Source: an uncultured Verrucomicrobiae bacterium (lineage in GTDB: Bacteria > Verrucomicrobiota > Verrucomicrobiia > Chthoniobacterales > Terrimicrobiaceae). From it: a stretch of 64,000 nucleotides of DNA. Under the pieces are notes generated by a model. It was not told the origin of the DNA and ran no database searches. It was given only the letters and a program-made list of their open reading frames with translations. Positions 1-64,000 of this stretch are shown here, piece by piece. The stretch lies in NCBI GenBank assembly GCA_963706955.1, contig CAVPOC010000002.1, positions 128,001 through 192,000 on the forward strand, given 5' to 3'. Made by a program: the position numbers and the translations under genes. How positions within the stretch are numbered: the first letter of the stretch is position 1; every line of letters starts with the position of its first letter.

Positions 1-21
1 CACAGTGAAACCGAAGAAGTT

Positions 22-52
22 TGTGGGGGCGCTTGACACAAGCGCCCCTACA
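22..52 (-). repeat. GTAG-type REP palindrome
   Basis: Reverse complement reads TGTAGGGGCGCTTGTGTCAAGCGCCC, identical to the start of the copy at 32203. Confidence 0.75.
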
Positions 53-86
53 AACTCGTCGATTTCGGCTGGGTAAATTTCTTGTT

Positions 87-773
87 TTGGCGTCCAAATT
101 AGCAAGATCGACCGATTCGATCGAACACCTCTTAAACCTGTTGAAGTCCTCCCCGCGAGGGCCGGTCTTCAATCCATGGTGGCAGGTCGATGCTGCCAAC
201 GATATTGGCCGGCAAGCTCCGCGGATCCGGCGCGAGCAACTGCGGGCCTACTTGTCAGAACGCATCGGCAAAGCGCAACTGGCATTGATTGGAGAGGCTC
301 TCGGCTACCGCGGCGGGCATTTCACCGGCATCGCCATGACTTCCGAGCGAATCCTTCTGGGCGAAAATCCGGACGTCGCGCCGACCGATGTTTTCTCTGC
401 AATTAGACCTCGGCGGGCAAGCAAGCTGGAGAGAGCGCCGCGGGGGTTCTCCGAGCCTACAGCAAGCATTGTCTGGAGCACGCTGCTTCGCCTTGGGATG
501 CGGAGCGACGAATTTGTCCTGTGGAACGTGTTTCCGTGGCACTCGTTTGCTCCGCGCTTCGGCATGTTGAGCAATCGGATGCCGACTACTGGGGAGGTGA
601 GAGCAAGCGCACCTGTCTTGAAGGCATTTCTAAGCCTCTTCGCCAGTGCACGTGTCGTGGCTGTGGGGCGGGTCGCTGCCTCGCAACTTCCATCGGCAGC
701 ATGCGTGCGACACCCGGCGAGCGGAGGATCTGCGCTCTTCCGTCGACAGATCGCATCGCTTCTCGTCGTCTAA
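87..773 (+). CDS. Uracil-DNA glycosylase superfamily protein
   Basis: Motifs GEALGYRGGHFTGIAMTSE, WNVFPWH, SNRMPT and C-terminal RHPASGG. The start is uncertain because the ORF start at 21 lies in the REP. Confidence 0.8.
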   Translation: MASKLARSTDSIEHLLNLLKSSPRGPVFNPWWQVDAANDIGRQAPRIRREQLRAYLSERIGKAQLALIGEALGYRGGHFTGIAMTSERILLGENPDVAPTDVFSAIRPRRASKLERAPRGFSEPTASIVWSTLLRLGMRSDEFVLWNVFPWHSFAPRFGMLSNRMPTTGEVRASAPVLKAFLSLFASARVVAVGRVAASQLPSAACVRHPASGGSALFRRQIASLLVV

Positions 774-959
774 TGCCGGCAGCAAAGCTGGGAGGGCAAC
801 GGGCAAGAGCGCTTCCCTGGAGAAGGCGCTGAGAACCGGCTGGGAAGACACACCGATCGCGGGCCAAGTCGATGAGAAGCGAAACTCACTCTTCTTCCAC
901 GAAGGCGAGACGAAGCTGCTGGACAGCGTTAGTTGACCGATTAGTTTTGCGAATTTCGC

Positions 960-3900
960 ATGCTCAAACATCCGCTGCTGACAGAGAGCCGCATCCGACA
1001 GACTCTCGAACGCATTGAAAAGTTGGTCAATTGGCCGACGGCTCCGCTCGAGATCGCCGCGTGGGCTGTGCACGGGGAACCAGTTCCTCCGGAGCGCGCT
1101 TTTAAGGCGAAGTATCGGCCGTTCTCCGTTGGAGAAATGTGGGGTTCGTTGTGGGATACTGTTTGGTTCCGCTTTCAAGGGCAAGTCCCTACGGAGTGGA
1201 AGGGGCGCGAAGTCGTTGCTCTGGTGCGGCTGACCAGTCTCGGACCGGAAGGTTTTGCGGCTGAAGGAGCAATTTATCAAAACGGCCGGCTCATTCGCGC
1301 CTTGAATCTGAACCGACGCGAGGTCGAGATCACCGCGAAGGCGAAAGGCGGTGAGCGATTCGAGTTCTTTGTCGAGGCCGCTGCCAACGGTGGAACCAAC
1401 TCCACCGGAGATGCCATCGGACTTAACCTTCCCGACTATCACGGCAAGCCACTTTTCCAGCTCGAACAAGCCGAGCTCGCCTGTCGAAACTCCGAGGCGT
1501 TTAATTTTTACTTCGACTTCAAGTTTGCCGCCGAAGCGATGGACGCGCTGCCCGAGAATTCGCAGCGTCGCGCCGAACTGCGCTACGCCTTGAACGAGTC
1601 GGTCAACGAATTCGATCAGGACGATCCCTCGACCCTCAAGCGAGCAGCGGCCGCCTTGCGCGCCGTTATGGGACGTCGAAACGGGGACACCGTGCATAAG
1701 CTGTCGGCGGTCGGCCACGCGCACATCGACACAGCCTGGCTCTGGCCATTGCGGGAGACGATTCGGAAGTGCGCCCGCACCTTTTCTACCGCGTTGAACT
1801 ACATGCAGAAATATCCCGGCTACGTGTTCGTCTGCTCCCAAGCACAGCAGTACGCGTGGATGAAGGCCTACTATCCGGAGATCTGGGAAGGCATAAAAAA
1901 AGCGGTCCGTCGGGGACAATGGGAGCCGGTAGGCTCCATGTGGGTCGAAACAGATTGCAATCTCGTCTCTGGTGAATCGCTCGTTCGCCAAATCCTCTTG
2001 GGGAAAAGCTTCTTCGAAAAAGAGCTCGGCTACGAGACCAAGGACGTTTGGATTCCGGACGTATTTGGCTATGCCGCTTCCCTGCCGCAGATCATGCGCA
2101 AGTCCGGGATCGACTACTTCCTCACTCAGAAGATCTCCTGGAATCAATTCAACAAATTTCCGCACCATACGTTCTTCTGGGAGGGAATCGATGGCACGCG
2201 CATCTTTGCACACTTCCCACCGGCGGACACCTACAACGCGGATACTGGACCGGGTCAACTCGTTCGAAGTGTGCAAAACTTTCGAGAACTCGATCGCGCG
2301 ACAAGGTCGCTGCTGGTATTCGGCTGGGGTGACGGAGGAGGCGGTCCCAGCATTGAGATGCTGGAAAAAGTGCGTCGGGCCCGAGACTTCGACGGCCTTC
2401 CGCAGGTCCAGCACGAAAAGGCGATCAAGTTTTTTGAAAAAGCGAAGGCCGACGCCAAGGATCCCCCCGTTTGGGTTGGCGAGCTCTACCTCGAACTTCA
2501 TCGCGGCACCTACACGAGCCAGGCGAAAAACAAACGCGCCAACCGTAAATCAGAGCTTCTCCTTCGAGACGCCGAGTTTCTCGATGCCGTTACCTTCGCG
2601 CTTGCGCCTGGACGCAAGCAATCCGTAGCGGATCCGGAGCGTGCTCTCTACGATGTCACCGGCCTGGAAGAATCGCCGAAGACACATCGCGCTGCTCTGG
2701 AACGCGCGTGGAAACTCGTGCTACTAAATCAATTCCACGACATTATTCCCGGCTCTTCGATCAATTGGGTCTACCAAGATAGTCAGCGCGACTACGAGAC
2801 CATTCGCCAACTCGGAGAATCTGTGCGCGACTCCGCGCTCGCGACGCTCGCGATGCTGATCGACAGCGCCTCGTTCAAAAACCCTGTTCTCGTGGCGAAC
2901 AGCCTCGGTTTTCGCCGTCAGGAAATCATCGAGTTGCCAGACGGAGAGCTCGCCAGCGTCGACGTTCCGCCTTGCGGCTATATCGTTGTCGAGAAGGCCG
3001 ACCAATTTCTTCGCACGACGGACCAGCCGGTCAAAGCTTCCCAGTCGCGCAACGGGATCATTCTCGAGAACGGCCTCTTGCGCGTGAAAGTCAACGCCAA
3101 AGGCCACCTGGCGAGTGTCTTCGATCTGCGAGCCCGCCGCGAGGTCCTCAGTGAACAGGGAAATCTCTTCCACCTGCATCGCGACATCCCCGATCGCTGG
3201 GACGCCTGGGACGTGGACATCTACTACAAAGAACGGTGTGACGTCATTGAGGGGTTGGAAAAGTTGGAACTGGTCGAAAGCGGCCCGCTGCGTGGTAGAG
3301 TCAGAATCGTCCGCACCTTTGGAAAGTCTCGGATCGAACAGCAGATCATCCTCACTGCGGGCTCGGCTCGAATCGATTTTCCGAGCGAAGTAGAATGGAA
3401 GGAGAGCCAAAAGCTTCTCAAAGTCGCCTTCCCCGTGGATGTTCATGCACAAAAGGCGACATACGAAATCCAATTTGGACACCTCGAGCGGCATACGCAT
3501 GCCAACACCAGCTGGGATATGGGCAAATTCGAGGTTTGCGCCCAGAAGTGGGTCGATCTCTCTGAGGCGAGATACGGCGTCGCGCTGCTCAATGATTGCA
3601 AATATGGGCACGACATTCAGGGAAATGTCATGCGCTTGAGCCTGCTCCGCGCGCCAATTTCTCCGGATCCACTGGCCGACCGCGGCAGGCATGCATTTAC
3701 CTATTCGCTGCTCCCGCACATCGGAGATTTGCGCGACAGCCACGTGGTCGAACAGGCCTATAGCCTGAATGCGCCTCTCATTATCCGCGATCTTAAGCCT
3801 GCTGCCGGCAGCCTTCCGGCGTCGCATTCGTTTTTTCTAGGCAGCCGCCCTGGAGTCGTCTTCGAAACCATTAAAGTCGCCGAAGCTGGCACGGGAATTG

Positions 3901-4085
3901 TCGTTCGGCTTTACGAAGCCGAAGGCGGGCGCGGTCCGCTGGAGGTCACTACGACTCTACCGGTGCGGAAGGCGTGGTTGACAAGTCTGCTCGAAGGCGA
4001 CGAGGAACCGCTCCCCATCAACAATGGCGTCGTTCATCTCGATTTAAAGCCGTTCGAGATTATCACGCTCAAGTTCGTGCTTTAG
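960..4085 (+). CDS. Alpha-mannosidase, GH38
   Basis: GHAHIDTAWLWP, WIPDVFGY, WVGELYLELHRGTYTSQ and NQFHDIIPGSSI motifs; 1041 aa. Confidence 0.95.
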   Translation: MLKHPLLTESRIRQTLERIEKLVNWPTAPLEIAAWAVHGEPVPPERAFKAKYRPFSVGEMWGSLWDTVWFRFQGQVPTEWKGREVVALVRLTSLGPEGFAAEGAIYQNGRLIRALNLNRREVEITAKAKGGERFEFFVEAAANGGTNSTGDAIGLNLPDYHGKPLFQLEQAELACRNSEAFNFYFDFKFAAEAMDALPENSQRRAELRYALNESVNEFDQDDPSTLKRAAAALRAVMGRRNGDTVHKLSAVGHAHIDTAWLWPLRETIRKCARTFSTALNYMQKYPGYVFVCSQAQQYAWMKAYYPEIWEGIKKAVRRGQWEPVGSMWVETDCNLVSGESLVRQILLGKSFFEKELGYETKDVWIPDVFGYAASLPQIMRKSGIDYFLTQKISWNQFNKFPHHTFFWEGIDGTRIFAHFPPADTYNADTGPGQLVRSVQNFRELDRATRSLLVFGWGDGGGGPSIEMLEKVRRARDFDGLPQVQHEKAIKFFEKAKADAKDPPVWVGELYLELHRGTYTSQAKNKRANRKSELLLRDAEFLDAVTFALAPGRKQSVADPERALYDVTGLEESPKTHRAALERAWKLVLLNQFHDIIPGSSINWVYQDSQRDYETIRQLGESVRDSALATLAMLIDSASFKNPVLVANSLGFRRQEIIELPDGELASVDVPPCGYIVVEKADQFLRTTDQPVKASQSRNGIILENGLLRVKVNAKGHLASVFDLRARREVLSEQGNLFHLHRDIPDRWDAWDVDIYYKERCDVIEGLEKLELVESGPLRGRVRIVRTFGKSRIEQQIILTAGSARIDFPSEVEWKESQKLLKVAFPVDVHAQKATYEIQFGHLERHTHANTSWDMGKFEVCAQKWVDLSEARYGVALLNDCKYGHDIQGNVMRLSLLRAPISPDPLADRGRHAFTYSLLPHIGDLRDSHVVEQAYSLNAPLIIRDLKPAAGSLPASHSFFLGSRPGVVFETIKVAEAGTGIVVRLYEAEGGRGPLEVTTTLPVRKAWLTSLLEGDEEPLPINNGVVHLDLKPFEIITLKFVL

Positions 4086-4166
4086 TCTGGCTGTGCCTTC
4101 GCCAGCCAGTGCCTCGCCGCCCAGTTCACCATTGTCAGGAGGCCCTTGGCGCGGTAAGACGCGCAT

Positions 4167-5885
4167 GTGCTTGAGCTCAATCCCGAGAACAAGATCGCGG
4201 GTATCCTGGCTCCAGTCTTCGCGGTGCGCGGCCAGCGAGATTTGGGGGTTGGCGATACTGAAGCACTCAAGGAATTGATTTCCTGGACTGCTCGGCAGGG
4301 GCTTTCGGTTGTTCAAATCTTGCCGATCAACGAAACCGGCGGGGATTGCAGTCCTTACAACCTCCTGAGCGCAATGGCCCTTGAGCCTACCACCATCGCC
4401 ACGCTTCCAGGGGTTCTCCCCGACTTAACCCAGGAGGACTTCGATCGGATCGTTGCTCGTTACGATCTGGCCGCGCTGCGCCAGGGAATCGTCCAATACC
4501 GCGAGGTAAGAAAACTCAAGCGACAACTCCTCTACGCCGCTTTCAGGACATTTCGTTCCCGCTCAGCTGAGAAATCCAGATCGAGAGAGTTTGCGGACTT
4601 TGAGCGCGCGCATGCCCACTGGCTGCCCGCTTACGCGACCCATCGCGCGCTCGTGAGCTGGCATGACGAGTGCGAAGACTGTGAGCAATGGCCGCGCGAA
4701 CACGGCTCTCCCACCGCCGTCCGCGTCTGGACCGAATCTCTCACTCCCGGCAGCAAGCGGCAGTTCCGCGACCTCCTGCGCTTCCACGCGTATGTCCAAT
4801 GGATCGCTTATTCTCAGTGGCTGTCTGTCCGCAGCCATGCAGAGCAAGAAGGCGTGGCGCTGATGGGTGACATTCCGGTGGGGGTCAGCAGGCACAGCGC
4901 GGATGTCTGGGGTGATCCCGACATCTTCGATCTCAAGCATTCCAGCGGCGCGCCGCCTGAAAAGGCGTTCAAGGCCGACCCTTTCACCGCCAAATGGGGA
5001 CAGAATTGGGGCTTCCCGCTCTACAATTGGGAACGGATGGCCCAGGACAACTATGCCTGGTGGCGAAGACGCTCCCGACTCCTCATGAGTATTTTTCACC
5101 TCTTGCGCGTGGACCACGCCCTCGGCTTTTTCAGGATCTACAGCTTCCCGTGGCCTCCCTCGGAGAATCTCTAGGTTTGTGGATCTTGCGCCCGAACAAG
5201 TGATGAAAATCACCGCCGGGGAGTTGCCGCGCTTCATGGATCGCGACGATAGCAACGACGAAAACCGCGAATACAACCGCCAGCATGGCGAACGACTCTT
5301 CAAGATGCTCCTCGAAGAGATCGGCCAACCATCGCCTGATCGCCGAAGATCTCGGCGAGGTTGCCCCTTACGTCCGACCCACTTTGGAGCAATTGGAGAT
5401 CCCAGGTTTCAAAATCCCCCAGTGGGAACGCAATTGGGACCGCCTGATCCCGGGCACTGACTATCAGCGCCTTAGCCTTGCCACTTTCGCGACCCATGAC
5501 CACCCGCCAGTCAAGTCCCACTGGGATGAGCTGTTCCTTGTCGCCCAAAGCGAAGACAAGACACTGCGCGATGCCGCCATTCACGGTATGTGGGAGCTGA
5601 TGGATTTTTGCGGCAAACCGGATACCGAGCTGCCCCAGGCCTTCAGCCCGCAAATCCAGGAGACCCTGCTCGGCGGGACTCTTCTCCAGCAATTCCTGGA
5701 TCGCTATTCACATGATTCCCGATCTTTTTGGCACCGAAGAACGCTTCAACGTGCCCGGATCCGCCTGCGAGGCCAATTGGACCCAGCGGATGCCTCTGCC
5801 TATTCAGGAATGGGACAACGCATACAGTTCACCCCTAAAACTTGTCCGCCAATCCCTCTCTCAAACCGGAAGATCGAGAAAATAA
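4167..5885 (+). CDS. malQ: 4-alpha-glucanotransferase (amylomaltase, GH77), split by three frameshifts (~5168, ~5326, ~5678)
   Basis: QILPINE, SPY, GDIPVGVSRHSADVW, GQNWGFPLYNW, RVDHALGFFR, then IAEDLG, THDHP and RFNVPG...NWTQRM in successive frames; stop TAA at 5883-5885. Confidence 0.85.
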
Positions 5886-5951
5886 CCAAAAGCAAGGTTG
5901 CGAAACGGTCCGAGATCTGCTTACTAAACTTCAAGGCAACAGATATTTGCA

Positions 5952-6284
5952 ATGGCCAATCTTACAAAACGGGATCTAGTAATGCGGATCAGCAAGGAGA
6001 CGGGGCTTGTCCAGCAGGACGTCTTCGACGTCATCCAGAAAACTCTGGATTATATTACCGAAGCCCTCTCCAAGGGACAGGATGTCGAGCTTCGCAATTT
6101 CGGCGTTTTCGAAGTGCGCCTGACAAAGTCGCGTGTCGGACGCAACCCTCACAAGCCGGAGCACGACGTGGTGATTCCCGCGCGCGCAACTGTCAAGTTC
6201 AAGTCCGGCAAAATTATGCGTCAGCGAGTCCTGCTGCGCACCGAAGAGCTCAAAAATGTCGAGAAAGACGGCGCGACTGCGTAA
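5952..6284 (+). CDS. HU/IHF family DNA-binding protein
   Basis: LTKRDLV, VELRNFGVFEV, GRNP and IPARATVKFKSGK signature. Confidence 0.92.
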   Translation: MANLTKRDLVMRISKETGLVQQDVFDVIQKTLDYITEALSKGQDVELRNFGVFEVRLTKSRVGRNPHKPEHDVVIPARATVKFKSGKIMRQRVLLRTEELKNVEKDGATA

Positions 6285-6305
6285 GTTTCCGTCGTAGAGT
6301 GGACG

Positions 6306-9300
6306 GTGTCCTCGATCATACGCGTCCGCGGCGCGCGTCAAAATAATCTCTGCGGTCTAGACCTCGACCTGCCCCTTGGGCAGCTCATCGTGGTCACGGG
6401 GCCGAGCGGCAGTGGCAAGTCAAGTCTTGCCTTTGATACCCTCTATGCCGAGGGGCAGAGGCGTTATGTAGAGACCTTCAGCCCCTATACGCGCCAATTC
6501 CTCGAGAGGATGGACAAGCCCAAGGCCGACCTTATCGAGGGGATTCCTCCGGCCATCGCCATCGAACAGGCCAATCATGTCAAGACGACGCGCTCGACGG
6601 TGGGGACGATTACCGAAATCAATGACTATCTAAAGCAGTTCTTTCCCAGGGTTTGCCACGCGTTTTGTCCATCGTGTCAGCGTGAGATTCGCACCGAGAC
6701 GACTAGCTCCGTTCTCGAGGAAATCGTGCGCGAATACGGCGGGCGCCAGGTCTTGGTGACATTTGGCGTCACCGCTCCGATCGGCACCGCCCCCGCCGAC
6801 TTTTTCGCCTTTCTTCGACAGCAGGGATATTTGCGCGTTTGGCTCAATCATCGCGCGATTCGCACCGACGAGCCCCCGGAAATGCACACTCTTCCTGTGA
6901 TCGTGCCCGTCATCCAGGACCGCCTGACCGTTTCCGCGGAGAATTGTTTGCGCTTAAACGAAGCCATTGAGGCGGCTTTCCGCTTCGGCTCCGGAAAAAT
7001 TCAAATCGTGCACGAAGGTTCAAGCCATCCCTTCTCCACGGGCTGGCATTGTCCGCACTGCGATCTTGCCATCCGGGCTCCGACGCCGGGACTTTTTAGC
7101 TTCAATAACCCGCTGGGGGCCTGTCCGACTGCCGCGGCTTTGGGCGAACAATCGGCATCGATTGGAGCCGCGTCATGCCAGACCGGTCGCTTTCGATTGC
7201 ATCCGGCGTCGTCAAGCCCTTCCAGAGTGGTCACTCGAAGGAATGCCAGCGCGATTTGATGCGGGCGGCAGCGCGAAATGAAATCGACGTGAACTGCCCT
7301 TTCGAGGAACTGCCGCTACCAGATCAAAACTGGGTCATCGAAGGCGATGGCGGGAATCCCGATGAGGCGTGGGAACAGGGCCAATGGTATGGAGTGAAAG
7401 GCTTTTTCAATTGGCTCGAATCGAAGACCTACAAGATGCACATCCGGGTTCTTCTGAGCAGGTATCGAAATTATCAGCCGTGCCCACGGTGCGGCGGAGC
7501 ACGCCTGCAGCCCGAGGCGCTCAATTTTCGCCTGCAGCCGGCGCATAAAACGCTACCCGAAATCGCGGCGACCCCAGTGCGTGAGCTTCTCGACGAGGTC
7601 GAGGCGGCGCAGTTGCCGGCTGGGGACGCCACTTCGAAACTCTTGCGCGAGCAGATTGCTTCGCGTCTTCGTTACTTAAACGAAGTCGGCCTTGGCTACC
7701 TCACTCTGGATCGTCCGACGCGAACGCTTTCCGGCGGCGAGATTGAGCGGGTCAACCTCACGACCTGCCTCGGAGCTTCGCTCGTCAACACGCTCTTTGT
7801 CATGGACGAACCAACTGTCGGTCTGCACCCGCGCGACACCGGAAGGCTCGTGGATATCATGCAAGCACTGCGCGCCAAGGGAAACACCCTCGTCGTCGTC
7901 GAACACGAAGAGGCGGTCATTCGACGGGCCGATCACATCGTTGACATCGGACCGGGTCGTGGCAGCGACGGCGGAAAGCTGATGTTTAGTGGCCCGGCGG
8001 CCGAATTCCAAAACTCCGAGCCCGGGTTTTCTTCGCTCACCGCCGATTATCTTTCCGCGAGAAAAGTCATTCCGGTGCCTGCGCGCCGCCGCAAGGCGAA
8101 GCGAGATGCTGAAGTTGCGCGGCATTCGGCACCACAATCTTCAGGATCTCGACATCGATATTCCGCTTGAGCGTTCTTTGCTGCGTAACCGGCGTCTCCG
8201 GTTCCGGAAAGAGCTCGCTGGTCCATGATGTCCTCTATCGAAGTCTGGCGGGCAACGCCGGACTCTACGGCATTTCTCGGTTTGACGAGGATGGGGCGTC
8301 TGGGACCTGCCGTTCCATCACCGGAGGAGAAGAGATCAGCGACGCGATCATGGTGGATCAATCTCCCCTGGCGCGAACCCCGCGCTCCACGCCGGCGGTC
8401 TACATCGGCGCCTACGATGCAATTCGCGAGGTCTTCGGCACTCATCCGAATGCGCTTTCGGCCGGCCTCTCTCCCTCCTCGTTTTCCTTTAATACGGGGG
8501 ATGGCCGATGCGAACGCTGCGCGGGATTGGGTTTCGAGAAGATCGAGATGCAATTTTTGAGCGATCTTTACTTACGCTGTCCCGAATGCGAAGGACGCCG
8601 CTTTCAACCGCATGTCCTCAAGATCCGGGTTGGCGATCGCTCAATTGCCGACGTGCTGGAGATGACGGTGGGTGAGGCGATCGCCTTTTTCCAGGAGGAC
8701 GAGCGCATCGCCATGCCTCTCAGCCTGCTGGCGGAGGTGGGTCTCGATTATCTTCGCCTCGGTCAGCCCGTCAACGCTCTCAGCGGTGGAGAATCTCAGC
8801 GCCTCAAGTTGGCGGGGCACCTTGCGGAACCGAGCGGAGCCGGCGCGCTGCTGATCTTTGATGAACCGACCACCGGCTTGCACTTCGACGACGTCGCACG
8901 ACTGCTCAGAGTGTTTCATCGTCTCGTCGACGAGGGCAAAAGTCTGGTTGTCGTTGAGCATAATCTCGAAGTGATCAAATGCGCGGATTGGGTCATCGAT
9001 CTGGGTCCGGAGGCTGGCGATCAAGGCGGTCGGCTGGTGGCCGTAGGAACTCCCGAGCAGATTGTCGCGAGCGACGCTTCCCACACCGGACGCTTTCTCG
9101 GGAATGCTCTGGCTGACCGGCGCGGCCGAATTGAGGATCGGCTCCTTCAGCCGACCGCACGCGCATCGGCGAACAACTTTTCCAATGCGATTCGGCTCCG
9201 CGGGGCACGTGAACACAATCTCAAGAATGTGACGCTTGAAATCCCCCGAGAGAAAATCGTCGTGATTACAGGGCTGAGCGGATCGGGCAAATCGACACTC

Positions 9301-11887
9301 GCCTTCGACATCTTGTTTGCGGAAGGCCAGCGACGCTTTCTGGACAGTATGTCGGCCTATGCAAGGCAGTTTGTGGAACAGCTCGAAAAGCCGGATGTCG
9401 ATTCCATCGAGGGCCTGCCGCCGAGCGTTGCGATCGAACAACGCATCACCAGGGGCGGCGGAAAGTCGACCGTGGCAACCGTCACCGAAGTCTATCATTT
9501 CCTTCGGCTCCTCTTCTCAAAACTCGGCACGCAACATTGTCCCGACTGCGGTGTCGCCGTCGAAAAGCAGACGCTTTCCGCCATTACCGGAGCCGTTCAG
9601 CGACTCGCCAGCCGCGGCGCGGTTCAAGTCTTTGCCCCGCTGATCAAAGCACGCAAGGGCTTCCATACAAGAGTTGCCGAGTGGGCGGCGCGCAATGGTA
9701 TCGATTTTCTTCTTGTGGACGGCGCGATCACGCCTGTCGCCAGCTTTTCGAGGCTCGAGCGGTTTAAGGAACACTCGATCGATGCACTGGTCGGCGAAGT
9801 CCTCCCTCGCCGCGATGCGAGGGAACTCGTCCGTCGAGCGCTTGAAATTGGCAAGGGCTCGGCTCGCGTTCGGGACAGCAAAGGGAAGTTCCACATCGTC
9901 AGCTCGGAAATGAATTGTCCGGAGTGTGGCCGCGCCTTCGAGGCGCTGGATCCGAGGCTTTTCTCCTTTAATTCGCCGCACGGCTGGTGCTCGCATTGCC
10001 GCGGATTTGGCGAGGTGTGGGAGGATTATTCGGAGAAGGACTTCGATTCGGCACTCGAGGCTGAGCTCGCGGAGGAACGCAGCCACGAGGTTCTTGATGA
10101 TGGCGAGGCACGTCCCTGCCCGGTCTGCCGTGGAACACGCATCAACGAAACCGCTCGGAGCGTCTTCCTTCATGGAGAAACAATTACCAGCATCACGCGG
10201 CTCGCTGCCGATGCTTCGCTCAAGAGCATTCAACGGCTTAAATTTCAAAGGAAACGAAAAGGAAATTGCTTCCGACATTCTTACCGAGATCGTTCAGCGC
10301 CTGCGCTTCCTTTGTCAGGTAGGATTGGGCTACCTGACATTGGATCGTGCGTCCAACTCGCTTAGCGGCGGCGAGTCTCAACGCATCCGCCTGGCCGCCC
10401 AGCTTGGCTCCAACCTGCGAGGTGTGCTCTATGTTCTTGACGAGCCGACCATCGGACTGCATGCGCGTGATAACTCCCGCCTTCTCGAGGCGCTGGAAAC
10501 TCTCGCGCGACAGGGGAACTCACTCGTTATCGTCGAGCATGACGAAGAAACAATGCGCCGCGCCGACCACATCATCGATCTCGGACCGCAAGCCGGCGCC
10601 CACGGCGGCGAGGTCGTCGCTACGGGTCAAATTGCGGAAATTATCGCCCATCCAAATTCTCTCACCGGTCGATGCTTGAAGCACCCGATGATCCACCCGT
10701 TCCGTGGGCTCCGGCGGAGCTTGGCGGATGCTCCGGGCTGGATCGAAGTTGCCGGAGCGCGACTCCATAACCTCAAGGATCTTGATGTTCGCTTTCCCAT
10801 CAATCGGCTGACTGTCGTCACCGGAATCTCGGGCTCGGGCAAGAGCACTCTCGTTGGCGGCGTATTGCTGCCAGCGGTCAGGGAAGCGCTCCAGCGAAAA
10901 TCTGCGGCCACCCAGCGCGCACGGCTCTCGGCCTCGGCAAACGACGCACCCTGGCAGGCACAGCGAGGAACCGAGCTGCTCGGAGCGGTTTTGGAGGTCG
11001 ATCAATCTCCGATTGGCAAGACGTCGCGTTCAATTCCCGCAACATATATCAAGGTCTTCGATGAAATTCGGGCGCTCTATGCCACGCTCCCTGCTGCACG
11101 GATGCGCGGATACAGCGCGAGTCGGTTTTCGTTCAATAACGAAGGCGGTCGTTGCGAATCCTGCCTAGGCCAGGGAGTCATCAAGCTCGAGATGAACTTC
11201 CTGCCACCCTCTTACATTCCTTGCCAGGAATGTGAGGGGAAGCGCTACAACGGAGCGACGCTGGAAATCGAATACAATGGCAAATCGATCGGCGATGTCA
11301 TGGAGATGACGGTGGAGGAGGCCGCGGAATTCTTCGGCGCGCACCCGAAAATTCGCCGCGCTCTGCGCCTGATGGTGGAAACCGGTCTCGGCTACCTGAA
11401 GCTCGGCCAGCCAAGTCCGACATTGAGCGGTGGTGAGGCCCAACGGATCAAACTCGTCTCGCAACTCGCCCGGCGCGCCACCGCTGCGGCTGAGGAGATC
11501 CAAACGAGCCGTCGTGGCAAGTCGACTCTCTACATCCTGGAAGAACCAACCATAGGCCTGCACGCCCAAGATGTCGCCCAACTAATCAATATCCTTCATC
11601 GGCTCGTTGACGAGGGCGGCACCGTCGTCGTCGTCGAGCATCACATGGACGTGATCGCGGAAGCCGACTACATCGTCGATCTTGGTCCGGAAGCCGGAGC
11701 CAACGGCGGAGAGATTGTCGCCGTCGGTTCACCCGAGGAGGTCGCCCTTTCCCGACGCAGCCGCACGGCGCCATTTCTGCGTGAAATTCTCAAAAGAAAT
11801 CCGCACCCGTATCCGGCAAAATTGCCGGCTGACCGCCCGAACGCAACCGCGCCTGCGGCTGCCCCATTCGAGCTGGAACTACTTTAA
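6306..11887 (+). CDS. uvrA: Excinuclease ABC subunit A, double-length form (~1850 aa), split by about four frameshifts (~7130, ~8100, ~8170, ~10247)
   Basis: Four Walker A motifs ([32 protein letters not shown]), four LSGGE signatures, two EGQRR motifs and CxxC zinc fingers across ORFs 6306, 7175, 8167 and 9926. Confidence 0.9.
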
Positions 11888-11958
11888 ACAGAGGCAGAGC
11901 GACCGCCGCGAGATTTGCCGGCGCCGCATTTACTCTCGCGCGCACCTCCATGCACACG

Positions 11959-11987
11959 TTGACAACCCGCCGATGGGACGATAGTTA
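11959..11987 (+). promoter_or_regulatory. Possible sigma70-type promoter for korAB
   Basis: TTGACA, a 17-bp spacer, then a weak -10-like TAGTTA just upstream of the GTG at 12004. Confidence 0.35.
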
Positions 11988-12003
11988 GTTTAACCTTTTT
12001 ATC

Positions 12004-13821
12004 GTGAGTTTTCTCCCTGTTTTGCAAGACGCAACCTCCTCCGACATTGGGGGACTTCGGGCTGATTTGAGGCCGCAAAGTATTCGCGATGCCGTGATCC
12101 GGCTTGCCGGAAATTCTCAGGACGGCATTCAGTCTGCGGGCGCGATGTTGGCGCGGTTGGCCGGCCGCAGCGCGCAAGAGGTGATGACCTACATGACGAT
12201 CCCGTCCACCATCTCGGGAGGTCCGTCGATTTTCCAAGTGCGCATTGGATCCGGCGAAGTTCTCTCGGCGGGAGACGAAGCTGACTTCCTGGTAGCCTTG
12301 CATCAGCACAGCTACGAGGACCATATCGGCTTTCTTCGCGACGGTGGAGTGCTGCTCTACGATGCCGACAATGTCCAGCCCGACCCAAACAAGAAGCAGT
12401 TTGTTCATGTGGGCGTTCCGATCACCGGGCTGACCATCGAAGCGCTCGGCGGATCTGCGAAGGACAAGGGAAAAAATATCTTTGTCCTCGGATTGCTCGC
12501 CCGCATTTTTCATCTCGATACGGAGAAGCTGAAGAAGCTGATCGCGGAGCGGTTCAGCGGAAAATCCGAGGATGTCGCCAACACGGCCCTGACGGCGTTC
12601 CAGGCTGGCTTTGCCTATCCGGTCGGCAATGTGCTTTCGCGCCTTTACCGCTTCGAACACAGCGTGGAAACTGCCACCGGCAAAGCGCAGGTCACCATGG
12701 ACGGGAACCAGGCGCTGGCTTACGGGCTGATTGCCGCGGGCGTGCGCCACGGCGCCGGCTATCCGATCACCCCTTGGTCTTCCATCATGGAGATTCTGCG
12801 AAGCGAGTTTCCGAAGTATGGAGGAGTTTTCGTTCAGGCAGAAGACGAGCTTGGCGCAGTATCGCTCGCGCTTGGTTTCTCTTACGCCGGGCATCTGGCG
12901 GTTACCGGCAGTGCCGGTCCCGGGATCTCTCTGAAGAGCGAAGCGATTGGCTGGGCTTCCATGGCGGAGATTCCGCTCATTGTTATCAATGTTCAGCGCG
13001 GCGGACCAAGCACGGGCCTGCCCACGAACGTGGAACAGAGTGATCTTTATCAGGCGATATTTGGCGGTCATGGTGACAGCCCCCGCGCGGTGCTGGCGGC
13101 GTCGACCGTGGAGGATTGCTTTTACATCGCTCTCGAAGCGGGTCGCATTGCCCGAAAGTACAGCACGCCGGTAATCATTTTGAGCGACTCCTCGCTGGCT
13201 ACGAGAATCGAGGCCTTCGACGAGCCCGACCTGAAAAGCTTGATGCAGGAGCCCAAGCCGGACCTTACTCCTCGCGAGGAGGGCTTCAGACCCTACGCCC
13301 TTGATCGTGTCACGAGTCACGCTGCACCTGGAACCCCGATGCGTGACGGCAAGTATCCGGTCGTCACGGGCCTCGAACATGACGAGATGGGTCATCCCAC
13401 CGGAAGCCCGAAGCTCCACACCGCGATGACTGCCAAGCGCCGGCGCAAGCTGCAACTGCTGGCCGAGGAAATTCCCCTGCCGGAAGTGCACGGCGATCCC
13501 TCAGGCGAGGCATTACTTGTCGGGTGGGGCTCGACCTATGGTCCGATTCACGAGGCGGTCAACCAGGCGCGAGAGCGGGGCGAAAGCCTTTCCGCGCTTC
13601 ACCTTCGTCATGTGCATCCACTGCCCGACGGTTTGAACGAAATCTTCGACCGGTTCAAACGAGTTATTGTCATCGAGATGAACGACGCCGGCCTTTATGG
13701 ATACGGACAGCTCGCGACTATTCTCAGAGCGAGATATTGCAATCCAAAGATTCGCAGCCTGACGAAGACAGATGGGCTGACCTTCCGGGTCCGCGAGATT
13801 TTAGAAGGAGTTTTGAAATGA
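12004..13821 (+). CDS. korA: 2-oxoacid:ferredoxin oxidoreductase alpha subunit
   Basis: GYPITP, QAEDE, GPGISLKSE, VQRGGPSTGLPT and GLEHDE motifs. Confidence 0.9.
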   Translation: MSFLPVLQDATSSDIGGLRADLRPQSIRDAVIRLAGNSQDGIQSAGAMLARLAGRSAQEVMTYMTIPSTISGGPSIFQVRIGSGEVLSAGDEADFLVALHQHSYEDHIGFLRDGGVLLYDADNVQPDPNKKQFVHVGVPITGLTIEALGGSAKDKGKNIFVLGLLARIFHLDTEKLKKLIAERFSGKSEDVANTALTAFQAGFAYPVGNVLSRLYRFEHSVETATGKAQVTMDGNQALAYGLIAAGVRHGAGYPITPWSSIMEILRSEFPKYGGVFVQAEDELGAVSLALGFSYAGHLAVTGSAGPGISLKSEAIGWASMAEIPLIVINVQRGGPSTGLPTNVEQSDLYQAIFGGHGDSPRAVLAASTVEDCFYIALEAGRIARKYSTPVIILSDSSLATRIEAFDEPDLKSLMQEPKPDLTPREEGFRPYALDRVTSHAAPGTPMRDGKYPVVTGLEHDEMGHPTGSPKLHTAMTAKRRRKLQLLAEEIPLPEVHGDPSGEALLVGWGSTYGPIHEAVNQARERGESLSALHLRHVHPLPDGLNEIFDRFKRVIVIEMNDAGLYGYGQLATILRARYCNPKIRSLTKTDGLTFRVREILEGVLK

Positions 13822-14747
13822 ATGCGCCAGCTGTGCTCCCCGAGCGGGAGAAACTTACCAAGAAGGCTCTCACGGCCGACCATCCGACCTGGTGTCCGGG
13901 TTGCGGCGACTTCGCAGTTTTGGCTGGCTTTTACAAGGTCCTTGAAAAGCGGCAGCTGCCGCACGAGAACATTGTCACGCTCGCGGGGATCGGTTGTTCG
14001 TCGCGTTTTCCCTACTTCGTGAACACTCACGGCGCGCACTTCATTCATGGTCGCGCCGTGCCGCTGGCTTCCGGGGTTAGCCTCTCGCGGCCCGATTTGC
14101 ATGTCTTCCTCTTTGGTGGCGATGGGGATGGATTTTCCATCGGGGGCAATCATCTCGACCACGGAGCGCGCAAGAATATCCGGCTCACTTACGTGATCAT
14201 GGACAATTTTGTCTATGGTCTCACCAAGAAGCAGACTTCTCCTACCTCGCCGATTGGATATCGATCAAAGACCGATCCCACCGGAGCGATCGATCAGCCA
14301 GTCAACCCGATCAAGAAACTGATCGCCGCGGGCGCCACCTTTGTTGCTCGAACTCACGCCACCCAGATCAATCACATGATGCAAATGATCGAGCGCGCCA
14401 TGGACCATGACGGTTTCTCGGTGGTCGAGGTGCTCTCCGAGTGTGTCGAGTTTTTCCCGGGCGCATTCGATGCCGGCAACCCGCGCAAAGGGGGCGCTTT
14501 CACCATCATCGACGAGAAAAAGTGGGATAACACGGCTGAGGACGAGGCCCGCCACGACGTGACCGACGAGATCGCCGCTTACCGGCTCGCGAACCTGCCC
14601 TTTCCGGGCCTCTTCGGAGTATTCTATGAGATCGACAGGCCAACCAAGAATTCGCTCGAGAGCAAGTGGATTGCCGAAGCACGGGCAAAATCCGGGGCCT
14701 CTAGCGATTTGGAAATCCTTCAGAAGACGTTCGATCGCCTGAAATAG
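13818..14747 (+). CDS. korB: 2-oxoacid:ferredoxin oxidoreductase beta subunit (TPP-binding)
   Basis: WCPGCGDF, GIGCSSR, HGRA, GDGD...MDN TPP motif; ATGA overlap with korA. Confidence 0.9.
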   Translation: MNAPAVLPEREKLTKKALTADHPTWCPGCGDFAVLAGFYKVLEKRQLPHENIVTLAGIGCSSRFPYFVNTHGAHFIHGRAVPLASGVSLSRPDLHVFLFGGDGDGFSIGGNHLDHGARKNIRLTYVIMDNFVYGLTKKQTSPTSPIGYRSKTDPTGAIDQPVNPIKKLIAAGATFVARTHATQINHMMQMIERAMDHDGFSVVEVLSECVEFFPGAFDAGNPRKGGAFTIIDEKKWDNTAEDEARHDVTDEIAAYRLANLPFPGLFGVFYEIDRPTKNSLESKWIAEARAKSGASSDLEILQKTFDRLK

Positions 14748-14769
14748 CGGCCTTTGCAGGCAAGCTTTC

Positions 14770-14826
14770 TGTAGCGACCGTGTCCCACGGTCGAGAACCC
14801 TCGGCGGCGGGGACGCCGCCGCTGCA
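14770..14826. repeat. GTAG-type REP doublet (REPIN-like)
   Basis: TGTAGCGACCGTGTCCCACGGTCG ... CGGCGGCGGGGACGCCGCCGCTGCA: two inverted hairpins downstream of korB. Confidence 0.75.
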
Positions 14827-14971
14827 ACAAAAACGCCGCGCCTTCGCTTCATTCCGTCCCGGGTGTAGCACATCCGGCATCCCCGGGTGCGGCACGTTGC
14901 CGCAAGCGGCTCGGCTGTCCCGCCGGGCGCGATCTTGGCAAGAACACTGATCGGTAGATTCGATCAGCTTC

Positions 14972-15033
14972 CTTGCTAAGATTTGTCCGGCGAGACGCCG
15001 GACAACCACACCCGAGGACGGGTGTGCTCCCCC
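14972..15033 (-). repeat. GGGGAGCACACCCGT-type double-hairpin repeat
   Basis: Reverse complement is nearly identical over ~60 bp to 33871-33931 and related to 22135-22181. Confidence 0.8.
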
Positions 15034-15153
15034 AACCTTGGCGCTCAGCTGCTCTTATCTCAAAGGGTTTCCACTGATCCGGCAGTACTTCCTCGACTCT
15101 CCGCAAGAATTCTTTTGCTGCCAGGCCTGCGGCGTGAGACAAACTGCCCCCCA

Positions 15154-16527
15154 ATGCTCAACTGGATTTGGCTCGGGCTTGTCCTGCTGGCTGTTCTTCT
15201 CGGGGCGGTGTCCGGACAGCTCGGCGAGGTAACAGGTGCCGCCTTCGAGGCCTGCAAGACCGCCGTAATGACGCTGGCCTTGCCGCTCGCAGGTATCATG
15301 GCCTTATGGCTCGGGGTGATGCGACTGGCAGAGAAGTCTGGCCTTGTCGGCTTTCTGGCCGCGGCTCTTCGGCCGATCATGCGATGGTTGTTTCCGGATG
15401 TCCCCGCCAATCATCCCGCGATGGGTTCGATGGTCATGAACATGGCGGCCAACATGCTGGGGCTGGCGAACGCGGCCACGCCGCTGGGCTTGCGCGCCAT
15501 GCAGGATCTCGAACGGCTGAACCCGCGACCCGGTGTGGCAACAAATGCGATGTGCACTTTTCTTGCCATCAACACCAGTTCGATCCAACTGATACCCGCA
15601 ACCGCTGTCGCGATCCTTTCCGCCGCCGGTGCAACCAATCCCACCTCCATCATCGGAACGGCCTTCATCGCGACGGTCTGCTCGACGGCCGCCGGAATCA
15701 TCGCCGTGAAATCGCTGGAAAAGCTGTCGTGGTTTGCTCTTCCTAAAGTGGAAGTGAGTTCAACCGAAAGTGTGCCTGCGTCGAACGACCTCGTCGCCGA
15801 TGAGGAGGAAGTGCCACCGCTTCGCCCGACTTGGCGCATTCTCCTCGTGTTGACGCTGGTGTTTTTTTGCGTGCTTTTCGTGGCGATGGCATACTTTCCG
15901 GCGACCTTCGAGGTGCTTGCCAATGCCGCCCGAGAGTTTTTATCGGTTTCCACTCCATTTGCTTTTCCTCCGGAGTGGACCGGCCGACATTGGGTTGCTC
16001 GAAGTGTCGAGGCGATTTCCCTTCTCGCGATACCATTCATCCTGACAATGTTTCCCCTGTATGCCGCCGCCAGGCGGGTTCCGGTCTACGAAGAATTCGT
16101 CGAGGGGGCCAAGGAAGGGTTTCAGGTTGCCATTCGCATCATTCCCTTTCTTGTGGCCATTCTGGTTGCCATCGGCATGTTTCGGGCGGCCGGCGGGATC
16201 GACCTTCTTGCTCGCATCCTTTCGCCGATTTTCCAGCCGTTACGATTCCCTGCAGAATTGCTCCCCCTTGTCCTGATGCGACCACTCAGCGGCAGCGGGT
16301 CAAATGGTATCTTCGCGGAACTGGTGAAGACCCATGGTGCCGATAGCCTGATCGCCAAGATGGGCGCCACGATTATGGGCAGCACCGAAACGACCTTTTA
16401 TGTTATTGCAGTCTATTTCGGGTCGGTGGCGATTCGCAGGACGCGCCATGCGGTTGCCGCTGGCCTTCTCGCTGATCTGACCGGCGTCATCGCATCGGTC
16501 ATCATCTGCAATCTAGTCTTCGGCTAA
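15154..16527 (+). CDS. SpmA-SpmB fusion membrane protein (nucleoside recognition/Gate domains)
   Basis: MLNWIW start, ANMLGLANAATPLGLRAMQDL (SpmA-like), VYEEFVEGAKEG and GSTETTFYVIAVYFGSV (SpmB-like). Confidence 0.88.
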   Translation: MLNWIWLGLVLLAVLLGAVSGQLGEVTGAAFEACKTAVMTLALPLAGIMALWLGVMRLAEKSGLVGFLAAALRPIMRWLFPDVPANHPAMGSMVMNMAANMLGLANAATPLGLRAMQDLERLNPRPGVATNAMCTFLAINTSSIQLIPATAVAILSAAGATNPTSIIGTAFIATVCSTAAGIIAVKSLEKLSWFALPKVEVSSTESVPASNDLVADEEEVPPLRPTWRILLVLTLVFFCVLFVAMAYFPATFEVLANAAREFLSVSTPFAFPPEWTGRHWVARSVEAISLLAIPFILTMFPLYAAARRVPVYEEFVEGAKEGFQVAIRIIPFLVAILVAIGMFRAAGGIDLLARILSPIFQPLRFPAELLPLVLMRPLSGSGSNGIFAELVKTHGADSLIAKMGATIMGSTETTFYVIAVYFGSVAIRRTRHAVAAGLLADLTGVIASVIICNLVFG

Positions 16528-16557
16528 GCGCATCCAGCATCTTCGAGATCGCCAAAC

Positions 16558-17514
16558 GTGATCGCCGAGTTTTTCTTTCTCCTTCAGATCGTCGCTCCCA
16601 TTTTCATCGTCATGGCACTGGGCTACGCCATGCGGAAGATCGATATTCTCTCGAGCGAGGCAGATCGCTCGCTCACTCGGCTGGTCGTCACCTTGCTGGC
16701 GCCTTGCCTGGCATTCGACACGATCATCGGCAATGAGGGGCTCGCCAATCCGAAGAACTGGATCCTCCCTCCCATTCTCGGCTTTGCATCGATTGCTCTC
16801 GGAATCGTCGTATCCCGATTGGGCGTAAAGTGCTTCCGAATCCCGGAAGGCAATGCCAGCAGGACTTTTGTTTTCACGGCCTGCCTTCACAACTATGGCT
16901 ACATTCCCCTTCCGCTCTGCCACGCCCTATTCGACCGCGAGACCCTGGGTGTGTTCTTCGCATTTTTTCTCGGCGTCGAGCTGGCGTTTTGGAGTATTGC
17001 TGTTGCGCAACTCACCGGCCATTCCGAGCCCGGAGGTTGGCGCCGCGCGATCAATGCTCCCATCGTCGCGATCCCGACAGCGATAGTCCTAAACGCTCTC
17101 GGCGCAAAAGCCTGGATCCCTCCGGCGGTGGCGACGACCTTTCACTTGCTGGCCGTCTGCGCGATTCCGCTGGCACTGCTTCTCAGTGGCGCGCTTATTG
17201 CCGACTATGTGAACTGGGAGTCCGTGCGCCACGGGCGGCGGACGATTCTGGCATCCGCCGCCGTTCGCATCCTCGCTCTGCCCGCGCTAATGATGACCTT
17301 CACGCGGTTTGCTCCGTTGGATGTTCCCCTAAAGTCCGTGCTGATCATTCAAGCAGCCATGCCGGCCGCCATTTTTCCCATCGTGGTTACGAGAGCGCAT
17401 CACGGAGACATGCCAACTGCGCTTCGTGTAGTCCTCGGCACTTCCGTCATTGGCTTGATCACGATCCCGCTCTGGATCGGATACGGCCTGCATTGGATAT
17501 TGCCAGGGCGCTAG
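16558..17514 (+). CDS. AEC (auxin efflux carrier) family transporter
   Basis: About 10 hydrophobic segments, NYGYIPLPL, INAPIVA and QAAMPAA motifs. Confidence 0.85.
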   Translation: MIAEFFFLLQIVAPIFIVMALGYAMRKIDILSSEADRSLTRLVVTLLAPCLAFDTIIGNEGLANPKNWILPPILGFASIALGIVVSRLGVKCFRIPEGNASRTFVFTACLHNYGYIPLPLCHALFDRETLGVFFAFFLGVELAFWSIAVAQLTGHSEPGGWRRAINAPIVAIPTAIVLNALGAKAWIPPAVATTFHLLAVCAIPLALLLSGALIADYVNWESVRHGRRTILASAAVRILALPALMMTFTRFAPLDVPLKSVLIIQAAMPAAIFPIVVTRAHHGDMPTALRVVLGTSVIGLITIPLWIGYGLHWILPGR

Positions 17515-17540
17515 CAATCCGCCGCAGCCGACGGGCAGGG

Positions 17541-18665
17541 CTACTGTTTCCTGGCCTTGTAAAAATTTATCGCGGTAACGAGATCGACCGCTCTCTGCAG
17601 CACGGTATCGCGGATAGGCGGAGCCTTGCCGCGATCTCGCAGCGCCGCTTGCACGGTTTCAATCTCGGGATTGAGGTTCGCGACGAGCGAGGCTTCGTTC
17701 ATTCTGCGGCGCTCAGGATCGTAGACAAATTGGCTCACCCCTGTTTGCTTGCTTTCCCGAAAGATTTGATCGCGAACGTCGCGCGCCAACCAAATCGAGA
17801 CGTCTGGTTTCACCCCATGAGGGAACATCGCCCCCGCATTGGGAAGAATAACTTGGGCGATGGCCACGCGCAGCGTGGCGTTTCCGTTAATGGTCGCTTC
17901 AGCGAACTCGACGGCTTGGCCGCTCGTCTCCGATCCGATAATCATCGCGCCGGCGTTCAGGCGCAGCGTTCCTGCGAGCGCCTCTGCGGAACCCGCCGTA
18001 TCTGAATCCGTCAGGACGACGAGCACCCCTTCAAAAGAAGGATCCTGGTTCGAGGTAAAGATTCGTTCCTGCTTCGCACTGGGCTTTTGAATCGAGAAGA
18101 GCAGTTTGCCCTTGGCACAGAACCGCCGCGCGAACTCGGCCGCAGCTTCGAAGTCGCTGCCCTCTGAAAGTCCGCGCAAGTCGAGAACGACTGCATCGAT
18201 CTGGCTTTGTGGAAACCCTGCCAACGCGGCATCGAATTGCGCCAGCGTATCCTTGGTGAGCGCACCCGGCCTGATGTAGGCGATGTGCGAATCGAGAATC
18301 TCTGCGAGAAATGGAGTGGCTGGCGCTGGACCGGATTTCGCCGAGGTGCTCACGATAGCAGCACCGGGAGACAGTCGATTGATGAGCCCTTCCAAAGTCG
18401 CTCGCTTAAGCGCCTTCTCATCGACCTTTGAAGTGTCGAAAAAGCCCTCAGTAAATGTCCGCAGCGCCTTTTCCACATCTTCATCCTTCATTTCATCGAT
18501 AAGCTCGCGCATCGTTTGGACCGGCGGCGTGGGACTAGGAGATGGCGACGGCGAGGGAGATGGAGACGGCGACACCTCGGGCGACGGAGTCGGAGAAGGT
18601 GAGGGCTGTTGGGCCCGGAGCGATACTGCCAGGACACCGAAAATCAAGAGAGCGCGAAAAATCAT
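17541..18665 (-). CDS. Secreted S41 (CtpA-like) peptidase-fold protein, probably catalytically inactive
   Basis: Signal peptide, Pro/Ser linker, IAYIR, VLDLR, TAGSAE, IIGSETSG, GVKPDV and D.VLQRAVDL. Confidence 0.75.
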   Translation of the reverse strand: MIFRALLIFGVLAVSLRAQQPSPSPTPSPEVSPSPSPSPSPSPSPTPPVQTMRELIDEMKDEDVEKALRTFTEGFFDTSKVDEKALKRATLEGLINRLSPGAAIVSTSAKSGPAPATPFLAEILDSHIAYIRPGALTKDTLAQFDAALAGFPQSQIDAVVLDLRGLSEGSDFEAAAEFARRFCAKGKLLFSIQKPSAKQERIFTSNQDPSFEGVLVVLTDSDTAGSAEALAGTLRLNAGAMIIGSETSGQAVEFAEATINGNATLRVAIAQVILPNAGAMFPHGVKPDVSIWLARDVRDQIFRESKQTGVSQFVYDPERRRMNEASLVANLNPEIETVQAALRDRGKAPPIRDTVLQRAVDLVTAINFYKARKQ

Positions 18666-19921
18666 GGAGCGCCAATGTCCTCTCTGCGTTGCATTTGGTC
18701 AAAGTGGATTGTGTTCGCCGCTCCATAGGCAAGTTTTCTGGCTCCATCGCGATCGGAGCCGAGTGCGCTGACCCCCAGCACGCGTCCTCCATTGGTGACG
18801 ATCTGCGGCCCATCCTGTTTGGTCCCGGCATGGAAGAGGACCACATCCGCAATCTTTTCAGCTTCGTCCAGCCCACCGATCGGGATTCCCTTTTCGTAGG
18901 TGCCGGGATAACCGCCTGAGGCAAGAACGACACACACTGCCGCCCGATCGTCCCATTGCGGGCGCTGCAGCGCGACAGCGTTGTCAACGCAAGCTTCGAG
19001 GAGATCGAGCAAGTCGCTGCGGAGGCGGCGGAGAAGCACCTGGGTTTCGGGATCTCCAAAGCGGCAATTGAATTCGAGAACCTGGGGACCATTCTCTGTC
19101 AGCATCAATCCCGGAAACAACATGCCGCGAAAGCCGATGCTCTCCGCCCTGATTCCGGCAACAAAGCGATCGAGCACTTCGCTCTTCACTCGCTCAATAA
19201 GCGTTGCATCGAGCGCTCCCGACGGCGAAACGGTTCCCATGCCACCCGTATTCGGACCTCGATTTCCGTCGAATGCGCGCTTGTGATCCTTTGCATCTGG
19301 AAAGAGGCAATATCCGGATTCATCGACAAGCGCATGAATCGAGCACTCCACGCCCCGCAAGCACTCCTCGATGACGATCCTGCGGCCGGACTCCCCGAAG
19401 ACGCCCAGGTCCATAGCGCGATGGATGGCCATGGCTGCTTCCAGGGGATTTTCCGCTACAACCACGCCTTTGCCCAAGGCCAAGCCATCCGCTTTGATCA
19501 CTATAGGATACTTTGCGCCACGACACCAGGCGTGTGCCTCCAGACTGTCAGAAAACTCACTGGATTCCGCGGTCGGGATTCCGTGACGCCGCATGAATTC
19601 CTTGGCAAATATTTTTGACGATTCCAGGCGCGCCGCAGCCGCCCGTGGACCGAAAATTCGCAGTCCCTCGTTCTCGAAGACATCAACAATTCCCGCTGCC
19701 AGCGCGTCGTCCGGTCCGACGACGGTAAGACCGATGTTTTCGCGTTTCGCGAATGCAGCCAGCGCCGGAATTTCCCCCACACCGATGTCAACATTGTCGC
19801 CGATCCTGGCCGTCCCCGCATTTCCCGGCGCACAATATACCTTCGTCACGCGGGGGGACTGCGCGAGTTTCCACGCAAGAGCATGCTCCCGTCCACCCGA
19901 ACCGATGATCAAAACTCTCAT
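18662..19921 (-). CDS. purD: Phosphoribosylamine--glycine ligase
   Basis: MRVLIIGSGGREHALAW, KADGLALGKGV, GPNTGGMG, EFNCRFGDPE and TNGGRVL; ATG at 19921. Confidence 0.96.
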   Translation of the reverse strand: MRVLIIGSGGREHALAWKLAQSPRVTKVYCAPGNAGTARIGDNVDIGVGEIPALAAFAKRENIGLTVVGPDDALAAGIVDVFENEGLRIFGPRAAAARLESSKIFAKEFMRRHGIPTAESSEFSDSLEAHAWCRGAKYPIVIKADGLALGKGVVVAENPLEAAMAIHRAMDLGVFGESGRRIVIEECLRGVECSIHALVDESGYCLFPDAKDHKRAFDGNRGPNTGGMGTVSPSGALDATLIERVKSEVLDRFVAGIRAESIGFRGMLFPGLMLTENGPQVLEFNCRFGDPETQVLLRRLRSDLLDLLEACVDNAVALQRPQWDDRAAVCVVLASGGYPGTYEKGIPIGGLDEAEKIADVVLFHAGTKQDGPQIVTNGGRVLGVSALGSDRDGARKLAYGAANTIHFDQMQRREDIGAP

Positions 19922-20654
19922 GAGCGCCGGCCCGTTGTTAAAAGAGAACCACCATCTGGTCTGGGCGGCAAAATCTCCTTGGAGAGCAAGATCGAAGGTT
20001 TCCGGGGACGGTAGACTTTCGAAAATTGGCTCGCAAAACCCGAGAATGCTTCGGATCGACCCATCGGGATGATCAAACGTGGACGCAACTGGCCGACAAT
20101 CGTGCAGCCTATCTTCATCTGTAAGCCCCGCCGGCAATCCAACCGGCATGAACAAGATATCGACCGGTCCGATTTGCTGCACTTGCGCAGGGGTGAGCCG
20201 ACGCTGAATGTTTCCTAAATAGCAGAAGCGCATTCCTTCGAGTGGCCAAGCAAAAATCAGATTCAGCTCGCCGCTGCTCGCCTCGGGATTGTCGTATGTT
20301 GGTATGCCGCGAATCCGTAGCCCAGCGGCGTTATTCGTCCCGATTCCTATCGCTCCTCGAAAGGTGGTCGGCGAGTTGTCAAAAGCATCGACAAAATTGG
20401 CATCGGAGCGTTCCGTCGAAACCAGCAGAACATCAGGACGCAGGCCGCGTGGCAGAACTCGCCCTGTAGTCCCGGGAGCTATATGGATTGGTAAGCACCT
20501 TCTTGCCAATCGATGAGGTAATCACAAACGTTTCGTGACCGAGCCAGTCTACCCGAACGTAGCGGGAACGAGCCGGAGTCGTTTCCTCCGGTCCTGCGCA
20601 GCCCGCAAGCATCCAGCAGAAAAGCCAGCCGTAAAGGAGATGATTCCAGCGCAT
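19918..20654 (-). CDS. MBL-fold lipoprotein with degenerate metal ligands, frameshifted (~20480, ~20105)
   Basis: LAGC lipobox, WLGHETFVI, PDVLLVS, YLGNI, GPVDILFMPVG and PRLIIPM follow the metallo-beta-lactamase-fold scaffold. Confidence 0.7.
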
Positions 20655-20778
20655 AGAGGAAGACTGCGAAAAATTTCCCGGCTATCTAAACAGCGCAAGT
20701 CTGGCGAGGCAAGTAGCGGCCAATGCACCGCAAAGGAATTGCATCTCACTTCGTGCCGTCCATATTGAGCGCCCGAAC

Positions 20779-22093
20779 ATGACCAGACCTGCCGAGAAAT
20801 ACTTTTCTTTGATCGAAGAGAAGTTGACGTCGGACTATGCGGGGATGTTCCGTGAACCCGGCGGAGCCCTCAAACATCCATTCCTAACACCGGGCAGCGA
20901 CCAGTATGCCGACGTTCTCTGGGATTGGGATTCGTGGCTGAGCAACGTCGCCCTCCGACAAATTCTCGCCAAAGTCAGGCAACAGCGTGGAACTGGATCG
21001 AGCCAGGCCTTACGAGCGCGGCTGCGTGCTCAATTTTCTCGAATTCGGCGGCATGGACGGCTGGATTCCGATCCTCTCCGGTCGCGACGGTTTTCCAAAG
21101 CCCGAGCACATCTATGAGGAAAACATGCGCAAGCCGTGCCTGGCTCAACATGCCGCCTTCCTTATCGAGTCTGACGGGGGCGACGCGGAATGGCTGCGGC
21201 CTAAATTCTATTTCCTGCAAACCTTCCTGAACAACTATCGCCACCATCACCGGCATTCCTGCGGGCTCTATTTCTGGCAGAACGACCTCTCGATCGGGGT
21301 GGACAATGACCCGTGCACCTATTATCGCCCGCCGCGCAGCTCCGGATCCATATACCTCAATGCTCTCATGTCCAAAGAGCTCGAAGCGATGGTCTATCTT
21401 TGCCGGCGCCTTAGCTTGGACGAAGTTGCCGAGCATTACCGAGAAGGACGCCAAGACCTGCTCGCCGCCATCCACGAGCATTGCTGGGATGAACGCGACG
21501 GCTTCTTTTACAGCGTCGATCTCAACCTGCTGCCGGTCGAATCGAAGCGCACATTCGGCCTGCATCAAGGAATGCCACGGGACTGGCCGTGTTTGATCCA
21601 GCGCATCGGCGTCTGGTCAGGATTTCTCGCACTCTGGGCCGGCATTGCCACACCGGAACAAGCGCACCGCATCGTCCAGGAACATTTCCACGATACCAGG
21701 ACCTTCAACGCGCCCTTCGGCATCCGCACCCTCTCGCGCATGGAAAAGATGTACAACGTCCGGGCCACCGGAAATCCATCGTCGTGGCTCGGACCGATCT
21801 GGGGCGTCTCGAACTACATGGTCTGGCGTGGATTGGTCAACTACGGCTTCCGCAACGAAGCCGAAGAATTAGCGACCAAGACCGTTGAGCTCTTCGGCCG
21901 CGACCTGGAACGCTTCGGCGCGCTTCACGAATACTATCAGCCCGACAACGGCGAACCGATTCTCAACCGCGGCTTCCAAAACTGGAACTATCTTGTCCTT
22001 AACATGATTGAATGGCTCAAAGGCAACACGCCCATCGCCGAATTCGGCATGGGCGGGGCCCTAAGAGGCCCTGCGGCCGGCTGCAGCTCGTGA
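20779..22093 (+). CDS. (alpha/alpha)6 glycoside hydrolase, GH63/trehalase-like, one frameshift (~20975)
   Basis: LWDWDSW, GVDNDP, LNALM, FGIRTLS, WLGPIW, HEYYQPDNGE and FQNWN. Confidence 0.8.
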
Positions 22094-22101
22094 CCCATCT
22101 C

Positions 22102-22130
22102 ATCCGCAGATTCCACAGATTACACAGATG
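22102..22130 (+). repeat. Short 9-bp periodic CAGAT repeat
   Basis: CCGCAGATT CCACAGATT ACACAGATG; inverted counterpart at 29432-29460. Confidence 0.6.
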
Positions 22131-22134
22131 GAAT

Positions 22135-22181
22135 GGGGAGCACACCCGTCCTCGCGTGACCAGTGAGGCGTCTCGCCTCAC
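22135..22181 (+). repeat. GGGGAGCACACCCGT-type repeat
   Basis: GGGGAGCACACCCGTCCTCGCGTG ... GTGAGGCGTCTCGCCTCAC. Confidence 0.7.
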
Positions 22182-22251
22182 ACCAGAACTATGATAATAA
22201 CAGAGACTCTCTAAGCCTTGCCCTTTTCCCATTCACACCCTTTCTCGAACG

Positions 22252-22342
22252 AGCGCCAACGGCGCGACCTCATTTCAGCCTGGGGCAACGCCCCAGGAAT
22301 GACACACACCGCCCCAAAACTAGCGCTGAAAGTGCGACTCAT
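22252..22342 (+). repeat. AGCGCCAACGGCGC / CCTGGGGCAACGCCCCAGG / AGCGCTGAA three-hairpin repeat
   Basis: Same three-module order recurs at 40500-40591 and inverted at 40207-40300. Confidence 0.75.
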
Positions 22343-22827
22343 CCAAAAGACTATCGCCTAGATCGGCACCGAACGGCCTCTCGACTTGCACGCCCACACT
22401 CCGCTCTCAAATAAAACGAGCTTTACCTATACCACCAAGCTTGAATAGATGACAACTTGTCAGCACATCAACTAGGACTAAGCTTTTCACAACCAAAAAG
22501 AGCATTCGTCGCAGCATGCTTGTCGCATTAGGTGTAAACGCAGCCGATTCCGATCACAACCGACTGCCATCGCTTCACTTCGCCCTTCAAGGGCTTGCGA
22601 GTTCGGATAATGCTTGGCGCAGTACATGTCGAATCACAATGGCCGCCGGAACTTACCTCCACCGGACGAGAAGCCGTATTCTACCTATCCGTGAAACAAA
22701 CGAAGTTACTCCTTACGATTCCCGATATAGTGAACTTTAGTCCATCTACACAACGTTCGGCGCGGCAAAATGGACTTTCCAACCCTCGGCCGCGACTTAA
22801 ATTTGTGAATCCTACCAGGCAAAGAAC

Positions 22828-23637
22828 ATGCGGCAATTAGCGATCATTACGGGCGCGACGCGCGGCCTTGGGCTTGCACTCACGCAGCGGCTCCTCGCCG
22901 AGGGCATGCGCGTTGTCGCAATAGGACGGCGGCTGGACAATCTGAAGAGCCAAAAGGAGGAATATGGCTCAGCGTTGCGAACGATGAGCGCCGAGCTGGG
23001 AACCCATGATGGTATTCGCGCTGCGAGTTGCGACCTCCGGCAGGTCGTCAAGGGAGAGCAGGTGCATTACTTGGTCAATTGCGCTGGTATCATCACGCCG
23101 ATTGGTCCGATTACCACCATAGACTTGGCGGATTTCTTGCAGCTCATGAATGTCAATTTCTTCGCCGCTTTCCAACTGATCAATGTCCTCATACCGCAGT
23201 TCGCCGACGGAGCGCGCGTGCTAAGCGTTTCCAGCCGGGCAGCTGAACTGCGTTTGCCCGGACTCGGTATGTACTGCGTCAGCAAGGCCGCCTTGGAGAG
23301 CCTTACCGGTTCCTACCAGGTAGAACTCGCCAAGGTGAGCGTGTCGACCTGTATTCCGGGGGAGGTCGATACCGACATGCAATCGGACTTGCGTAGCGGT
23401 CCCCAGTCCCCGTCAAGCGACCCAGACAGCTTGGGTGGATTCTTCGACCAACAGTTCTTCCTTAAGAACAAGACGCGTCTGATCCCTCCGGCGATTTCAG
23501 CGAGATTTTTGTACTGGCTCCTGACCGGCCCTGATAGCGAAGAGTTTGAAGCCAAGAGGCCTTGGACAATCTATGATCAGGAAGTGCAGCCCAGGTGGCT
23601 GGAGAAGGGTGAAGCGTTTTCTTACGAGTGTCCTTAG
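22828..23637 (+). CDS. SDR family oxidoreductase (sepiapterin/benzil reductase-like)
   Basis: ITGATRGLG, VNCAG, YCVSK (YxxxK) and PGEVDTDMQ. Confidence 0.88.
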   Translation: MRQLAIITGATRGLGLALTQRLLAEGMRVVAIGRRLDNLKSQKEEYGSALRTMSAELGTHDGIRAASCDLRQVVKGEQVHYLVNCAGIITPIGPITTIDLADFLQLMNVNFFAAFQLINVLIPQFADGARVLSVSSRAAELRLPGLGMYCVSKAALESLTGSYQVELAKVSVSTCIPGEVDTDMQSDLRSGPQSPSSDPDSLGGFFDQQFFLKNKTRLIPPAISARFLYWLLTGPDSEEFEAKRPWTIYDQEVQPRWLEKGEAFSYECP

Positions 23638-23715
23638 ACTCTCGACTGGCGGCGGGCAGCCTGTGGGTAGCACTCGCTTGTTTCCTTATGAGCTGAAGAG
23701 AAGCCTGATTATGTG

Positions 23716-23747
23716 GCCGAACAAGGCGCTGAGCTACGACGTTCGGA
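23716..23747 (+). other. Collapsed attC-like site (internal deletion)
   Basis: GCCGAAC-AAGGCGCTG/AGCTACGAC-GTTCGGA: both R boxes are kept and the arms are fused through GCTG. Confidence 0.55.
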
Positions 23748-23754
23748 ATAGAAT

Positions 23755-24008
23755 ATGTCCTGGAACTCGAAAGAACCTCGCTGGCAAGGCGCCAACAAAC
23801 CGAGAATAGCGCCCACCCAATTCGTAATCAACAGCTCGGAGTTTGATCGGATTCCCGACGGGCAAGGGACGATGAACTCGATTTTCCACAATGCGATGAC
23901 TGCGGCGTCTCTCGTGGGAATTTGCATCTGCTTGGATGTGACCTAAAGCACTGCCCTCGATGCGGCGGACAGGCAATCTCATGCGACTGCTTTTACGAAG
24001 ATGATTAG
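23755..24008 (+). CDS. Small Cys-rich putative zinc-binding cassette protein (~84 aa), one frameshift near 23865
   Basis: MSWNSKEPRW...FDRIP continues in another frame as DDELDFPQCDDCGVSRGNLHLLGCDLKHCPRCGGQAISCDCFYEDD*; bounded by attC-like sites. Confidence 0.7.
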
Positions 24009-24018
24009 AAACAGGAAG

Positions 24019-24087
24019 TCCAAACCAAGCGGTGCATCGAATCCCTGTCCCTCCCGGACTTGGGATCGCTGACCGCCAACGTTAGGC
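24019..24087 (+). other. Integron attC site
   Basis: TCCAAAC-CAA-GCGGTGCATCGAATCCC ... GGGATCGCTGACCGC-CAAC-GTTAGGC: R and L boxes with the extrahelical G, directly after a stop codon and before an ATG. Confidence 0.8.
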
Positions 24088-24099
24088 CGCTTCGCACGC

Positions 24100-24425
24100 A
24101 TGTCACAGCAGAGCGACTTGGCAGACGGTTTCTACGCCCGACTGAGCACCTGCCCGGTCGCTTCAGCTCAGCTTGTGCGGGAGTTGCGCAGTCGGTGGGG
24201 TGCGGGGCACGGTGTCGGTTAGTGCATGGTTTTGTTCGCGAGGTAGCCACGTGCCTCTTGCACCACGATGACGTTGAGGTGGGCGACGTGAGAGGCGGCC
24301 AGTTCGTTTCTTGGTCGTTGCCAGCGTGGGATGCAGACGAGAGGATTGACGCGGAGTTGATGGCGATGGACAGATTTCTCGACGACGAGAGTCAGTATGT
24401 ATTCCGAAAGACACCAGCGGCCTAA
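24100..24425 (+). CDS. Hypothetical cassette protein (~108 aa), one frameshift near 24220
   Basis: ATG 12 nt after GTTAGGC (MSQQSDLADGFYARL...); continues in the 24060 ORF frame (VHGFVREVATCLL...) and stops at the TAA inside the GCCTAAC of the next attC. Confidence 0.65.
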
Positions 24426-24497
24426 CCATGCGCTGCAGCGAACCCGCCTTCGCGCTCCGGTTGCAATCCACGCGTCTCATGGGCCGGGTCGCTGAGC
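24420..24497 (+). other. attC site lacking its right R' box
   Basis: GCCTAAC-CAT-GCGCTGCAGCGAACCCGCC ... GGCCGGGTCGCTGAGC; the expected GTTRRRY is absent and an IR element follows. Confidence 0.75.
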
Positions 24498-24520
24498 CTA
24501 CCTCTGGACAACTGACAACT

Positions 24521-24677
24521 AGGGGTCAGTGTGCATAAAGGTATTACTAACAGATAGGGTTGAGGGCAGAGATTGGTCGGGCAGGGATTGAAGGCGGCGG
24601 GGCTAGATCGGCAGGATTCGAGTGGGAAGCTAATGGCTTCAAATGAGATGTGTATGTGATTATGCACACTGACCCCT
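24521..24677. mobile_element. 157-bp non-coding element with perfect 18-bp terminal inverted repeats
   Basis: AGGGGTCAGTGTGCATAA (24521-24538) and TTATGCACACTGACCCCT (24660-24677). Confidence 0.75.
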
Positions 24678-24735
24678 GACTGGCGCCTGACTGGCGCGAG
24701 AACACCGGCCGTGAGGAGGAGGTAGCAGACATTTC

Positions 24736-24991
24736 ATGCGCGAAGTATCAGAAGACGAAGTGGTCGAGATGGCTGGGAATCCGACTGTCCGGTGCTAGGC
24801 AAGGAAGAATCTGACGAGATGGACGCTGTTTGTCTGAAGCAGTTTCCTCAGGGATACGTTCTTGGAATAAGCGACAAGCATGAAGATCTGAAGTTATTGT
24901 TCACTCCGAGTAGAGAAGAGGCGGAAAGTGGTATCAGCATTACAGAGCACGCCTGCGGGAATTCGGAACCCCGTTTGGCGGACCTACCTGA
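24736..24991 (+). pseudogene. Small acidic hypothetical gene with two apparent frameshifts
   Basis: AGGAGGAGGT upstream of ATG 24736; MREVSEDEVVEMAGNP / CPVLGKEESDEMDAVCLKQFPQGYVLG...REEAE / KWYQHYRARL in changing frames. Confidence 0.4.
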
Positions 24992-25045
24992 CGCCTGCGC
25001 CAACCGAACTTCATTCCCCAAACTTCGCGCCGGAGATAACGATCC

Positions 25046-26005
25046 TTAAGGAGGTGGGGAGTTGATCTTTTCGACGACGAGCAGATCGGCAGGATAGGCA
25101 GGGACTGCTGGCAATGTCTCCTCGGTGCAGCCCAGAGTCGGCGCGATAATCCTCCGCGGCAAAGCGGCCAGGGCCCCGGTAAAGCCGATGTCCTCCGGTG
25201 TCGTATTATCGAAGAAGATAAGGAACCGCAGTTCGTCATCGCGGAGGTTCTCAATATGATGAGGATAGCCCTTGGGAATGAAATACATATCACCGGGGCC
25301 GAGCAGATAGGTATCGACGCTGGCGCCTGGACTTAGCAGCGTCATGCGAGCATTCCCCTGAAGCACGTACCCCATCTCAGCGGTTTGTGGATGCCAATGC
25401 GGCTCCCGCATGCCGGTGCCGAGAAGCCGCAGGGAATACATGGCGAGACCTTCCAGAACCGGCCAGAATTGCTTCCGCGCCGTCCGGGCAGAGCCGAAGT
25501 TTGTCGCGAGCATCGGTGGCAGGCTTTCCACCGCCAGCTTGTAATGATTCGAGAACCCCGCCGCCCAGGGGACCTCCAGAGTGCCCTCATACTTACCGAT
25601 GACGACATCCTCCGGCGAGTATCGGATGCCCGTTGTCGCGGTTTGAGAAATGCCCAACGTATTCCCCATTACATTAGCGTTCATGCACCCAACGGCCCCG
25701 GACATGCCAAAGTCCTCCGGTTCATGATTAGAGAAGGCAACGAGAAACTCTGCGTTTTCCCCGCCAGTATTGACGATGGCATGTAAATAGCCGCTAGGCA
25801 CAAAGAACATTTCCCCCTCGGCGATCGTAAAGGTGCCATGTTGCTCAGCAGGGGAAAATTCGTGCGATTCACCGACGTCCGGCTTCCAAGTCATTCGAAA
25901 ATTGCGGGCGGCTCGTGCCCAGAGGAAACACGTGTTTGGACTTCTGCATGGGTGCGTGTTTAGGCCGGTGCCGTCCCGATGGCAAGTTTGGCAATCGATT
26001 GCCAA
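25046..26005 (-). CDS. Bicupin, oxalate decarboxylase-like; first cupin domain appears 5'-truncated
   Basis: Second domain has REPHWHP..AE and GDMYFIPKGYPHHIEN. The first domain keeps only GEMFFVPSGYLHAIVN, and sequence above ~25860 does not look cupin-like. Confidence 0.75.
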   Translation of the reverse strand: MAIDCQTCHRDGTGLNTHPCRSPNTCFLWARAARNFRMTWKPDVGESHEFSPAEQHGTFTIAEGEMFFVPSGYLHAIVNTGGENAEFLVAFSNHEPEDFGMSGAVGCMNANVMGNTLGISQTATTGIRYSPEDVVIGKYEGTLEVPWAAGFSNHYKLAVESLPPMLATNFGSARTARKQFWPVLEGLAMYSLRLLGTGMREPHWHPQTAEMGYVLQGNARMTLLSPGASVDTYLLGPGDMYFIPKGYPHHIENLRDDELRFLIFFDNTTPEDIGFTGALAALPRRIIAPTLGCTEETLPAVPAYPADLLVVEKINSPPP

Positions 26006-26336
26006 TAGTCCAAAGACGTTTCCCTTCGCCGGATTAGACAGGTCAAGGCTGGCTAGTTAAGCTCAACAGAGCAAAGGTTCGACCCGATTAGAGATCTAAA
26101 GATATCGTTCTCCGAGGATAGCGGAGAAGTGGTATCAGCGCTACATAGAGCGCCTGCATGAAGCCACGTTCGGCTTACAAAGAGTGAGGAAGGCTCCTCA
26201 CCATGCTCTGCGGCGAAACCGCTCCGGCCAATTCCTAGACTTAGGATCATAGCCGTCCGTGAAGACCGCCTTTATGCTCGGCTGCCACGATCTGGAGCCG
26301 ACGTCCTGCGCGACGAAAAATGGGGTCAGACCTTGA

Positions 26337-27861
26337 CGGGCTGTTGCCCAAATCAGCCCATTCTGGCGTGAAAAATGCTTAGGGATGGAGTTAGCTATGA
26401 TGGGCCATTGGCAGAAGCAGACCGAGCTGTGGGTGGAACCGATAAACTTAGGCAGACGAATTCCGCCAGATCATTTGCTAAGAAAGATCAATCAGGTACT
26501 CGACCTCGGGTTCGTGCGCCGCGAAGTGACCGGCTTTTACGGGAGCAATGGCCATGTGTCGGTCGACCCGGTGATCATCATCAAGCTGATGCTCCTGCTC
26601 TTTCTCGACGATGTGCGCAGCGAGCGCGAGCTGATGCGGATTGTGCCGCTGCGCTTGGATTATCTGTGGTTCTTAGGCTACGGGCTCGAGGATGAGATCC
26701 CCACTCACAGTGTATTGAGCAAAGCGCGCAAGCGTTGGGGAGCCCAAGTCTTTGAGCGGCTCTTTACCCGGAGCGTCGAGCAGTGTGTTGCTGCGGGCCT
26801 GGTCGATGGCAGCAAGCTGTATCTTGATGCCTCTCTGGTCGCGGCGAATGCGTCCCGCAACTCAGTCATCGAGGTGGTGGTTCGGCGCGAGGTGAGTAAG
26901 CTTGAGGAGCAGGAGCAAGAAGAAGACCAGGACTCCGGCAGCAGCGGGGGCTCGGTCAATCGAAAGCTGCGCAGCACCACCGACCCTGACTCGACGGTGG
27001 TCCGGCACCAGCAGGGCAGGCCGACTCCCTCCTATAAGAATCATCGGGCTCTTGACGACAAGGCGGGAGTGGTGACGGCGATCACGACAACGACGGGAGC
27101 TGTCGATGAAGCCAGCGAGTTAATCGAGCTCATTGAAAGACACGAGCGGGTCACCGCTGCCAAGACCAAGGTGGCGGTAGCCGACAGCCGCTACGGCAAT
27201 ACGGCTAACTTAATTGCTTTGGCACAGCGTGAGATTCGGGCGCATGTGGCCGATCTGCGCAGCAAACTGCGCAATGCGCGCAGCCAAGGAATCTATCCGC
27301 CAGAACACTTTGTCTATCAGCCCGAAGCGGACTACTACACGTGCCCGGCGGGAGAGATCCTTTACCGGCACCACTTTGTTGCCAAGCGCGGCTACTATGA
27401 ATATCGGCCGAAGCGGGGAACCTGCGCGAGCTGCAGGCTGCGACAGTTCTGCACGCGTGATAAGAACGGTCGCACCCTCAAGCGCTACGCGGGCCAGGAG
27501 CTTCTGGATAAAGCGCGCCAGCAATCCCATTCCCCGCAAGCGCGCTCTGACCGCATGCGCCGGCAATGGTTTCAAGAGCGCAACTTCGCCGAGGCCGCCG
27601 TGCAGCACGGCTTTAAGCGAGCCCGCTGGCGCGGACTCTGGCGACAAAGCATTCAGGATTACCTCATCGCGGCCATTCAAAACCTGAGGATCATCGCCAA
27701 AAACCACAAGCATCTACTCCTCGCGCTTACTCGGATACTGGCTAAGGCCAAACTGCTTCCAATCTTTTTCGCTGCCGACCATTGATCGCGGCATCGCTTA
27801 ACCACTCAGAGTCACCTGCCTAAATTTTGCCACAAGCTCATCCTTTTTGAGCAACAGCCCG
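26337..27861 (+). mobile_element. IS1182-family insertion sequence, complete
   Basis: IRs CGGGCTGTTGCCCAAA / TTTGAGCAACAGCCCG; 4-bp target duplication TTGA (26333-26336 and 27862-27865). Confidence 0.9.
26385..27785 (+). CDS. IS1182-family DDE transposase
   Basis: IPPDHLLRKI, SERELM, PTHSVLSKARKR, DASLVAANAS, STTDPD, ADSRYG, YTCPAG, CxxCxxRxxC and HGFKRARWRG. Confidence 0.92.
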   Translation: MELAMMGHWQKQTELWVEPINLGRRIPPDHLLRKINQVLDLGFVRREVTGFYGSNGHVSVDPVIIIKLMLLLFLDDVRSERELMRIVPLRLDYLWFLGYGLEDEIPTHSVLSKARKRWGAQVFERLFTRSVEQCVAAGLVDGSKLYLDASLVAANASRNSVIEVVVRREVSKLEEQEQEEDQDSGSSGGSVNRKLRSTTDPDSTVVRHQQGRPTPSYKNHRALDDKAGVVTAITTTTGAVDEASELIELIERHERVTAAKTKVAVADSRYGNTANLIALAQREIRAHVADLRSKLRNARSQGIYPPEHFVYQPEADYYTCPAGEILYRHHFVAKRGYYEYRPKRGTCASCRLRQFCTRDKNGRTLKRYAGQELLDKARQQSHSPQARSDRMRRQWFQERNFAEAAVQHGFKRARWRGLWRQSIQDYLIAAIQNLRIIAKNHKHLLLALTRILAKAKLLPIFFAADH

Positions 27862-28094
27862 TTGATTTATGACCTCGATCTCCTTCTGCAGAATGTTGAA
27901 AGCGGGTCGAGACGGGCATCCGCCCGGTTGCCGCCGAACAGCTTGAACGAGCCAGAAAGAAGATATAAGGGCTACACCGCCCGTTGCCAAGACAGCCGCG
28001 TTGAGGCATCCGCTGCAGCCGACCCTTCCACGGTTTCATGCCGTTGTTTCTCGATTTTCCCGAGAAATCCACTACCTGCTTCGGGCGAGATATC

Positions 28095-28679
28095 ATGTCA
28101 TCTCAGCGTTTCAGCCATCGAGTAGTGATTATTCTTCTAATCTGGTGCCTATCGGCGGCGCTTGTCGGAGTTCTTGGCGTCCTTGCTTCCGTGCACCCGC
28201 CCCTTCCGCAACTGATCTTGTTTGGCTTAGTCGCGCTTCTCCTAATAGCTTACGGGTTATCAAGCGAATTTCGCCGCTGGCTTTCTTCCATTCCTCTCAA
28301 ATGGCTTGTTTGCGTGCATTTAGTTCGCTTCGTAGGCTTCTATTTTCTCTGGCTGTATGAGCACGGGCAATTGCCTTTCGCCTTCGCGGTCCTAGGCGGT
28401 TGGGGGGACATCGTGGTGGCCACCCTTGCCCTTGTCCTGTTGGTTCTGCGGCCTCGATCTCGCATGATTTATCAAGTCTGGAACACGCTTGGGTTCGCAG
28501 ATATCCTCTTTGTTGTCAGCACGGCGACGAGATTGGCTCTCGAGGACTCCGCGTCCATGGCGGCACTTCTTCGCTTTCCGTTGAGCCTCCTCCCCACGTT
28601 CATTGTACCCCTAATTATTTTCACCCATATCGTGATCTTTCTACGATTGAAAAGCGACCCACTCAATAGGGCCCGTTAA
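28095..28679 (+). CDS. Hypothetical integral membrane protein
   Basis: About six hydrophobic helices; HLVRFVG, GWGDI, WNTLGFADIL and FPLSLLPTFIVP. Confidence 0.7.
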   Translation: MSSQRFSHRVVIILLIWCLSAALVGVLGVLASVHPPLPQLILFGLVALLLIAYGLSSEFRRWLSSIPLKWLVCVHLVRFVGFYFLWLYEHGQLPFAFAVLGGWGDIVVATLALVLLVLRPRSRMIYQVWNTLGFADILFVVSTATRLALEDSASMAALLRFPLSLLPTFIVPLIIFTHIVIFLRLKSDPLNRAR

Positions 28680-28884
28680 TCCGAAGCCCCAATTTCGATT
28701 TCATATGACGTTTAGATGGACCGGCGTAATCCGCGTCAAGGATCGGCCAGATCTGGTTCTGCTGCGTCCTTGAATGGGCGGGCAAGGCCACCCTTACCGA
28801 CTTGCAAGGCGCATCAACGCTTCTGGAAGGTTAAAGACCTGACCGGCCGGGGCCGGGAGCTATCTCGTCGACGCGAGGCACGCC

Positions 28885-29244
28885 ATGAAAAAACGATCGG
28901 AAATTGCGGACATTGATGCGTATATCGCAGCTGCCTCACCGGATGTGCGCGACATCCTTGAACGGATACGGCAGGTCGTGAGAGTAGCGGTTCCGGCAGC
29001 CACCGAGACGATCAGTTATCAAATGCCAGCGTTTAAGCTCGATAAGATGTTCTTCTATTTCGCCGCATTTAAGAAGCACATCGGCGTTTATCCGCCCGTG
29101 AAGGGGGATCGCAAACTCCAGAAGAAATTGCTTCCCTATCGCGGCGACAAGGGCAACCTCAAGTTCCCCTTGCGAGAACCGATTCCCTACGAACTGATTG
29201 GTCGGGTCGCGTCAGCATTGTCACGGGAGCATTCGAGATCGTGA
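28885..29244 (+). CDS. DUF1801 (YdhG-like) protein
   Basis: IDAYIAA, ETISYQMPAF, FAAFKKHIGVYP and KGNLKFP. Confidence 0.88.
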   Translation: MKKRSEIADIDAYIAAASPDVRDILERIRQVVRVAVPAATETISYQMPAFKLDKMFFYFAAFKKHIGVYPPVKGDRKLQKKLLPYRGDKGNLKFPLREPIPYELIGRVASALSREHSRS

Positions 29245-29267
29245 GTGTTGGCGAGCTTGACCCGCGC

Positions 29268-29327
29268 TGTAGCGGCGGTGTCCCCACCGCCATGAGACCG
29301 CCTGACCGTGAGGACACGGTCGCTACA
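29268..29327. repeat. GTAG-type REP doublet
   Basis: TGTAGCGGCGGTGTCCCCACCGCC ... GACCGTGAGGACACGGTCGCTACA. Confidence 0.8.
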
Positions 29328-29431
29328 AAATGCGCTCGCACTCTTTCCAAATGCTGGGTCTGCGCGCCGTGGGCGATTGTTGTTGGGACATCGATATGTC
29401 TAAGGTTCGATTATTCCATTCGAAGGTTTAC

Positions 29432-29460
29432 AATCTGCGTCGATCTGTGTCCATCTGTGG
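29432..29460 (-). repeat. Short periodic ATCTG repeat (inverse of 22102-22130)
   Basis: AATCTGCGT CGATCTGTGT CCATCTGTGG. Confidence 0.6.
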
Positions 29461-29551
29461 AGAATCCCCCGTGCGCTTGAAATCCATGGATCCTATGTCC
29501 GGACATGACCACGGATCTGTGACAAGAATCTAACCCATCGCTTTTGCTCAT

Positions 29552-29917
29552 ATGCCGAAGATCATCGAAGCACCGGCTCGCATTGAAGCCCACGGCCAAC
29601 CACCCAAGGTCATCGAGGAGTTTGTTGGCAGAGTCAACTCCGCAACTGAAGCGGTGAGTGTCGCGCGCATGGTTAGTCCATCGGGTTGGAGTGAGCCGGG
29701 ACAGACACCAGAATTTGACGAGGTCACCGTCGTTCTCCGCGGAGAGCTCCAGGTAGAGAGCAACGCAGGTGTTCATCAAATTCCCGCAGGGCAAGCGATT
29801 ATCGTCAGGCGTGGCGAGTGGGTGCGCTATAGCACACCGTCACCGGAAGGGGCTGAATACATCGCGGTTTGCATGCCGGCCTTCTCTCCGACGATCGTGC
29901 ACCGCGATTCGGACTGA
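29552..29917 (+). CDS. Cupin domain protein
   Basis: IEEFVGRVNS, GWSEPGQTPEFDE, GEWVRYSTP and YIAVCMPAFSP. Confidence 0.85.
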   Translation: MPKIIEAPARIEAHGQPPKVIEEFVGRVNSATEAVSVARMVSPSGWSEPGQTPEFDEVTVVLRGELQVESNAGVHQIPAGQAIIVRRGEWVRYSTPSPEGAEYIAVCMPAFSPTIVHRDSD

Positions 29918-29926
29918 GGTTTATCG

Positions 29927-30008
29927 TGTAGCGACGGTGTCCCCGCCAGGGCGCGCCTAGGTGGGCCCACCGTCGGAAGACCTCCCCTGTGACAACACGA
30001 TCGCTACA
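29927..30008. repeat. GTAG-type REP doublet with an insertion in the first hairpin loop
   Basis: TGTAGCGACGGTGTCCCC[GCCAGGGCGCGCCTAGGTGGG]CCCACCGTCG ... ACACGATCGCTACA. Confidence 0.7.
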
Positions 30009-30158
30009 AATGCTCTCACACTCTTCACTTGGATTGTAGTAAGTTCTCTGGAAATTTTCCCGACACCTCTACTTGGTATCCGCCCTTCGAACCTTAATCT
30101 TCGGCTTTGGGAACTCGTCGCGAGGCTCTTTCGCGGGCGAGTTAACCTGACTTGATCC

Positions 30159-31094
30159 GTGCGCAGCTTTCTCTACCTGACACTCCTCGGCATCTGTTAC
30201 TCCGTTTGCCAGGCGCAACCGATCTTCAAGGTCATCCCGCTTGGTGTGGAGGGTGGCAACGACGAAAGCAATCTATCGGCTTATGCCGTAGCGGTCAACG
30301 GGACGGACGCCTATGTCAGTCTCGACGCCGGGACGATCTACGACGGCATTGAACGGGCCGTGGCCGCTCAACTCCTCAGCGGAACCGTGTTGGAAGTATT
30401 GCGAAACAACATCAAAGGCTATTTGATTTCGCATCCTCACCTCGACCACATCGCAGGGCTTATTCTCAATTCGCCAGACGATTCACCCAAACCGATCTAC
30501 GGCTTGCCCTTCTGCCTCGAAGCAATCCAGGAGACCTATTTCAATTGGAAGAGCTGGCCCAACTTCGGCGATCGGGGAATAAAGCCCCTCAACAAATACC
30601 GCTATACGATCGTATCCGGACAGGAAGAGACACCGCTGGAGGGGACATCGATGTTCGTGCGAGCATTCCCGTTGAGCCACGCCAAACCTGGTCAGAGTAC
30701 TGCCTTCCTTATCCGACACGCCGAAAATTACCTTCTCTACTTGGGCGATACTGGAGCCGATACGATCGAGGGATCAGATCACCTCGAACGACTTTGGCAC
30801 GCCATTAGCCCGTTGATGACTGCCGGAAAAGTGAAGGCCATTTTTGTGGAAGTTTCATTTGCAAACGCCCGGCCCGACCAGCTCCTGTTTGGCCACCTCA
30901 CACCCCGCCTGCTCATGGATGAAATGAAAAGACTAAGTCAGCTTTCCGGTGACGGGCTGAAGAAGTGCCCGCTGGTAATAACGCACATCAAACCAGATAC
31001 GCCGAGCGACGAGATCAAAAGAGAGCTCGATCAACTAAACGAGCTTGGTCTCAAACTTATCTTTGCGGAGCAGGCAAAGCTGTTGGAATTCTAA
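30159..31094 (+). CDS. Class II 3',5'-cyclic-nucleotide phosphodiesterase, secreted (CpdP-like)
   Basis: Signal peptide, LGVEGG..ESNLSAY, SHPHLDHIAGL, FNWKSWPNF, YLGDTGAD, LFGHLTP and ITHIKP. Confidence 0.88.
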   Translation: MRSFLYLTLLGICYSVCQAQPIFKVIPLGVEGGNDESNLSAYAVAVNGTDAYVSLDAGTIYDGIERAVAAQLLSGTVLEVLRNNIKGYLISHPHLDHIAGLILNSPDDSPKPIYGLPFCLEAIQETYFNWKSWPNFGDRGIKPLNKYRYTIVSGQEETPLEGTSMFVRAFPLSHAKPGQSTAFLIRHAENYLLYLGDTGADTIEGSDHLERLWHAISPLMTAGKVKAIFVEVSFANARPDQLLFGHLTPRLLMDEMKRLSQLSGDGLKKCPLVITHIKPDTPSDEIKRELDQLNELGLKLIFAEQAKLLEF

Positions 31095-31104
31095 GGCGGT
31101 CTAC

Positions 31105-31169
31105 TGTAGCGACGATGTCCCCATCGTCGTCGCAAACGAGCCCTCGACCGTGGGGACACGGTCTCTACA
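31105..31169. repeat. GTAG-type REP doublet
   Basis: TGTAGCGACGATGTCCCCATCGTCG ... GACCGTGGGGACACGGTCTCTACA. Confidence 0.8.
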
Positions 31170-31188
31170 GTATTTCTCTGAAGAACAG

Positions 31189-32157
31189 GTGAGCGAGCTT
31201 CCCATTAGTTACCGCGACATTGTCGCCGCCCATGAACGCATCGTCGGCGTTGTGCACCGGACACCCATCCTGACCTCGAGGACAGTCGACGAAGCGGTCA
31301 ACGCGCGTGTGTTTTTTAAGTGCGAGAATTTCCAGCGGGCGGGGGCGTTCAAGTTCCGCGGAGCCTACAACGCGCTCGTCCAGCTCTCGCCCGAGCAGAG
31401 GGCTGCTGGGGTGGTTGCTTTTTCTTCCGGCAATCATGCCCAGGCGGTCGCCTTGGCGGCCAAACTTCTCGGGATCAAGTCCGTCATGGTGATGCCACGC
31501 GATGCGCCTGCGTCGAAGATGGCGGCCACGCGCGATTACGGTGCGGAGATCGTCCTCTACGACCGTTACCTCGAGGATCGCGAAGAGCTCGCCGGCCGGC
31601 TTTCCGACCAACATGGGCTGACCTTGATTCCGCCCTTCGATCACCCGCACGTAATGGCGGGTCAGGGCACGACAGCTAAGGAATTGTTTGAGGATACCGA
31701 GGGGTTGAATGTCGTTCTGGTGCCGCTGGGCGGAGGTGGATTGCTCTCCGGTTGCGCAGTGGCCGCCCGTGCCCTAAATCCGAAATGCGCGGTAATCGGA
31801 GTGGAACCAGAGGTTGGGAATGACGGCGAGCGTAGCTTCAAAACTGGTGCGATCGTCCATATCAATGTTCCGGAAACCATCGCCGACGGCGCGCAAACTC
31901 AGCATTTGGGAAGGCATACTTTTCCCGTGATTCGCGAGCTGGTGCACGACGTGGTCACCGTTTCCGACGCCGACTTGGTCGCGACGATGCGTTTTTTGGC
32001 GAGCCGAATGAAGCTCGTCGTCGAGCCAACCGGATGTCTGGGAGCTGCTGCGGTGATCCAAAAAAGGATCGATGTCACTGGGAAGAACGTTGGCGTGGTG
32101 ATCTCCGGCGGTAATGTCGACATGATCCGCTTTGCCGAGCTAATGTTGAAGCGCTGA
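31189..32157 (+). CDS. PLP-dependent Ser/Thr dehydratase family (threo-3-hydroxy-L-aspartate ammonia-lyase-like)
   Basis: KCENFQRAGAFKFRGA, FSSGNHAQ, PLGGGGLLSG, TIADGAQT and ISGGNVD. Confidence 0.9.
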   Translation: MSELPISYRDIVAAHERIVGVVHRTPILTSRTVDEAVNARVFFKCENFQRAGAFKFRGAYNALVQLSPEQRAAGVVAFSSGNHAQAVALAAKLLGIKSVMVMPRDAPASKMAATRDYGAEIVLYDRYLEDREELAGRLSDQHGLTLIPPFDHPHVMAGQGTTAKELFEDTEGLNVVLVPLGGGGLLSGCAVAARALNPKCAVIGVEPEVGNDGERSFKTGAIVHINVPETIADGAQTQHLGRHTFPVIRELVHDVVTVSDADLVATMRFLASRMKLVVEPTGCLGAAAVIQKRIDVTGKNVGVVISGGNVDMIRFAELMLKR

Positions 32158-32202
32158 GCCTTATCTAACTCTCCAACTATTCAATCCAGGGGGGCAATTA
32201 GT

Positions 32203-32264
32203 TGTAGGGGCGCTTGTGTCAAGCGCCCAGCGAATCTACAGGCGGTTGGCACAACCGCCTCTAC
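32203..32264. repeat. GTAG-type REP doublet between convergent genes
   Basis: TGTAGGGGCGCTTGTGTCAAGCGCCC ... AGGCGGTTGGCACAACCGCCTCTAC. Confidence 0.8.
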
Positions 32265-32297
32265 TAAATCTTCGAATGGCTTCTAGGCGGTCGAGAG

Positions 32298-33134
32298 TCA
32301 TTCTTTCCAGAGCACAGGGTTGAGCTTAGAGTTGACGATCTCCCCGATTTTACATCCGGGGAGCCATGCTTCCCAATCCTGCTGCTGGTGGTTGTTGCGC
32401 GGTTTTATCAATCTGATGCCGTCTTCCATGTAAATGATGGTCATGACCGCGCGCGCCTGTGCCGATGAATTGCCGCCCGCTCGGTGAAAGGTCCAGCCGG
32501 AATGGAAGCTGACCTCTCCTAACTCGTAGGGTTCTTCCACATAAGTGAAGTTCTGTGCCTGGAGCATCTCGCGAATTCTCGCTTCACTCTCGTCGCTAAT
32601 TTCGAGATCCCGCCCACCTTCGAAACGATGGCTGCGAGCGGCGAAAGCCAGCGGTCCCATCTCGAGTGGCGTCGCCTGTAACGGGATCCAGGCAGTGCAG
32701 GTATTATCGTTGCTTAGCGGCCAGTAGTACTGATCTGCGTGCCACGGGGTAAACCCGCCGCCCGCTTCCTTATAAAGCGCCTGGTCGTGGTAGATACGAA
32801 CCCCCTTGACGCCCATCAGCTCCGCGGCGACGCGGGCGAGTCGTTTGCCAAACGAGAACTGCTGGCAAATTTGATCCTTGCTCCATAAATTCATTACTTG
32901 AAGGAAGGCGCGCTGATAAGTTGAGCGCTCAGCCATAGGCTTGATGAGCGTATTAAGACGAACGACCTGCTCGGTGATCGCTTCGCCGTAGAACTTAAGC
33001 AACTCGGGCGAGAACAGTTGCTTTAGTTTGACATACCCCTCCGCCCGAAAGTGGTCGATCACCCCCGCAGGCAATGGAAAAGGTGCATCCAACTCCGCAC
33101 TCAAGTTGCCTGGGCTTCGAAGCGGCGCTCTCAT
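32298..33134 (-). CDS. Phytanoyl-CoA dioxygenase (PhyH) family 2OG-Fe(II) oxygenase
   Basis: HDQALYKE, TPWHAD (HxD), WIPL and FHSGWTFHRAGGN; start uncertain. Confidence 0.88.
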   Translation of the reverse strand: MRAPLRSPGNLSAELDAPFPLPAGVIDHFRAEGYVKLKQLFSPELLKFYGEAITEQVVRLNTLIKPMAERSTYQRAFLQVMNLWSKDQICQQFSFGKRLARVAAELMGVKGVRIYHDQALYKEAGGGFTPWHADQYYWPLSNDNTCTAWIPLQATPLEMGPLAFAARSHRFEGGRDLEISDESEARIREMLQAQNFTYVEEPYELGEVSFHSGWTFHRAGGNSSAQARAVMTIIYMEDGIRLIKPRNNHQQQDWEAWLPGCKIGEIVNSKLNPVLWKE

Positions 33135-33159
33135 GAATTTGCGGGGAACTCCGTGATTC

Positions 33160-33357
33160 GCTAATAAATGTCCCCGTTCCCGATCCGAAATCAATCAGGA
33201 CATCGCTGGATGCCAATCCGAGCAGGTCGAGCGCCTGGTTGCTTTCCGCCTCGACGTCGCGAAAGGCAGCATGGGTGGAATCGTAAATCTCGACTTCCGC
33301 CGGATTGCCGTAGTCTCTTCCCACCTGCTGAAACTCGTTATATTGCCAGGAAATCAT
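33160..33357 (-). pseudogene. N-terminal remnant of a class I SAM-dependent methyltransferase
   Basis: MISWQYNEFQQVGRDY...VLIDFGSGTGTF; similarity ends right after SAM motif I, just upstream of the PhyH gene. Confidence 0.65.
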
Positions 33358-33509
33358 ACCCCCTATCGGGCACCGCAAATTGAATGGTACTCTCGCGCGA
33401 GCATCAAGCGGACAATCAATCGCCAGACCCGTCGCCTCAACTATCAACTGCGGCGGTGAATACCGCCCCCCTACTTGACATAGCCGACGGAGCATCGTCG
33501 TTATAGGGT

Positions 33510-33791
33510 ATGTGTCGAAACATCCGACCACTTTTTAATTTCGAACCGCCCGCAACCGAGACGGAGATTCAAGCTGCCGCACTTCAGTTTATCCGAAAGA
33601 TCAGCGGTTTTACAAAGCCGTCCCATTCCAATGAGACTGCCTTTAATGAAGCGGTCCGCGACGTTTCGCAGATCGCCCGAACGCTGATCGACTCTCTGCA
33701 AACCACCGCTCCACCCAAAGATCGCGCCGTGCAGGCGCATAAGGCACGGGAACGTTCACGGGTTCGCTTCCCTGAGCGAGCACACGGATAG
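33510..33791 (+). CDS. DUF2277 family protein
   Basis: MCRNIRPLFNFEPPAT..EI.AAALQFIRKISG signature. Confidence 0.9.
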   Translation: MCRNIRPLFNFEPPATETEIQAAALQFIRKISGFTKPSHSNETAFNEAVRDVSQIARTLIDSLQTTAPPKDRAVQAHKARERSRVRFPERAHG

Positions 33792-33870
33792 AAAGAGCGT
33801 CGCGACGATCGTCGAGGGATCGGCGCTGGGGAGGCGCCCGCCGGCCCACAGGTTGACGCTCTCGCCGCTT

Positions 33871-34337
33871 GGGGAGCACACCCGTCCCCGGGTGTGATTA
33901 GCCGGCGTCTCGCCGGACAATCTTTAGCAAGAGATTGAGGAAATTGGTGGGCTTTTTTGGCCGACATACCGGTTTCTTTCTTTGGGCTCTCAGCTACCGA
34001 TTCTAGCACTCGGCAGAGACGCCGAGCGCCACACCCGGGATTCGCCTAGGAGACTGTTGAAGAACTCACGCATGTCACGCGCGAGCTCTTTGGGGTAGAT
34101 ATCGGTGAAGCGACGAAGGAGCATCCCCTCAAGGGCTGTAACTGAGGAGCGACGCCGAAAGGTGCCCCAAAGAGTTCGCGCCCTCCGGGTTGCGCTAATT
34201 TTCGGCCCTCGCGGTGTCGCCAAGCTTGTCCGTAGCACTGCGGCTACGACCTGCGCTTGGCTCCTTGCGATCTTCCGAAAATTGGCAGCAACGTGGCATA
34301 CGTGAGTTTTTCAACAGTCTCCTAGGCGAATGCTCCC
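33871..34337. repeat. GGGGAGCAC-type REP doublet whose right arm is interrupted by a MITE
   Basis: Left arm 33871-33916; right arm CTCGGCAGAGACGCCGAG..CACACCCGGG (34008-34039) resumes as GCTCCCC after 34330. Confidence 0.7.
34050..34321. mobile_element. 272-bp MITE with CTAG target duplication
   Basis: IRs GAGACTGTTGAAGAACTCACGCATG / CATACGTGAGTTTTTCAACAGTCTC; CTAG at 34046-34049 and 34322-34325; no transposase. Confidence 0.85.
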
Positions 34338-34509
34338 CGGAAGCGCTAGAAGGCTCACCGTTTTGAACCTTGGCATCGGAGTTCAGTTTGTCTCACGCAG
34401 TGCGCCCGCGGAGCAGAGAAAGTCCTCGCGAAGAGTCGAAGCGCTGTCCTTCTAATGGAACTTGTTGATTCGAGCCGCACCTAGGCGCTGGGAAGAGCGC
34501 TGCTTTTAG

Positions 34510-35880
34510 CTAGAGGTCAAGGGCTCGCTCGGCATTGAGCAGAGCACCGTTACAGCCGTTTTGTTCCTCGAGGTGTTCGGCCATGACGGGTTCCTCGTCG
34601 CCGATACCAAGCAAAGCGTCAGATTCTTTGACGGACATCCCTTCAACTTCTCGCAATTTGCGCTGCATCGAGCGAGCCTTGGTGCCGACTGTCTCGATGT
34701 CGCTGGTCGCCTGGAGCAGCTTCCGTTGCACCTTCGCAAGCACTTCGCCAAAAGTGTCAAACTGTGCTTTGACCGCGCCGAGGACCTTCCAGACTTCGCT
34801 GGAGCGCTGCTCGATTGCCAGGGTGCGAAATCCCACCTGAAGGCTATTTAGCAAGGCGACCAAAGTGGTCGGACCCGCGATAATCACGCGGTGCTCGCGC
34901 TGAATGAAATCCGCGAGACCAGGAACCCTGAGCACTTCCGCGTAGAGGCCCTCGGTCGGCAAGAACATGATCGCGAAATCCGTGGTTTGGGGCGGGCACA
35001 GATACTTTTGCGAAATATCGCGAGCGTTCGCCTTGATGCGAACCTCGAGTTGAGACGTCGAAATCCGCACCTGCTCCGCATCGCGGCGGTCAATTGCCGC
35101 CAGCAGCTTCTCGTAATCCTCTTTCGGAAATTTTGCGTCAATGGGCAGCCAGACATGCGCGCCATCGAGGTCGCGACCGGGAAGCTTGATCGCGAATTCG
35201 ACCGTTTCGCCGTTGCCGCGTGGGCGGACATTCTTTGCATATTGCTCGGGGCTGAGAAACTGCTCAAGGATGGCCGATAGTTGGAACTCCCCCCAACCAC
35301 CGCGATTCTTTACGTTCGACATCAACGTCTGCAGACTGCCGATCTCGCCGGCGAGTTTTCGCATTTCGCCCATGGCGATGTGAACCTGCTGCAGGTTCTC
35401 GCTGACGATCTTGAAGGACTCACCAAGGCGTCGCTCCAGGGTCGTCTGCAATTTCTCCTCCACGGTTGCGCGCATCTGCTCGAGCTTGGCGTTATTGTCG
35501 TGCTGGATGGCGGCCAGCCTGTTGTCGAGCGCCACGCGCAAGGTTTCCGACTTCTGCTCACTGGTTTGGCTCATCAGCGCCAACTGGCGATCCAGGGCCT
35601 CTCGTAAATTGCCAAGAGCTTCGTTTTGCATCCGCAGCGAGTCCCGGGTGCTCGTGGCAACTTGATTCAATGCCGCAAAAAGGGACTGCGCAAGTTCCTG
35701 ACGTCCTGCCGAATTATCCTGGCGCATCTCTGCTGGGAGAGCCTCCAGCCGCTCGCGCAACTGCGAGGAGACAACGGTTGTGTGCCGACGGAGCGATCGG
35801 CTTGAGACAAGATGGGCTATTTGGAGGGCAGCCGTTAGCGCGAGGAGAGCGCCAATCCCGATGAGAAGGTTCTCTGTCAT
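34510..35880 (-). CDS. rmuC: DNA recombination protein RmuC
   Basis: N-terminal TM helix and coiled coil, NVKNRGGWGE, LPIDAKFPKEDY, TTDFAIMFLPTEGLYAE and LNSLQVGFRTLAI. Confidence 0.93.
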   Translation of the reverse strand: MTENLLIGIGALLALTAALQIAHLVSSRSLRRHTTVVSSQLRERLEALPAEMRQDNSAGRQELAQSLFAALNQVATSTRDSLRMQNEALGNLREALDRQLALMSQTSEQKSETLRVALDNRLAAIQHDNNAKLEQMRATVEEKLQTTLERRLGESFKIVSENLQQVHIAMGEMRKLAGEIGSLQTLMSNVKNRGGWGEFQLSAILEQFLSPEQYAKNVRPRGNGETVEFAIKLPGRDLDGAHVWLPIDAKFPKEDYEKLLAAIDRRDAEQVRISTSQLEVRIKANARDISQKYLCPPQTTDFAIMFLPTEGLYAEVLRVPGLADFIQREHRVIIAGPTTLVALLNSLQVGFRTLAIEQRSSEVWKVLGAVKAQFDTFGEVLAKVQRKLLQATSDIETVGTKARSMQRKLREVEGMSVKESDALLGIGDEEPVMAEHLEEQNGCNGALLNAERALDL

Positions 35881-36108
35881 GCGATCAGCTGTCGTTGTCT
35901 AAAAAGGCGCAGTTCTGCGTCACAGGAACAGAATACCCGATGGGTAGGACATTTGCGGGGGGAGGGCCAGAAATAATTGATTAGCTCCGGTCTCTCTCAA
36001 GCGCGTCAGAGTAGGACGTCCGCCCAGATCGTGAGCAGGAGAATCCTCCCCTTTTAAGGTCTCCCTTCTTTGTCTCTGAGTCGAAAGGAGATCGGTATCG
36101 GCAGCGCG

Positions 36109-36327
36109 TTAGCCGAGCCGGTAAACGATACGGGCTTTGTCGAGATCGTATGGTGACATCTCAAGTTTCACTCGATCGCCATTGAGGAGGCGGATGAAAC
36201 GCTTGCGCATTTTGCCGGAGATGTGCGCGAGGACCGTATGGTTGTTTGCCAATGCGACGTGGAACATGGTGCCGGGCAACACGGAGGTGATCGTTCCTTC
36301 GATTTCAATTGTTTTGTCTTGGCTCAT
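36109..36327 (-). CDS. infA: Translation initiation factor IF-1
   Basis: 72 aa; [14 protein letters not shown] and [15 protein letters not shown]. Confidence 0.95.
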
Positions 36328-36517
36328 AAGAATGCGTCCGCGGGTCGGCACGGGGTATTAGGATGGGTTCTGACGTTGGTTCGTCGAGAAGGAACAGGCC
36401 ACCCTGTGCCAGAACTCGCTGCGCAAAATTGCAACGCAGCAAAACACTTCAACAGTCCGTATCGGTCCGTTACTGTGAGTCCATTGGCGACGCAAAGCAA
36501 GGGTCGATTTCATCAGC

Positions 36518-36553
36518 TTGCAAAGCTCCATTTGACAAGCAAGGAGTTTGCAA
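36518..36553 (+). promoter_or_regulatory. Palindrome enclosing a TTGACA hexamer upstream of the DEAD-box gene
   Basis: TTGCAAA-G-CTCC-(ATTTGACAAGCAA)-GGAG-TTTGCAA, ending 24 nt before ATG 36578. Confidence 0.45.
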
Positions 36554-36577
36554 CCACTTTCGCCACCAGAAAAACAC

Positions 36578-37798
36578 ATGCCATTTGCCAAGCTTGGATT
36601 GACCAAGCCACTCTTGCGCGGGGTTCAATCCATGGGCTACGGTGTCGCGACGCCAATTCAGCTCCGCGCCATACCGCCCGCATTGGAAGGCCGCGACCTG
36701 ATCGCTTCGGCCCAGACGGGCACAGGGAAAACCGCCGCATTCGCCCTTCCCATACTGCAAAGACTCGGATGTCACGGCGCTCTCCGGTGCCTGGTCCTAG
36801 AACCGACCCGCGAGCTCGCAATCCAAATAGAGAGCTCGATCCGCGAGTTGGCGCGGATGACAGATTTGCGCGTGGTCTCTGTGTACGGCGGTGTCGGCTA
36901 CGGATTGCAACGCGCAGCGATCAAGAGCGGAGTCGATGTCGTCGTCGCTACTCCAGGACGGCTCGAGGATCTTCTGGCCCGAGGCGACCTACAGCTCAAC
37001 GACCTGAAAATTGTCGTGCTCGACGAGGTCGATCGCATGCTCGACGTCGGCTTCCTACCCGCGGTAAAGCGCATCCTCCTGAAATGTCCAAGGGATCGTC
37101 AGACTCTTTTGTTTTCAGCTACCCTTCCCCCGGAAATCGGTGAGCTTGCCGCTTGGGCTTTACGGGATGCCGAGCGCGTCGAAATTGGCGTACAGCAAAC
37201 AGTTGCTGAAACAGTCGCCCACGGAGTCTATTTGGTGGAAGGCACGCGCAAGTTCGATTTGCTACTCGCCTTATTGGAATCCGCCGACTTTCAGAGCGCA
37301 CTCATTTTCGCGCGGACCAAGCGTGGCGCCGATAAGATCGCCAAGAAACTTCGCTCTGCGAACCATTCGGTGGCGGTCTTGCACGCCAATCGCAGCCAAA
37401 ACCAACGCGCCGAGGCTCTCCATGGCTTTAGGTGCGGACGGTACGAAGTCATGGTGGCCACCGACATCGCTGCGCGCGGGATCGATGTGGTTGGCATCAG
37501 TCACGTGATCAACTACGATCCGCCGCAGAATCCAGAGGACTACGTCCATCGCGTAGGACGCACTGGCCGCGCTCAGCTCACCGGCGATGCTTTCACGCTG
37601 GTTACGCCCGAGGATTTTAAATTGCTTGCCGCGATCGAGCATTTTATCGGACAAAGGATTAAAAGGCTTGCGATTGAGGGATTCGCCGAGGGGCCCTCCC
37701 CCCTGCGAACCGAGAAATTGCCTCGTCCGCACCCCATTCGATTTCGTAAGGCCGGACGCGGTCTTGCGCCCGATCAAACTCACAACCGCCACTCATGA
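36578..37798 (+). CDS. DEAD-box RNA helicase (RhlE-like)
   Basis: Q motif, AQTGTGKT, PTRELA, TPGR, DEVD, SAT, ARGID and HRVGRTGRA. Confidence 0.93.
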   Translation: MPFAKLGLTKPLLRGVQSMGYGVATPIQLRAIPPALEGRDLIASAQTGTGKTAAFALPILQRLGCHGALRCLVLEPTRELAIQIESSIRELARMTDLRVVSVYGGVGYGLQRAAIKSGVDVVVATPGRLEDLLARGDLQLNDLKIVVLDEVDRMLDVGFLPAVKRILLKCPRDRQTLLFSATLPPEIGELAAWALRDAERVEIGVQQTVAETVAHGVYLVEGTRKFDLLLALLESADFQSALIFARTKRGADKIAKKLRSANHSVAVLHANRSQNQRAEALHGFRCGRYEVMVATDIAARGIDVVGISHVINYDPPQNPEDYVHRVGRTGRAQLTGDAFTLVTPEDFKLLAAIEHFIGQRIKRLAIEGFAEGPSPLRTEKLPRPHPIRFRKAGRGLAPDQTHNRHS

Positions 37799-38946
37799 AC
37801 CCACCTAGGAAAAAAATTTATTGGAGGAACTACACGTTTCTCACCGGAACGTTTCTCGCTACAGTTATCGGTGTCCCTGCTTACATCTGGCACTTCGGGC
37901 TGGACATCTTTCAGGTCGGTCTCTTCTTGGTTCTGGTTGCGGCGACGGGCATAAGCATCACTTTGGGCTACCACCGGTTGTTTTCCCATCTGACCTTCCA
38001 AGCGAGATGGCCGGTGAAGCTATTCACGCTCTTGTTTGGTGCCGCTGCTTTTGAAGGGTCCGCTCTGAGCTGGTGTGCCGATCACCGCAGGCACCACAAG
38101 TTTACCGATCATGAAGATGACCCGCATGACATCACCAAAGGGTTCTTCCACGCCCATATCGGATGGCTTCTTTTCCGAACTGGACCGGATACTCCGTTGA
38201 CCTGGGTTCGCGATTTACAAAAAGACCGTCTGGCTGTCTGGCAGCATGAACACTATGTGAAGCTTGCTGTCGGTATGGGTTTCGGGCTGCCGCTCTTACT
38301 GGGATATCTCTGGGGCGGATGGGAGTCCGCGCTAGGCGCGTTCCTCATCGCCGGAGCGGCTCGCATCGTCTTCGTGCATCATACGACCTTTTGCATCAAC
38401 TCGCTGTGCCATTGGATCGGCAAACAGCCCTACTCCAGCAAATGCACGGCGCGCGACAGCTTGTTGATGGCGTTCTTCACTTTTGGCGAGGGTTATCACA
38501 ATTTCCATCATGAGTTTCAGCACGACTATCGTAACGGTGTAAAACCGTGGCAATTCGATCCGACCAAATGGTCGATCTGGTTGCTCAACAAGGCGGGCCT
38601 AGTCACCAAACTGCGCCGGGTCCCTGACGAGGTCATCCTCAAGGCCCAGATTGCGGAACGCTCACGGCGCCTGGCCGAGACGCTCTCGGCGCGACAGACG
38701 CCCATCTCTGAGTCGCTTCACACCGTGTTGCAGAATGCTCAAGAAAGAATGCATGCCGCGTTGGCCCACTGGGAGCAATTGATGGCGGAGTATCGTGCGG
38801 CGGCCGAGCGCCGGGGCGAAATTTCAAGAAGGCACCGCCGAGAGCTGAAGCGTCGCGTCGACGAGGCCACCGCGCGCTTGCGCGCAGCGGTGAAGGAGTG
38901 GACGAGCGCACACGAGCTCATCTACTCGGCGATTCAAGCTGCTTGA
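37795..38946 (+). CDS. Delta-9 acyl-CoA/acyl-lipid desaturase with C-terminal coiled-coil extension
   Basis: His boxes HRLFSH, HRRHH and HNFHH; GEGYHN; FDPTKW. Confidence 0.9.
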   Translation: MNPPRKKIYWRNYTFLTGTFLATVIGVPAYIWHFGLDIFQVGLFLVLVAATGISITLGYHRLFSHLTFQARWPVKLFTLLFGAAAFEGSALSWCADHRRHHKFTDHEDDPHDITKGFFHAHIGWLLFRTGPDTPLTWVRDLQKDRLAVWQHEHYVKLAVGMGFGLPLLLGYLWGGWESALGAFLIAGAARIVFVHHTTFCINSLCHWIGKQPYSSKCTARDSLLMAFFTFGEGYHNFHHEFQHDYRNGVKPWQFDPTKWSIWLLNKAGLVTKLRRVPDEVILKAQIAERSRRLAETLSARQTPISESLHTVLQNAQERMHAALAHWEQLMAEYRAAAERRGEISRRHRRELKRRVDEATARLRAAVKEWTSAHELIYSAIQAA

Positions 38947-39061
38947 TCGGGGCAGCAGTCCGACTGACCGCGGGTCCGGGCGCGAAAATCCCTGGACGCT
39001 GGCAGACGGTAATACATGGAATTATGCGACCGTCCGTGATTGACTGGTTTGATTGTTCCTT

Positions 39062-40177
39062 ATGTACGATCCACGTTTTGACCAACTAGCGCGCGTCCTA
39101 GTTCGTCATTCTACCAAGCTTCAGAAGGGCGAAGGTGCTCTGATCGAGCTCTTTGATGTGCCTGACGAGATGGGCATCGCGCTGATCCGTGCCACCCGTC
39201 AGGCGGGGGGGATTCCGTTCTTGCAGATCCACCGCGCGCGGATTTCTCGCGAGCTCGCCCTTCAAGTCGAAGAGAGCCAACTCGCCACCTCGAGCGCTCT
39301 CGAATTGGCTCGCATGAAGAAGATGCAGGCTTACATCGCGGTCCGGGGAAGCCACAACATCACCGAGCTCTCTGATGTGCCCGAAGAAAAGATGCGCTTG
39401 GTGGCAGGGAAATTGCGCCCGGTGATGGATTGGCGAATCAACAAGACAAAGTGGGTGGTCCTGCGCTGGCCGACTTCGGCAATGGCGCAGCAAGCTCAAA
39501 TGAGCACCGAGGCGTTCGAGGATTACTTTTTCAAGGTCTGCACCCTCGACTACGGACGCCTGGTCCCAGGCATGAAGGCTCTTAAAGCACTCATGGACAA
39601 AACGGATCGGGTTCAGCTCAAAGGACCCGGGACCGATCTTCTCTTTTCGATCAAAGAAATCGGCTCGGTGATGTGCGGCGGGGATCGCAACATCCCCGAC
39701 GGCGAGGTGTTTTCGTGCCCGCTCAAGGACTCGGTCGAAGGTCACATCACCTTCAATGCTCCGACAATTTATCAAGGGATCGCCTTCGATAATATTCGCC
39801 TCGATTTTCAGAATGGGCGAATCGTCAAAGCCACTGCCAACAATACCAAGAAACTCAACGAAATCCTGGATAGCGACGAAGGTGCTCGCTACATCGGCGA
39901 GTTCTCACTGGCCTTCAATCCGCATATTCTGCATCCCATGCGTGATATTCTTTTTGACGAGAAGATCGCCGGATCATTCCACTTTACACCTGGCCAGGCG
40001 TATGACATCGCCGGCAACGGCAACAAAAGTCGAATCCATTGGGATATGGTCAACATTCAACGCAAGGATTACGGCGGAGGCGAAGTCTGGTTCGATGGCA
40101 AACTCATCCGCAAGGACGGACTATTCCTGATTCCCGGACTGAAGAAACTAAATCCGGAGTATCTGCTCAGGAAATAG
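39062..40177 (+). CDS. Aminopeptidase, M29 (AmpT/PepS) family
   Basis: [30 protein letters not shown] and S.IHWDMV. Confidence 0.92.
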
Positions 40178-40206
40178 GTGCGTGAAATCGTCGTGCTCGC
40201 CTTGAG

Positions 40207-40660
40207 ATGAATCGCGTCTACAGCGCTGCTTATCCGCTTATTCGGACAATACCTGGGGCGATTGCCCCATGCTCGTAGTTGAAGCCGCGCTTTTGGCGCT
40301 TCGGCAGACGATGGCACTTTGAGTCAAACTGACTCGGATACTTTGCGTGGTGTTCGGCGTCCTGGCCGAACACCGTTTCCCGGCGAGATGCCGGCCGGAG
40401 GGCACGCGCGCGCTTCCAAATAGCAACGACACGCCGAAGTTTAAGCTTTCTTTTCGTCGCGCCCGAGAGACGCACCTGCTGCGCGAAATTCTCTGGTTAA
40501 GCGCCAACGGCGCAGTCTCAATCGGCAGCCTGGGCCCACGGCCCCAAAAATATGAGACATCCACAGATCGAGCGCTGAAGGCACGCCTCATGGCTTCGGT
40601 GTTGCATTGCATTCAACATGAGGTCATTGCGAAGCGCCATATGGGGCGAATGGCTACAGA
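40207..40660. repeat. Composite (BIME-like) cluster of palindromic repeats between convergent genes
   Basis: Inverted (40207-40300) and direct (40500-40591) copies of the 22252 three-hairpin repeat, plus a GGTGTTCGGCGTCCTGGCCGAACACC hairpin (~40349-40374). Confidence 0.7.
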
Positions 40661-40710
40661 GCCGCGCGCGACAATCGGGATATAACCGCTTCATCGATTC
40701 GATCGGCGCT

Positions 40711-42072
40711 TCACTGCTTGCCCTTGCTCCTTTCGGCGGCTCTTTTCTGATCCTCGTCGAAGAGCTTTCGCCAGTGGTCGAGGCGTTCCTTAACGCGCCT
40801 TTCCATGCCGTTCTCGCTCGGTTCGTAGTAGATGCGACCTTCGGGAAGGTAAGCCTGAGGAACGTAGGCGCCTTCGTAGTCGTGGCTGTACTTGTAACCC
40901 TCACCGTGGCCAAGCTTTTTGGCCGCCTTGTAATGTGTATCGCGGAGATGCTTGGGGACGGCGAGGGTGCGACCTTCGCGCACCTCCGCCGAGGCCTTTC
41001 CAATGGCCACGGTGCAGCGATTGCTCTTCGGAGCGGTAGCCACGTAAACGGTGGCGTGCGCCAGGACGAGCTGAGCTTCGGGCAAACCGACAAACTCGAC
41101 CGCTTGTTGCGCTGCGACCGCTACAACGAGAGCATTCGAATCGGCCATGCCCACGTCTTCGCTCGCGCAGATGATGAGGCGTCGCGCGATGAAGCGAATG
41201 TCCTCACCCGCGTAGAGCATTTTGGCTAGCCAATAGAGCGCCGCATCGGGGTCGGAGCCGCGAAGGCTCTTGATAAAAGCACTGATGGTATCGTAATGCG
41301 CGTCGCCATCCGCGTCGTAGACCACCGCCTTTCTCTGGATGCTCTCTTCTGCCGCAGACAACGTGATGTGAACCAGACCGCTTTGGTCCAGCGGGGTGGT
41401 GCGGGCGGCAATTTCGAGCGCGTTGAGGCACTTGCGCGCATCGCCATCGCTCACCTTGGCCAGATGGGCGGCAGCTTCGTCGTCAACGCGCAAGCGCAGC
41501 CCGCCGAGACCGCGTTCTTTGTCCATCAGCGTTTCCCGTATCAAAGTGAGCAAATCTTCGATTGATAGAGGTTCGAGTTGGAAGATTTGTGAACGCGAGA
41601 CAAGAGGGCTATTGACATAGAAAAATGGGTTATGCGTCGTCGCACCGATCAACCGGAGCAACCCGCTCTCGACATCGGGCAACAAGACATCCTGCTGAGC
41701 CTTGTTGAAGCGATGGATTTCATCGATGAAGAGGATCGTCTTTTGCCTCGTGTTCTGCAGACGGTTGGCAGCCTGGGCGATTACGCGCCGTATGTCGGCG
41801 ACACTCCCCTCCACGCCGCTCAGTCGCTCAAAGCGGGACTGCGTCGACGCCGCAATCACGTGGGCAAGACTCGTTTTCCCGACGCCGGGTGGGCCATAGA
41901 GAATGATCGACGATATTCGATCTGCCTCAACCGCGCGACGCAAGAGCTTGCCCGGACCGAGAATGTGACGTTGGCCGACAACTTCGTTCAACGTCCGGGG
42001 GCGCATACGCGTGGCGAGCGGCGCGTCCGGCCCAGCCGGCTTCTCGAGTTCTTCCGGAAAGAGGTCCTGCAT
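40711..42072 (-). CDS. rarA: Replication-associated recombination protein A (MgsA)
   Basis: PLATRMRP, GPPGVGKT, DEIHRFNKAQQD, ISAFIKSLRGSDPDAA and ASEDVG. Confidence 0.95.
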   Translation of the reverse strand: MQDLFPEELEKPAGPDAPLATRMRPRTLNEVVGQRHILGPGKLLRRAVEADRISSIILYGPPGVGKTSLAHVIAASTQSRFERLSGVEGSVADIRRVIAQAANRLQNTRQKTILFIDEIHRFNKAQQDVLLPDVESGLLRLIGATTHNPFFYVNSPLVSRSQIFQLEPLSIEDLLTLIRETLMDKERGLGGLRLRVDDEAAAHLAKVSDGDARKCLNALEIAARTTPLDQSGLVHITLSAAEESIQRKAVVYDADGDAHYDTISAFIKSLRGSDPDAALYWLAKMLYAGEDIRFIARRLIICASEDVGMADSNALVVAVAAQQAVEFVGLPEAQLVLAHATVYVATAPKSNRCTVAIGKASAEVREGRTLAVPKHLRDTHYKAAKKLGHGEGYKYSHDYEGAYVPQAYLPEGRIYYEPSENGMERRVKERLDHWRKLFDEDQKRAAERSKGKQ

Positions 42073-42261
42073 GGCTAAGTATCGTTCCGATCCTCGCCCT
42101 GCCGCAAGCGGCCAAAACGGCTCGAAAGGTGGCGCCTTTCTTAGACTAACGCCCTCCTAAAATGAGGTTGGACCTTTCACCTAGAAGGGACTGACCGCCC
42201 TTAGATCTTTTTATTGATGGCTGTTTGAGTATTGCGTCGCGCGTATTAGATTGTCGCTCCG

Positions 42262-42726
42262 ATGGCCATGAAAACTCTTCTTGTTCCAGTCGACCTGAGT
42301 GACGCAGCGCAACCCGTGCTTCAGAAGGCTGCCGAACTCGCCCCGCAGCTATCGGCTAGAATCGTCCTTTTGCACATCGTCGAGCCGGTCGCGACCTACG
42401 TGCCCGTCGGCGCGACAATGGATGTAATCGCTGCGGCTCCGCCGCCTGCGGAAACTACCGAGAGCCTTTCCGCACCCGATTCGCGCCTCAAGACGCTGGC
42501 CGAACCGCTCATCGCAGCCGGAATTAGCGTCGAACCGGTCACCCTGATTGGTTTGGCCGTCGATGACATTCTCGAACAGGCCGTGAAACATCGCGCGGAC
42601 TACATCATGCTCGGATCACATGGACACGGTGCGCTCTATCATCTCTTCAGCGGCAGCGTGGTGACCGGAATTCTAAAGCGCTCCACTTGCCCGGTCATCG
42701 TGGTTCCCTCGCGATCCCAGACCTGA
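42262..42726 (+). CDS. Universal stress protein
   Basis: LLVPVDLS and GSHGHG....GSV...CPVIVVP. Confidence 0.9.
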   Translation: MAMKTLLVPVDLSDAAQPVLQKAAELAPQLSARIVLLHIVEPVATYVPVGATMDVIAAAPPPAETTESLSAPDSRLKTLAEPLIAAGISVEPVTLIGLAVDDILEQAVKHRADYIMLGSHGHGALYHLFSGSVVTGILKRSTCPVIVVPSRSQT

Positions 42727-42727
42727 T

Positions 42728-43924
42728 CTACGAGACAGGCTCATGCTCGACGATGCGCACTGCATGCGTCTTATCGAGTTTCAACACACCGCGCGAGCCG
42801 TCCGGCAGACGAACTTTCGGGTCAGTGACCTTTTCACCTCCCCATTGAATGCTCCCTCCTTCAATGAGACGACGAGCGTCGCTTCGAGATTTCGAGATGC
42901 GGAAGCAGCATGCGTAGGCCTCGACAACAAGGCTCACGAAATCGCGCGATTCACCCGTCGGCGAGAAGACCGGCAGATCTGCATGCTCCAAATCCCTTTT
43001 GCTGAAGCGCTGCTCAAAATCGAGAAGCGAACTCTCCGCCTCGGCGGCGGAATGGAAGCGCGCGACCAGGCGACGAGCCAGCTCCTTCTTGGCCTCCATG
43101 GGATGCCGATCGGCGCCCAATTCCTCATGGAGCAGGACTTGGTAATACCGCCCCATCAAGTCGTCGCTAATGCTCATGAGCTTGCCAAACATTTCCGCTG
43201 GGCTTTCGTTTAGTGCAACGTAGTTGCCAAGGCTCTTGCTCATCTTCTGCTTTCCGTCGAGTCCTTCGAGGATGGGCAGGACCATCGCGACCTGCTGGGG
43301 CATTCCTTCCTCCCGTTGCAGGTCGCGTCCCACCATAATATTGAAGAGTTGGTCCGTCCCCCCGAGCTCAACGTCGGCCTGGATCTTGACCGAATCCCAC
43401 CCCTGCATGATCGGGTATTGGATCTCGTGGGCACGGATGGCCAACCCACGCTGCATCCGGTCGCGGAAGTCCTCTCGAACCAGCATCTGCTGAAGTGTCA
43501 CGCGGCTGTTCAGTTTAATGACTTCCTGAAAGCTCATGCCTTCGAACCATTCGCCGTTGAAGACGATTCTTGAGCGTTCCCGGCTCAAGATCTTGAAGGC
43601 CTGCTCCTGATAGCTCTGCGCGTTCTCCAAGACCTCTTCATGCGTCAATTGGGGACGCGTGACCGATCTGCCGCTGGGATCGCCGATTATGGCGGTGAAG
43701 TCCCCTATGATCAATATCGCGGAGTGACCGAGATCTTGAAAATCTCTGAGCTTTTCCAGCACGACGCTGTGTCCGAGATGAATGTCGGGTGCGGTCGGAT
43801 CAACCCCAAGCTTGACACTGAGGGGCCGGCCCTCGTTGAGTTTGGCTAGGAGCTCGTCGCGGTTGAAAACGCTCTCACACCCTCGGCAAAGACGCGTGAG
43901 CTGATCTGCGGGTGAGAGCATCAT
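42728..43924 (-). CDS. tyrS: Tyrosine--tRNA ligase
   Basis: GVDPTAPDIHLGH, YPIMQGWDS, GGTDQ, KMSKS and a C-terminal S4-like domain. Confidence 0.96.
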   Translation of the reverse strand: MMLSPADQLTRLCRGCESVFNRDELLAKLNEGRPLSVKLGVDPTAPDIHLGHSVVLEKLRDFQDLGHSAILIIGDFTAIIGDPSGRSVTRPQLTHEEVLENAQSYQEQAFKILSRERSRIVFNGEWFEGMSFQEVIKLNSRVTLQQMLVREDFRDRMQRGLAIRAHEIQYPIMQGWDSVKIQADVELGGTDQLFNIMVGRDLQREEGMPQQVAMVLPILEGLDGKQKMSKSLGNYVALNESPAEMFGKLMSISDDLMGRYYQVLLHEELGADRHPMEAKKELARRLVARFHSAAEAESSLLDFEQRFSKRDLEHADLPVFSPTGESRDFVSLVVEAYACCFRISKSRSDARRLIEGGSIQWGGEKVTDPKVRLPDGSRGVLKLDKTHAVRIVEHEPVS

Positions 43925-43926
43925 CC

Positions 43927-44460
43927 TTAGCGATTTTTGTTCAAAATCTCCCGGACCTGCTCGATGGTCATGTTCTTGTCGATCTGCTCGCTGAGCTGGT
44001 CGAGCCGTCCCTGCGCACTGCCCTGGGCGAGATACGGCGACGCCCTAAATGGCTGCTCTGGCCGAGACGCTCTGCGTTCCCCCTCATGAAACTTTCCCGC
44101 ACTGGCCGATTCAACGGGATAGCCGGTGTCTTTATTTCGAATAGAGCTCTTCGACCACAAGCTTGCCTGGTTCGACTCGTAAACTTTCCTACCGATCCAT
44201 GGATTCTTGATCCCAAGGAACGAACGGACGTTCGCATACTTTTCCGTCGAGGCTTTTTGCGTGTGAAGAAATGAAGAAGACCCGGCCGCTGCCTTCTTCA
44301 CCAGAAATCCTCCACTGTCGAATTTCTTCCCATTCATCGGGTTGATCTGCGACATGTCAGGCTTCGCCAGCACGCGCTCCAAAAGCTTTTTCTCATCCTG
44401 CTGCGCAAAGCAACAAGCGCCACTAAGACACCAGGCAAGAATCCACCGGAAGGCACGCAC
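43927..44460 (-). CDS. Hypothetical secreted protein
   Basis: Signal-peptide-like N-terminus; basic; operon position between the TPR gene and tyrS. Confidence 0.65.
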   Translation of the reverse strand: MRAFRWILAWCLSGACCFAQQDEKKLLERVLAKPDMSQINPMNGKKFDSGGFLVKKAAAGSSSFLHTQKASTEKYANVRSFLGIKNPWIGRKVYESNQASLWSKSSIRNKDTGYPVESASAGKFHEGERRASRPEQPFRASPYLAQGSAQGRLDQLSEQIDKNMTIEQVREILNKNR

Positions 44461-44478
44461 GATCGCAGACTATATTAT

Positions 44479-47400
44479 TCATTCATCTTTCGGCAAGGCG
44501 GGGGACAGAGGATGAGTGGTCAACATCTCGTGTGCCGCACGGCGGTCGGCCGGCGCGGCATAAGCTTCAATCACATCCTGGAGAACCTTGCGCGCCTCGG
44601 GGTGCTCACCCGACTGGAGAAGTCTTTCGACGTATGCTTTGGCAATCGGAAAGGATCCGGGATGCAATTCGTGAGCGCGGGCGAGGTCCCGCTGCGCGCT
44701 CGCCTCGGATGCGGTTGCCTCGGCTCGGCGCATGAAAAACTCGGCCTTTGCGCAACGCACCTCCCAGAGCGGGCTCTCGCAGGCTTCCCAGAGCGCAGTT
44801 GCACGGTCCCAGTCTGAGGATTCCAAGCTCTGCAGCAAGGTCCGGCCTGGCAGGCCATCAAGAAGTGAGGCGATGCTCTCGATCCAAAGCCATGCGCGCT
44901 CGTAGTCATGGTTTGCGAGCAGTCTTTGGGCAACCTCAGCCTGGAAGGCGCGGAACTGTCTTGGAGCAAGTCCGAATTCGTTGACGCGTGGATCATGTTG
45001 CAGCAGTTCGCCAGTTTTGAAGTAGTAATCAGCGAGGGCGCGTGCTGACACAGACTGAGGGGTATCCATCGCGCGGCGTATGCTCTCACGCGCGGCCGCA
45101 AAGTCGCCCTGCTCGAGGAATAGCTTCATAGCTTCGATCCATGCCGCACCCGAGCGCGCATCCACCGGTGCGGCGAGGAGATACGGTTGTGCTTCGTGGG
45201 AACGCCCGGTCGCCAGATAGTATTCAATGAGATCGAGATTCCTCTGCGGTTCGAGCACCGCGATGCGTGTGATGGGCGTTACAATCGCTTCGGCGGCAGC
45301 GCGTTTCCCGGTCTTAAACAATGCTTGGGCGAGCAGCAAGGTACGTGTCGCGTTCCCGGGCATGCCGTTTCGTGAGCTCGGCGAAAGTGCGAGCCGCGAA
45401 TTCGTAGCGCTGCGCATCCAGGAGCCGACGGCCAATCTGATCCCACCCCCGCTCGTTGAAATGCGCGTCAGTCAGATAGTTGTCCAGCACGGCCCCGACT
45501 TCCTCATAGCGCCCGTGCTGCAGCAGGATTTGAACGACGACCTCACCCGCCTGATAGTTTCCGCGGCCTTCTTCCCATTCTGCGTAGAGCTCGTTGAGCA
45601 GCTCGCCAATTGAACCGAATTTCTCGGCGAGTTCTTTGCGTAACGCGTAAAATTCAGGAAGCAGAGTCGGGGTGCGAAAAGCGATTCGCTTCAGTCGCTG
45701 CACCTGCTCACTTCGGACGGTGCTAGGCAAGTCTTGCTGGACGATTAAGAAGCTCCGAACGGCACGAAAGCGTTCCTCATTGGAGGCGGTCGGATTGTCA
45801 AGGTCGACGAGCACTTTCTTCCAATCGCGAGAAGCCGTGGGCGTCGGTCCTCCGGGCGATAATTCATTCCCCGACGGGACCTCGGTGGCATTGCTGTGCG
45901 ATCCGATTCGACCAGTTCCGGCGATCTCCCGAAGCTTGGCAACTGCTAACTTGCTTCGTGGCGGCCCGGTGCGAATGTCCCGCTCGAGCAGCGCCACTGC
46001 GTCTTGTTCGCGACCGAGTCCGAGGTAGAGTTCCACCATTGGCGCTGTAAACTCCGCCGAAGCGGCCAGGAGAGGGCTGGCTTCCAGTTCCGAGAGAGCT
46101 TCTTGGTGGCGTCCCATCTTCGAGAGAGCTTGGATGTGTCGCAGAAGCAGCGCTTTATTTAACGGTCCCTCGCGACCTAGACGTTCAAGGATGGTCAGCG
46201 AACGTTCATATTTTCCGTCTTCGTCGAGAATAGCGGCCAGCCGAAGCCCCGCAGTCTGGACAATAGCTCGCCCCAAGCCTGGATATTCTTCAGCGAGCAG
46301 CCGTTCAAAGAACGCCGTGCCAGGCTCCTGAAGCAGACGGGCTTGAATCAGGTTGAGAATTCCGGAGCGAATCCCTTCATTGCGCGGATTTCGGTCACAC
46401 AACGTCTTGTAAACGACCGCCGCGGCTTCGACGCGACCCGAGTGTTGAAGCCGGATGACGGCGTCCAAGAGTTCGCGATCGGTAGCCCCCCGTGCGACCC
46501 ATTCATTGAGGAGGTAGGGGATTTCGTGCGTTTCGGCGGAAACAAGCTGGTTGAGAATGAATCGACCGACGGTCGCGTCGCGGAAGTTCTCGCCTCTGAG
46601 ACTGAGCAGTGCAGAGTCTCGCGCGAGGTCGTTTCGATACAGATCACGCGCGAGACGATGCAGGTTCCACTCCTCGAGTTGGTTTCCGCCCTGCTGCACC
46701 AGTTGCGACCAGCTTTCGTCATCCGAGCTGCCGAAACTCGGAAACATTTCTGCGAGCTCTTCCGCCGCAGCGACGTGATCTCCTTTGAGGCTGCTAATCA
46801 ACGCGGCCGCCGCGCTCTCACAACGCGGATGCTTGGAGGCTTTCAGCCGGACGGCTATATTCTCTTCAAAGCTTCCTTTGTCCTGGTCGGGAGTAAGCAT
46901 CCACCGTGCGCGAATGGCAACAAACAGCGGTTCACCAAAGGAAATTGCCGAGGGGGCTGACTCGATCGCTTTGTCGAAGCGCTCAACGGCCTCGTCCGGC
47001 TCGCACAAAGCGACCCACCAACGCGCCAGCTCAATCCAGGCGGAGCAAGCCTGGGAGGCGGGCAGAGCGTCGGGCACGCTTTCGCCCAAAGTACACGCCG
47101 CGCGAAACAGATTCTTGCTTGCCAATGCCTCGGAAGCCTGCCAGCGCGTCAGCGCGGGAGCCTGGGCGAAGAGCCGAGAGAGGAACTCGCCGGAGGGGCG
47201 CCAATTCGCCTCCAGCATTCGGACAAGTGCGGCAAGGATGCTGTCCCACTTGGCTTGAGGTTGTTCTGAATGGCCAATCCAACGCCTGAGTGCGTCGTCA
47301 GCCTCGACGTCCATGGCAAGGGCGGCGAAGCTCTGCTCGAGCCCCGCGCTGGACTGTTCTGAAAATGTCAGGCGCTCGATTTCCAGAAAGGCAGCCGTGC

Positions 47401-50400
47401 GGTCCCCTGAATGAAAGGTTGCCCAGATCCTTTCGATAGGTTCCGAGAGTTGCCCGATCCATTCCTTCGTGTGCGAGCTATTCGCGACGAGTCGTCCGAT
47501 CTCGCGGATCGCCAGAAGCCGACAGCCTTCCACGTCGGCTTCCGTCGGGACTTTCCACGGAGTAGCCCGCGACCCGCTCGTGCGGACGGAGGGGGCTGGA
47601 GTCCGCAAAATTCTCTCCGGCAGAGGAATGCAATCCCTGTATGACTCCGGCTGTGGTCGTGTTTCGCGCAGGACTGCTTCCAAGTCGCTTAAAGCCTGCG
47701 CGCGGTCGCCACGCTCGAGGGCAAGCCGCCCCAGCCGCAGGAGCACCTGCGGAGCGCAACCGCTAAAGCGCGCGGCGGTGCGATATGAGTTCTCTGCGCG
47801 TTCGCTGTTTCCGGCTCGCTCAAAAAAGTCCCCGGCCGCGGAAAGGACCTGTGGATTGCGGGCGTGTCGTGCGGCCAGAGCTCGCCAGACGTTCTCCGCC
47901 TCCTCGCGTCGTCCAGCGCGCTCGAGAAAATCGGCATATCGAATCGAGGGCTGAGCATCCTGGGCGCCAGCCAGAAAGACAATGCGGCGAGCGAGGCGCG
48001 CTGCTTCATCCCAATCTGCCGCTTTCTCCGCCAGTTTTATCAATTTATCGAGTTCCTCGATCGAGTCATCGCTCTCCTTGGTTGCAGATGCTTTCAGCAC
48101 TCCCAGGGCTTCCTCGTCCTTGCCCTCGGCTGCCAGCAGCGAAGCCAAACACTCCTGCCACAAGCGTTCGTCAGCGGAGCTTCGCGCCCTCCGCTCGATT
48201 CGGGAGCGCCAGTCGTCTGTCATCCCGTGCTCGACAGCATAGGAGCCTGCCTCGTCGAGCAACTCTTTACGCGCTGGACTGCTCCCCTCGGTCGCACAGG
48301 CATTTTCCAAAAAGTCCAGTGCGCGGGTAAAGAGTTGGAGACGCGTCGCGGCATTGAGGATCGGCGTCCGCAGAGAGCGCCTCGCATCGGGCGGAGCAAG
48401 GTTGTATGCGCGCTGCCAGGTCTCGAATGCTTCGAACCAGTTTCCGCTCATTTGCTGCGCGAGAGCGAGATCAGCAATAGTTTGCCAATCCTTGGACTCG
48501 TGGGCCAAAGCTTGAAAAATGCGCAGGCCGTCATCGGCATTTCCGCGATCGAGTTCGAGGTGACCGATGCGTCGCCGGATTTCGAAGTGCCGCTCCGGAG
48601 CCATTTCGGCCAGGCGAGTAAACGCTTGAATCGCGCCGCCCGAGTCGCCTGAGTCGGCGAGTTGCACCGCAAGAGCTTCTTGCAAGGCCTTGGACTGCGG
48701 GAGCGCATCGAGCCCGCGTCGGAGCGCACTGACCGGACTTGGTCGATTGTTGGTCCAGCGCAACCATCGAGCCAATCTTAGCCAGGAGCCCTCCTGGCCG
48801 CTTTGTTGAGCATGCACCTCGAGTAGCTCGATCATCTCGCGAATTGCGGGTTGCAGCGACTCCTCCTGTTCCTCGGGCGGTGCTTGCCGACCAGATTGCA
48901 AGGCGAGAAAGAGTCGGCGATCCAGATCTTCACGAGGCGGCGAAGATGCCGAGGTCTGGCAAGCCTTTTGCAGGACCTCGACCATGGCTTCGGTTTGCCC
49001 GTCGGTCTGGAGCAGGTCGGCCAAATGGAGCGCGTATTCGGGTTTGGAGGGATCGTGCTCAAACGCCTTGCGCGCCCACCGGATCTCTTCCTGCCTTGTG
49101 CCGGCAGCGCTCAGGAGTTCGCTAAACTTAAAGGCGACCTCACCGGCCTCCCGCTCGTCAAGCCGCGAAGCTTCGAACCGCGCCAGACAACTTATCGCTT
49201 CCTGGTCCCGGCGCTGGTCGAGGTAAAAGCGCACCAGGTCGGAGACGGCCGGCAGGTCGTCAGGATGGGCGAGAAACGCCGCGGAGAGCTTCCGTTCCAG
49301 CGGAGCGGTCAGCTGCATGCGTTTGTAAAAATCGATCGCACGCCCAGCGGCCGTGTCGTCGTCGGCATGAGCACGCAGATAGTTCTCGATGCGCTCCTCC
49401 GCATCTGCCTCCTGTTCCATGAGTGCGCTTGCTTCGGCCCGCAAAAAGATGATGTCGCGATCATCGGGCCTGGAGGCGAGCACCTTGTCGTAGAGCGTGG
49501 CGGCCGACTGCGGATTTCCCAAAGCAAGATCGAGAGCGGCGAGGTCACAAGTGAGGCGAACATCGCTTGGAAGAAGTGTTGCTGCCCGGCTTAGCCACTC
49601 GCGCCGCTGCAAGTCGTCCCCTTGAAATTCGCAGAGCTTGGCCAGGCGCAAAGCGGCCTGAGGATCACGAGGATCGCTTTCGGCTTCGGCGCGCCATCGT
49701 TTCTCGAGCACGTCGAGCGAGTGATTCTTATCATGCAGACTCAGCAATCGGCGCCGGGCGGAGTCGAGCTGCCAGTGTCCCGGTCCCATCAAGTGAAGCA
49801 GGGCCTCTTGTGCGTCGATCGCTTCGGCCATTCTCCCGACTGACTCGAGCCGCAGCGAAATCTCCCCAAGAGCATTGAACCGCTCGCTCGGCGTGCCGTG
49901 CTTCGCAATAACTTGCAAGTGGGCGACAGCCTCGCTCCAGTCGGCAGCGCGAACGCTCGCCGCGGCCAGCCGTTTACGCAGCGCAAGGTCCCCGGGATCG
50001 AGGGCCACGGCACGGTTCCAAGCGGCCCGCGATCTGTCGAGCTCGCCAATCTTGAGCAAGAGCTCGCCGAGCCGGACCAACACGGCCGGATTCGGGTTAG
50101 TGGCGGTCGATTCCTCCAGCAACTTCGCCGCCGCCGCCAGATCACCCTCTTCCTCGAGGATCCCAGAGAGCATCTCGGCCGCCTGAACGCTCCCGGACGC
50201 CGCTGCCGCACCCAGCACAGTCTTGACCTCCACAGTGCGCCCAGCACGCTGCAACACTCGTGCATAGAGCACCGGCGCCTCCGCTGCCCTCTGCTGACAC
50301 ACGGCAATCAGCGCGTCAATTTCACCTGCTTCCGAATGGATTTTCCACAGCCGGTCAAAGGCGGTCTGCTGCATCGGGTTGGCGATCAGAATCGTAAGAT

Positions 50401-50494
50401 AGCGGTCGGCCAGCTTTTGTGATTGGGCGTCCAGGCCCAAAGCGACTCCGGACAGGCAAAGCCAAAGCCCTAGCGGAAGAAAACGCCGTCCCAT
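44479..50494 (-). CDS. Very large (~2000 aa) secreted tetratricopeptide-repeat protein, one frameshift (~45360)
   Basis: Signal peptide, repeated A..L.P TPR turns; ORFs 45314-50530 and 44479-45435 are contiguous in character. Confidence 0.8.
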
Positions 50495-50650
50495 CGGGCA
50501 AAAAGCTAGCGGATTTGGCATTTCCGGCAACTGGGAGACGCCCCGATCGACTGGTCGGCAGTCCTCAATTTCCGCAGAACGTCCCCGCCTGGACGAAACG
50601 TCAGAGGGTAAGGTCCTCAGGGCACCGGAGTTTCGCCGCTGGCAACGCGT

Positions 50651-51115
50651 TTAACGGGAGAGATCCGCCTGCGCCAGAATCTTGAAGCCGTCGCCTCGCA
50701 AAACCGAACTCGAGCAGTCACTGTCGTCGACGTGCATGACCAGAACAGCACGCCCGCGTGGGCGAACCAGCAAAGGGTAGCTGAAAATGATGTTCACCTC
50801 TGCCATGAGTAACGCCGAGAGCACTTTGCTGAGATCTGACGCGCCACCAGGGAGTTCGACCACAAGGACTTCGCACTCACTGAAGGGAATGTCATGCTTG
50901 TGAAAGAGTTCAGTCACACGCTCCGGATCGCTGACGATCATTCGACCGATGGACGATTCGGAGGAATCCTGAATGCTCAAGGCGAGCGCCACGATGTTGT
51001 GCTCGTTCAGTAGCTTGACGACCTCGAGCAACGCTCCCACCTTGTTCTGCAGAAAGACCGAAAACTGCCGCACTTGTGGGCTTTCGAGGCTTTCGGTAGT
51101 TCGCGTCGCCGGCAT
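50651..51115 (-). CDS. Tandem ACT domain protein
   Basis: VRQFSVFLQNKVGAL and AEVNIIFSYPL. Confidence 0.85.
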   Translation of the reverse strand: MPATRTTESLESPQVRQFSVFLQNKVGALLEVVKLLNEHNIVALALSIQDSSESSIGRMIVSDPERVTELFHKHDIPFSECEVLVVELPGGASDLSKVLSALLMAEVNIIFSYPLLVRPRGRAVLVMHVDDSDCSSSVLRGDGFKILAQADLSR

Positions 51116-51142
51116 GTTCGTAGAACTTCCGATAAGTTGCCA

Positions 51143-51607
51143 CTATTTATAAGAATACAAAAGACAGAACTGCGCCTTGTCGCCCTCCAACAGGGTCAGC
51201 TTCACATAGTAGCGACCGCTGACTTCCGGGACGAAACCTGCGGCCGCAACCTGCCCGTCCTCGTAGGTTTGGAAGTCCATTGGCTTGCCGATTTCGTTGA
51301 ACACAGCCACGGCAATTTTTCGTCCGGGCGGGTTTACGGCCGCGGAGAACCAGTATTCGTTGCCAGAAAACAGGTTTACCTCGAGAAACTGGGGGCGATT
51401 CGGTTCGATTTCGCCGGGCCAATAGCCGTCACGAATCTTATACCCGTCGTTGCTAAAGGCACCGGCGAGCTCTAGTGCTTTGCTGCGGGCACTGACGTCA
51501 GTCTCAGGGACCGGGGTCGGAGCGGGATTTTCCTGGGCGAACAACCCAGAAGAAAGGACCACCAGGAGCCAAATAGGGCAAAGCCAAAGGAGGAGGCGAG
51601 GAGGCAT
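51143..51607 (-). CDS. Hypothetical secreted beta-rich protein
   Basis: Signal peptide; AGAFSNDGYKIRDG, NLFSGNEYWF and SGRYYVKL. Confidence 0.7.
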   Translation of the reverse strand: MPPRLLLWLCPIWLLVVLSSGLFAQENPAPTPVPETDVSARSKALELAGAFSNDGYKIRDGYWPGEIEPNRPQFLEVNLFSGNEYWFSAAVNPPGRKIAVAVFNEIGKPMDFQTYEDGQVAAAGFVPEVSGRYYVKLTLLEGDKAQFCLLYSYK

Positions 51608-51614
51608 TTGGTTT

Positions 51615-52409
51615 TTATAAGCCGGTGGCGATTGCCTTTCCCATCGATGCCATGGCAGCGTGGAGTTGGGTGACATTCTCCTCCGAAGGCGTCTCCGCTT
51701 TGACGTAATCGAGGCACTTCTCCAAAGTGGCGCGAATCATTGCGACCAGCGAATCTTCTTTCATCCCTTGAGGGAGAGAGCCGATTTGCTCGAGAAGATA
51801 TTCGATTATCGCCGGCTGCCGCAAGAGCCGCGCGGCGTCAGGCGTGTAGGCGCGCTCCACAAGATCGCTGGCGAGTTCGGTTCCCCGAATCCATGCTCCC
51901 AAGCTGACCAAGGTGACAAGGTTGCTGTCTTTTTGCTCGAACATGTCGAGCTTGACTTCATTTTGCGTGGCTTCCAGCTCCTCCCGCAGTGCGTTCCAAT
52001 CGTTATTTTCGGCGAAATCGTTGATACTGTTGCCGCGACCGAGGACGCTTTGGCTGACGTTCAGTTTCTTGGCTAGATTGATGATCTCTTTGCCGATGTT
52101 TTTGACGCCCTGCCCGTCCTGAGCCTCCACGGCGATATAGCCGTCGGCAACGAGAGTGCCCAAGACGAGAGCAATTTGGGCGCGATTGGCAGTCGCTTCC
52201 GGGGTTCCCACGCGAACCAGTTGCTTCCAGTTTGGGCGTTCGAGCTTATTGATGGCGGCGAAAAACTCACCCGGCATCGGAATAGTCAGCGATTCAATGC
52301 GAACGGCCTGGTCGATTTGGCCTGAGGTCATGGCGCTCTCCGCGGCTCTCGATCCGAATACGGGGAGAGTGATGGTGGCCAAGACAAGGTGCCATCGAAG
52401 CCAATTCAT
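51615..52409 (-). CDS. Hypothetical secreted alpha-helical protein
   Basis: Signal-like N-terminus; IPMPGEFFAA, LGTLVADGYIAVEA and SLGAWIRG. Confidence 0.7.
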   Translation of the reverse strand: MNWLRWHLVLATITLPVFGSRAAESAMTSGQIDQAVRIESLTIPMPGEFFAAINKLERPNWKQLVRVGTPEATANRAQIALVLGTLVADGYIAVEAQDGQGVKNIGKEIINLAKKLNVSQSVLGRGNSINDFAENNDWNALREELEATQNEVKLDMFEQKDSNLVTLVSLGAWIRGTELASDLVERAYTPDAARLLRQPAIIEYLLEQIGSLPQGMKEDSLVAMIRATLEKCLDYVKAETPSEENVTQLHAAMASMGKAIATGL

Positions 52410-52542
52410 CGGAGCAGATAATACAAAGGGGCAAAGTTTGGCGAGTGCCTTTCTGAGGCAAAGTTTGGCCACTATGATTCGCATCTCAGCTTCGTAAAGT
52501 TACTCTGATGTCTTCGCGTTCACCAGCGCGGTCACGTTAACG

Positions 52543-55089
52543 ATGAAGCCAAACAAACTCAATGGAGGCGAGCCGCTGCCGATCTATGATCTGGACGAGG
52601 AAATCGTTCGGGCGGTGCAAGGCCATGGGCGATTGATTTTGCGAGCACCGACAGGTTCCGGCAAGTCGACCCAGGTGCCACAAATCCTTTTGGATGGCGG
52701 CGCGCTCGGCATCGGGCGCTGCATAATTCTGCAACCGCGACGGCTGGCTACCCGAATGCTGGCCAAGCGCGTCGCCGAAGAGCGCGGCTGCGCGCTCGGG
52801 ACAGAGGTAGGCTATCAGATACGGCTCGATAATGTTTCCTCACCGGAAACACGGATTCTTTTCGTGACAGAAGGCATCCTGCTTCGGCAGATGCTGGTCA
52901 ATCCGCAACTGGATGGAGTCTCTGCGCTCATTTTCGACGAGTTTCACGAGCGTCACCTCTTCAGCGATATCAGCCTGGCCCGCGCTCTCGAGCTCCAGGA
53001 TACGACGCGCCCGGATGTCAAGATTGTCGTCATGTCGGCAACGCTGGAGAGCGCTCAGCTGGAGCGCTATATGGCTCCCGGTGAACTCCTATCCTCTGAG
53101 GGTCGAACTTACCCGGTGGAGATTGAGCACCTGCGCCACGATCCGCGAGACGATCCGCCTTGGGAACTCGCCGCCGACGCCATCGCCGAGAACTTCGATC
53201 AGACTGACGGCGACGTCCTCGTCTTTATGCCGGGCGCTTATGAAATCCAACGGACTATCAGGGAAATCAATCATCGTGTGCCCAGCGGCTGCGTTCTGTT
53301 GCCCCTGCATGGCGAGCTTCCTGCCTCCGAGCAAGACAAGGCGGTCGCGCGAAGCACCACCCGCAAGATCATCGTTTCGACGAATGTGGCAGAAACTTCC
53401 CTGACGATCGACGGGGTCACCATGGTCGTCGATTCGGGCCTGGCGCGCGTCGCCCGCTATGATCCCCATCGGGGCATCAACACCTTGCTCATTGAAAAGA
53501 TCAGCCGCGCATCGGCGGAACAACGTGCCGGCAGGGCGGGACGCACCGCGCCAGGGCTTTGCCTGCGACTGTGGACCCAGCGGGATCACGCCCTGCGAGC
53601 CGCATCAGAATTACCGGAGATACGACGCCTGGATCTGGCTGAAACTGTCCTCTCGCTCAGGGCAGCGGGAGTTCGCGATCTCGCCACCTTCCGGTGGATT
53701 GATCCTCCGGAGGAGAAATCGCTACGTCGGGCTGAACAACCTGCTGTGCGACCTCGGCGCTTTGGACAGCCATTCCGGTGCAAATCACCGCGCTCGGTCG
53801 CCGCATGCTGAGCTTCCCTGTTCATCCGCGCTATGCACGGATGTTTCTCGCGGCTGAGCATTTCAATTGCGTGCGCGCCGCCGCGCTCATCGCCTCCCTG
53901 ACACAATCACGCAATCTCTTGCTGAGAGCTGAGCGACGTGTCGAGGAGGAGCGTGCAGAAATCTTTGGTCAGGGGATCTCCGACTTTCTCATCCTCATCC
54001 GCGCATTCTCTTATGCACACCGTCACAAGTTTCGCATCGATGCGCTCCGACCGCTGGCCATCCATGCCGACGCTGCCAGGCAGGTGGACAAGCTTTTCCA
54101 GCAGTTTCTTGAGATCGCACGCGATGAAGGCCTCAAAACGGAAACCGAGGCGGCCAGTGACGAGGCCATCGCACGGTGTGTGCTCGCAGCATTCGCCGAC
54201 CAGGTTGCCCGCCGTCGCAGCGGAGGCACGCTGATCTGCGACGTCGTTCACGGCCGTCGAGGACAGTTGGCTCGCGCCAGCGTCGCGCAGAACAGTCGTC
54301 TAATCGTCGCAGCCGAGATCACGGAAATCGAAGGCCGCAGCGGGGAAGCCCAAGTGCTCTTCTCGTTGGCCACGGAAATTGAAGAGCACTGGCTGCGGGA
54401 AATGTTCCCAAACGATTTTGAAGAGCGCGTCGCCTACCATTTTGACAAGTCGCAGAATCGGGTGGTCGTGCGGCGGGAACGGGTCTTTCGCGACTTGGTT
54501 ATCGATTCGCAAGACCGCGATGCCGAATCTTCAGCTGAGGCATCGGCTTGTCTGGCAGCCGCCGTGGCCGCCGGAGACCTCACGCTCACCCAGTGGAACG
54601 ATGCAGTGGAACAATGGATTGCGCGTGTCAATTTTCTGGCTGCAGCTCTTCCCGAGGAGGGAATCCCACCGATTGGCTCAGCCGAGCGCGAATACCTGAT
54701 CCAGCTCGCCTGCGAGGGAGCCACCAACTATCGCGACATCAAAGATCGCCCAATTCTAAGCGTCGCGCGGTCCCTGCTTTCGCCCGCTCACCAGCAGCTC
54801 GTTGATCAGCACGCGCCCGAACGTCATTGAGCTGCCGGGAGGCCGCCGCGCGAAGATCACCTACCCGGCAGATGGTCAACCGTTTGTAGGTGCCCGTATC
54901 CAGGACCTCTATGGCGTCACCGGCGACCTCAAGATCGCAGCAGGACGGGTGAAATTGCCCATCCATGTCCTTGCTCCAAATTTTCGGCCCGTTCAAGTTA
55001 CGGAAAACTTGCGTTCATTTTGGCTCGAAGTTTACCCAAAGCTAAAGCAGCAGCTGCAGCGGCAGTATCCCAAGCACGAATGGCGGTGA
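52543..55089 (+). CDS. hrpB: ATP-dependent helicase HrpB, frameshifted (~53738, ~53780, ~54825)
   Basis: APTGSGKST, QPRRLA, DEFHER, TNVAETSLTI, QRAGRAGR and C-terminal LAPNFRPVQVT...YPKHEW. Confidence 0.92.
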
Positions 55090-55308
55090 GCCGCGCTGGA
55101 GCGCTCCGCCAAAGAGCCCAGGGCATCCGATCGACGGCGGGCCGCCTCCGCTACACCAAACGCGCTCTAGTCGATTCTGCAAACGATGGTCTGCTCGAAA
55201 GCTCCATCAAGGAGCGCGATAAGAGGCTTTGAATGGATCCGTTCCCGCAGATCGTAGAAGGATTCGCGCAGGTTCCATGGACAGGCCAGTAGCGCTGCCG
55301 AATACCAG

Positions 55309-55650
55309 TCATGGAAACTTCTCAGAAGCTTCGGTGAGACGAAGACTTGCCAAGGTCGCTTTCAACTGGGAATGCCGCCTCTCGACGTAGTCGAGAAGTA
55401 GCTCCACGGCTTTGCGACGCGCATTTCTCTCCACCAGCGGCAGAATACCTTTGAGGTCATACGCCCCGGCAAAGGAATACATGAAAGAACGAACTTCGAA
55501 CCCCGGTTGGTCCTTGCAGATCGTGAAGAGAAGGATATCCGTTTGGACCTGTTTTTCTGCCTCGAGCGGGTTTAAGGCAATCACCAGCCGGGGTTCGAAA
55601 TGGAGAATGTCCCTGTCGGGCGCGAGCACAGAAATAAGCTGATCATTCAT
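55309..55650 (-). CDS. Hypothetical protein
   Basis: ORF from ATG 55650 (MNDQLISVL...) with protein-like composition; no family recognised. Confidence 0.45.
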   Translation of the reverse strand: MNDQLISVLAPDRDILHFEPRLVIALNPLEAEKQVQTDILLFTICKDQPGFEVRSFMYSFAGAYDLKGILPLVERNARRKAVELLLDYVERRHSQLKATLASLRLTEASEKFP

Positions 55651-55860
55651 ATCCGGCGGCAGTGAACTCCTCGAACCAAGCCGATGCCAGCAAATAAATA
55701 TCTGAACGCTGATCAGCTGTCCGGTTATCGTGAAACGCTCGTGGTCACGCGAGCCAGTCGCGCGGGATTTGCGCTGCCCCGCGCATCTGTTCATTGCTGC
55801 CTGTCTACAATCGTAAGCGGCGCGCACGCGGGGGTTCACGGCTCTCGGAAAATCGTGTAA

Positions 55861-58316
<2,456 letters not shown>

Positions 58317-58486
58317 GGCAGTCTTTGGATCGTCGTTTGCCCGGAGGCGCGTGCGCTATCTAGCTGAGATTCAGCAGCCCGGCAAGAGATAGGATGCTCG
58401 GCGGGAAGAATTCCATCGGCAGAAATTCACTCATCAACATGTCAAAAACCTGATTGGTTTAGAAGCAAACCCGCAGGTAGGAGAAG

Positions 58487-58954
58487 ATGCACAAGGGACG
58501 AATCGCCAACACTATTCACCAAGCGGTGATCCGGACGGCCAGGGTCTCGGACGCGTCGCAGATCGGCCCCCTGCTCCATGAACTGGGATATCCGGTGTCG
58601 GCTGACTTTGTGCACCAGCAGTTGAGCGCACTTCTAAATGATCCAAACGAAGACCTTCTCGTTGCCGAGGCGGACGATTCGAGGGTGATCGCGTTCCTTG
58701 CGATACACTACGTCCCACAGATAGCCGTAGAGGGAGGGTTCGCTCGGATAAGTTATCTTTGCGTAAACAAGGAGATGCAATCGAGGGGGCTCGGGACATT
58801 GCTGGAGCGCGAGGCCTGCCGTCTCGCCGCAGAACGAGGGTGCGACCGTATCGAATTACATTGCCACGCTCGGAGAACCGACGCCCACGGTTTTTACGCG
58901 CGTCAGGGCTACGCCGAATCCCCCAAGTATTTCATCAAGAGACTTCGCGACTAA
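58487..58954 (+). CDS. GNAT family N-acetyltransferase
   Basis: LLHELGYP, QSRGLGTLL and AHGFYARQGY. Confidence 0.88.
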   Translation: MHKGRIANTIHQAVIRTARVSDASQIGPLLHELGYPVSADFVHQQLSALLNDPNEDLLVAEADDSRVIAFLAIHYVPQIAVEGGFARISYLCVNKEMQSRGLGTLLEREACRLAAERGCDRIELHCHARRTDAHGFYARQGYAESPKYFIKRLRD

Positions 58955-58963
58955 ACTCGTGAT

Positions 58964-59023
58964 TGTCGCGACCGTCTTCCGGCGGTCGACAGCTCTTTTG
59001 CCGGTGTGGACACCGGCGCTACA
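58964..59023. repeat. Degenerate GTAG-type REP doublet between convergent genes
   Basis: TGTCGCGACCGTCTTCCGGCGGTCG ... GCCGGTGTGGACACCGGCGCTACA. Confidence 0.65.
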
Positions 59024-59062
59024 GTGACCACGAAGCCTTTTCGAATGATTCGCGGAAGTTGC

Positions 59063-59611
59063 CTACGCCAACGGATAAATAGGTTGGCCACGCTCGTCGA
59101 CCGATGCCCATCGGTCCAGCAACGCCCTACATTCCGCCATGACGCGATCCAGTTCTTGCGCGTCGCAAAACGCCTGCGGTGGAAGCTCCATGGTCTCCAT
59201 GTTTGGAAACAACTCGACGAAGTTTCCGTCAGGGTCGTCGAAGCCAACGATGACAAGGCCGGGGCCGCGTGGTTCGTAACGAGCGGCAATCCCGCGCAAG
59301 GTCAGCCCTTCGAAGATCTCTTCCTTCGCCAAGTCGACGCGGAACGCGACATGATTCTGCATCGGCGGCACACCAACAGGAATTCTGCGCACCGAAGCTG
59401 TGGCTCCATCCCATTGGATATCCAGGGGCCAGAATTCCAAGATCCCGCGATATACAGACTCAGGACTGGCAATCTTGACCATGACAACCCCGAGCCCTGT
59501 CAGCACCGGGTGAATAAAGAACCCGGCCTCGAAGAGGTCGGCGTAAAACTTCCCTATCCGCACGGGATCCGGTGACCGCAAGGAACAATGAAGAAAGCCG
59601 GACGCTTTCAT
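59063..59611 (-). CDS. VOC (glyoxalase-like) family protein
   Basis: HCSL....P....KFY..LF, HVAF and DPDGNFVEL. Confidence 0.75.
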
Positions 59612-61686
59612 GGCAAGACTTGCGGCGCCTGACAGGAAAAGTCTTCGCAAAGATAAAGCGCGGCTCGCCCTTTGAGCGGCTTCATGCTTGCCAGTTCAGG
59701 GACTCGTTCCAGAAGAAAAGAATTGCCATCTGTCAGGAGCAGCACTCGGCGCGGCGAAAATTCTCGATGTAATTTGGCGTTCCATTCTCGGACATCTGCA
59801 GACTCCGGTGCTCCCGCGACCACCGCCTGCGCCGGCGGAGACAATGCCAGATCGAGAGCAGTCAGCATTTGCGGCACCGCGGTGGGCATCCGTGTGAGAG
59901 CTTCGCGACTCGAACCCAAGATGGCGCTGGCGCGGGCTTCAAACGATTCGTCATGAAGCATGCGGCCGAAACGGAGGAGGTTCAGAGCGCTAATGGAATT
60001 GGCGGAGGGTTCGGCGCCATCATAATCCTCCTTCATCCGCACGCTGATCAAGGGATCTCCAGCAGCGCTGCCAAAATAGCTTCCACTCGCTTCATCCCGG
60101 AACAGCCGATCTTGTCGCTCCTGAAGTTCCAGCGCCCATTCCAACCAATTTGCTTCCCACCCGGCTTCGTAAAGATCGAGCAGGCCTTGAATGAGGAACG
60201 CATAGTCTTCGGCAAAAGCGGGGATCGCGCTTGCCTCACCACGCCAGCTACGCAGAAGTCCCTTCTCTGAAGAAAGCTGCTTCCGCAAAAATCCAGCGCT
60301 CTTGGCAGCAGCTCCGAGATAACGAGGCTCGTTCAAGGCCGCACCGCATTTGGCAAAAGCCGAAATCGCCAAACCGTTCCATGCCGTGAGGACCTTATCA
60401 TCCAGATGCGGGCGTGGACGCTGCGCGCGCCGATCGAAAAGTTTTCTCCGCCCAGCCGCGAGCGTCTCGGAGACCGTTTCGACCGGGAGATTCAAAATCC
60501 GCGCCGTGGTGGCGACCTCCTGTCTCTCAATAAGGATATTTTTCCCCCTGAACTCGCCGTGCGGATCGCTCCCCGCCGGCGCATTTCCGTTTTCTTCCAC
60601 GGCGTAGTGGCGGCAGAAAATCCGTGCATCTTCTGCACCGAGCACTTCAAAGATTTCCTGTCGGCTCCAGACGTAATACGCCCCCTCGGCATGGTCCGGT
60701 CGGCCATGGGCAAGCAAACTGTCAGCGTCTTCTGCCGAAAAAAACCCGCCCTCGGCGTGCGTCATGTCCCTCAACACATAGTCGAGCACCTCCCGGGCAA
60801 CGCTGGCGAAAAATTCGTCGCCAGTGAGTTGCCATGCCTCGAGAAACGAGACCGCGAGCTGCGCTTGATCATAGAGCATCTTCTCGAAATGCGGCACATG
60901 CCAAAACTCATCGACCGAATAACGGTGAAATCCTCCACCAAGATGATCGCGCATGCCGCCAGCAGCCATTCTGCGCAGCGTGAGCAGCGCCATCTTGGCA
61001 GCGCGCTCTGATTTGTCTCCGGTTACCCGTGTCGCAAATCGAAACAGAAAATTGAAGACCGAAGGACGGGGGAATTTCGGGGCACCGCCAAAACCTCCGT
61101 AATCTTCGTCGAAACTTCGCGAAAAATCCTCGAATCCCCGCACGAGCGGGCTGTCGTCCTCGCGAAACTCCGCGCCGTCCGCGCCTTTGCCAGCTTCCGC
61201 AAGCGCGGCGATTACTCGAGACGCCTCAGTTTCGATCCTCTCACGATCCTGCTGCCAAAGCCGGGCAATTTGGGTGAGAATGCTGGGAAATCCAGCGCGT
61301 CCGTAGCGGTTGTCTGGCGGAAAATAGGTGCCACCATAGAAGGGGCGCCCATCCTGGGTGAGCCAAACGCTCATCGGCCATCCGCCTGAGCCTGTGGTTG
61401 CCTGCACAAAGGCCATGTAGAGTCGGTCAACATCGGGTCGTTCCTCACGATCCACCTTGATGTTGACGAAATTGTCGTTCATCAGCTTGGCGATACCCGG
61501 ATTTTCGAACGACTCATGCGCCATCACATGGCACCAATGGCAGGTGGAATACCCCACCGAGAGGAACACTGGTTTGTTGAGTCTTTTCGCTTCCGAGAAA
61601 GCCTCCTCAGACCAAGGCCACCACTCCACCGGATTAGCCCTGTGTTGAAGAAGGTAGGGTGATTTTTCCTCGGCCAGACGGTTCAT
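59608..61686 (-). CDS. Thioredoxin domain-containing protein, YyaL/SSP411 family
   Basis: [46 protein letters not shown] and [10 protein letters not shown]. Confidence 0.93.
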
Positions 61687-61742
61687 CGAGAGAGCCTACT
61701 TCAAGACCGAAGGCCTGGTAGCGGTAATCCAAAAAAACTCGT

Positions 61743-63023
61743 CTAGCCCTTCAGCGTTCTCGCTGTCAGGCGCTCATCTTCGGCGACGAGCTGCTGCCAG
61801 AGTTTCTTATATTTCGGTTCAAAGCGCTGGTCCTGAAAGTCAGCCATGCGTTCACGCAGTTCGACGATTCCCGCGATGCCGGGCTGAAGTTCCTGCCAGC
61901 ACTCCCGAAGGATCCGCAGCGCTCCCGCTTCCCTATCCCAGAGGAGCGCATAGGAATCGATGAATTCCGCCGCATAGTTGGGTTCGGCCCGTTCATTTGG
62001 GTGCCAGAGGCCACGAGTGGGCTCCGCGGATTCAAGCAACATGGGGGCAATGTAAATGTTGCCGAGGATGGCTTCGCGGTACTTTTGACGTGCGCCGGTC
62101 TCATCGCCCTGGAGTGTCAAACAAAGGGCCCAGCCGAAAAGGAACGACGGCTCGGCAAAATCCTGCGGATAATCGCGCGCGTAGCGTTCGAAATGCAGTC
62201 CGGCGGCTTCAGTATTCTCATCGAGCAGATGGAGCAAGGGGATAAAGAAGCGAACCCCCTGGTTGTCTCGAGGGTTCAAGGAGAGGAGATCCTCAAATTG
62301 CGCGGCAGATTCACCATGCTGGTTCTGGTGCCAAAGCGTCATCCCTCGGCCATACATGGCACGCAGCAGAAGTCGGGTCTCGCGGTTTGTCCACCATTCA
62401 GGATCTCGGTCGCGCCACCGCGGAGTTTCCCGGGCAATTACCTCATCGTAAGCAGCCAGGCAAACCTTCCAGTTACCGTGCTGGAATTCTACGTCGGCCA
62501 ACTCGATGCGGGCCGACGAGCAATCCGCGTCCCGCGCCAGAGCCGAACGCAGCAGAGCGATCTTCTTGCGCGGCGATCGAATACGCAAGGCGGTGTTGAC
62601 AAGCCCGCGAGCGACCTCTTTCGACTGGGGAGCAGAGTCTTCATCTCGGGCGAAGCGCAGAACGACCGTCCGGGCCAAGGCACGCAACTCGTCGGCGCCG
62701 CCACGATTGAAGCGCTGAAAGCGGATCTCAACGCGATGCTCCTGGGAAAATTGCTTCCAGGCATCGTTATCCCACTCGTCGCTCGCACAGATGGCCAGTC
62801 GGTCCGGCACGCCCAAGCGGTCGAAAAGTTTGACGAGAAGGGTTTCGACGCGCACCTGGTCCAGTTCTTCGAGAATGTCGGGCGCGGCCAGCGGCGCCCC
62901 CGCTGGATCGCAGACAATCAGAAGAGTTGGAAGAAAGTAGTCGCTCCCTGCAGGCACCGGTTCCTCGAGATCCAACCAATAGACGAACCACGTCGTCTTC
63001 GACGATTTCAGCGGTTGAATCAT
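61743..63023 (-). CDS. TPR-containing protein
   Basis: TPR segments including LLSLNPRDNQGVRF; translationally coupled to the upstream nuclease gene. Confidence 0.75.
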   Translation of the reverse strand: MIQPLKSSKTTWFVYWLDLEEPVPAGSDYFLPTLLIVCDPAGAPLAAPDILEELDQVRVETLLVKLFDRLGVPDRLAICASDEWDNDAWKQFSQEHRVEIRFQRFNRGGADELRALARTVVLRFARDEDSAPQSKEVARGLVNTALRIRSPRKKIALLRSALARDADCSSARIELADVEFQHGNWKVCLAAYDEVIARETPRWRDRDPEWWTNRETRLLLRAMYGRGMTLWHQNQHGESAAQFEDLLSLNPRDNQGVRFFIPLLHLLDENTEAAGLHFERYARDYPQDFAEPSFLFGWALCLTLQGDETGARQKYREAILGNIYIAPMLLESAEPTRGLWHPNERAEPNYAAEFIDSYALLWDREAGALRILRECWQELQPGIAGIVELRERMADFQDQRFEPKYKKLWQQLVAEDERLTARTLKG

Positions 63024-63568
63024 CAGTTTCCGCGCTGCCAGTCGACCTCGAGGCGTTGCCGCCGACCGAACCGATCGGCGTAGAACAACTCCCGATGCCG
63101 GGCGCCGTGCTCATGGACAAGACGGGTAACCTTGACGTCGAAGCAGCAGTATTCGGCGATTTCCATTACCTTTCCTTCCCTCCACCAACGAATGGCGTCA
63201 AGTCCCTCACCGATTTTGCCGACGCCAAGGGTCCCCTGTGCCAGGTCGTCCAGCTTCAGACGATGACCGGAGGCCTTCTCCACATGCTCGAGGAGATCGA
63301 GAGTCTGCAAATAATGGGGAAGATCGAGAATGGTGTAGGCCATGAGCACCTGGTAGTCGAAATGCAGGATGTTGTAGCCGACCACGAGATCGGCTTTGCG
63401 CAAGCGGTTTACCAGGTCGCCGGCTCGGCTTTCAGGATAGATTGCGTAAGTGTCGTCAGCCGTGCTGTAGGTGACCCCCACCGACATCCCCATTTGATAC
63501 TTCTTGTCCCAGCCGCCCACGTCGTTCGCCGTGCGTTGGGTCTCCAAGTCAAAGTAAACAATGTCCAT
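63023..63568 (-). CDS. YprB-like RNase H-fold (DEDD) exonuclease domain protein
   Basis: FDLETQ, VGYNILHFD, TLDL and YCCFDV. Confidence 0.85.
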   Translation of the reverse strand: MDIVYFDLETQRTANDVGGWDKKYQMGMSVGVTYSTADDTYAIYPESRAGDLVNRLRKADLVVGYNILHFDYQVLMAYTILDLPHYLQTLDLLEHVEKASGHRLKLDDLAQGTLGVGKIGEGLDAIRWWREGKVMEIAEYCCFDVKVTRLVHEHGARHRELFYADRFGRRQRLEVDWQRGN

Positions 63569-63638
63569 CGACAGCGGGGAGAATGTGAAAAAATTGTCGG
63601 GGTTTCAACTCCGAGTGAGTCACCAGGCGAAAGAAATC

Positions 63639-64000
63639 TCATTTTTCGAGAAAATCCCAAATTCCCTCCCAGCCTGGGCTGAGCGGTTGAGCAACAAAGG
63701 CTTCACAGCGCACCCGATACAGCGCCGCGAGTTTCGGAGCAAGGCCGCCCTGCGCGAGTTGGTCAAAGGCAGCCTGCGCGAGAGCGAATTCGCCCGCGCG
63801 ATACTGGGCGCGGGCGGCGGCGAACGCTTCCGCCCACTCGAGATGCTCCTCCTTGTGGGGAAAAAACAGTCGCTCCGGTTTCTTGCGACCCTTCACACGC
63901 ACCACATCCACCTCAAGGAAGGGACAGATCTCGCGGGCTTTTCGGGCAATGCGTTCATCCACCAGGATGTCACACCCATAAATGCGGGTCAGGCCCTCAA
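63639..64000 (-). CDS. Adenylate/guanylate cyclase (class III), C-terminal part; runs off the window
   Basis: EGLTRIYGCDILVDE...VRVKGRKKP followed by a TPR-like helix and WEGIW. Confidence 0.75.
   Translation of the reverse strand, partial: EGLTRIYGCDILVDERIARKAREICPFLEVDVVRVKGRKKPERLFFPHKEEHLEWAEAFAAARAQYRAGEFALAQAAFDQLAQGGLAPKLAALYRVRCEAFVAQPLSPGWEGIWDFLEK

Follow-up and report, generated by a model that had tools for sequence, protein, structure and literature searches.

The window analysed here, a stretch of 64,000 nucleotides (G000:C2:128001-192000) from a 4.16-Mb assembly that is 92.5% complete and whose nearest relatives by protein are Verrucomicrobiota, holds next to a truncated attC site a short element bounded by inverted repeats, with a different tandem duplication at each end. 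What kind of element is this, how did its two ends acquire their duplications, and does its position have anything to do with the cassette array in which it lies?

A short element with a different duplication at each end

A check of the sequence confirmed the basic description of the locus: a perfect 18-nt inverted repeat at 24521-24538 and 24660-24677, two tandem duplications, and no target-site duplication (TSD) common to both ends. The element exists as an inverted-repeat-bounded unit, but the 157 bp given by the initial annotation had to be corrected. As the family repeat begins at GGGG, the element spans 24522-24676 and measures 155 nt, with a perfect 17-nt repeat of the TIRtron type (GGGGTCAG at both ends, in agreement with the consensus GGGGWSAS), and the A outside the GGGG is a flank position with a bias (89 of 134 family ends have A at -1). 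On the left, GACAACT is found twice at 24507-24520 and stops one base short of the repeat, and on the right CCTGACTGGCG is found twice at 24675-24696, with a unit composed of 9 nt of flank and the outermost 2 nt of the repeat. Since exact tandem repeats of these periods are rare in the 4.16 Mb (231 of period 7, 6 of period 11), the presence of both of these stutters at the element ends goes far beyond chance. The element and its borders comprise the following parts:

24505..24521 (+): 17-nt segment outside the left repeat, not of attC origin; holds GACAACT twice and ends in the clade-typical ACT-purine motif; present in X5, X1 and X6 contigs
24522..24554 (+): TIRtron left end (17-nt perfect repeat and adjoining sequence); parent positions 1-34
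24567..24617 (+): internal fragment of the TIRYT gene, codons ~260-277; parent positions 840-890; tblastn 94% over 18 aa
24618..24676 (+): TIRtron right end (last gene codons and right repeat); parent positions 1084-1144; the same end occurs at other loci in G016 and G004
24675..24696 (+): 11-nt tandem stutter of the right end; differs between strains, being present in an X5 contig and absent in an X6 contig

The Rfam scan gave no match at the element. The octamer GGGGTCAG is not over-represented in the genome (96 copies versus 69-124 for nine control 8-mers), and clustering was seen only for PWM-defined TIR ends (40 matches versus 9 in the shuffled genome), five of which carry stutters, two of these being the ends of the 155-nt element. 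Elsewhere in the window, a sub-threshold Rfam match to the Acido-Lenti-1 RNA occurs at 22252-22297 on the minus strand (27 bits, gathering 37, E 0.009).

Descent from a TIRtron

With the exact 17-nt repeat as query, 72 metagenome loci were obtained, among them L156, a complete element of 1144 bp on a metagenome contig with an ORF of 350 aa. The 155-nt element aligns with L156 in three collinear blocks (94% over 34 nt, 48/51 nt and 82% over 61 columns), and similarly with L122. Judged from these alignments it is a gene-less, three-piece internal deletion of a 1.14-kb TIRtron, that is, a derivative and not a full TIRtron, in which only fragments of the TIRYT gene are left. The core, first described as non-coding, corresponds to deleted transposase coding sequence (the 48/51-nt match to L156), and its purine content (80/121) is close to that of the parent ORF (640/1053). 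Between its repeats the parent carries a RAYT-like Y1 gene (HUH and catalytic Tyr) which is absent from the 155-nt element, and the early suspicion that an HUH/RAYT-type enzyme goes with these ends was borne out, as the proposed search for a Y1/RAYT gene between such ends succeeded. Further deletion derivatives of the same parent type, with other breakpoints, were L105 (385 bp) and L138 (155 bp). A homologous right end was also seen at other loci, with a different stutter in G016 and without any in G004. Alignments of the core with the L075 and L078 TIRtrons were no better than shuffles, and it was the closer parent L156 that resolved it.

Short perfect terminal repeats beginning with GGGG resemble Tn3-type ends, a likeness that would suit a DDE-type MITE with its target duplication erased by later adjacent deletions. 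Such an origin is scarcely credible for an element with a core of TIRYT coding sequence and a parent encoding a Y1/HUH enzyme, in a family with complete members that likewise lack a TSD (0 of 51 with at least 3 nt; none at this locus). DDE ancestry is refuted, and only mobilisation in trans by a DDE enzyme could revive the MITE reading. As MITEs do, the element is short, non-coding and bounded by terminal inverted repeats, and was made by internal deletion; unlike them, it has no TSD, its parent enzyme is HUH/Y1 and not DDE, and the whole element is single-copy in the genome.

The parent enzyme and its class

The L156 protein matches the Y1_Tnp domain and shows HYH at 60-62 and YIHLNP at 121-126 (YxxxNP), two motifs invariant in 30 relatives and in line with the HUH and Y---NP features of TnpA-Y1 class 2 / subclass 2.1. 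The predicted fold is TnpA-REP-like with an added helical domain (best match TnpA-REP 4ER8, E 2e-7), and a search of solved structures by sequence gave weak matches only (E 0.03-0.12). The C-terminal domain is confidently predicted as all-helical, with no HTH among the fold matches listed. The flanks of the element are inverted ends, where no GTAG-footed REP hairpins of the kind that define REPtrons were found, and the NF047646 score was 62-65 bits, below the cut-off of 80.

One intact long Y1 gene occurs in the genome (C8:542117-543174), with GGGTCAG repeats around it and a 14-nt stutter at one end. This TIRYT is 44.6% identical to the L156 protein, and belongs to another clade and another repeat subtype. 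The closest relative of the L156 enzyme in this genome is a decayed fragment, and no intact TIRYT of the matching repeat subtype was found in the 92.5%-complete assembly. Long Y1 homologues are present in 81 of 102 genomes of the bacterial family. The intact TIRYT element has a second copy of its 5' end at a distance of 0.93 kb (C8:543100-543225 and C8:544026-544152, 93%), with one membrane-protein-like ORF in between, and further decayed or deleted TIRtrons keep the 5' start of the gene (C8:148283-148629, C10:271513-271661, C8:484900-485285).

The initial annotation regarded the locus as the best candidate for an undescribed system, a label that does not hold: the TIRYT/TIRtron class, with its GGGGWSAS end consensus, was already named in 2013 (Di Nocera, De Gregorio & Rocco, PMC3733652). 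The main text of that work presents a RAYT-like tyrosine transposase gene between GGGGWSAS terminal inverted repeats, as in L156, and reports solo, dimeric and clustered TIRs in the genome, with TIR dimers counted in its Figure 9. These dimers may include elements like the 155-nt one, which differs from the TIRtron of the same text as a gene-less, three-piece deletion derivative. The terms 'target site' and 'duplication' are absent from that main text, so the missing TSD, the stutters and the flank motif are not there. In the available text of Quentin et al. (2018, PMC6006769), the class is equated with TnpA-Y1 subclass 2.1, which corresponds to the group 1 RAYT in that of Bertels et al. (2017, PMC5581495), and it is counted as the second-largest group of Y1 HUH proteins, in 14.9% of strains (PMC6006769). 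Traits shared with this subclass, as described in those texts, are a long Y1 protein with HUH, Y---NP and a helical C-terminal extension, the lack of REPs, and GGGG[AT][CG]A[CG] repeats; as a difference, Pfam Bac_DnaA_C, HTH_23 and HTH_28 had no match in the 30 relatives studied here. The available texts of PMC6006769 and PMC5581495 hold no data on mobility or mechanism, and the words 'tandem', 'MITE' and 'non-autonomous' do not occur in that of PMC6006769. The accessible part of a preprint (bioRxiv 10.1101/2020.03.09.984088) ties subclass 2.1 to lanthipeptide gene clusters, without such repeats. Judged from titles and the beginnings of abstracts, nothing was found in the literature on end stutters or miniature TIRtrons.

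End duplications across the family

Are the duplications of this locus a peculiarity or a trait of the family? From 152 fetched loci we obtained 153 gene-anchored ends, 134 of them after dereplication, mostly from one bacterial family and all from loci with a tblastn match and at least 60 nt of flank. Tandem repeats touching the junction occurred at 23 of the 134 ends, compared with 18 of 3000 random positions, 13 of 2680 shuffled flanks and 1 of 637 other GGGG 8-mers, which gives a control rate of ~0.6%. A position-free scan placed 19 of 131 repeat ends at 0 to +9, with 3-4 per neighbouring bin and no more than 2 in any bin past -20/+20; the signal forms a narrow peak at the outer junction and is not seen within the repeat. 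The units consist of 4-14 nt of flank and 1-16 nt of repeat, the right stutter of the 155-nt element (9+2) being a typical one, and their junction dinucleotide is not fixed. Microhomology was 0 nt in 11 of the 23 stutters and 1 nt in another 6, whereas 4 showed at least 3 nt of microhomology or three copies. Among 51 complete elements, the exact TSD was 0 nt in 41, 1 nt in 2 and 2 nt in 8, which equals the result for mismatched pairs, and none reached 3 nt. Altogether, the combination first noticed at one locus, independent end duplications without a TSD, is a real signature of the family, and the proposed search for an enrichment of end-adjacent duplications came out positive. Long arrays of stutters were also observed, with several partial repeats in a row in L031 (G160:C12) and at least four units of 10-11 nt in L025 (G267:C2).

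The flanks outside the repeat are not random either. GGGTC lies within 32 nt outside 27 of the 134 ends, compared with 6 for the 28 nt farther away and 3 for the reverse orientation, and sharing at -1 to -5 amounts to 57% between the ends of one element versus 38% between different elements. ACT at -4 to -2 was found at 36 of 48 ends in four repeat subtypes versus 0 of 59 in five others, a table that covers the subtypes with five or more members (27 ends of smaller ones are omitted). In the tree of the enzymes found in the present analysis, the ACT-bearing subtypes fall in one clade (support 89/89), so that their agreement amounts to one evolutionary event. Similarity to uninterrupted homologues stops 3-24 nt before the repeat, with the exception of two matches to the opposite end of the same element, one linking two loci that both bear the repeat, and two of 81-83% to a repeated motif, which were set aside. 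Flanks of 6-10 nt are common to 35 of 111 pairs of related ends, pairs that are not independent, with 3 among the 35 not being TIR ends; such flanks are compatible with carry-over and with target preference alike, between which they cannot separate.

The locus in other samples

Thirteen of 24 sequencing runs contain at least half of the sampled words, and the best one is possibly the sample of origin. The comparison used Logan contigs, not reads, of four runs, each from a different study. An X5 contig spans 24398-24595, including the attC break and the left stutter, with 0 differences, and the left stutter was also present in X1 and X6 contigs. The right stutter was found in an X5 contig, with 19 nt past it. 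A 1427-nt contig of X6, from a related strain, carries the element at the identical position with the 11-mer present once, an allele seen on one contig with a depth of 5.5. Strains that share the insertion differ in the right stutter, which was therefore gained or lost after the element arrived. In an X5 contig, 24679 is preceded by 12 different letters, which begin like the repeat end and are possibly a third allele, and X8 gave no coverage over the element, which carries no weight either way. That the duplications are assembly artefacts might be argued from the contig without the right one and from the use of contigs instead of raw reads, but we hold this to be extremely improbable, given the left stutter in contigs of runs from three studies, the right one in one contig, and the recurrence of the pattern in independent genomes. 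None of 60 relatives showed an empty site at this locus; loose ends of X8 and X1 with an intact R' box at 24497 were considered as such and rejected, since they are other attC copies, not anchored here.

A proposed mechanism and its rival

Stutters without a TSD throughout the family fit the nick-and-extend processing proposed at the outset, which in this part remains plausible, with a chemistry drawn by analogy with TnpA-REP. We consider it probable that each stutter arose in situ and separately from the one at the other end, through a TIRYT that nicks the DNA and re-joins it after short copying; the stutters likely point to the sites of this nicking and re-joining. In this scheme, the TIRYT would cut ~4-14 nt outside the repeat, on the strand reading GGGGTCAG 5'-3', and its tyrosine would hold the 5' end as a 5'-phosphotyrosine. 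A host polymerase would extend the free 3'-OH through the flank and on into the repeat, over a distance that varies between 1-16 nt (+2 at the right end of the 155-nt element, whereas the left extension would end one short of the repeat), and the new 3'-OH would attack the phosphotyrosine, leaving flank and partial repeat present twice. The two ends, on opposite strands, would be joined independently, and for this reason the proposed route would leave no shared duplication, ragged fillers of 3-24 nt and a loss of adjacent DNA.

The chemistry was borrowed from TnpA-REP because no TIRYT biochemistry was found in the published literature, nor any mechanism in print for TIRYT/subclass 2.1. The same nick-extend-rejoin chemistry is modelled for TnpA-REP in Fig. 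7B of Ton-Hoang et al. (2012, PMC3333891), where the part available describes a 5'-phosphotyrosine, strand transfer and a comparable route to tandem copies in the BIME amplification model; the route proposed here differs in having no sequence-fixed second cut. HUH nicking near a bound repeat, at a variable distance from it, is a further feature of REPtrons (PMC3333891; Corneloup et al. 2021, PMC8266576, in the portions at hand), as TnpA-REP cuts at a variable distance from its repeat (PMC8266576). For the TIRYT this likeness is a proposed one. In contrast with REPtrons, TIRtron ends have neither a GTAG-footed hairpin nor a fixed C|T junction, their repeats form the two inverted ends of an element, and deletion derivatives of this entire element occur frequently. 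Several facts count against nick-extend-rejoin: no junction dinucleotide is fixed, unlike the C|T of TnpA-REP; the strict test detects no stutter at 111 of the 134 ends; no intact TIRYT of the same clade and repeat subtype was found in the assembly; the X6 allele is on one contig; and the fit of the flank motif equals one evolutionary event. With these in mind, we infer this route for TIRYT at somewhat better than even confidence.

The same ancestry is also compatible with stutters made by host replication or repair, through slippage or template switching triggered by the G-run, the folded repeat or a bound protein that blocks the way, the TIRYT taking no catalytic part. The variable junction dinucleotide, the 4 of 23 stutters with longer microhomology or three copies, and a right stutter that differs between strains, although no cognate enzyme was found in the assembly, would all agree with it. 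Other 8-mers starting with GGGG are nearly free of stutters (1/637), 17 of the 23 stutters have 0-1 nt of microhomology, and the signal is confined to a narrow zone at the outer junction, with none inside the repeat, three observations that run counter to slippage and make both this origin and its suggested triggers rather unlikely to us.

The broken attC site and the cassette array

An attC-like site and a truncated attC precede the element:

24019..24087 (+): upstream attC-like site with an imperfect R'' box and R' box GTTAGGC; PWM half-site score 20.2; bottom-strand hairpin z -2.2
24420..24504 (+): attC without R' box; R'', L'', L' (24491-24497) and the 7-nt spacer are kept; 95% to the intact attC of relatives up to L'

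The second site lacks the GTTRRRY R' box, and its R'' box is unpaired in the bottom-strand fold. The element does not sit on the R' box itself, as was first thought, since 17 nt of other sequence (24505-24521) lie between the attC break and the repeat; a loss of 2 nt from a GTTRRRY box would yield identical letters at 24505. A collapsed attC-like site was seen by eye at 23725-23765, and the left half of an attC stands alone at 26195-26235; the array is therefore broadly decayed. No integron integrase above cut-off was found in the assembly.

The initial annotation raised the possibility of a route for cutting, capping or moving cassette arrays without an integrase; in its strong form, the elements would target attC sites, for example as single-stranded hairpins. 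At this locus the break indeed falls at the R' box, and the absence of an integrase above cut-off would be in keeping with the idea. Near a second junction (C8:485285, an end of the same subtype), the element joins 22 nt from a 62-nt piece, the two other copies of which run into an attC R'' box, a hint to be read knowing that breakpoints are mappable only in repeated DNA, with a bias towards cassettes. The other mapped junctions are in ordinary genes or in an IS110 copy. Within the genome, 4 of 9 attC half-sites (score >=19) lie within 3 kb of a TIR end, a zone covering 3% of the genome, although 2 of the 4 are this locus. Across the family the association fades: none of the 134 gene-anchored ends has a half-site within 500 nt outside it, 83 loci (219 kb) contain 0 half-sites, and among 82 other loci, at the same threshold of 19, one has a half-site nearby, the homologous end of G016, which is 142 nt from the repeat and not at the junction. 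Low scores of the half-site PWM contain much noise (50 matches versus 23 shuffled), and two regex scans for attC were too strict. By eye, no convincing TIR end was seen among the 33 distinct intact sites that 8 of 16 attC-array loci of relatives contained, a weak survey inasmuch as intact sites are selected.

IS1111-attC elements and group IIC-attC introns are attC-targeting elements, which the 155-nt element resembles in sitting at an attC of a cassette array. It differs from them in that its family has no attC association (0 of 134 ends, where most copies of an attC-targeting element would be expected at a fixed position in attC) and in that the R' box was lost, not interrupted at a fixed position. 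A dedicated route for arrays is not supported by these counts, and targeting of attC sites seems to us quite improbable. Most likely, the R' box was lost as a by-product of the insertion, or of a later end-anchored deletion, in a cassette-rich island. A weak link with attC is kept open by the co-location in variable islands and by the second junction at an attC box.

A second TIR end and insertion sequences

A second hairpin noted at 26322 has no unusual fold (z -0.28) and turned out to be a different TIR end, split by an insertion sequence that we take to be of the IS1182 type from its domain make-up:

26322..26336 (+): outer part of the second TIR end, which is of another kind and interrupted by IS1182; one TTGA copy at 26333-26336; its continuation aligns with G000 C8:156816
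26337..27861 (+): IS1182-type element, DUF772 and DDE transposase, ORF 26385-27785; 4-nt TTGA target duplication
27862..27925 (+): inner continuation of the second TIR end; local alignment to C8:156827-156891

Another copy of this IS1182-type element (C5:135457-137213) is also inserted at TTGA inside a TIR end, with TTGA duplicated, and the element possibly prefers TIRtron ends. An element that presumably belongs to the IS110 family, as suggested by its protein motifs, was found inside GGGGTCAG repeats, directly after AG, at C5:174808-~176350, C10:263239, C10:278538 and L041:3170; the frameshifted copy in C5 splits the TIR, with AG on both sides. In an X6 contig anchored at this locus, the left repeat (window position 24529) runs into the left end of the IS110-family element, and an X1 contig has the right end of that element joined to the same repeat type. 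It is possible that RNA-guided IS110 elements target TIRtron ends. Finally, ~10 copies of a TIR-bounded miniature family of ~200 bp, 70-94% alike, occur in two islands, C8:150558-167483 and C10:262541-279665, and at one end of this family the outer G is the exact terminus of a 2093-bp repeat.

Significance

The 155-nt element is a real gene-less variant of a known and biochemically unstudied class, marked by a stutter scar that is recurrent and, as far as we found, unpublished. To the description of this class the present analysis adds the link between parent and derivative, the difference between strains, the counts of TSDs and flank motifs, and a negative attC test. A bolder reading, an undescribed mode in which double-stranded elements with inverted ends are moved by an HUH enzyme, each end being nicked and joined independently at a clade-specific motif a few bases outside the repeat, and in which folded single-stranded DNA, attC hairpins for instance, attracts the junctions, appears unlikely to us; if true, TIRYT elements would cut and reshuffle cassette arrays devoid of integrase, leaving no TSD, ragged fillers and stutters. 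As a single locus, the element is a decayed by-product. Together with the near-identical parent enzyme, the locus supplies a natural minimal substrate of 155 nt and testable predictions for the family, namely nicks 4-14 nt outside the repeat, an ACT-purine flank for the clade, no target duplication, and stutters that would arise after insertion.
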